A stretch of DNA of 34,087 nt from positions 1-34,087 of the IMG/VR virus record IMGVR_UViG_3300019996_000005; one strand, given 5' to 3'. Position 1 is the first letter of the stretch, and each line of letters begins with the position of its first letter. The stretch comes from a virus (lineage: Duplodnaviria > Caudoviricetes). Both the position numbers and the translations under genes were made by a program. Under the pieces are notes generated by a model. The model was not told the origin of the DNA and ran no database searches. It saw only the letters and a list, made by a program, of their open reading frames with translations. Of this stretch, positions 1 to 34,087 are shown one piece after another.

Positions 1-127
1 AAAGCCGCGGCGCTCGCGGCCGGCACGGTGTGGACGGCCGCGCAGCAAGGCGAACTGAAAGGGCTACAAGACGCGCTCGATCAGATGGAGCAAAAGACCA
101 CCAAACACACGCAGAAAACAAAATCCG
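1..127. repeat. 127-bp terminal direct repeat (identical to 33961-34087); circular assembly overlap
   Basis: Exact identity of first and last 127 nt; tape measure frame continues across the junction. Confidence 0.95.
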
Positions 128-2157
128 TTTGGGAGGAATGGGCGAAGTCGATCGGCAATACCGCCAAGCAATTTATCGGTGACGTGGTGGACCGGCTATT
201 TTCGGGCTCGGACGTTAATAAGCAACTCGACGAACAAGCCGCGGACCTGCAGAAATCGCTCGCCGGCCGGACAACCGAGTACGCAAAATCGGCCAACGAT
301 ATCAAGGCGCAACAGGAGCAAGAAACCAAAGACTACGCCGACGCGCTCGCGAAAGAAGACGCGGACTTTGCCGCGGCGCTCGACAAACGCACAACGGATT
401 ATCAGCAGTTCGCCGACAGCATACCGGATCTGTTAGCCGCGGTCGAGAAGAAAGCGGCCGACGATCTGCAGAAAACGACCGACGATTTAAACGGGCAACT
501 CGCGGACCGCACGCGCGATTACGGCCGCTATGTTGACGACGTTACGCACAAGATCGCAGATATTCGGGAAAAGCACGCCGAAGAACTCGCCAGCGAGCTC
601 GCCGATTTGCAATCATCGCTCGACGATCGCCGGACCGAATACGATCGTTTCGTGGAAGACGCCGGCTCTAAGCTCCGCGAACTCCATGAGAAACACTCCG
701 ACAATATCGAGGATGAAACCAAGGATGTAGGCGACAACATCCGCGACCGGACGAAAGACTATCAACGGTACGCCGAGGATACGGCTAAAAAGATTGCCAA
801 AGTTCGGGAAAAGAATAACGGCGTCTATTCTAGCGAGGAAGACGACTTAGTAACGTCGCTGAAGCGGCGCCAGGAAGACTTACAGCAATACGTAGCCGAT
901 CAGGAACGGGACTTAGCAGAGTATAAAGCGCGGCAACTCCGCGACCAACAGGAAGAAGAAGCGGCATTACAGGTTTCCTTAGATCGCAAGACGGCCGATT
1001 ACAAGGCATTCCAAGACGGAATCGAACAGCAACGGCAGCAAGCGATTGCCGATCATAAGGAACAACAGGACGAAGAAATTGCGGCGCAAGAGCTCGCCTT
1101 GCAACGCAAGACGGAAGATTATCAGGGGTACGTTGACGACATTGCGACGAAGCAAGACGCGGCAAAACTGAAATATCAAACGACGGTTGACGACGAACGC
1201 GCGGCGCTTGCTAAGTCGCTTGCCGATCGCAAGGCGGATCTTGATACATATACCGCGGAGTTAGTGACGAAGCACGAAAAGAACCGCGATGATATCAACG
1301 CAACGTACGCGGCAAATACCGCGAAGTTGAAAGAGGAGTTAGGCAATCAGAAAACCGAGTACGACACGTTCGTAAGCGATCTTAACGGCAAGCTCGAAGC
1401 GCTGAAGGCGGCGCATAAAACGATTTGGGATGATATCGGCGGATTCGGTGTTGACGCGTTTAAAAAGATCGGGGAAAGTCTCGCGGAATTGCTCGGCGAA
1501 AAGGCGCTCGGCGCTTTTACGAAAGCACTTGGCAACTTGATTACCGACGTGTTTCCGTCGCTCGGTTCAGCGGTCGCCAAGGTGCTCAATCCCGCGAGCA
1601 CGCCAACGGTGCCAGGTGGCGGCGGCGGCGTCGGCGGCGCCGCAAGCGCTGTATCAGGCGGGCTCACTGGTTGGATATCGGCAATTAGCGGCGCGGTAAC
1701 GGCGATCAGTAGCGTAATCGGCAATTTTCAGATGGCCGGCATGAACAAATCACTTGACGTGATTGTGCATCACACGTTGCAAACCGCGAACGATCTCGCG
1801 AACTTGCGCCGGGACGATTGGGACCGGCACGCCGAGTACGCGAAATGGAAAGGCGATATCTTGCCGGCGCTTTGGGGGATTCAAGGTAATACCGGAACGG
1901 CGCTTTCGAGCCTGCAGGCGATCGAAACGCACTGCTACAACGCATCGGCGACGCTCGCCGATATGCTCAGTGACGAACGCACAGGGCCGGTTAATAGCTT
2001 CATGGGCGGCGTAAGCGCGATGCTCGGGCATATCGCCGGCAAGCTCGATTTAATGGGGTCGGGCTCGCAAATGAATATGAACCTGTACGGCACAGATCCG
2101 GTAACGGTGGCAAGCCGCATCGCGACGCAAATGCGCCTGCAGGGGGCGCACGCGTGA
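1..2157 (+). CDS. Tape measure protein, C-terminal part (continues from 31858 across the junction; ~1419 aa total)
   Basis: Same frame as 31858-33960; long coiled-coil/helical repeats, Gly/Ala-rich C-terminus; followed by tail genes. Confidence 0.9.
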   Translation, partial: KAAALAAGTVWTAAQQGELKGLQDALDQMEQKTTKHTQKTKSVWEEWAKSIGNTAKQFIGDVVDRLFSGSDVNKQLDEQAADLQKSLAGRTTEYAKSANDIKAQQEQETKDYADALAKEDADFAAALDKRTTDYQQFADSIPDLLAAVEKKAADDLQKTTDDLNGQLADRTRDYGRYVDDVTHKIADIREKHAEELASELADLQSSLDDRRTEYDRFVEDAGSKLRELHEKHSDNIEDETKDVGDNIRDRTKDYQRYAEDTAKKIAKVREKNNGVYSSEEDDLVTSLKRRQEDLQQYVADQERDLAEYKARQLRDQQEEEAALQVSLDRKTADYKAFQDGIEQQRQQAIADHKEQQDEEIAAQELALQRKTEDYQGYVDDIATKQDAAKLKYQTTVDDERAALAKSLADRKADLDTYTAELVTKHEKNRDDINATYAANTAKLKEELGNQKTEYDTFVSDLNGKLEALKAAHKTIWDDIGGFGVDAFKKIGESLAELLGEKALGAFTKALGNLITDVFPSLGSAVAKVLNPASTPTVPGGGGGVGGAASAVSGGLTGWISAISGAVTAISSVIGNFQMAGMNKSLDVIVHHTLQTANDLANLRRDDWDRHAEYAKWKGDILPALWGIQGNTGTALSSLQAIETHCYNASATLADMLSDERTGPVNSFMGGVSAMLGHIAGKLDLMGSGSQMNMNLYGTDPVTVASRIATQMRLQGAHA

Positions 2158-4799
2158 GATTGCGCGCGGCCGTCGAGGGGTTCGACGTAAGCGCCGCGGC
2201 GTTGGTTGAGTCCGCCACAATCCAACAGGATTCTACCGAGGCAATCTCGACGTGTGAGCTTACTTTGTTTCAGCGGTTCGGCGAAGCGCGCTACGATCAC
2301 GCGCAATATAGCCTTGCGTCGTTTCAGTACGCGTGGACGGTGAGCGAATGGAACGAGCTCGTTTTATGGGATGAAGACACAAACCAAATTCAGTTTGCCG
2401 GCTTCGTTCTCGCCGTCGATCGCGAAGCCGAAGGGCCGCACGTCCGGCTAACGATCCACGCGTCCGATTGGGGGATTCTGTTTGAACGGGCGCTAATTAC
2501 CCAAAGTTGGCCGGACGGCACGCCGGATTCCACGATTATCGCCGACGCGATCAAGCAAGTACCGGAGCTTTCCGCGGGCTCGATCATCACGCTTACCGCG
2601 AACCTGGGATTGATCGAGGCGAAAGACCAACGCGTACGCGATTTGCTCGACAGTATTTGCCAGTTGACGGGCGGCGAGTGGAACGTTGGGTATAACGGCA
2701 AGGTCAATTACTACGCCGCGGGCTCGATCGTGGCGCCGTTCGGTTTATCCGATCGGCCGGACGGCTCGACGACACAAGCGTATCAGCTCGAAAGCTATAC
2801 GCGCGATTTCAGCGACGCCGCAAACCGCGTGCTGGTGCTCGGCGCCGTCGGCGACGCCGGCGAACTGCGCGCGACGGCCGAAGATACCGGGAGTCAAGCG
2901 CAATTCGGCGTGCTCTCGGTTACGCTCGTTGATCGGAATTTGAGCGACGCGGCGACGGCCGCACTTTGGGCCGATACCGAAGTTGGCTTGCGATCGCAAC
3001 CGAAGTACACGATTCAAGCCGGTTGCTTTGTGCCGGGGCTCGCCCGCGGAATGACGGTCGAAGTCGAGGCGTGGAAGTATGGCCTGGTAACGTCGCTGAT
3101 TCTGCGATCGCTCACGATTACGATTATGGCGCCGGACCGATCGCGGCCGACGACGGCCGGCCATAAGCTCAAGTACTCGGCGACGCTCGGGAGTCGTCCG
3201 CCCGATCTGGTGTACATGTTGCGCCGGATGCAACGCGTACCAGTGCAGGCGACGAAGGCGCCGGCCGCGTCGATCGCGCCGGGAACGATCGAGGGCGACG
3301 ACTTCGCCGCGGGCATCGCGCCGGTCTATACCGTCAATCACAAGCCGGCCGGCGCGGAATGGGCGCAGTATCCGGCCGACGCGGTTTTCCTCAACACGGC
3401 CGATCGGAAGTTGTACCGGCGAACCGGCAACGATTGGACGGCGGTTGTTGACACGGCCGACATTGAAGGGCAATTAAAAACAAGCCAGTTTGCGCCTGGT
3501 TCGGTCACGTCCACCGTGCTCGCCGATGGTAGCGTGGTCACGGCGAAGATACCGGCCGGCGCGATACGGGCGCCGCAAATCGACGTTGGCGCCGTCACGG
3601 TATCGGCGATCGCCGACGGCGCCGTTACGACGGCAAAGATACCGGACGGCGCGATACAGGCGCCGAAGCTCGCGGCGTCGAGTGTCACGGCAAACGCGAT
3701 CGCGGCAAATGCGATCGCGGCCGAAAAGATTCAAGCCGGCGCAGTCACGGCGAACGCGCTCGCGGCAAACTCCGTCACGGCCGGCGCCATCGCCGCGGAT
3801 GCAATCACGGCAAACGCGATCGCCGCGGGTGCGGTCACGGCAACCGAGCTCGCGGCCGGCTCAGTCACGGCAAACGCCGTCGCCGCAAACGCGATCTATG
3901 CACAAGCTCTGCAGGCAAACAGTGTCACGGCGCAAGCTCTCGCGGCAAACTCGGTGGTAGCTGGCAAAATCGCGGCGCTCGCCGTCGTCGCCGGCAACCT
4001 TGCGGCCGACTCGGTAACGGCCGGCGCGATCGCCGCGGGCGCCGTCATCGCCGGCAAGATTGCCGCGGGCGCGATCACGGCAAACGAGCTCGCGGCAAAC
4101 TCCGTCACGGCCGCTAAGATCCAAGCCGGCTCGATTACATCCGATAAGCTCTCCACGATCGAGCTTGCCGTAGGGTACGGCTCAAACAAGCCGGCGCGCG
4201 TCGCCGTTTACGACACTTCGCAAAATCTGGTTGCATTGCTCGGCGATATGGGCGGCGCCGGCGTGCCGGCTAATACCTATTTCGGCGTATGGGGGCGGCT
4301 CGCCGGCTTCGGCGGTACGGAATACAGCAATGCGCCGCTCTACACGAACGCGGCCGGCTCGTTGTTTATCCGGCAGACATCGCTTGTGATTACCGCGGTG
4401 GATGGGAGCTCGATTCAAACGAGTCCGTCAACCTATGATTCTGCGTACGGCTCGATTACCTTGAGGGTCGATAAGCCGTCCGATTCCTTTACCGCGCTTG
4501 TAAGCCGCGGTTTGGTGTTGCGTGCGGCGAGCTCGGCGGTTTGCGGTGCTTTCGTTCGCTCGCCGACGGCCGGCCATGAAAGCTCAAGCGAACTGGTGCT
4601 CAACAACAACTCCGGTTTACTGACTATTTTTCTGGACGGCTTCACCGGCCAGGTGCGCGCGTCGAGTTTCGCGGTTACGGGCAATGCCAGTTTCACCGGC
4701 ACGGTGCCGGCCGGCCGGCCGCTCAACGTCGTTAGCGGCTTGATAACGGGTTACACGCTCGCCGACGGGACGATATTCCCGCCACGCGAGACGGTATGA
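2154..4799 (+). CDS. Tail tip/hub-like protein fused to a beta-solenoid repeat spike
   Basis: GTGA overlap with TMP stop; position after TMP; long array of AGSVTANAIAA-type repeats. Confidence 0.7.
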   Translation: MRLRAAVEGFDVSAAALVESATIQQDSTEAISTCELTLFQRFGEARYDHAQYSLASFQYAWTVSEWNELVLWDEDTNQIQFAGFVLAVDREAEGPHVRLTIHASDWGILFERALITQSWPDGTPDSTIIADAIKQVPELSAGSIITLTANLGLIEAKDQRVRDLLDSICQLTGGEWNVGYNGKVNYYAAGSIVAPFGLSDRPDGSTTQAYQLESYTRDFSDAANRVLVLGAVGDAGELRATAEDTGSQAQFGVLSVTLVDRNLSDAATAALWADTEVGLRSQPKYTIQAGCFVPGLARGMTVEVEAWKYGLVTSLILRSLTITIMAPDRSRPTTAGHKLKYSATLGSRPPDLVYMLRRMQRVPVQATKAPAASIAPGTIEGDDFAAGIAPVYTVNHKPAGAEWAQYPADAVFLNTADRKLYRRTGNDWTAVVDTADIEGQLKTSQFAPGSVTSTVLADGSVVTAKIPAGAIRAPQIDVGAVTVSAIADGAVTTAKIPDGAIQAPKLAASSVTANAIAANAIAAEKIQAGAVTANALAANSVTAGAIAADAITANAIAAGAVTATELAAGSVTANAVAANAIYAQALQANSVTAQALAANSVVAGKIAALAVVAGNLAADSVTAGAIAAGAVIAGKIAAGAITANELAANSVTAAKIQAGSITSDKLSTIELAVGYGSNKPARVAVYDTSQNLVALLGDMGGAGVPANTYFGVWGRLAGFGGTEYSNAPLYTNAAGSLFIRQTSLVITAVDGSSIQTSPSTYDSAYGSITLRVDKPSDSFTALVSRGLVLRAASSAVCGAFVRSPTAGHESSSELVLNNNSGLLTIFLDGFTGQVRASSFAVTGNASFTGTVPAGRPLNVVSGLITGYTLADGTIFPPRETV
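3490..4152 (+). repeat. Coding tandem repeat (5/10/15-aa period, e.g. IAAGAVTANA)
   Basis: Visible in protein and DNA. Confidence 0.9.
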
Positions 4800-4839
4800 G
4801 CGGGCGAACGGGCGGACTCTCCGCACCTTCGCCCGCTCA
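4797..4839 (+). repeat. 41-bp inverted repeat element, copy 1 (contains the stop codon of the tail gene)
   Basis: GAGCGGGCGAA-cgggcggactctccgcacc-TTCGCCCGCTC. Confidence 0.95.
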
Positions 4840-4862
4840 ATTAGAGCAAAAGGGGAAAAACG

Positions 4863-5267
4863 ATGAAGTTTGAACACACGCTATCACCGGCCGCGGCGCA
4901 ACTATTCCGCAACGGCGTTGAAAGATTGAACGCGCTGCGGCTTGAGCAATTGCGGGCGCTCGGGCTCGCAAAAGAGGCCGAAATGAAATCGGATTCATTG
5001 CAACAGACAATTACCGATCAAGTCGCGATTATCGAGCAAACCGAGGGCTTGCCGGCGCCCGTTCGCCCGTACCAGTTGAGCATGGATTGTACGAAGCTGA
5101 TAGGCGAAGTGCCGGATAAGCCGGCCGCGGCGTCGAACTCGCTCGCAATCGTCGAACCTCAACCGATCATGCCGGCGCCGCTGCTTCCAGTGATGGACTC
5201 GGCGCCGGCCGGCCAGGTTAACGAAAAGGTTAACGGCGTCGATCGCTCGGGGGCGGAACGTGTCTGA
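4863..5267 (+). CDS. Hypothetical coiled-coil protein, possible tail chaperone
   Basis: AAGGGG RBS; lies between two tail genes. Confidence 0.6.
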   Translation: MKFEHTLSPAAAQLFRNGVERLNALRLEQLRALGLAKEAEMKSDSLQQTITDQVAIIEQTEGLPAPVRPYQLSMDCTKLIGEVPDKPAAASNSLAIVEPQPIMPAPLLPVMDSAPAGQVNEKVNGVDRSGAERV

Positions 5268-8200
5268 TATTCCCGTCCGGCTTCGCCCGCGGGCGGTTGT
5301 GCCGTCCGGTTGGCCACCGGACGTATCGCCAAATCAGACGATTACGGCCGCGCATATCAACGCGATCCGCTCAAGCGCGTATGCGTGGCCTGGTGATGTG
5401 GACGGGCAAGGGCACACGCTCAGTAACGTACATTTGGCCGGCGCAACCGGCGTACTGTCCGATCCGACGACGACGGCCGGCGATATTCTCGCCCGCGACG
5501 GCTCGGCGCTCGGGCGCTTTCCGATCGGCGCGGCCGGCCAGGTGCTCACGGTTGACACGGCGGCGCCGGCTAAACTCAGGTGGGCAACGCCGGCAGTTGC
5601 GCCCGTTGCGAGCGTTTTCGGGCGGTTGGGCGCCGTTGTCGCGCAAGCGGGGGATTATACCGCGGCAATGGTGACGGGCGCGGTTGTAGACTCTCTCACG
5701 ACGAAGGGCGATATCTTCGCCCGCGGCGCCGCGGGAACCGGCCGCTTGCCGGCCGGCGCGGATGGTCTGGTGCTCCGTACGAATGCATCGCAACCGTTCG
5801 GCTTGCAGTGGACGGCCGAAAGCGTTTGGAGCGTTTTCGGTCGGCTCGGGTCGATCGTCGCGCAAGCCGGCGACTACACGGCCGCGCAAATCACAAACGC
5901 GGTATCGGTGCTTGGTTCGTATCCAGATCCCGCCTGGTTGACTTCGCTCAGTTGGGTTAAATTGATCGGCGTGCCGGCGACGTTTCCACCGGCCGCGCAT
6001 ACACACGACGCCGCGGCGATCGTGTCCGGCGTGCTTTCAACGGCGCGGCTCGGTACGGGCGTCGCGAGCGCGAGCGTATATCTCCGCGGCGATGGCACAT
6101 GGGCCGCGGCCGGTACGGGCGGCGGCGGCGGCGTGATTTCGGTTTTCGGGCGCGCCGGTACGGTTGTCGCGCAAGGCGGCGATTACACGGCCGCAATGGT
6201 GACGGGCGCCGTTGTTGATCCTACCGTTATTAAGGGCGATCTAATGGTACGCAATGACATAAACGTCATGGCGCGCTTGCCCGTCGGCGCGAGCGGTCAA
6301 GTACTGCAGGCGGATACGTCGTTGTCGGTTGGTATGAAGTGGACGACATTAGGCGCCGCGGTTCAAACGCCGTGGGTGACAAATGTTGACGCGGCCGGTT
6401 ACCAATTGGCGAACGTGTCGCGCGTCGGCGTCGCAATGGTGCCGGGGTACCCGCTCGACGTGACGGGGGATATCAACTATAGCGGCACGCTTCGGAAAAA
6501 CGGGGCGCCCGTTTCGTTCGGCGGTTCTCAAACGCCTTGGACAAGCAATATCGACGCGGCCGGATTCCTGTTAAACAACGCCGGCGCGATCGGTATCGGC
6601 GGTATGGCAAGCTCGGCGAAAGTCAACATTGTTGCGGGCTCGCTCGCCGCGACAGCCGGCGCCGGCATTATCATGCAAATGGCGCAAGCGTTAAGCGCAA
6701 ATTCCGATGATTTCAGCACGGCTTTATGGCGTGCGTCGGCCGGAAATACTTGGGATTCGGCGTATTGGCGAGTCGGCCGGCGCGTGGACGCATCAGAGGT
6801 TGCGGCGATTGAGTTCGGGGCGGCAACGCTTGCGTTTCGCACGAATGCGGCGCAACGCATGATTATAGACACCAACGGCAATATGGGAATCGGCGTGGCG
6901 GCGCCTGGTTCTCGCTTGCATATCGCCGCGGCGACAACGACGGGCAATATATCAACGGCTCATCAGTTCCATTTAGGCTTAGACGGTAATATTCAGTTTG
7001 GGTTGCAGGTTGGTTATTTTTATACCGACGCCGCGGGATTTGCCAGTGTGTTGCAGAACTGGCAAGGCGCGGCGGGCGGTAATCTCCTATTGCAACCGAG
7101 CGGGGGAAACGTCGCTATCGGGCATACCGGCGCGGCGGCGATCAATAGCCTGCTTCACCTGAATAAATCCAGTAGCGGCGCGGTTGGGCCGATTCTGACA
7201 CTGGAGAACAGCACCGGCGCGCTTCACGATGCCGTATCAATCCGCTTTTTGGATGCGACTTTGCGTGGGGAACTGCGTATGTCGGTAGAGTCGTCACCAT
7301 ACGGGGGAGATTTGATTTACTTCGGCGGCTCGGCGGGGCAGACCGAAATTTTCCGCGCAACGTCGGCGGGGAATTTCGGCATCAACGTCCAAGCTCCGCT
7401 TGCGCCGTTGCACGTGCGGACTGTTTCAGGCGGCGAAACCTTGCGGTTATCGTGTGACTCGTATGGGCTCGGCAGCGGGCCGGTCATCGGGTTCTATTTC
7501 GTCGATACGAACTATGCGGCGGCGATTGGTACGTACGGCGTCGGCAATAACGCGGCCGACTTGGTATTCAGTACGGCGAACGCGGCGGCGCCGGCCGAAC
7601 GTATGAGAATCACGGCCGACGGCCGCGTTGGTATCGGAGTTACACCGAATGCGCTCAACGGTTTTGAAGTGAATCTATATCAGAAATGGGCCGCGTTTTG
7701 TCCCAACATTGGCGGCATCATGCCTCCGAACGCAAACGGCATTTATGCCGGCTGGAATTGGTCAAGCGGCGGGGCGGAAGCGGTGATTGCATTTAACGGT
7801 GGGCCATCCGGTCTGGTGCTTGCCGATACGACGGGTAGCACATGGAAAGAGCGTTTGAGGATATTAGCCAACGGCAATTTCGGAATTGCTGTATCATCGC
7901 CTAACTATAAGCTCGACGTCGGCGGCGACGTGAATTGTGCCGGCGCGTTTCGCGTCAACGGCGCGCCGTTGAGCTTCGCGCCGACGGTGCATACCCATGA
8001 CGCATCGGCGATCGTGTCCGGCGTGCTCGCAAGCGCGCGGCTCGGCGCCGGCACTGCAAATTCTAGCGTATATCTCCGCGGCGATGGACAATGGGCGGCG
8101 CCGGCCGCGAGCGGAGGCGGGGTTACGTCGCAATCGGGGAACCTTGCCGGATCAAGCAGGGTAATTGGCACGACTTATACGAACTCTAGCGGAAAGCCGA

Positions 8201-8418
8201 TGTTCGTCGTTGTAAGTGTCACGGCGAATCAAGCGAACGGCGTAAACTTGTTCTCTGGTAGCGGCACTCCTGGGCCTGGAACGCAGATAGGGCAACTCGT
8301 AAACGGCGGGACTTTTTCAGCGGTTATGACGGCATCGTTTTGGGTGCTCCCCGGTAATCAGTATGTGGCAGCGATAGTCAACGCCGCATCCCTCACGTAT
8401 TGGACTGAATGGACATAA
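5260..8418 (+). CDS. Tail fibre / receptor-binding protein
   Basis: Repeated SVFGRxG..AQxGDY, HTHD..LRGDGxW, GxVGIG/ERMRI motifs; C-terminal TTYTNSSGKPMFV-type domain. Confidence 0.85.
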   Translation: MSDIPVRLRPRAVVPSGWPPDVSPNQTITAAHINAIRSSAYAWPGDVDGQGHTLSNVHLAGATGVLSDPTTTAGDILARDGSALGRFPIGAAGQVLTVDTAAPAKLRWATPAVAPVASVFGRLGAVVAQAGDYTAAMVTGAVVDSLTTKGDIFARGAAGTGRLPAGADGLVLRTNASQPFGLQWTAESVWSVFGRLGSIVAQAGDYTAAQITNAVSVLGSYPDPAWLTSLSWVKLIGVPATFPPAAHTHDAAAIVSGVLSTARLGTGVASASVYLRGDGTWAAAGTGGGGGVISVFGRAGTVVAQGGDYTAAMVTGAVVDPTVIKGDLMVRNDINVMARLPVGASGQVLQADTSLSVGMKWTTLGAAVQTPWVTNVDAAGYQLANVSRVGVAMVPGYPLDVTGDINYSGTLRKNGAPVSFGGSQTPWTSNIDAAGFLLNNAGAIGIGGMASSAKVNIVAGSLAATAGAGIIMQMAQALSANSDDFSTALWRASAGNTWDSAYWRVGRRVDASEVAAIEFGAATLAFRTNAAQRMIIDTNGNMGIGVAAPGSRLHIAAATTTGNISTAHQFHLGLDGNIQFGLQVGYFYTDAAGFASVLQNWQGAAGGNLLLQPSGGNVAIGHTGAAAINSLLHLNKSSSGAVGPILTLENSTGALHDAVSIRFLDATLRGELRMSVESSPYGGDLIYFGGSAGQTEIFRATSAGNFGINVQAPLAPLHVRTVSGGETLRLSCDSYGLGSGPVIGFYFVDTNYAAAIGTYGVGNNAADLVFSTANAAAPAERMRITADGRVGIGVTPNALNGFEVNLYQKWAAFCPNIGGIMPPNANGIYAGWNWSSGGAEAVIAFNGGPSGLVLADTTGSTWKERLRILANGNFGIAVSSPNYKLDVGGDVNCAGAFRVNGAPLSFAPTVHTHDASAIVSGVLASARLGAGTANSSVYLRGDGQWAAPAASGGGVTSQSGNLAGSSRVIGTTYTNSSGKPMFVVVSVTANQANGVNLFSGSGTPGPGTQIGQLVNGGTFSAVMTASFWVLPGNQYVAAIVNAASLTYWTEWT

Positions 8419-8436
8419 AAGAGGAGAAACAAGCGA

Positions 8437-8730
8437 ATGGCTTTAACTTACGAAGAATCCGCAGCATTAATGCAAGACCCCACATTCCGCGGCCGGGTGA
8501 AGGTGTCGGCGTTGAAGTACGCCGATAGCATTATGATCGAAGCTAGCAACGTTCCGGCGCACAACACGCGCGAAAAGTGGGCGCTCTTTACCATGCAAAA
8601 TCCCGAAGTCGTCGCCGGCCAGTTGCAACCGCCCGTCGTCATGGACGCCGCGGTGCAAGCCGACGGCGCCGAGATCGCCGACGCCGCACTACAGGCGAGC
8701 GTTGAAACCGTCGTAAACAAGATGATGTAA
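8437..8730 (+). CDS. Hypothetical protein, possible fibre-associated protein
   Basis: GAGGAG RBS; follows fibre gene. Confidence 0.7.
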   Translation: MALTYEESAALMQDPTFRGRVKVSALKYADSIMIEASNVPAHNTREKWALFTMQNPEVVAGQLQPPVVMDAAVQADGAEIADAALQASVETVVNKMM

Positions 8731-8746
8731 GCCGGCCGGCCGGCGC

Positions 8747-9061
8747 CTATCGAGTCGCCGGCCGGCTCGCGTTCATCGCTTGCCGCAAGAGCTCGTTAAC
8801 GCGTGTCTGGTATCCTTCGCCGGACGATTTGAGCCACGCGAGTACATCCGAATCAAGGCGCATTGTGACGGTCGCTTTCCGCGGCCGGAAATGCACGAGC
8901 ACGGCATCGTCTGGAATCTCGGGCGCGTCGGACAGGTCGATATCTTCATCGCGCTTCGGGCCGTCGATAATCATTTTTTTGATATCCGCCTTTTGTTTGG
9001 GCGTGAGCGGGTCGCCTGGTTCCTGGTTGAATACTATGGTTTTACTCGAAGTTTTCGACAT
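8747..9061 (-). CDS. brnA: BrnA-family antitoxin
   Basis: IDLSDAPE...RPRKATVTMRLDSDVLAWLKSSGEGYQTRVNELLR signature; overlaps brnT. Confidence 0.9.
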   Translation of the reverse strand: MSKTSSKTIVFNQEPGDPLTPKQKADIKKMIIDGPKRDEDIDLSDAPEIPDDAVLVHFRPRKATVTMRLDSDVLAWLKSSGEGYQTRVNELLRQAMNASRPATR

Positions 9062-9326
9062 AAAGGGTGCTCTCTTTGCGAGTGGCGCGGCGCGCGGAAA
9101 TGATGCGGATGGTTTGCTCGTTATCGCGGTACGTGTGAACAACAGTCAGTAGCAGCAAGGCGCCGCGCGAGCTACCAATCGCTTGCCAGCGTTGCTCGCC
9201 GTCAATGAAATGTTCATCGCATATCAAGCAATTGCGGTCAGCAAACACCGTCGCGGCAACCTCAAACGAAACGCCGTGCTTTCGTTCGTTGCTCGCCGCT
9301 TTCGCTTCGTCCCATTCAAACCGCAT
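9042..9326 (-). CDS. brnT: BrnT-family ribonuclease toxin
   Basis: FEWDEAKAASNERKHGVSFE...IRIISARRAT signature. Confidence 0.92.
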   Translation of the reverse strand: MRFEWDEAKAASNERKHGVSFEVAATVFADRNCLICDEHFIDGEQRWQAIGSSRGALLLLTVVHTYRDNEQTIRIISARRATRKESTLYVENFE

Positions 9327-9336
9327 CGGTAATTAC

Positions 9337-9366
9337 AGTATCGTACATACAACGCGGTATTGTCAA
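9337..9366 (-). promoter_or_regulatory. Sigma70-like promoter of brnTA
   Basis: TTGACA-N18-GATACT, 10 nt upstream of the ATG. Confidence 0.55.
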
Positions 9367-9383
9367 GACTTGGGGTAACAATA

Positions 9384-9430
9384 AATGAGCGGGCGAAGCG
9401 GCGGAATCTCCGCACCTTCGCCCGCTCATT
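9384..9430 (+). repeat. 41-bp inverted repeat element, copy 2 (contains the stop of the 9426-9671 gene)
   Basis: GAGCGGGCGAA-gcggcggaatctccgcacc-TTCGCCCGCTC. Confidence 0.95.
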
Positions 9431-9671
9431 CTGCGTTCGGTTCGGCTTTGTTCGCCCAACGTGCGGCCGCGGCTTTTTTCGCGATCGCCTTGCGCTTCGC
9501 CGGCGTAAGCGCCGCGGCTCGTGCCGGTCCACCGGCGCGCCCTCCCATGCGGCCGATCGCCGATAGCTCGGCATCGGTCAGGGCTTCGGCGCGCGCATTC
9601 CCGCCTTTTAATCCGCCCAATCGCCCGAGCGCAACCGCGTGCGGGTTCTTTTTCTTCGTCTCTTTTTTCAT
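9426..9671 (-). CDS. Small basic protein with tandem GGxARAxxLT motifs; putative nucleic-acid-binding regulator
   Basis: KNPHAVALGRLGGLKGGNARAEALT...GGPARAAALTPAKRKAIAKKAAAARW resembles the basic module seen N-terminal to P63C domains; ATG at 9671 is 7 nt after a TAAGCT -10-like box. Confidence 0.75.
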   Translation of the reverse strand: MKKETKKKNPHAVALGRLGGLKGGNARAEALTDAELSAIGRMGGRAGGPARAAALTPAKRKAIAKKAAAARWANKAEPNAE

Positions 9672-9741
9672 ACCTTTTAGCTTAACTTGAGCGGTGCTCG
9701 GTTGTCCACCGGCGCCGGCCGCAATCTTTTTTGCAATTGCG

Positions 9742-9822
9742 CTTGACACGTCCGCTCAAGTCAAGTATGATTGGAAATGTAGACGACAGCCGCGAGGCTT
9801 AAAAGAGCGAAGGAAAAACCAA
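9742..9822 (+). promoter_or_regulatory. Cassette promoter/operator/leader copy A
   Basis: TTGACA-N17-TATGAT; CTTGAC-N12-GTCAAG dyad; leader GTAGACGACAGCCGCGAGGCTTAAAAG.GCGAAGGAAAAA. Confidence 0.9.
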
Positions 9823-10650
9823 ATGAGCAACCGTTACCAGATGATCCGCACCGATTCAGCGATGACGAACGATCAATTGCGCGCCGCGGCGCCGTCGATC
9901 TTTGCCGCGCAACCGTGGCACGCCATGAGCGATCGTTACACCTTTATTCCCACGTCCGCCGTTGTCGATCGGATGCGCGCCGAAGGCTTTCAGCCAGTCG
10001 CCGCGACGCAATCGCGTACGCGCATCGAAGGGAAAGGCGACTTTACGAAACACGTGATCCGATTCCGCGATATGCGGGCGGGCTCGGCGCCGGCTACTCG
10101 CGCGCTCGGCGTCATCTATCCCGAGCTCGTATTGACGAACTCGCACGATGGCGGTTCGGCGTACAAGCTCGACGCCGGCTTGTTTCGCCTGGTTTGCACG
10201 AACGGCATGGTTGTTTCGGATGGCGAGTTCTCGCAAATCAACGTCCGTCATTCCGGTTCGGCCGACGGCATCATTGAGGCATCATACGAAGTCGTCGAGC
10301 AATTCCCGAAGGTGATTGATTCCGCGGCGAGCTTTCAGGCGTTGCGGCTCACGGCGCCCGAGCAGCGCGCGTACGCGTCGGCCGCGCTCGCGCTTCGCTA
10401 CGACGAAGGGACGGCGCCCGTATCGGCCGATCAGGTCATGCGCGCTCGCCGTACCGAAGATTCGGACTCGACGCTATGGAACACCTTTAACCGTGCGCAA
10501 GAGAATTTAGTTGGTGGCGGATTACACGGCCGCAACGCCGAGACGCGGCGCCGCGTGACGACGCGGCCGGTAAACGGTATCAGCGAAAATACGCGCTTAA
10601 ACAAAGCACTTTGGACGCTTACGCAGGAAATGGCGAAGCTGAAAGGCTAG
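9823..10650 (+). CDS. DUF932 (DUF945/YubP-like) family protein
   Basis: APSIFA..SDRYTFIPT, KHVIRFR, NSHDGGSAY..AGLFRLVCTNGMV, TLWNTFNRAQEN motifs; AAGGA RBS supports start at 9823. Confidence 0.9.
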   Translation: MSNRYQMIRTDSAMTNDQLRAAAPSIFAAQPWHAMSDRYTFIPTSAVVDRMRAEGFQPVAATQSRTRIEGKGDFTKHVIRFRDMRAGSAPATRALGVIYPELVLTNSHDGGSAYKLDAGLFRLVCTNGMVVSDGEFSQINVRHSGSADGIIEASYEVVEQFPKVIDSAASFQALRLTAPEQRAYASAALALRYDEGTAPVSADQVMRARRTEDSDSTLWNTFNRAQENLVGGGLHGRNAETRRRVTTRPVNGISENTRLNKALWTLTQEMAKLKG

Positions 10651-10658
10651 AGGCGCCG

Positions 10659-10684
10659 CGGGCGCCGGTTCCGGCCGGCGCCCG
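10659..10684. terminator. GC-rich hairpin after DUF932
   Basis: CGGGCGCCGG-N6-CCGGCGCCCG; no U-tract. Confidence 0.4.
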
Positions 10685-10698
10685 TATACTCAACCACT

Positions 10699-11025
10699 AT
10701 GAGAGTCTTCAAAGCAACCAACGCCGCGGGCACGTGCCTATGGTGCGGCGTGCGGCTTCGGCCGCAATCAACCGAACGCGGTTTGAAGCGCGATCTGGCG
10801 GCATACGCGCGGCTTTATGGCGAGCCGGCCGCAGGCGGTGGACGTAACACCGTCGAGCGGTTGCAGCGTCACGATAGGGACTGTAACATGTTCGGCAAGC
10901 ATGACGGGCTATTCTGTACCGACGCTTGCGCGATCGCGTTCGGCATCGCCGCGGCCGGTACCGGTTTGCGCTTCGGCCGGCCGGCGCCGGCGCCCGTCGC
11001 GAGCGGTCCGCGGCTCGTGAAATAA
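10699..11025 (+). CDS. Hypothetical Zn-finger-like protein
   Basis: CLWC...FCTDAC. Confidence 0.65.
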   Translation: MRVFKATNAAGTCLWCGVRLRPQSTERGLKRDLAAYARLYGEPAAGGGRNTVERLQRHDRDCNMFGKHDGLFCTDACAIAFGIAAAGTGLRFGRPAPAPVASGPRLVK

Positions 11026-11049
11026 TCCTCAATCTTTTTATCCTTCGCG

Positions 11050-11128
11050 CTTGACAATTCCGCTCACGTCAAGCATACTAAAAGAGTAGACGACAGCCGC
11101 GAGGCTTAAAAGCGCGAAGGAAAAAAGC
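11050..11128 (+). promoter_or_regulatory. Cassette promoter/operator/leader copy B
   Basis: TTGACA-N17-CATACT, same dyad and leader. Confidence 0.9.
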
Positions 11129-11473
11129 ATGAATCTCTTTACTGAAAACCTGAACAGCCGCAAAGCGGCCGGCACGATCACCGAAGCGAATTACGACGAC
11201 GCGCTTTGCTATGCCGCGGTCAACACTTGCGACAATTGCGGCGAAGTCGTAAGCGACTTAAACCGCGTGCCTGGTACCGCGAGCCTGGTTTACGCGTGCG
11301 ACGAATGCATGGCGCATCTTGAGGCGATGATGGACGCCGCGGAAGACGGCGACGCCGCGGCGATCGCCGCGGTTGCCGTGCGCCGCAAGCCGGTTGTTTC
11401 GGAGATTCGGTGGACGTTCGCGCCGGCCGTTAAGATGCTCGCCGCGGGCGCCGGCGACGATTGCCCGTTCTAA
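11129..11473 (+). CDS. Hypothetical acidic protein with CxxC...CxxC
   Basis: Directly after cassette RBS; CDNC and CDEC. Confidence 0.8.
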   Translation: MNLFTENLNSRKAAGTITEANYDDALCYAAVNTCDNCGEVVSDLNRVPGTASLVYACDECMAHLEAMMDAAEDGDAAAIAAVAVRRKPVVSEIRWTFAPAVKMLAAGAGDDCPF

Positions 11474-11482
11474 AGGCGATTC

Positions 11483-11523
11483 GAGCGGGCGAAACGGCGG
11501 ACTCTCCGCACCTTCGCCCGCTC
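11483..11523 (+). repeat. 41-bp inverted repeat element, copy 3
   Basis: GAGCGGGCGAA-acggcggactctccgcacc-TTCGCCCGCTC. Confidence 0.95.
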
Positions 11524-11536
11524 ATTTAAAAATTCT

Positions 11537-11617
11537 CTTGACATTTCCGCTCACGTCAAGCATACTAAAAGAGTAGACGACAGCCGCGAGGCTTAAAAGC
11601 GCGAAGGAAAAAAGACA
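11537..11617 (+). promoter_or_regulatory. Cassette promoter/operator/leader copy C
   Basis: TTGACA-N17-CATACT, same dyad and leader. Confidence 0.9.
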
Positions 11618-11869
11618 ATGGAACTGAGCAATTACCTCAAACGCAACGGTTGGACGCGGTACGGCGCCGGCTTTCAGAATCACGCCGGCGATCGCTATGT
11701 AGACTTGAGCGGCGATTACGGCTTTGCGTGGGAGCTCAACGCATTTGAAGACGGCGACGACGCCGACGGCGTGGCGCGCGTCATGTGGGTGAGCACTCAC
11801 ATTGCCGGCGACACGCTCGCCGAGCTCGCCGCGGCGCTTGCGCCGGCCGCGCGCAAGGTGGCAGCATGA
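11618..11869 (+). CDS. Hypothetical small protein
   Basis: Directly after cassette RBS. Confidence 0.8.
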   Translation: MELSNYLKRNGWTRYGAGFQNHAGDRYVDLSGDYGFAWELNAFEDGDDADGVARVMWVSTHIAGDTLAELAAALAPAARKVAA

Positions 11870-12039
11870 CCGCGGCCGACTTCATGGCCGGCGTATCAAC
11901 CGGAGGGCGCCTGGTGGCGCCCGCGGCGCCCGAGCCGGCCGGCCGGCCGCGCGTCGCCGTCGTCGATCGCTGGAACGGCTCGCGGTTCGTCGAGGTTACG
12001 TTGTGCTGGAACGGCGCCGCATACGTGGAGGTTGCCTAA
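11866..12039 (+). CDS. Hypothetical small protein
   Basis: ATGA coupling, AAGGTGG RBS. Confidence 0.65.
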   Translation: MTAADFMAGVSTGGRLVAPAAPEPAGRPRVAVVDRWNGSRFVEVTLCWNGAAYVEVA

Positions 12040-12040
12040 C

Positions 12041-12331
12041 ATGCCGTACGATCTGGAACGGCGCGACGGGCTTTGTGCCAAGTGCGCGCAGTGGAAACGG
12101 CCGACGCGCGCCTATATGGCGTTGCTCAAGTCGCGAGATTTGCCGTACGTCTGTCAGAAATGCCGCGAGGCTTCGCCGGCGCCGGCATTCAAGCTCGGTA
12201 CGCTCGGGTACTTTGTCCTAAACGGGCGCCGCGATCGAGCGGGCGAAACGGCGGAAACGCCGCACAATCGCCCGCTCACTTATAAAATTCTCTTGACATT
12301 TACGCTCACGTCAAGCATACTAAAAGAGTAG
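12041..12331 (+). CDS. Hypothetical Zn-finger-like protein (reads through repeat copy 4 and promoter D)
   Basis: GGAGG RBS; CAKC...CQKC. Confidence 0.6.
   Translation: MPYDLERRDGLCAKCAQWKRPTRAYMALLKSRDLPYVCQKCREASPAPAFKLGTLGYFVLNGRRDRAGETAETPHNRPLTYKILLTFTLTSSILKE
12237..12277 (+). repeat. 41-bp inverted repeat element, copy 4
   Basis: GAGCGGGCGAA-acggcggaaacgccgcaca-ATCGCCCGCTC. Confidence 0.9.
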
Positions 12332-12369
12332 ACGACAGCCGCGAGGCTTAAAAGCGCGAAGGAAAAAAC
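12292..12369 (+). promoter_or_regulatory. Cassette promoter/operator/leader copy D
   Basis: TTGACA-N17-CATACT, same dyad and leader. Confidence 0.9.
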
Positions 12370-12975
12370 ATGCCTTTGAAATTTGAAACGAACGTACCGA
12401 ACGAATTACGCTTGCGCTCGATCGCCGGCGAACTGGTGGACTCTCAGTTTGGCGGTCAACAGTACCGCTTTATCAGCGAAGCCGGCGCCTTTTACGTGTC
12501 CGAGCCGGTCGGCAATCTCTTGCACGATCGGTTTGAACGGCTCGGCGTGAAAGCCGGCGAAGCGATCGAGATTTGCAAGCGCGAGATTTCGCGCAACGGC
12601 CGCAAGTCGATTCAGTGGGAAGTGGCGCGCGTGGGCTTCGCGATCGGCGAGCAAGGCGACGGTACATTCGTCGTCGGCACGCCGGAACCGCCGAGCGATC
12701 TTGAGCGGCAACTAGCCGCATCGCTCGCCGAAGTCGCGCGCCGCAAGGCGCCGGCCGCGGCGCCGGTTGCCGTCCGCCAGGTGGCGGAAATGGCGCAACC
12801 GTGGCAAGCTCACTTGCTCGCGCAAACCAACGCGCTAACCGACGTTTTCGCCGCGGCCGTCGCTCATGCGAGCTCGCAGCACGGCAACGCGGTGAAAGCC
12901 GATGACGTGCGATCGCTCATGCTTTCGGCGTTTATCAATCTCGCGAAAGGCGGCGCCCGTTCCAATGCAGCGTAA
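12370..12975 (+). CDS. Hypothetical protein, possible OB-fold/SSB-like N-terminal domain
   Basis: After cassette RBS; N-terminal ~85 aa paralogous to 13337-13645. Confidence 0.75.
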   Translation: MPLKFETNVPNELRLRSIAGELVDSQFGGQQYRFISEAGAFYVSEPVGNLLHDRFERLGVKAGEAIEICKREISRNGRKSIQWEVARVGFAIGEQGDGTFVVGTPEPPSDLERQLAASLAEVARRKAPAAAPVAVRQVAEMAQPWQAHLLAQTNALTDVFAAAVAHASSQHGNAVKADDVRSLMLSAFINLAKGGARSNAA

Positions 12976-13168
12976 CGGACTGCAGGTACTTGTGAGCGGC
13001 GATCGGGCGGAAGTCTCGCCCGCTCGCCCGCTCGGTCGGCCGGCGAACGATGCGACGCTCGCTTTTATCTTGCGCGAAGCCGTCAAACTCGCCCGCGGCC
13101 GGAAAGATCCGACGTTGCTATGGTTGCTGCACAAATGCGTGGAAAGGTTGAAAGGGGAAACGGAATGA
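12965..13168 (+). CDS. Hypothetical protein
   Basis: Overlap-coupled to both neighbours. Confidence 0.55.
   Translation: MQRNGLQVLVSGDRAEVSPARPLGRPANDATLAFILREAVKLARGRKDPTLLWLLHKCVERLKGETE
12993..13033 (+). repeat. 41-bp inverted repeat element, copy 5 (degenerate, intragenic)
   Basis: TGAGCGGCGAT-cgggcggaagtctcgcccg-CTCGCCCGCTC. Confidence 0.7.
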
Positions 13169-13347
13169 GCCGCAACGGAGTAAGCCAACAGATAACGAAC
13201 GCTTTCCGTTTGGCGCATCGGGCAAGTGAAGACGCTCAATTCTCGCCGGCCGCGCGCAACGTGTTTCGGGCGATCGCTCGCGAGCTCTGGAAAGCTCACG
13301 GTACAAACGCGGCCGATGGAGCAAAGGCGGCGCCCGATGAAAATTAA
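13165..13347 (+). CDS. Hypothetical protein
   Basis: ATGA coupling, AAGGGG RBS. Confidence 0.6.
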   Translation: MSRNGVSQQITNAFRLAHRASEDAQFSPAARNVFRAIARELWKAHGTNAADGAKAAPDEN

Positions 13348-13645
13348 ATTTGAGCTCGACACGCCGATAGTCGTTCACATGATGGACTTGGACGGCCGCG
13401 AGCGGGACTCGGAGTTTCCGCCGTTCGATACGTACTGGACATTTGAGGCGGAAGAAGGGCGGTTTTATCTTTCCGACACGCAAGGCGGACTATTCCGCGC
13501 ACGGCTCAAAGCGCGCGGTATCGGCGTCGGCGAGCCGGTCACGATCATTAAAACCAAGGTGCCGAATCCTAACAGCGATCGGCCGATCGTCGAATACTTG
13601 CCGTACCCTTGGGTGCCGATCGAGTCCGGCCAGGTGGCGACGTAA
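13337..13645 (+). CDS. Hypothetical protein, paralog of the 12370-12975 N-terminal domain
   Basis: KFE..P, DS(E/Q)F, G.FY(L/V)S, G..GE...I.K motifs align. Confidence 0.75.
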   Translation: MKIKFELDTPIVVHMMDLDGRERDSEFPPFDTYWTFEAEEGRFYLSDTQGGLFRARLKARGIGVGEPVTIIKTKVPNPNSDRPIVEYLPYPWVPIESGQVAT

Positions 13646-13703
13646 AAAAGAATAGATCGGGCGCCCGCGGGCGCCCATCGCAATTTAGAAGGGCAGGGAA
13701 TCA

Positions 13704-14081
13704 ATGAAATTAGGCCATAAGCTCGGGCTCGGTTGTATGGGGCTCATTATCGGCACGTTCGTTCTGATAATGGTTGTTGTGATTCGGAACAAGCCGACGC
13801 CGGAACAACAGTCGGCGAGCAACGCGCAACGCGACGGCTATACTGCGGCGTTCACGTGCCAGGGCGCCGTACGCGATCGCCTGAAAGCGCCGGCAACGGC
13901 TGAATTTCAGGCGCCGCGGAATGCGGAAATCAAGAGGTATGACAGCGGGAATTACGAGATCGTCTCGTACGTTGACGCGCAGAACAGTTTCGGCGCCAAA
14001 CTTCGCTCGCCGTATACCTGCGTAGTTGCGCCGTCCGGCGCCGGATTTCAGGTGCTCGAACTGAAAATAGACGGCCGCTAG
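13704..14081 (+). CDS. Membrane-anchored moron protein (possible superinfection exclusion)
   Basis: N-terminal TM helix; C..V...LKAPATAEF...VDAQNSFGA...YTC motif common in prophage membrane proteins. Confidence 0.7.
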   Translation: MKLGHKLGLGCMGLIIGTFVLIMVVVIRNKPTPEQQSASNAQRDGYTAAFTCQGAVRDRLKAPATAEFQAPRNAEIKRYDSGNYEIVSYVDAQNSFGAKLRSPYTCVVAPSGAGFQVLELKIDGR

Positions 14082-14593
14082 TCGTCGTCGTCGTCGGCCG
14101 GCAGTGCGCGTGCTTCGATGATCCGGCCGAGCCGCTTCGCGAAGATTTCGCGCACGTCGCCGATATTCGCCGCGTCGTCGTCGTCGGCCGCGAGCACCTT
14201 AACGGAGTGCGCGTCGAGTACATCGCGCATCATCGCTACCAGTGAGGCGCCGTCGTCGGCCGTGAGCTCGCCGCGGCTTACGCGTTGGATAACTTCAAGC
14301 ATCGCGGCGCGCACGTCGGCCGGCGTCTCGGTCTTGGGCAATTCGCATTGAATAGGCGCCGTCCGCGGCTTCGGCCAAATCCGATCGAAGATAATTTTTG
14401 CCGCGGTCATATCTCCGTTTTCCGCGGCCGTGATGACCTTCGACAGTAGCGGCAACGCTCGCGATCGCGCCGCGGCTTCAAGCGCGCGGTGTTTCCGGTT
14501 GCGGGCGCCGGCCGGCCGGCCGTTGCCGTTGTTGGGCGCCGGCGCCTGGTTGGGCGCCGGCTCGAAATCGTCGATCAGACTAGCTTGCTCCAC
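14078..14593 (-). CDS. DUF5681-like protein, candidate terminase small subunit
   Basis: NGRPAGARNR...AENGDMTAAKIIFDRIWPK motif; GGGAG RBS. Confidence 0.6.
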   Translation of the reverse strand: MEQASLIDDFEPAPNQAPAPNNGNGRPAGARNRKHRALEAAARSRALPLLSKVITAAENGDMTAAKIIFDRIWPKPRTAPIQCELPKTETPADVRAAMLEVIQRVSRGELTADDGASLVAMMRDVLDAHSVKVLAADDDDAANIGDVREIFAKRLGRIIEARALPADDDDD

Positions 14594-14731
14594 GGTTGAA
14601 TGCTCCCGTGCTATATATCATGCGCCGAAAGTCGTTGCGATTGCGAGCGTAAACGTACTTCCACAGAATATCGAACCGTGGCACAATATATGCCGGTTCG
14701 CCTTTTATTCCTCCCCCTAATTGGTGAAGCC

Positions 14732-14974
14732 ATGCAAGCGGTACTCGTTGAACTCGAAAAAGAATTTGGCCGGCTTCGGCAAGGCTACGACGTTTGGGAT
14801 GCGCGCGGGCGCCTGGTGCTGCGTACGCTCGTGATGAAGCGCGTACTACGCAAGGCGGCGTACTTCCGCGTCAATGCCACCGGCAAGATATACGCGCTTG
14901 AGTCGCGCTTTAAGTCGATCGAGGTACCGGCCGGCTCGATCGCGTGGATTGCCGGCACACGCAAAAGCGCATGA
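14732..14974 (+). CDS. Hypothetical basic protein
   Basis: GGTG RBS, divergent from 14593. Confidence 0.6.
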   Translation: MQAVLVELEKEFGRLRQGYDVWDARGRLVLRTLVMKRVLRKAAYFRVNATGKIYALESRFKSIEVPAGSIAWIAGTRKSA

Positions 14975-15000
14975 GTGCATGATGTATGCCGATTGCCGTT

Positions 15001-15043
15001 TGAGCGGGCGAACGGGCGGACGCGTCGCACTTTCGCCCGCTCA
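15001..15043 (+). repeat. 41-bp inverted repeat element, copy 6
   Basis: GAGCGGGCGAA-cgggcggacgcgtcgcact-TTCGCCCGCTC; abuts extended -10 TGgTATTCT (15047-15055). Confidence 0.92.
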
Positions 15044-15061
15044 TTCTGGTATTCTCGGGCA

Positions 15062-15544
15062 ATGGCAAAAAAACTCGAATTACTCACAAAGCAGATTGCG
15101 GCCGATCGTCTGGAATTGAGCGTACGCCGGATTATCGAACTGTCGGCGCCGGAAGTCGGCTTGTTCACGCGGCATCGCGCGTTTGATCCTGAGACGAAGC
15201 GTGAAGCGATCATGTTTGACGCGGCCGAAATCGAGGCGTACCGGCGCGACGCGGCGACGAAGCCGGCGCCAGGTGCGCTCGCCGTCCGGCCGTCGCGGTT
15301 GCCGCTCGACGATTACGATATCGACGACGCCGCGGATACCGGCGCCGGCCGGCTGTGGCTCACGCTCGCCGAAGCCGCGGCGTACTCGGGGTTGCCGGCG
15401 TCGCATTTGCTCGCCGAGATCAACTCGGGCGAGCTCGCCGCGCGTGATGTTGGCGTCCGGCCTGGTGGACATTGGCGAGTGCGCCGGCTCGATCTGGACG
15501 CGATCGAGGGCAAGCGCGCCGGCGCCCGCTCGTTGAGAATTTGA
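15062..15544 (+). CDS. Excisionase-like (HTH_17) DNA-binding protein
   Basis: WLTLAEAAAYSGL...INSGELAA...GGHWRVRRLDL; likely leaderless start 6 nt after extended -10. Confidence 0.75.
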   Translation: MAKKLELLTKQIAADRLELSVRRIIELSAPEVGLFTRHRAFDPETKREAIMFDAAEIEAYRRDAATKPAPGALAVRPSRLPLDDYDIDDAADTGAGRLWLTLAEAAAYSGLPASHLLAEINSGELAARDVGVRPGGHWRVRRLDLDAIEGKRAGARSLRI

Positions 15545-16002
15545 GCGATTTTGCCTTTTCTTCGCGATTTCTTCGCGTTGACTTCCACGTGAAATTGGCG
15601 TTAGCCTTGTCTCGGTTGCAATTTGCTATACCTTGGTCGGGGCAGGGAAGTGGTTTGCGGGGGGGAAATTCCCTGCATCAGTCCACCGGAGACGGACTCC
15701 CCGTCGTCTGCAGGTGCGTGCTTTCGAGCTCACATTGCAGGGGATATTACGTTGCCGACGCCGGCGACGGCCGGTTGAATCCCGATCGGCGGGCGCCGTC
15801 TCGCGTGTAACCGCAATTCCGCCGTAAGCGGCGCCCAACATGGGGGTTAACCGAATGTTGGGCTATTGTGATATCGTAAACACGACTAAAAAAGTTTTCG
15901 GACCGGGGGCGCCGTTTCCGTCATCAGAAACGGAAATGGCGCGATGTTATCAGCATCGCGCCGTCCAAAAAGGCCGAGAACGGAAACCGTGCGAGGTGAA
16001 CC

Positions 16003-17508
16003 GTGCTACGACCGGAAACTGAAACTAGCATACCATTACCCGCGAAAAAGCGAGCGGCGAAAAGCGAATTTTCGTCTAATATTTCAACGACTTCCGATAA
16101 CGAATATTCTGTTAGCGGACCTGATAGTCCTATTCCTGAATTGCCTTTCGAGGGCGGATTCACGGCAATTGACAAGGCGGCAAGTAACGCGCTTGCGCGC
16201 CGAACAAACGGCGTTGAATACAAGATTGTGGTTTATATTTTCGGTCGCACCACGTCGGCCGCGCGCCGGCCGGAATATGCGGATATTTCGATGGGTGAGT
16301 ATCGAGCCTTGACCGGCGCAACGGAACGGACGATATATCTTGCGCTTGCGAGCCTGCAGGCAAAAAACTTCGTAGCGCGTGATGCGCGCGGCCGTATCAA
16401 GGTGCGTCCTGAAAATTTCGGCTCGTTGCCGTTGCCAGGTGCGCGTACTTGCCGGCCACGGCCGATCACGGCCGAAGTGCGGGCGCCGTCGTCGATCGCG
16501 GCTCTTGCGGTACTGGATGGCGCGGACGAACCGGAGCAAGACGAACTGAAGTTAACTGCAGTAAGAAAGGGAGTCAGTGAGGATCAAACGACGGAACGAC
16601 AATTTTCTGAATGCGGCGCTCGCGAGGAGTGCGAAGGGACTCTCGGACCTACCGGAAATCTACCGTATGCGGAGCCAGATTCAACCGTGGGTGACCTGGG
16701 AAGCGGGCAAGATGCGGATTCAGCGGAATGCTGCAACGGCGGAAGTGATAGCGGCGGCGAAGATGGAAGCGGGCGAGCGGACGGCGACACAGCAACTATG
16801 GATAGTGGCTATGTCGTCTTTGATTCCCGAGCCGGTTACGGGCTTTACTTGGTACGTCACAAGTTAGCCGCGCGCCTGAAGTTAACTGCAGTCCGGCCAG
16901 GTTGCCGGCCGCGGGAAGCGGCGCCCGCACTGAAGTTAACTTCAGTGAAACCTGAAGCTAACTGCAAAAAACCTGAAACCTACTGCCCTTGGAATTGGGC
17001 ATGTCCTCATTTATCAACGGCTTCGCCGCTCGTAAGCATTGAAACAAGAAACATAAAAGAACCGACGACGACGGGCGCCCGCTCGCCGTTGCCGGCCGAA
17101 ACCGAAAACGCGTATTTAGCACGTTTTCTGGACCCTGCTACACGCATCGGCGAAGCTCTGCAAATCGACGATGACGCGGCCGGCCGCATGTGGCGCGCGT
17201 CGATCGCGCGCAATCCCGAGCTCACGCCGCGGGAGTTTGTATTGATCGTCCGCATGAAGCTGCAGGAGTGGCGCCGTGTGGACGATACGTCGCCTGGTAT
17301 ACGCGTGCGATCGCTTACGGGCTTGCTGATGCGTTCGATGCCGTCGGCCGTCGTCGGCGCCTTGCATTCGCTCGCGCGTGAGCAGGCGCCGGCCGATCTG
17401 GAACGGGACTGCGAAGCGGCGCGCGCATACCTTACGTACGCCGTCGCAACGCCGCGCGATCGGGCATGGGCTCGCGCCATACTCGCCGAAGCCGAATCCA
17501 AAACATAA
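16003..17508 (+). CDS. Replication initiator, lambda O-like wHTH N-terminus
   Basis: IVVYIFGRT...DISMGEYRALTGATERTIYLALASLQAKNFV; internal iteron array; GAGG RBS. Confidence 0.7.
   Translation: MLRPETETSIPLPAKKRAAKSEFSSNISTTSDNEYSVSGPDSPIPELPFEGGFTAIDKAASNALARRTNGVEYKIVVYIFGRTTSAARRPEYADISMGEYRALTGATERTIYLALASLQAKNFVARDARGRIKVRPENFGSLPLPGARTCRPRPITAEVRAPSSIAALAVLDGADEPEQDELKLTAVRKGVSEDQTTERQFSECGAREECEGTLGPTGNLPYAEPDSTVGDLGSGQDADSAECCNGGSDSGGEDGSGRADGDTATMDSGYVVFDSRAGYGLYLVRHKLAARLKLTAVRPGCRPREAAPALKLTSVKPEANCKKPETYCPWNWACPHLSTASPLVSIETRNIKEPTTTGARSPLPAETENAYLARFLDPATRIGEALQIDDDAAGRMWRASIARNPELTPREFVLIVRMKLQEWRRVDDTSPGIRVRSLTGLLMRSMPSAVVGALHSLAREQAPADLERDCEAARAYLTYAVATPRDRAWARAILAEAESKT
16090..16117 (+). 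other. dif-like XerC/XerD site 1
   Basis: ACTTCCGATAA-CGAATA-TTCTGTTAGCG; 9/11 and 7/11 to B. subtilis dif arms (ACTTCCTAGAA, TTATGTAAACT). Confidence 0.55.
16546..16988. repeat. Iteron-like 16-bp repeats, putative origin (16546, 16876, 16930, 16952, 16973)
   Basis: CTGAAGTTAACTGCAG x2, CTGAAGTTAACTTCAG, CTGAAGCTAACTGCAA, CTGAAACCTACTGCCC; last three spaced 22/21 bp. Confidence 0.75.
16577..16867 (+). CDS. Nested out-of-frame ORF (96 aa) within rep, between direct repeats
   Basis: AAAGGGAG RBS then GTG; fills the 330-bp interval between two 17-bp repeats. Confidence 0.4.
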   Translation: MRIKRRNDNFLNAALARSAKGLSDLPEIYRMRSQIQPWVTWEAGKMRIQRNAATAEVIAAAKMEAGERTATQQLWIVAMSSLIPEPVTGFTWYVTS

Positions 17509-17773
17509 TTGCGTTTGTTCGTTTTTGCTCACAATCTCAAGGCATCGGGTGATTCCTTATATCCGTCGTCTGCATAAATGGGATAGCCTTGTAGCCGAAC
17601 CGCAACCATGCAACATTTGCCCGCACGAGGGGCGATAGGATGTGCGGTTTTAGGCGCGTACCACGCGTTTCGGGTGCCTTTTCTCTCCGTTTTTGGAGCG
17701 AATTGCCCGAAGCTCTCGGCTCTCCTGATTCCGTAGGGAATTTTTGCCTTTTCCTCCCCCGAGGTGTTTCCTC

Positions 17774-18097
17774 ATGAGAATTTCTGTATTAAACCCTGCA
17801 GGCGATAGGATTTACGAAGTCCACCAAGGCGCCGCAATCCGAATGCTTGAAAAAGCGCAAGCGAAGATTGCGAGAAGCGGGCGCGCACTACAGTTAATCG
17901 GAATCGGCGAGGTTGCGCCGGATGGACTCGCCGGCCGAACGCATACGAGCCGCGGCGGTTTGCTCGCCGTGATTGGCCGAAGCCAGCAATACACGACGGC
18001 GAACGGCCGCGGCCAGGTGGACGGCTTCAAGCAGATTTATCCCGAAGATCGCGACGTTTTCCGCTCGGCGATACTCGATTGCATGGTGACGCAATGA
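17774..18097 (+). CDS. Hypothetical protein, weak RRXRR/PLMP-like N-terminus
   Basis: GAGGT RBS; ISVLNPAG...AIRMLEKAQAKI...LQL. Confidence 0.7.
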   Translation: MRISVLNPAGDRIYEVHQGAAIRMLEKAQAKIARSGRALQLIGIGEVAPDGLAGRTHTSRGGLLAVIGRSQQYTTANGRGQVDGFKQIYPEDRDVFRSAILDCMVTQ

Positions 18098-18285
18098 CGA
18101 TCGGCGAACTCAAGCAGGCGATCGCCGCGCTTGACGACGGGCTAGAAATTGAGATAATCGCCCGATATGAGGATGACGACGGCGACGAAATCGAGCGTAG
18201 CTACGATCTGTCCACAGTCGGCGCCGTCATGGATCCAGACACGGCGGGAGAATATGCGCGCTTCGAGTGCGTCGAGCTCGATTAG
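18094..18285 (+). CDS. Small acidic protein (MTIGEL type)
   Basis: ATGA coupling; resembles 22496-22720. Confidence 0.7.
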   Translation: MTIGELKQAIAALDDGLEIEIIARYEDDDGDEIERSYDLSTVGAVMDPDTAGEYARFECVELD

Positions 18286-19588
18286 CGGCGCAACGCCGAT
18301 CAATTTTAACCGTTTGCCGGCCGGCGTCACGGCCGACGAAATCGCGGCGACGGCCGCGAGCTTGAGCGAATCGGAAATCCGCGATTTGCTCTATTGTTGG
18401 GAGCTTTGGAGCCGGCGCGAGCAAGAATGGCCGGCCGGCGATTGGCGCTTGTGGCTTATCATGGCCGGCCGCGGCTACGGCAAGACGCGGACGGGCGCCG
18501 AGACGGTGCGCCAGGTGGTGAATCAGGCGCCGCGGCAACGCATCGCGCTTATTGGGCCGACGGCCGGCGACTGTAGAGAAGTCATGGTAGAGGGTGAATC
18601 GGGCTTGCTTTCGGTGTTTCCGCCATCGCAACGGCCGATCTATGAGCCGTCGAAACGCCGCGTCACGTTCCATAACGGTACGCGGGCGTTTCTGTACTCG
18701 GCAGAGGAACCGGAACGGTTGCGCGGACCGCAACACGGCTTCGCCTGGTGCGATGAAATCGCGGCGTACGCGAAGCTAAAAGACCTTTGGAGCAACCTGC
18801 AATTCGGCTTGCGGCTCGGCGATGATCCGCGGATTCTCGCGACGACGACGCCGAAGCCGATCAAGTTTTTAAAAGACTTGCTCGCCGATCCTGGTACGGT
18901 CGTTACGCGCGGCTCGACGTTCGACAATCGGGCGAACTTGCCGGCATCGCAACTCGCCGATTTCGAGCGGGTCTATGGCGGTACGCGCATTGGTCGGCAA
19001 GAGCTCGGCGGCGAACTCTTGGAAGAATCCGAGGGCGCCTTGTGGACGCGCGAGGCGATCGAGCGGGCGCGCGTGCGCTCGGCGCCCGAGCTCGTGCGAA
19101 TCGTGATTGCGATTGATCCGGCGACAACGAGCGGCGAAGATTCCGACGATACGGGTATTTCGGCGTTCGGCATCGGCGCCGACGGTGACGGCTATGTACT
19201 CGCCGATGGTACTTGCCACCTTGGGCCGGCAGGTTGGGCGGCGCGCGCCGTGGGGATGTTCGACGGGCACGAAGCCGATAAGGTGATTGGCGAAGCCAAC
19301 AACGGCGGCGATATGGTAGAGCTCACGATGCGAACCGAGCGGCGCAATATCCCGTACGAGAAGGTGCACGCGAGCCGCGGCAAAGTGGCGCGCGCCGAGC
19401 CGATCGCGGCGCTATACGAGCAAGGGCGAATCCATCACGTCGGCAGTATGCCGGCGCTTGAGGATGAAATGGCGAATTTCGTACCGGGGCAGATGAAGAA
19501 ATCGCCGAACCGCGTGGACGCGCTCGTGTGGGGTGCGTCGTATCTGATGCTCAAGCCGGCGCGCGTCGGCCGTGTGTTGAGCTTATGA
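18254..19588 (+). CDS. terL: Terminase large subunit
   Basis: Walker A AGRGYGKT, Walker B AWCDE, TTTP coupling motif, IAIDPA nuclease motif; start uncertain. Confidence 0.95.
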   Translation: MRASSASSSISGATPINFNRLPAGVTADEIAATAASLSESEIRDLLYCWELWSRREQEWPAGDWRLWLIMAGRGYGKTRTGAETVRQVVNQAPRQRIALIGPTAGDCREVMVEGESGLLSVFPPSQRPIYEPSKRRVTFHNGTRAFLYSAEEPERLRGPQHGFAWCDEIAAYAKLKDLWSNLQFGLRLGDDPRILATTTPKPIKFLKDLLADPGTVVTRGSTFDNRANLPASQLADFERVYGGTRIGRQELGGELLEESEGALWTREAIERARVRSAPELVRIVIAIDPATTSGEDSDDTGISAFGIGADGDGYVLADGTCHLGPAGWAARAVGMFDGHEADKVIGEANNGGDMVELTMRTERRNIPYEKVHASRGKVARAEPIAALYEQGRIHHVGSMPALEDEMANFVPGQMKKSPNRVDALVWGASYLMLKPARVGRVLSL

Positions 19589-19936
19589 CCGATCGCCCGC
19601 GGGACAACGGTTTAGTTGTTGTAGACGACTAAGCGAAGGAAACCGCGGGCGCCCGGCCGGTTTGAGTTTATCACGATGACACTTGCCGAATTTGCAATTG
19701 CGCGCGTGGCCGGCCAGTTGGTACGCGACGCCGGCAAGCGCGAATTGACGCCGGACGAATGGCGGTTACTCCACAAATCTTTCGCCGGCAATGGCGCGCA
19801 TCGAAGCGCGCGAAGCCGGCGCCGCGGAATCGCCGGCATTGTCCACCGGCGAGGGGCGCCCGAAATCGGCAAATATACCGGGGGGTATAGGGTAAACGGG
19901 CGCCCGCTCGTTTCGTTCGGCAATACGGAGGTTGCC

Positions 19937-20071
19937 ATGCTGAATATTCGATTTGCGTTACTCTTGCTCGCGTTTCTATCGCTCGGCGCCGCGGCCGTCG
20001 GCGTGCCGTCGCGCGTTAACTTGGTTGCGGCGGGCTTGGCGCTTTGGGTACTCGCGGTGATTATCGGATGA
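19937..20071 (+). CDS. Small two-TM membrane protein (holin candidate); frame also open from 19676
   Basis: GGAGG RBS; two hydrophobic helices in 44 aa. Confidence 0.6.
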   Translation: MLNIRFALLLLAFLSLGAAAVGVPSRVNLVAAGLALWVLAVIIG

Positions 20072-20077
20072 ACCGGC

Positions 20078-20123
20078 GATCGGGCGAGCGAAGCGGCGGA
20101 ATCTCCGCACCTTCGCCCGCTCA
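20078..20123 (+). repeat. 41-bp inverted repeat element, copy 7 (between convergent genes; contains the stop of the 20121 gene)
   Basis: GGGCGAGCGAA-gcggcggaatctccgcacc-TTCGCCCGCTC. Confidence 0.9.
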
Positions 20124-20609
20124 ATCACTACATGCCGACTGGAACCGCGGGAAGTCGCGCGCCGCGGCTTGCACGATCTCGTTAAGCGCCTGCAGGAGCT
20201 CGGCGGCGCCGTCGAACGTGACGACAAGCCGGCCGGCTTCAAGCGCGATATTTGCCGGCAGATCGGCGAACGCTTCGGACCGAGCGGGCGGTACGGCGAT
20301 CGAGCGGGCGGCGAGCACGCGGCCGGCTTCGGCCAGGTGCGCGCCGACGCGTTCGACGCGGCGGGCTTCATACTCGAAATCGTCGGTACGGGCGATCTTA
20401 CGAACCCATGCGAGGGCTTGCCGGCGTACGACGACGTGCGAGGCGCCGGCTTGTATGGCGCCCATGCGCCGCATGAGCCGGCCGGCTTCGGTTTGCGAAA
20501 CGTGGAATATGCTTTCGATCGCGCGACGGTCTAAGAACGGCTCGGCGATCGCGTTTAAGTGGCGCTCGATCGTCGCAAAGTCGCGAAACCATTGGGGTTT
20601 TCGGGGCAT
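20121..20609 (-). CDS. Hypothetical protein, probable N-terminal HTH; adjacent to dif-like site 2
   Basis: LDRRAIESIFHVSQTEAGRLMRRMG HTH-like segment; antisense inside the packaging operon. Confidence 0.7.
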   Translation of the reverse strand: MPRKPQWFRDFATIERHLNAIAEPFLDRRAIESIFHVSQTEAGRLMRRMGAIQAGASHVVVRRQALAWVRKIARTDDFEYEARRVERVGAHLAEAGRVLAARSIAVPPARSEAFADLPANIALEAGRLVVTFDGAAELLQALNEIVQAAARDFPRFQSACSD

Positions 20610-20654
20610 CGGCGGTACTCGGTTATTCTACTGCGTTTCGGCAAGGTCTAACCA

Positions 20655-20682
20655 AGTTTACCTATCGCACCTTATCGGAAGC
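20655..20682 (-). other. dif-like XerC/XerD site 2
   Basis: GCTTCCGATAA-GGTGCG-ATAGGTAAACT; 8/11 and 9/11 to B. subtilis dif arms; intergenic. Confidence 0.6.
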
Positions 20683-20701
20683 GGCCGGAAAATGAGCTTT
20701 T

Positions 20702-22051
20702 ATGCCAGTAATTGAACGTGTGCTATCACGGCTCGGGCTCTCGCGCAAGGCGGACGTACCGATTATCAACGACGGCCGCGGCAATCTGCCGAGCATTCGC
20801 GTCGTCGGCGGAACCGGCTTGCCGTCGGCCAGGTGGACCGGCCAGGATTACGCGGGCATGGCGACGAACGGGTACGCGCTCAATAGCGACGTGTACGCCT
20901 GTATTTCGCTGATTGCCGCGGCCGGCAAGCAGGTTAAGTGGTGGGATGCCGGCAACGGTTCAAAGGCGCACACGCCGGCGCCCGAGCTCGCGAAGGCGAT
21001 CGGCCGCGGCGCCGACGGGCTCTTAGTCGGCGGCGACGAAAAGGCGCGCGAGCGGCATATCAAGCTCGTGACGAATCCGCGGCCGTCGATCGAGCTCTTG
21101 ACGAAAGCGGGCGGCGCCGGCTTCATTGAGGCGTGGTTGTCTTACATCCTGATTGCCGGCAATAGCTACATCGAAATCGAGCGCGCCGGCGATGCCGTGA
21201 CGGGCAAGCCGTCAATGCTCTACCTGCAACGGCCGGACCGCTTGACGGCCGTTGTACGGGCGCCTGGTGCCGTCGCCATGCAAATGAGCGAATCACAGTT
21301 AGTCGATCGGTGGACGGTCACGGCGTACGGCCAACGGCGCGACGTGCCAACGGACAACATCACGCATTCCAAGCTATTCAATCCGACCGATGATATTTAC
21401 GGCATGGCGCCGCTACAAGCGGCGCTCTTGCGCGTGGACGCCGAAAACGAAGGGCTCACGCTCATAAAACGGATGCTGCAACGCGGGTTTTCGCCTGGTT
21501 GGATTGAGGCGCGCGAAGATTCGGAATGGAGCGATACACAAGTAGCTCAGTTGAAAGAACGGGTCAAATCGAGCAAGTCGGCCGGCGAAGAACTGTTTTT
21601 AGAAAACGCGAAATGGCATCAAATGGGCTTCAATCCCGTTGATTCCGGCGTTACCGAGCAACAGATTTTGAGCAAGCGCGATATCGCGAGCGTCTTTCAT
21701 GTGCCGTCGCAATTGATCGGCGACGCGCAAACGCAGACGTACAGCAACTATCAAGAGGCGCGGCGGGCGTTGTACATGGAAGCGGTGATTCCGTTGCTGC
21801 AGCACTTCCGCGGCGACTGGAACCGGACGATCGGCGCCGCGCTCGGTTCGCCGCTCGACTTCGATAAAGACTCCTTCGACGCGATCACGGCCGCACGGCA
21901 AGAGGCGACGGACCGCGTTGTAAAATTATTCACGAGCGGACTGATAACGCAAGCCGAAGGGCGAAGCGATCTAGAGTACGGGCCGGCGCAACCGGACGAT
22001 ACGTTTTATGCGCCGGCAAACTTAATGCCGCTCGATCGGACGGGCGACTAG
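20702..22051 (+). CDS. Portal protein (HK97 family)
   Basis: VYACISLIA, GNSYIEI, RPDR, YGMAPLQAA, IASVFHVPSQLIG, TYSNY motifs. Confidence 0.93.
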   Translation: MPVIERVLSRLGLSRKADVPIINDGRGNLPSIRVVGGTGLPSARWTGQDYAGMATNGYALNSDVYACISLIAAAGKQVKWWDAGNGSKAHTPAPELAKAIGRGADGLLVGGDEKARERHIKLVTNPRPSIELLTKAGGAGFIEAWLSYILIAGNSYIEIERAGDAVTGKPSMLYLQRPDRLTAVVRAPGAVAMQMSESQLVDRWTVTAYGQRRDVPTDNITHSKLFNPTDDIYGMAPLQAALLRVDAENEGLTLIKRMLQRGFSPGWIEAREDSEWSDTQVAQLKERVKSSKSAGEELFLENAKWHQMGFNPVDSGVTEQQILSKRDIASVFHVPSQLIGDAQTQTYSNYQEARRALYMEAVIPLLQHFRGDWNRTIGAALGSPLDFDKDSFDAITAARQEATDRVVKLFTSGLITQAEGRSDLEYGPAQPDDTFYAPANLMPLDRTGD

Positions 22052-22052
22052 C

Positions 22053-22499
22053 ATGGCTCAACCGCGGTACAACGACGCGTTACAGCGATTCATTCGGGAG
22101 TGGCGCCCGAACGACGCCGATCTTGACAAGCGGTTTATTCAAGGCGTGCGCGAGCTCGTTTCGGCGATCGTTTCACCACCGGCCGGCGTTTTTGAAGTCG
22201 AGACGATTCTATCGCCCGAGGGCGGTAAAGTCGTCGTTCGGCTCGCCGATTATGAGGCGCAGTTAGACCCGCTCGACGCGCAACGCTTCGCGCTTGCGCT
22301 CGTTGAGGCGGCGGCGTCGGCTCGGGCGGAATCGTGGCTCGTGAAATTCCTGCAGGAGCAGTTAGAGGTTGAAATGGGCGCCGCGGCGCGCGTGATTGCC
22401 AGTTTCCGAGACTATCGCGTCGCCGAAATGCAACGCGAGCTTACGGCGGATATGGCGGGCTCGGCGCCGGCCGCGGCGCCTGCAGGGGGCAAGCCGTGA
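22053..22499 (+). CDS. Hypothetical protein
   Basis: Tightly packed after portal. Confidence 0.7.
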   Translation: MAQPRYNDALQRFIREWRPNDADLDKRFIQGVRELVSAIVSPPAGVFEVETILSPEGGKVVVRLADYEAQLDPLDAQRFALALVEAAASARAESWLVKFLQEQLEVEMGAAARVIASFRDYRVAEMQRELTADMAGSAPAAAPAGGKP

Positions 22500-22720
22500 C
22501 AGTCGGCGACTTGAGAAAGCGGCTTCGCGGCGTACCGGACGGGCTACCGATCGTCGTTCGCATTCCGGCCGACGAAGAATTAAACGGCAATTGCCTTGAT
22601 TTGGCCGGCGTCACGATCGAAGACGATCACGTCACCGAGCAAGACTTTGTTGCGTTCGATTGCGACCAAGACGGCGACTTGAGCGCGACGGGCTTTTTAC
22701 CGAGCGGGGGCAAGCCGTGA
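22496..22720 (+). CDS. Small acidic protein (MTVGDL type) flanked by 16-bp direct repeats
   Basis: GTGA coupling at both ends. Confidence 0.7.
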   Translation: MTVGDLRKRLRGVPDGLPIVVRIPADEELNGNCLDLAGVTIEDDHVTEQDFVAFDCDQDGDLSATGFLPSGGKP

Positions 22721-23019
22721 CGCTCGCGGCGAATCAACGCGTACGAATCTCGGGCGAAGCCGGTACCGTCGTCGGCCGCGTCGAGGAAATCCGGCCGGTT
22801 GAGGAAATGCCGGAATTTGCCGAGCTCGGATTTCCGACGGCCGGCGAATTTGCGCCAAAGTCGATCATGCGGGAATTTGGCATCGAACGCGTCGCGTCGA
22901 TCAGCTATTACGCAACGCCGAACACACAGTATCTCTTTACGGCGTTTGAAATCGGCGGCGAATGGTACGACTTGAAGCGCAACAAACTGACGCTAGAAGT
23001 GGTTGGGGTGTTCCAATGA
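22717..23019 (+). CDS. Hypothetical protein
   Basis: GTGA coupling, GGGGG RBS. Confidence 0.7.
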   Translation: MTLAANQRVRISGEAGTVVGRVEEIRPVEEMPEFAELGFPTAGEFAPKSIMREFGIERVASISYYATPNTQYLFTAFEIGGEWYDLKRNKLTLEVVGVFQ

Positions 23020-23020
23020 A

Positions 23021-23263
23021 ATGCCGAGACGAAAGGGCAGACCGTACGCCGCGCGAGCGGCGGCGACGGCTCACGTTGAGAGTGTCGGTATGAAGTCGCG
23101 CTTGCAAACGGCCGTTGCGCGCTTCGCCGGCCATTGCGCCGAGTGCGGCCGTTCGATCGCCCGTAATGCGCCGATCGTTTACGATACCAAGCTCAAGCGC
23201 ACGCTTTGTAAGGGGTGCGGCGAGCACCAACAAACGCAAGAGGGCGAGCTATTCGCGAAGTAG
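23021..23263 (+). CDS. Small Zn-finger-like protein
   Basis: ARFAGHCAECG...LCKGC. Confidence 0.65.
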   Translation: MPRRKGRPYAARAAATAHVESVGMKSRLQTAVARFAGHCAECGRSIARNAPIVYDTKLKRTLCKGCGEHQQTQEGELFAK

Positions 23264-23264
23264 G

Positions 23265-24041
23265 ATGTTAATGGCAGTGCCGGCTAAAAGCGCGCGGATT
23301 TATCGCGCGTTCGATTCTTTCATGGCGCAAGCCGGCCGCGGTGCGTCGCGCTCGGCGCATACTCGCCTGGTTGCCGAAGCCGGCAAAGCGGCTCGGGCAT
23401 TTGCGGCCGGCGCCGGCGAAGCCGCGGCGCTCGCCGAAGTGCTCGATTCCACATGGACGGCGTATCTCGGGCTCGTGTGGGTCGAAACCGTGACGCGCGC
23501 CGGCGTGCTTACGGCCGAATCGCTCGGCGCCGCGGCCGACGCCGGCGTATTTGATCGCGCGGCGCGCCTGTATCTCGATCGCAACGCGCGGACGCGCGGC
23601 GCCGGCATCGCGGAAACGTCGCGCAAGGCCATTCAAAAGTCGATGGACGACGGGCGCGAGGCGAACGAAACGCCGGCCGAAATCGGGCGCCGGATTCTCG
23701 ACGACGCCGAAGCCGCGGCCGTGTGGCGCGGCGCTACGATCGGCTCGACGGAATCGCACGCGGCCGGCAATTTCGGCGCGCTCACCGGCGCGGTGCAGAC
23801 GTTGCGCGGTTGGTTGAAAGTGTGGACGGCGCCGCGCGCCGCGGGCGTGACGTGCGATCAGCACAAATCGACGCATGGACAACGCCGGCCGTTGCGCGAC
23901 ACGTTCGCCGTCGTCAACGATTACGAGCCGGACGAACCGGCCGAAGCCATGAATTATCCGGGCGACGGCGAGCACGGCGCCCGCGCGTCGAACGTCATCA
24001 ATTGCCGTTGCACGATGGAGTTTAGGAGGTTGCAGCAATGA
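23265..24041 (+). CDS. Head morphogenesis protein (Mu gpF/SPP1 gp7-like)
   Basis: TESH, KVW, YPGD...NVINCRC C-terminal motif. Confidence 0.8.
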   Translation: MLMAVPAKSARIYRAFDSFMAQAGRGASRSAHTRLVAEAGKAARAFAAGAGEAAALAEVLDSTWTAYLGLVWVETVTRAGVLTAESLGAAADAGVFDRAARLYLDRNARTRGAGIAETSRKAIQKSMDDGREANETPAEIGRRILDDAEAAAVWRGATIGSTESHAAGNFGALTGAVQTLRGWLKVWTAPRAAGVTCDQHKSTHGQRRPLRDTFAVVNDYEPDEPAEAMNYPGDGEHGARASNVINCRCTMEFRRLQQ

Positions 24042-24568
24042 AGGGCAAACGAGGCGAACGGCCGGCCGCGGGCGCGCCTGCAGACGAAACGCCGGCGCCG
24101 GATACGGCCGTAAAAGACGAAGCGGCGCCTGGTGGAGTGACGACGCCGGCCGCGGCGCCGGCCGCGGCTTCACCGGCCGATGCGACGATTAGCTATCTGC
24201 CGGAACGCATCGTAAAAGAGACGATCCGGCACAAGTACACAATCCCCGAGCTCGCCGAGCTCGCCGACAAAATGGGGCGGGCCGCGGCGCAGGTATACGC
24301 GATCGAGCGGCAAAAGAGCGAGCAAGCCGCGCACTATGGCGCCGAGCTCAAGGCGGCGAATTTGGCGCACGGTGATCTAGTCGAGCGGTTCAATCAAAAG
24401 TACGAAATGCGCGACGTGGAATGCCGCATTGTGTACGATCGGCCGGAACCGGGGTACAAGGCGTACGTACGAACCGACAACGGCGAAAGTATCCGCGAAG
24501 TGCCGATGACTGATGCCGAAAAACAGCGGGCGTTCGTGTTCGATGCCGGCGACGGCAAACCGCAATAA
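24038..24568 (+). CDS. Hypothetical coiled-coil protein
   Basis: AGGAGG RBS, ATGA coupling. Confidence 0.75.
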   Translation: MKGKRGERPAAGAPADETPAPDTAVKDEAAPGGVTTPAAAPAAASPADATISYLPERIVKETIRHKYTIPELAELADKMGRAAAQVYAIERQKSEQAAHYGAELKAANLAHGDLVERFNQKYEMRDVECRIVYDRPEPGYKAYVRTDNGESIREVPMTDAEKQRAFVFDAGDGKPQ

Positions 24569-24582
24569 AGCAGGGGGAATTT

Positions 24583-25290
24583 ATGCCGATCGAAAAGAAA
24601 TCGTTCGCTTGCGCGATCGAGTTTAAGGAAGTCACCGAAGACGGCCAGTTTGAAGGGCACGCCGCGGTAATCGGTAATGTGGATCTCGGGGGCGATCGCA
24701 TTAAACGCGGCGCGTTCGCCCGCACGATCGAGGCGACGGGCGGCAAATGGCCGGTACTCATGGGTCATCTGATGGCGCGGCCGGTTGGGTTCTCAACGGG
24801 CGCCGATGAAGACGGCAAGGGCTTGCACGTATACGGCGAATTTACGCTCGGCGCCGACGACGGCCGCAATGCGTACGCGCTCGCGCGCCACGCGGCGAAG
24901 CTCAAGCAACCATTCGGGCTTTCGATCGGGTACGGCATCGCCGAGAACGGCGCCAAATTCAACAACGAAACCGGCGTGCGCGACTTGACCGATTTGGACG
25001 TTTACGAGTTTTCGCTCGCCCCGGTGCCGATGAATCCGCGGGCGCGCATCGCCCGCGTGAAAGCGGCCGGCGAACGCTACAGCGAACGCGAAATTGAGGG
25101 AATCTTGCGGGATGCCGGATTCTCTAACAGTGAGGCGAAGTGCCTCATTTCCTCTTTGAAGGGACAACGGGACGTTGAACCGGAAACGCTACTCGATACG
25201 AAAGTGGCGGCAGCATTCCACGATCTAATCAACACGGCCGGCGTGATCTATGAGCTCACGGCCGGCATGGAGCAATTACGTCATGGGTGA
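24583..25290 (+). CDS. Prohead protease (HK97 family)
   Basis: FEGHAAVIGNVDLGGDRI, H, GLSIGY, EFSL..PMNP motifs. Confidence 0.92.
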   Translation: MPIEKKSFACAIEFKEVTEDGQFEGHAAVIGNVDLGGDRIKRGAFARTIEATGGKWPVLMGHLMARPVGFSTGADEDGKGLHVYGEFTLGADDGRNAYALARHAAKLKQPFGLSIGYGIAENGAKFNNETGVRDLTDLDVYEFSLAPVPMNPRARIARVKAAGERYSEREIEGILRDAGFSNSEAKCLISSLKGQRDVEPETLLDTKVAAAFHDLINTAGVIYELTAGMEQLRHG

Positions 25291-26539
25291 AACCAACAAT
25301 ACCGTTGTAACCGGCGAAGACGTCCAAAAACTGATGGGCATTTTGTCCGGCTTCAAAGGCCAGTACGCGCAGTTACACGACGACTTTACGAAGCTCGGCG
25401 GCGCACAATCGGAAACCGTCGTCAAGCTCGGCAAGCTCACCGACGATATGGTAAGCCTGCAGGCGAAGTACGCAACCGACGCGGCGAAGCGGCTCGACGC
25501 GATCGAGGAAAAGCTAAACCGCGGGCCGGCGACGCCGACGGCGCCGAAGTCGATCGGCCAAATGGTGATTGAAGACGCCGGCTTGCTCGCCGGCATCAAA
25601 AGCGGCGGGCGCTTTGCGGCGACGATCACGCTCAAGGGCACGCTGCAAAGTCTGATGCAAAAGGACATTACGACGATTTCGCAATCGTGGCCACAATTGC
25701 TGCAAATGATCGCGCCTATCGGTCATCCGCCGATCGGCGTACGTCAACTCGTGCCGCAAGGCCGGACGGGTTCGGGCTCGGTAGAGTACATCGAGGAAAC
25801 GAGCTTTACGAACAACGCCGCGGTTGTCGCTGAGGGCGCGGCGAAGCCGAAATCCGATAAGGTATTCACGCCGCGCACGTCGGTTGTCCGTACGATTGCT
25901 CATTACTTCAAAATGAGCAAGCAGACTTTCGACGATCTGCCATTTCTCGCGTCCCAGGTCGAAAACAACGGGATTTGGGGCATCCAGACGGTTGAAGACA
26001 ACCAATTGCTCAACGGCTCGGGCGCACCGCCGAACCTGCAAGGGTTTAACGTCGTTGCAACCGCGGCACCGGCGCCGGCGCCCGCAACGGGCGCAACGTT
26101 GGTTGACGCGATCGGTGCGGCCGTGTTCGATCTCGCCGCAAAGGGCTTCATTGCCGACGGCTCCGTAGTTAATCCGGCAGATTGGGGTCATGTGGCGATG
26201 CTGAAAAACATACAAGGCAATTACATTTTCAGCAATCCGCTCGATTATGCGTCGGGCGGGCGCATTTGGGGTACTCGCCTGGTGGCGTCGGCGAATCAAG
26301 CGGCCGGCACGTTTTTGACGGGCGCCTTTCAGGGGCATTCACAGATTCTCGATCGCGAGGACGTGCATGTACAGGTCGCCAATCAGAACGAAGACGACTT
26401 CATTAAGAACATGGTGACGATTCTTATTGAGGAACGGCTTGCGCTGGTAATCTTCCAAGTAAAGGCGTTTGAGAAGGGCGTAGTACCGACGGGTACAACC
26501 GAGCTCGACGAAACGCCGGTACGCCGCGGCGCGAAGTAA
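25283..26539 (+). CDS. Major capsid protein (HK97 fold with delta domain)
   Basis: N-terminal coiled coil; VAEGAAKPKSD, EDNQLLNGSG, NPADW, DDFIKNMVTILIEERL. Confidence 0.93.
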   Translation: MGETNNTVVTGEDVQKLMGILSGFKGQYAQLHDDFTKLGGAQSETVVKLGKLTDDMVSLQAKYATDAAKRLDAIEEKLNRGPATPTAPKSIGQMVIEDAGLLAGIKSGGRFAATITLKGTLQSLMQKDITTISQSWPQLLQMIAPIGHPPIGVRQLVPQGRTGSGSVEYIEETSFTNNAAVVAEGAAKPKSDKVFTPRTSVVRTIAHYFKMSKQTFDDLPFLASQVENNGIWGIQTVEDNQLLNGSGAPPNLQGFNVVATAAPAPAPATGATLVDAIGAAVFDLAAKGFIADGSVVNPADWGHVAMLKNIQGNYIFSNPLDYASGGRIWGTRLVASANQAAGTFLTGAFQGHSQILDREDVHVQVANQNEDDFIKNMVTILIEERLALVIFQVKAFEKGVVPTGTTELDETPVRRGAK

Positions 26540-26585
26540 GATAGAATCCGGGCCGGCCGCGGCGAACGGTGCCGGCCGGGACTTT

Positions 26586-26640
26586 GCCGGGGGAATCCCG
26601 CTCTCTTGTCAGGGCGGGCGGGATTCTTGCCGGCGTTTTT
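26586..26640 (+). terminator. Rho-independent terminator after the capsid gene
   Basis: GCCGG..GAATCCCGC / GCGGGATTC..CCGGC stem then TTTTT. Confidence 0.6.
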
Positions 26641-26650
26641 GGGGGCGAAC

Positions 26651-26770
26651 ATGGGCGACGAACCGAAGCAACCGAAGCCGAAAAAGATCAAGCCGGCGCC
26701 GAAGCGCAAGCCGGCGAAGTCGCCGGTTAACAAGGCGATGGACGGCGCACCGGAAAACAAGGCGCTATGA
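26651..26770 (+). CDS. Small basic protein following the capsid gene (39 aa)
   Basis: GGGGG RBS; MGDEPKQPKPKK...APENKAL; ATGA coupling to next gene. Confidence 0.55.
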   Translation: MGDEPKQPKPKKIKPAPKRKPAKSPVNKAMDGAPENKAL

Positions 26771-27141
26771 GGGGGAAACGCGGCGAACGAGCGGGCGAAC
26801 GGGCGGACACTCCGCACAATCGCCCGCTCAATCCGTCGCTGCCGTTGCCGAGCGATCCAACGGCGCCGAAGTACTGGACTTATGAGACGGGCGGCGAGCT
26901 CGCGGCGTCGATCGGCAAGCTATTACGCGTCGAATCTCTCAGCGATCGCGACTATGAGCTAATTCGCGCGTACTTCAAACAGTGGATCGACTCGCCGGCG
27001 TGGGATATGAACCCGATGCAGGACGCGGCCGGCGCCGCGGCGCTCGCGGCGTTGCGCGCCGGCGTTGACGGGCTCAAGACAGCATCGGATATACACGAGT
27101 GGTTGCGGCTCGCCGATCAAACCGGAGTAGACCCGTTATGA
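26767..27141 (+). CDS. Hypothetical protein
   Basis: ATGA coupling at both ends. Confidence 0.7.
   Translation: MRGKRGERAGERADTPHNRPLNPSLPLPSDPTAPKYWTYETGGELAASIGKLLRVESLSDRDYELIRAYFKQWIDSPAWDMNPMQDAAGAAALAALRAGVDGLKTASDIHEWLRLADQTGVDPL
26789..26830 (+). repeat. 41-bp inverted repeat element, copy 8 (intragenic)
   Basis: GAGCGGGCGAA-cgggcggacactccgcaca-ATCGCCCGCTC. Confidence 0.92.
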
Positions 27142-27710
27142 GATTTCTGCAAATCGAGGTTGTTACACCACCGGCCGGCATTCCGGTTACGGCCGCAGAA
27201 TTTATAGATCATGCCAGGTTGAACGGGCTCACGGTCGATCGGCAACCGGAATTGATTGATCGGGAGCTCGCCGCGGCGACGCGGCGCGGCGAGCAATACA
27301 CGCGGCGCTCGTTTCTCACGCAAACTCTGCAGGCGTTGTATGTGCCGGATGATCTCACATGTGCGTGTACGCTCATGCTCATTTTGCCGCGGGGTAAGGT
27401 GCAAGGCGTCACGTCGATTACCGCGGGCGGCGCCGTCGTCGATCCGACGACGTACACGCTCGAATGGAACGTGGTAAAGCTCGCGTCGCCGCTCGCCGGC
27501 GCCGCATCGGTGCTATTTGACTCGGGATACGGCGATGATCCGGCCGACGTGCCGGACGGCATCAAAGAAGGGATTCTAGAGTACGCAACGATCCTGTATG
27601 AGAACCGCGGCGGCGGACGCGATCAGAAGTACGCGGCAATGGGCGGGCAAGGCATACCGGACGGCATACGGGACTTGTGGCGCCCGTTCCAGATCGAGAT
27701 AAGCGGGTGA
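27138..27710 (+). CDS. Head-tail connector (gp6/phiE125 gp8-like)
   Basis: PVTAAEFIDHARL, EQYTRRSFLTQT, GYGDDPADVPDGIKEGIL..YENR. Confidence 0.85.
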   Translation: MRFLQIEVVTPPAGIPVTAAEFIDHARLNGLTVDRQPELIDRELAAATRRGEQYTRRSFLTQTLQALYVPDDLTCACTLMLILPRGKVQGVTSITAGGAVVDPTTYTLEWNVVKLASPLAGAASVLFDSGYGDDPADVPDGIKEGILEYATILYENRGGGRDQKYAAMGGQGIPDGIRDLWRPFQIEISG

Positions 27711-27940
27711 CGACGAAAACCGCGGTCACACTTTACACGGTGTACGGGATGCCGAGCGATTTTCCGCATGAATTTGTGTGCCGGCGATACGATGGCAGAA
27801 CGGCCGAACCAATCGACGACGGCGAGCCGTTCGCCCGCGGCCGGACGCTCGACGAAGTGCGGCAAGCGTTGCCGGCCGGCCTATTCAATCTCGGGCGGCA
27901 ACCGGGCGACGATTGGGCGATCGTGGAAACGTGGGTATGA
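27707..27940 (+). CDS. Hypothetical protein
   Basis: GTGA coupling; YGMPSDFPHEFVCRR...IVETWV. Confidence 0.65.
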   Translation: MTTKTAVTLYTVYGMPSDFPHEFVCRRYDGRTAEPIDDGEPFARGRTLDEVRQALPAGLFNLGRQPGDDWAIVETWV

Positions 27941-27946
27941 AATACG

Positions 27947-28285
27947 ATGCAGGCTAGCGATTTGCGCGAGTGGATCGCGCTTTTCCAAATGGAGCTCACG
28001 CCGGACGGCCAGGGCGGATACCGCGAAACCGTGCCGGCCGGCCTGGTGGCCGATACGCCGGCGAACGTACGCACGCCGAGCGGCCGGCCGACGTTCGCCG
28101 GCGATCAGGTCGCCGATCGCGTACGCCACGAAATCACAATCCGGTATCAGCCGGGAATTACGGCCGTCTATCGCGTCATGTGGCGCGATCAGTTGCTAGA
28201 TATCGTCGGCGAGCCGGAAAACCTTGACGCTCGCGAAACGTGGCTAAAGCTCGTTTGCGAGCGTAAAGAGGCCGGCGCGCAGTGA
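27947..28285 (+). CDS. Head closure / head-tail adaptor (SPP1 gp16-like)
   Basis: LREWIAL..DGQGG, HEITIRYQPGIT...RV. Confidence 0.85.
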   Translation: MQASDLREWIALFQMELTPDGQGGYRETVPAGLVADTPANVRTPSGRPTFAGDQVADRVRHEITIRYQPGITAVYRVMWRDQLLDIVGEPENLDARETWLKLVCERKEAGAQ

Positions 28286-28479
28286 ACGATGATTTTACGC
28301 GGTGCGTCGCGTCGATCGAGCCGGACGGCGGCGGTTCGCTCGTGACGCTCAGTTGCGGGCATGTGCTCTGGTGCGCGATCGCGCCGGCCGAAATCGGGAC
28401 GCTCAAAACGGTTTATTGCGCCATGTGCCTTTGCAACTATCTGGATTCTCGACGGCCGGCCGACGTTCACGCGAACTAG
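28282..28479 (+). CDS. Small Cys-rich protein
   Basis: LSCGH...YCAMC; GTGA coupling. Confidence 0.55.
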   Translation: MNDDFTRCVASIEPDGGGSLVTLSCGHVLWCAIAPAEIGTLKTVYCAMCLCNYLDSRRPADVHAN

Positions 28480-28507
28480 CTCACAGAGTGAGCCTGACTT
28501 GTAAACA

Positions 28508-28993
28508 ATGGCGCGAGTTCTTAGCGCAAAGATCACCGGCGACGCGAAGATAAAGGCGAACTTCGGCAATTTGCGCGCGCAATTTCCCGATTGGGTCAAC
28601 TCGGCGAACGTCGAAACGGCCGTGGAAATCCGCAACGAAGCGCGCAAAAACGTCATGCAAATCGACGCGTACGACACGCACGAGCTCTATGAGTCGATCG
28701 AGTTTAGCGTATCGCGGCTCGGTAATTCCGTCGTCGTCTTTTCGACGGCGAAGCACGCACCGTATATCGAGTTCGGGACGGCGCCGCATTTTCCGCCACT
28801 AGATAAAATTCGCGCCTGGTGCGGGCGCAAGGGGATACCGGAGTCCGCGGCGTTTCCGATCGCGCGGGCGATCAGCGAACGTGGCACGCCGGAAAGACCC
28901 TGGTTATATCCGGCGTACAAAGCCGGCATGAGCGGCCATTTGAACCGCTTACGCGATTTTGTCGGTTCGGAATTGAGGAAAATGCTTGCCTAG
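28508..28993 (+). CDS. HK97 gp10-like tail completion protein
   Basis: DTHELYESI, APYIEFGT, RPWLYPA. Confidence 0.85.
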   Translation: MARVLSAKITGDAKIKANFGNLRAQFPDWVNSANVETAVEIRNEARKNVMQIDAYDTHELYESIEFSVSRLGNSVVVFSTAKHAPYIEFGTAPHFPPLDKIRAWCGRKGIPESAAFPIARAISERGTPERPWLYPAYKAGMSGHLNRLRDFVGSELRKMLA

Positions 28994-29225
28994 AAACGAT
29001 CCGTTTCGCACACTCGACGACGACGCGAAGCCGGCGCCGGCCGGCTCGATTACAGCGGAGACGATCGCGGCCGGCGCGATCGCCGCGGGCTCGATCAAGG
29101 CCAGCGGGATTAGGTCGGCGGAATGGATGGTATTAGGCGCCTTGCGCATACCGTTGCGCCGGCCTGGTTGGTTGCGCCGGTTTATCGTGCGGCTCGTGCT
29201 CGGGTGGCGCTATGACGACGTGTGA
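28986..29225 (+). CDS. Small protein with tail-spike-like repeat
   Basis: GAGG RBS; AGSITAETIAAGAIAAGSI. Confidence 0.55.
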   Translation: MPRNDPFRTLDDDAKPAPAGSITAETIAAGAIAAGSIKASGIRSAEWMVLGALRIPLRRPGWLRRFIVRLVLGWRYDDV

Positions 29226-29655
29226 CGCGTGCGCCGAGCGGCGCTTGCATACGGCCGCGGAATGGGAAAACTTTCACGAGCTCGCCGGCCACGGCTTCGC
29301 CGCGGAGCTCGGTTGGACGCATCCGAAGTTGAAAAAGGAGATAGACGATATGGCTTACGAAGCACCGGCCGTCGGCACGGTTTTGCCGGCAAAAGAGAAT
29401 ACTGACGTGCTAAACCCTGGACCGGTTCATGATCCCTACGGGAATTATGAATTTTTGCAGGCGGACGCGCAGGATAAAGCGTTCATCAATAACAAGAGTC
29501 TCAAAACGAATTGGACGAACGCGAAATCGAACTCGCCCGAGTACGCCGAAAAGCTCGGCGCCGAGAAATCGTGGGCCGTTCTGGTGAGGAACGCCGAGGC
29601 GGGCGGGCTTTATTTCGATCTGCAACGCCTTGGGCCGGACGTAAAAACGCTGTAG
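29212..29655 (+). CDS. Hypothetical protein; strong internal start at 29350
   Basis: N-terminal CxxC..H..H; AAGGAG before in-frame ATG 29350. Confidence 0.7.
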   Translation: MTTCDACAERRLHTAAEWENFHELAGHGFAAELGWTHPKLKKEIDDMAYEAPAVGTVLPAKENTDVLNPGPVHDPYGNYEFLQADAQDKAFINNKSLKTNWTNAKSNSPEYAEKLGAEKSWAVLVRNAEAGGLYFDLQRLGPDVKTL

Positions 29656-29663
29656 CGGCGAAC

Positions 29664-29704
29664 GGGCGGGCGAAGGTGGGGACGGCTCGCCCGTTCGCCC
29701 GCTC
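29664..29704 (-). repeat. 41-bp inverted repeat element, copy 9 (opposite orientation, between convergent genes)
   Basis: Minus strand GAGCGGGCGAA-cgggcgagccgtccccacc-TTCGCCCGCCC. Confidence 0.85.
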
Positions 29705-29708
29705 GGGT

Positions 29709-29954
29709 TCAGCGAAGCCGCTCAAGGGCACTGAGTAGCGAATGTCTTAACACAATCTCGCGCGGCGTGCGCTTGCTCAATTCGACGGGCTCGGGCTCGA
29801 TCGAGCGCAACCATTCGGCGTATGCGAGGCGGTGCGCGTCGTTGCCGAGTACAAATTCAAGGGCTTTAATCCAAATGGCGGTTTCCGCGGCGTCGGTAGT
29901 GCAAGCCGTTTTGAAGTGTTCTAATTGCCGCTCGATTTCGCATTTTGCCAGCAT
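29709..29954 (-). CDS. Hypothetical antisense moron protein
   Basis: Fills the gap between + strand genes; protein-like composition. Confidence 0.5.
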   Translation of the reverse strand: MLAKCEIERQLEHFKTACTTDAAETAIWIKALEFVLGNDAHRLAYAEWLRSIEPEPVELSKRTPREIVLRHSLLSALERLR

Positions 29955-29962
29955 CGAATCCT

Positions 29963-30346
29963 ATGTTACCGCTCAGTGAAGTACAAACCGCGATCGTCGC
30001 CGCGCTCGGGCCGGCGCTCGCGCCAGTGCCGGTACTCGATCAAGCCGGACCGAATCAGGCGTTTCCCTACGTGACGATCGGCGAATTTCTCGGCGATCAG
30101 GCGGACACGTTGAACGAGCAAGGTATCAATCTCGAAATCACCGTCCACATTTGGAGCCGGCAACCGGGAATGTTGGAAAGCCAGCAACTCATGGCGCGAG
30201 TAAAAGACGCGCTCGATCGGCAACGCTTGCCGGCCGCGGGCTTTCAGTGGGTAGACACGATTTGGACGTACGCGCAAACGTTGCGCGAGTTTGACGGTAT
30301 CACGCGTCACGGCGTGCTGCGTTTCACCGTCGCGGTTTTCAGTTAG
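29963..30346 (+). CDS. Tail terminator (DUF3168/gp17-like)
   Basis: VQTAIVAAL, FPYVTIGE, TVHIWSR, DGITRHGVLRF. Confidence 0.88.
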   Translation: MLPLSEVQTAIVAALGPALAPVPVLDQAGPNQAFPYVTIGEFLGDQADTLNEQGINLEITVHIWSRQPGMLESQQLMARVKDALDRQRLPAAGFQWVDTIWTYAQTLREFDGITRHGVLRFTVAVFS

Positions 30347-30590
30347 GTTTAACGGCGCCGGCCGCGATGCGGTTTTCGGTTACGGCGCCGTCGGCGAGCA
30401 CATTTTGAGTAACGGCGCCGTCCGCAAGTATGCCGGCCACGATTCGATCGCGCACGGCTCGCGCCTGGTTGATTCCATCGTGTGTAATCGCCGCTTGCCG
30501 TCCGAGTCGATAGCCGATGAACAAGCCGGCGCCCGCGATCGCGGCGCCGGCCGCGGCGCCGAGTACGAATGTCAGGGTGTACGAATCCAT
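30339..30590 (-). CDS. Membrane-anchored small protein with tail-spike-like repeats
   Basis: N-terminal TM; LADGAVTQNVLADGAVTENRIAAGAV; extended -10 TGtTAAAAT upstream. Confidence 0.6.
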   Translation of the reverse strand: MDSYTLTFVLGAAAGAAIAGAGLFIGYRLGRQAAITHDGINQARAVRDRIVAGILADGAVTQNVLADGAVTENRIAAGAVKPN

Positions 30591-30631
30591 GAGGATTCAA
30601 TTTTAACAATTCAAACAGGAGACAAAAGGCA

Positions 30632-31138
30632 ATGGCAAAATTTACGGGAAAAGGTGCAAAGATTTTCGTGCTCGCAGGCGGCGCGACGCCGACTTACAAA
30701 GCGGTCGGCCAGGTGGCGGAAATCGGCAATATCGACGTTTCGGCCGACGAAGTGGACGTAACGACGCTCGACGCCGGCGACTATCGGGACTACATACAGG
30801 GGTTCAAAGACCCTGGTGAGTGCCAATTGACGGTGCTGTTCGATCCGGCGCTTGCCGATCAGGACGATTCGGCCGACGGGCTCTTTGGTCTGTTCACGAG
30901 CGGCGAAGTACGCGATTGGGTGATCCGCTTCAATTCGTCCGCGGCGGTTGGAGGCGAGACGTTCGGGACGTTCCAAGGGTTCATTCGGGATTGGAGTTTC
31001 GGCGCCTTGAATCCCGATGATCCGCAGGAAATTCAGCCCACTATTCGTATCGTCGGACCGATCACGCTTACCGACACAATGCCCGTACCGACGGTTGCCG
31101 GCGCGCCGGCCGGCGAATCGGCGAGGCTTGCGGCGTGA
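30632..31138 (+). CDS. Major tail (tube) protein
   Basis: AGGAG RBS; DEVDVTTLD..YIQGFKDPGE lambda gpV-like motif. Confidence 0.88.
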   Translation: MAKFTGKGAKIFVLAGGATPTYKAVGQVAEIGNIDVSADEVDVTTLDAGDYRDYIQGFKDPGECQLTVLFDPALADQDDSADGLFGLFTSGEVRDWVIRFNSSAAVGGETFGTFQGFIRDWSFGALNPDDPQEIQPTIRIVGPITLTDTMPVPTVAGAPAGESARLAA

Positions 31139-31602
31139 GCAACCTGTTAGCTTGCTCCGTTATTATTTCGCTCGACGGGCAAGAGTACGTAATCCGGTAT
31201 CGTGCGCTAGCATTCATTCAGTACGCGTCGGAATGCGGCGGCGATCTGCTCAACGACGTACGGCGCATCGGCTCGGAGCTCGTTGCGGCCGGCAAGATGG
31301 AGGGGCGCGAAGGCTTGGGAGCACCAATCGCAACCATGCGCGATATCCTATGGGCCGGCCTGGTGGACGCGCAACCGATTCTGAAACGTGATGACGTTGC
31401 GCGTATGTTCGGTTTCCGCGAAATGGAACCGATTATGCAAGCGATCAGCGAAGCCTTGCGGTTGAGTATGCCTGAAATCGACTTGACTAACAACGCTCGC
31501 CCTACCGGAGCCCGGAGCCGTTCTCCCTTACCAAATGGGGAAGACTCTGGGCCTACTTCCGCGAACGAATCGGTCTTAGTGCCGACGACTTCAAAGAACT
31601 GA
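31135..31602 (+). CDS. Tail assembly chaperone (gpG-like)
   Basis: Between tube and TMP; RDILWAGL motif. Confidence 0.8.
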   Translation: MSNLLACSVIISLDGQEYVIRYRALAFIQYASECGGDLLNDVRRIGSELVAAGKMEGREGLGAPIATMRDILWAGLVDAQPILKRDDVARMFGFREMEPIMQAISEALRLSMPEIDLTNNARPTGARSRSPLPNGEDSGPTSANESVLVPTTSKN

Positions 31603-31871
31603 CCTTACGGGAAATCTGCTATCTCCACGACGCGAGCGATGCTCACGAGACGCGGGCCGATTATTATTCGGCTCGCGTCGTCGCGATGATCGCCGCGGTT
31701 AACAGTAAACAAAATCGCTACGATCCATTGCGCTATATGATGAACGGCCGCGGGCTCAAACAACAGCAACGCGCGGCAAGCAAAGGGATGACGGGCGATC
31801 AAATCCTCACTCGGTTTAAGCAATTGGGCGTACGGGTGATTGACAACAGGAAACGTGATGGCATCGTCTAG
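31491..31871 (+). CDS. gpT-like frameshift extension (-1 frame of the chaperone)
   Basis: Frame open from 31491 with no early start; IGLSADDFKELTLREI is typical of gpT-like regions. Confidence 0.65.
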   Translation, partial: QRSPYRSPEPFSLTKWGRLWAYFRERIGLSADDFKELTLREICYLHDASDAHETRADYYSARVVAMIAAVNSKQNRYDPLRYMMNGRGLKQQQRAASKGMTGDQILTRFKQLGVRVIDNRKRDGIV

Positions 31872-34087
31872 CGGCGGATTAAGTCTAGGGACTCTTTTTA
31901 TCACGATCGCCGCGAATGTAGACGAAGCCTTGCAGGGCTTTCAGAAATTCACGGCCGATCTTGGAAAGCTGATTGACGAGCAAAAGAGCAAGTTTGAAAG
32001 TCTCGAAACGGTCGGCCAATCGCTCACCAAAGTAGGGACGGCTTTAACGGCCGCGGTTACTGTGCCTCTCGTGGGCGTCGGCGCCGCGGCCGTCAAAGTC
32101 TCCGAACAACTCAACACGGCGAAAACAAGTTTTACAACGATGCTCGGAAGCGCAACCGCGGCCGATTCCATGTTGAAAGACCTGCAGAAATTCGCCGCAA
32201 CGACTCCGTTTGAATTTCCCGAACTGGTGGACGCGGCGAAGCGAATGCAGGCGCTCGGCGTTAGCGCCCAACAGGTAATTCCGTGGTTGACTTCGATCGG
32301 CGACGCCGCGGCCGCAATGGGCGGCGGAAAGGACATAATCGACGGCATTACCCTTGCGCTCGGGCAAATGCAAGCTAAAAGCAAGGTATCGGCGCAGGAA
32401 ATGAATCAGCTTGCCGAGCGGGGTATTCCGGCTTGGCAGATACTCGCCGACAAAATCGGCGTATCCGTACCGGAAGCCATGAAGCTCGCCGAAAAAGGCG
32501 CGGTTTCGGCGTCTACCGCGATACCGGCGATTCTCGCCGGCATGAACTCAAAATTCGGCGGCTCGATGGAGCAACTTAACAAGACGCTCACCGGCCAATG
32601 GTCAAATTTCAAAGATCAGATCACGCAAGCGTTAATCCCGATCGGTCAGGCGCTCACGCCGGCGCTTGCATCGCTCTTGCAGGTACTACAGCCGGTTGTG
32701 GCTAAAATCGGCGAAGCGGCGAAGTGGTTTAACGAATTGCCGGCGCCGGTCAAAACGTTCGCCGTCGCGCTCGGCGCCATGCTCGCCGCTCTCGGGCCGG
32801 TACTGTTAATCGCCGGCCAGCTTGCAATTGCAATTGCGGCGATCGGGCCGGCGCTCGCGGCGCTCGGCATCACGCTTACCGTATCGGTTGGCGCCTTGCT
32901 CGGTTGGGCGGCGGCAATCGCCGCGGCCGTCGCCGCTCTCGTGGCGTTAGGCGTATGGGTATACGGCAATTGGGATAAAATCATCGGATTTATCGCCGAA
33001 TCGCTCGCCAAAGTCGTCGCCGCTTTCAAGTCGGTTGTAGACGGTATCACATGGTTGACGCAAAAAATCCCGCTTGTGGGCGCAGGTTGGGCCGCGCTCG
33101 ATCAGGGGCTAGGAACACTCCAAAAGTCGTTAGAAGATACGGCGAAAAAGCACGAGGAATTGGCCGGCCGCGCGATCGCCGCGGCGCAAAAGACGGCTAC
33201 GGAAACATCTAAGAGTTTCGCCATAATCAACGCGGCGCTTGCCAAGCTATCGGCCGATCAAGCAAAGGCGCAAGAGGATTCCGACAAACGCGCAAAAGAG
33301 CTCGGCGTCTCGACGACGGCCGCGCTGCAGGCGACGTTAGAGCAACGCCGGAAAGACCTTGCCGCGTGGATTGAAGACGAAAAGAAGGGCATTCGGACGC
33401 ATCAAGACGTTGCCGCGGCGACTCAAGCGGTTATCGACGCGCAGAAGGCGCTCGCGGCCGGCTCGCCCAACGTCGTCGCGGCGCATAAAGCCGCGGCCGA
33501 CGCCGCGGCAAAGCTCGCGAAGGAAGAAGAAGATCTCGGCAAAAAAGAGATCGAGCGGGACAAGGCGCTAACCGCGGCGCCTGGTGCGTACTTTGCGATG
33601 GCGCAGAGTATCGACGCCTATAACCAAAAGCTCGCCGACAACAAAAAGAAATTACAAGAGGCGCTACAGGCGCAACTCGATCATTTGGAAGCGTTGCGTC
33701 AAAAAGGCGTCATCGAACAATTCAAAGCGCAAGGCGAGAAAGTAACGGGGATGCTCGGCGAGTGGGCAAAAGCGCAAGGCTTGCTCACTCCGTTGATAAA
33801 CCACACGTACGATGCCCTAAAGGTGCTCGGGCTCAAGGGCGCGGAAGTGTACCGCAATGCGGCGGACGCCGCAAAGCAGGCATACGATACGATCGCCGCG
33901 GATGCCGGCACGAGCATACAACTCGAAACGCAAGCCAGACTGAAATGGTTGGAAGCCGAGAAAGCCGCGGCGCTCGCGGCCGGCACGGTGTGGACGGCCG
34001 CGCAGCAAGGCGAACTGAAAGGGCTACAAGACGCGCTCGATCAGATGGAGCAAAAGACCACCAAACACACGCAGAAAACAAAATCCG
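31858..34087 (+). CDS. Tape measure protein, N-terminal part (absent from the ORF track because it runs off the end)
   Basis: MASSSGGLSLGTLFITIAANV...FTTMLGS...LQKFAATTPFEFPEL...LGQMQAKSKVSAQEMNQLAERGIPAW tape-measure domain. Confidence 0.93.
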   Translation, partial: MASSSGGLSLGTLFITIAANVDEALQGFQKFTADLGKLIDEQKSKFESLETVGQSLTKVGTALTAAVTVPLVGVGAAAVKVSEQLNTAKTSFTTMLGSATAADSMLKDLQKFAATTPFEFPELVDAAKRMQALGVSAQQVIPWLTSIGDAAAAMGGGKDIIDGITLALGQMQAKSKVSAQEMNQLAERGIPAWQILADKIGVSVPEAMKLAEKGAVSASTAIPAILAGMNSKFGGSMEQLNKTLTGQWSNFKDQITQALIPIGQALTPALASLLQVLQPVVAKIGEAAKWFNELPAPVKTFAVALGAMLAALGPVLLIAGQLAIAIAAIGPALAALGITLTVSVGALLGWAAAIAAAVAALVALGVWVYGNWDKIIGFIAESLAKVVAAFKSVVDGITWLTQKIPLVGAGWAALDQGLGTLQKSLEDTAKKHEELAGRAIAAAQKTATETSKSFAIINAALAKLSADQAKAQEDSDKRAKELGVSTTAALQATLEQRRKDLAAWIEDEKKGIRTHQDVAAATQAVIDAQKALAAGSPNVVAAHKAAADAAAKLAKEEEDLGKKEIERDKALTAAPGAYFAMAQSIDAYNQKLADNKKKLQEALQAQLDHLEALRQKGVIEQFKAQGEKVTGMLGEWAKAQGLLTPLINHTYDALKVLGLKGAEVYRNAADAAKQAYDTIAADAGTSIQLETQARLKWLEAEKAAALAAGTVWTAAQQGELKGLQDALDQMEQKTTKHTQKTKS

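Follow-up and report, generated by a model that had tools for sequence, protein, structure and literature searches.

The window, a stretch of 34,087 nt, is the closed genome of a siphophage (long-tailed; direct terminal repeats of 127 nt, 100% complete), and as originally predicted it carries two 28-bp sites of the Xer type in opposite orientation. Site 1 (16090–16117, + strand; ACTTCCGATAA CGAATA TTCTGTTAGCG) is a dif mimic and likely attP, and occupies codons 30–39 of a 501-aa ORF (16003–17508, + strand), a likely lambda-O-like replication initiator; this placement was not noticed previously. In site 2 (20655–20682, − strand; GCTTCCGATAA GGTGCG ATAGGTAAACT), a likely dimer-resolution site, the Xer-type core has a XerD arm close to canonical and a spacer that is private and variable. 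The gene for an Xis-like/HTH_17 protein (14975–15544, + strand; HTH_17, E 3.3e-9) lies ~545 bp upstream of site 1, where an excisionase-like gene had been proposed, and the gene for the terminase large subunit (18167–19588, + strand; Pfam/PHROG) is located between the sites. On its XerC-arm side, site 2 is separated by 20 bp from the start of the portal gene (20702–22051, + strand), while a 14-bp dyad (20640–20653, − strand) adjoins its XerD arm and is followed by ORF162 (20121–20609, − strand), which encodes a 162-aa member of an Acidobacteriota mobile-element family.

The two Xer-type sites are real and are not equivalent. Scored against a profile of host dif arms, a check suggested with the original prediction, they reach 25.5 bits (site 1) and 23.0 bits (site 2) compared to at most 21.1 bits for the best and 13.0 bits for the second best match in 200 dinucleotide shuffles, the profile being partly circular for site 1 as it was built from host sites retrieved with the site-1 core. 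The 10-mer said to be shared by the sites does have two exact matches but is weak alone, with four occurrences at ≤1 mismatch against 2.06 expected, a number reached in 14/100 shuffles. XerC-arm scores are 19–21 bits for site 1 and 11–16 bits for site 2, XerD-arm scores are 0.1–7.1 and 6.3–14.8 bits respectively against a host mean of 18.1, and the two spacers agree at only 1/6 bases. A weak dif-like palindrome near 31588 scored inside the shuffle range and was discarded.

The claim that the phage has no tyrosine or serine recombinase stood up to every search: scans of 54 selected ORFs against Pfam and PHROG, six-frame searches of the genome with PF00589, PF00239 and PF07508, and local tyrosine-recombinase and XerD profiles run against 556 six-frame segments (best E 0.27, nothing significant) were all negative. 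The genome thus shares with IMEX (integrative mobile elements exploiting Xer) the lack of an element-encoded integrase. Neither the partition ATPase nor the resolvase that characterise plasmid-prophages of the P1/B83 type appeared in the Pfam scan or with local ParA and recombinase profiles, and no CI-type repressor was detected in the phage.

The XerC arm and spacer of site 1 are those of Bryobacteraceae/Solibacter dif and its XerD arm is degenerate; the predicted dif of Solibacter usitatus matches it at 24/28 positions, the first 19 bases being identical. Site 1 therefore mimics and fits host dif, as attP does in IMEX, and shows the canonical XerC arm, identical central region and divergent XerD arm of a TLC/GGI-type attP. 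Its core occurs in 16/401 Bryobacterales genomes (0 for the reversed control), and of 24 genome loci with the core 23 belong to Acidobacteriota, the XerD arm being canonical at every one of the 24. Host dif spacers, obtained from 46/121 genomes, are of 18 kinds, and the chance of a random spacer equalling one of these is p ~0.003. XerD is encoded in all five hosts checked. The host is probably a Bryobacteraceae/Solibacter-type member of the Acidobacteriota, as judged solely from gene families and the dif match. Site 1 shares its XerC arm and spacer with dif in one defined clade of Acidobacteriota. The sequence thereby gives good support to the part of the original prediction that invoked host XerCD, and site 1 is probably the attP. 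The proposal of integration and/or dimer resolution can also be separated by site: site 1 fits the former and site 2 the latter. Site 2 spacers are of four kinds among six phages, are identical to 0/46 host dif sites and show 2–4 mismatches to the nearest of the 18 host spacers; both arms (11–16 and 6–15 bits) combined with a non-dif spacer is the pattern of cer and psi. We rejected site 2 as a second attP, as its spacer type and the A at the first XerD-arm base are found in 0/46 host sites.

Upstream of site 1, its enclosing ORF has a GTG start and a GAGGT ribosome site, and just downstream a winged-helix domain; a simple scan of 15400–16200 gave no sigma-70 promoter. It is likely a lambda-O-like initiator, a call resting on weak profile matches (phrog_678, E 0.002–0.03 in 4/6 family members) and on its placement with Phage_rep_O clusters by Atlas (score 0.95); the structure model (pLDDT 62) resembles generic winged helices only. 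A dyad repeat, CTGAAG(T/C)TAACT.., occurs four times within the ORF (16545–16970, + strand), 2–3 times in three relatives and once in a fourth. The repeats are likely the iterons of an origin lying inside the gene, a feature of lambda O-like initiators.

The XerC arm and spacer of site 1 are kept in five relatives with a homologous initiator, three of which were retrieved by protein query independently of the motif. Across the site, 18/19 core bases and 5/6 third codon positions are invariant, compared to only 6/100 third positions in the winged-helix region. The site is in frame in 5/6 close genomes, and in L045 it is read in another frame through compensating indels. In G411 (99% complete; no PF00589 or PF00239 match), site 1 falls on codon 30, here of an initiator that is only distantly homologous (hhalign 93%, E 3.3e-7), and its spacer CAGATA is a different known host spacer, although this match is partly built in since the search pattern allowed 16 spacers of which 8 are known host spacers. 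L018, L045 and G411 were all retrieved by motif searches. The other frame in L045 and the codon-30 position with another host spacer in G411 argue that site 1 is constrained as DNA. Between its terminase and portal genes, G411 carries a further site in inverted orientation. An unrelated phage, G006, which encodes its own small serine resolvase, carries the same core in an intergenic position upstream of its replication operon. The complete relative G007 has neither site 1 nor a recombinase, thus the lineage can live without site 1, and among relatives site 1, site 2 and ORF162 vary independently.

We consider it reasonably likely that this integrase-less siphophage integrates at dif via host XerC/XerD through site 1, cutting its initiator, and that site 2 resolves dimers of the circle. 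Crossover between site 1 and host dif would sever the initiator from its promoter and start codon, giving one junction with the degenerate XerD arm, which would be a poor substrate for excision as in GGI, and another that restores a canonical dif. The prophage would then begin with a headless initiator, the promoter lying at its far end, and replication would stay off until excision. Given integration, we have high confidence that the initiator would be silenced: no ATG, GTG or TTG start codon lies between spacer and winged helix in two relatives, while in the window, L050 and L047 an in-frame TTG just 5' of the winged helix could allow a short initiator. As site 1 would be a poor substrate for itself, a second site with a private spacer would resolve dimers without integrating, and on balance we lean towards this role for site 2. 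ORF162 may have been acquired together with site 2 from plasmid resolution modules, with an architectural or regulatory role at that site that is optional.

No attL/attR junction was present in 24 genome loci, 8 metagenome matches or 101 viral loci with canonical dif, nor in six sequencing runs, where one 7,779-nt contig crosses site 1 unbroken in the probable source. Searches of Bryobacterales genomes with the terminase (401 genomes) and with the initiator profile (301) revealed no close prophage, and no host genome containing the phage was found in the genome searches made. Integration is thus a step that we infer; the junction searches covered species-representative genomes and assembled contigs, which lose rare forms, and so these negatives do not show absence. 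Two candidates for integrated forms were dismissed: a 63-kb contig with two copies of site 1 comprises two different phages, both in attP form, and a contig end at 16109 in run X4 marks where two relatives diverge.

The missing junctions are also consistent with a plasmid-like or lytic circle that does not productively integrate, in which both sites resolve its own dimers and site 1 is a captured copy of dif. Such a life would suit G007, complete without site 1, and the BrnTA toxin-antitoxin pair encoded by the phage (Pfam scan), as well as the ORF162 family, members of which lie beside ParA and resolvase-type genes; plasmid prophages are described as commonly needing dimer resolution (PMC8026635). 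However a self-resolving site need not hold the host spacer, and it is site 2 that drifts while site 1 stays host-identical; moreover the degenerate XerD arm belongs to site 1, and neither the Pfam scan nor a local ParA profile detected ParA or another partition gene in the phage. We therefore regard this alternative as unlikely.

ORF162 had been described as an orphan HTH-like gene abutting site 2; it does adjoin the site, but its family comprises 1067 clusters at 50% identity and is no orphan. The protein is predicted to form an Xis/MerR-type winged helix (~residues 22–75), a long helix and a small C-terminal alpha/beta domain. Its model aligns with GIsul2 Xis and Pukovnik Xis (Z 5.2, rmsd 2.1, 51–52 residues), with EF-hand proteins scoring equal or higher; Foldseek returned nothing at E<0.001, and ORF162 and its 122-member alignment gave scattered weak matches only and no Pfam family. 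The family co-occurs with Xer-like sites, tyrosine recombinases and ParA, a context drawn from HMM searches of Bryobacterales only, the wide alignment being too diverse for a pattern-based locus search; no close homologues were found in genome contigs. Matches in proteins of 870–960 aa, considered as FtsK, are an insertion in unrelated large proteins. The 14-bp dyad, 8/14 self-complementary here and 10–14/14 in five relatives, is together with ORF162 a candidate accessory sequence and protein for site 2, and the dyad is also a candidate ORF162 binding site. That ORF162 acts on recombination is conceivable, at somewhat below even confidence.

A stronger role, in which integration at site 1 is driven by ORF162 or the Xis-like protein as an activator similar to XafT, seems to us unlikely. 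TLC and VGJ are reported to encode activators (PMC9226527; 10.64898/2026.06.12.731946), a Xis-type fold is predicted for ORF162, and G006 pairs a site-1-like core with an ORF162 homologue and has no site 2. Against this, searches of G411, a genome with both sites, did not find ORF162, and the gene is missing from the syntenic place in L018 (a fragment), while G007 carries both ORF162 and the Xis-like gene despite having no site 1; GGI, with the same arm pattern, is reported to integrate through FtsK alone (PMC5357621). No XafT-like activator was identified at the level of Pfam families. The accessory factors originally proposed are thus real as genes but weaker as partners of the sites, and a site-1-specific role of the Xis-like protein is not supported, as it is also present where site 1 is absent.

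It is improbable that the sites serve only for binding, host XerC(D) at the 5' end of the initiator repressing or timing replication and site 2 being an operator or part of the ORF162 promoter. The perfect XerC arm and poor XerD arm of site 1 would suit this, as would the -10-like element and dyad upstream of ORF162 that adjoin site 2, and the inverted repeat upstream of ORF162 homologues in 13/25 loci. Yet the 6-bp spacer, invariant and equal to that of the host, would be dispensable for binding alone, and site 2 occurs without ORF162 in G411 and with another gene inserted before ORF162 in L001. Lastly, it is strongly disfavoured that site 1 arose by chance or merely reflects protein conservation, or that the two sites recombine with one another to invert the 4.5-kb segment between them: the in-frame position in 5/6 close genomes and the inverted arrangement would allow these, but are outweighed by the frame shift in L045, third-position invariance and the intergenic copy in G006, and by the near-total disagreement of the two spacers and the lack of any strand-change joint between the sites among those listed in the sequencing-run analysis.

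Use of host Xer by tailed phages is already known from the Legionella phage LME-1, ~30 kb in size. LME-1 is described as integrating at dif by host XerL, a modified junction stabilising the prophage (PMC9765430, PMC12407071); host dif and a host Xer enzyme are what we propose from sequence here, but LME-1 has a short tail and a single recombinase, whereas our phage is long-tailed with XerC/XerD-type arms and two sites. Limiting the precedents to filamentous phages and satellites was thus incomplete: dif is used by LME-1, and likewise by gokushoviruses and by DJR phages (PMC7062461, PMC12715192). Enterogokushoviruses, dif-type DJR phages and CTXphi/VGJphi are integrase-less with dif mimics (PMC7062461, PMC12715192), but they are small and have no tail, CTX recombines through a single strand that is folded, and the reports consulted on them describe no attP in a replication gene. 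The gonococcal genetic island (GGI) and TLCphi are reported to have a double-stranded attP in which XerC arm and central region equal host dif and the XerD arm diverges, with no integrase of their own (PMC5357621; PMC9226527). Site 1 shares these properties, but in a complete tailed Acidobacteriota phage, inside an initiator ORF, beside a second private Xer site, with no XafT homologue at the Pfam level and no integration observed. Site 2 is modelled on ColE1 cer and pSC101 psi, described as host XerCD cores with spacers unlike dif that resolve dimers with accessory DNA-binding proteins (PMC5357621), but no PepA/ArgR-type accessory region is apparent in it and its candidate factor, ORF162, is element-encoded and optional.

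An attP inside the initiator gene combined with a second private site looks to be new. Phage genes that contain attP and act as integration-dependent switches include the mycobacteriophage BPs repressor and SSV1 integrase; there too crossover alters a protein by splitting its gene, as proposed for the initiator here, but through a phage integrase and with repressor or integrase, not initiator, being split. We offer only tentatively, as a doubtful extension of the integration model, that this siphophage lineage of soil Acidobacteriota leaves all site-specific recombination to host XerCD at two specialised sites, dif crossover beheading the initiator as the lysogeny switch, and that ORF162 is the first of a large new class of factors from plasmid resolution modules that assist Xer or set its directionality. 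Tailed phages without an integrase are usually scored as lytic; if our reading holds, the lysogeny of a soil phage group would be hidden in a 28-bp site, its host readable from the 6-bp spacer, and recombination would double as a replication off-switch. XerCD could then be tested in a system from outside the Proteobacteria, the hard-to-engineer Acidobacteriota would gain a candidate integration tool, and the unannotated ORF162 family of >1,000 clusters a functional lead. Dif-like cores were also seen in the high-GC viral contigs L278, L280, L295, L297 and L301, with a tyrosine recombinase near the core in L280 and L295.

The window is a closed tailed-phage genome (34,087 bases) that encodes terminase, portal, HK97-type capsid, tail tube and tape measure proteins. 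The original prediction saw no recognisable tyrosine or serine recombinase in it, and five search routes, which covered the HMM search proposed for its ORFs, likewise detected none in the window. The two 28-bp sites lie where that prediction placed them, site 1 at 16090–16117 (+) and site 2 at 20655–20682 (−), and when scored with a profile of host dif arms, a test that is partly circular for site 1, they are the window's top two, above all 200 shuffles. The 10-mer they share, offered as evidence, is alone not significant at one mismatch, but the dif-arm profile does support both. Both sites are real. Our favoured reading from sequence, of moderate confidence, is that they form a variant of the mobile elements that integrate by exploiting Xer (IMEX), one in which there are two sites and, likely, a replication switch coupled to integration.

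Site 1 (spacer CGAATA) equals the predicted Solibacter usitatus dif, as given in the supplement of Kono et al. (PMC3025954), over its first 19 bases and at 24/28 positions overall. In a scan that took one genome from each species, the site 1 core turned up at 24 loci, all with a canonical XerD arm; 23 are labelled Acidobacteriota (20 of them Bryobacterales, Bryobacteraceae or Solibacter) and the remaining one is a Syntrophomonadaceae bin. Among 401 Bryobacterales genomes the core occurs in 16, singly in 15 and as a tandem pair in one. With the spacer left free, exactly one site was found in 46/121 genomes, with 18 different spacers. Given 18 spacers in 46 genomes and a core nearly confined to Acidobacteriota, the spacer is clade-specific, and that of site 1 is one of the real host spacers; the chance of its equalling a host spacer is ~0.003. 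The XerD arm of site 1 is degenerate, the same pattern as described for the attP of TLCphi (PMC9226527) and for difGGI, the site of the gonococcal genetic island (PMC5357621). At the host loci L055/L113 and L062/L075, a tandem partial duplication of dif is present in one host, while another's assembly is broken precisely at dif, possibly marking a variable insertion.

Site 1 forms codons 30–39 of an ORF (16003–17508, +) that has a winged-helix domain, weak matches to O-like initiators and four internal dyad repeats, and that is likely a replication initiator. Upstream of site 1 it has a conserved ribosome site and GTG start. In three genomes a TTG stands just before the winged helix and could allow a short initiator, a point against the reading above. 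The XerC arm and spacer are kept in five distinct relatives (L001, L002 and L142 from protein queries, L018 and L045 from motif search), while the XerD arm varies; in contigs of relatives aligned here, differences are listed at 16095 and onward from 16113, and none at 16096–16112. A deletion of 10 bases and an insertion of 1 change the frame in which the L045 ORF reads site 1 but leave the 19 bases unchanged, and across six genomes the invariant third positions number 5/6 in the site 1 core versus 6/100 in the winged-helix region. Site 1 is conserved as DNA. The distant, syntenic phage G411 (terminase 69%; 99% complete), in which PF00589 and PF00239 have no match, carries a site at codon 30 of a remote initiator homologue with another host spacer, CAGATA; the pattern that found it was biased to host spacers, not to the codon-30 position. 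In an unrelated phage, G006, the core lies in non-coding DNA ahead of the replication operon. The expected conservation of site 1 thus holds for arm and spacer in the five relatives and fails in the complete relative G007, which has a different initiator allele without the site, so that the lineage can do without it.

In G006 (L133, 6102–6157) a weaker inverted copy directly abuts the dif-like site; the pair could in principle fold into a long imperfect hairpin and recalls the paired CTX attP. Two different relatives, L048 and L050, both with intact site 1, lie 34.5 kb apart on one 63-kb metagenome contig that is probably an assembly join.

Site 2 is of a different kind. Its conservation was borne out in 5/5 relatives carrying the neighbouring gene ORF162, and an IMG/VR motif scan returned exactly these five contigs; six phages have four kinds of spacer, 2–4 bases away from the nearest host spacer. 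An inverted site comparable to it lies between terminase and portal in G411 (canonical-like XerD arm, non-host spacer), which has no match to ORF162, and in L018, a 40% fragment, neither site 2 nor ORF162 is at the corresponding place, although site 1 is present. The three elements thus assort independently. L001 carries an insertion, a ~138-codon gene (1385–1800), that separates site 2 from ORF162; the terminase–portal interval is a variable cargo region.

ORF162 (20121–20609, −; 162 aa) had been described as an orphan HTH-like gene, a label contradicted by a family with 1067 representatives (50% identity). Where a taxon is given, its members are mainly from Acidobacteriota, and the family is present in 33/201 Bryobacterales genomes. 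We kept 25/37 genome loci, with intact N terminus, dropping one duplicate, five truncated loci, four insertions in large proteins and two short weak matches. The inverted repeat GATAA-N6-TTATC occurs no more than 200 bases upstream at 13/25 loci versus 1/369 control windows, a tyrosine recombinase is near 10/25 and ParA near 11/25, counts that are not independent because about seven of the 25 are near-copies of one element. The predicted model (pLDDT 93) contains a winged helix that resembles those of Xis/MerR, though its structural scores are only moderate. Repeat, neighbours and model together assign ORF162 to modules for plasmid-type resolution and maintenance. The window phage lacks the recombinase of such a module, and the arms of site 2 are XerC- and XerD-type. 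The ORF162 N-terminal domain also matches an internal insertion in 870–960-aa Bryobacterales proteins (L107–L110).

Under the IMEX reading, host XerCD would recombine site 1 with dif, one junction retaining the degenerate arm and resisting excision and the other regenerating dif. The crossover would sever the first 35 codons of the initiator, together with its start and promoter, from the remainder, so the prophage origin could not fire until excision. Protein-family scans detected no CI-type repressor in the window; an integration-coupled switch would thus be useful, though this is no proof of one. Site 2 has a private spacer and would serve to resolve dimers of the phage circle with no integration, and ORF162 may assist or regulate it. 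The host junctions that the original prediction proposed to seek did not turn up in 24 genome loci, 8 metagenome matches, 101 viral loci or 6 sequencing runs, three of which are possibly the source of the phage, nor was a close prophage found in Bryobacterales genomes (401 and 301 searched); both results weigh against the reading.

Precedents had been placed among filamentous phages or satellites; this is too narrow, as LME-1, a short-tailed Legionella phage, integrates at dif via host XerL (PMC9765430; PMC12407071), and so tailed IMEX as such are not new. VGJphi and TLCphi encode activators (PMC9226527; 10.64898/2026.06.12.731946); no activator was identified here, a further point against the reading. 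Plasmid prophages are described as mostly bringing their own Xer-like resolvase (PMC8026635). Neither an Acidobacteriota IMEX nor an attP inside a replication initiator was found in the literature searched, mostly at title/abstract level and with few subscription journals. Five high-GC viral contigs (L278, L280, L295, L297, L301) with dif-like cores, host-type spacers and degenerate XerD arms are candidate further tailed IMEX. To judge from 101 mostly low-GC viral contigs (L143–L243), in which a canonical dif-like site occurs with a wide variety of spacers, phage or plasmid contigs may commonly carry dif mimics.

Elsewhere in the window, a BrnT/BrnA toxin–antitoxin pair (8747–9326) adjoins a DUF932 gene. 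A ~45-nt hairpin repeat, terminator- or REP-like and also found in relatives, has eight copies at gene ends (4790, 9379, 11475, 12229, 14994, 20074, 26781 and 29656), and an 85-nt promoter-like and leader repeat in three to four copies (9719–9821, 11042–11126, 11529–11613, 12284–12368) heads small early genes in a cassette-like array.
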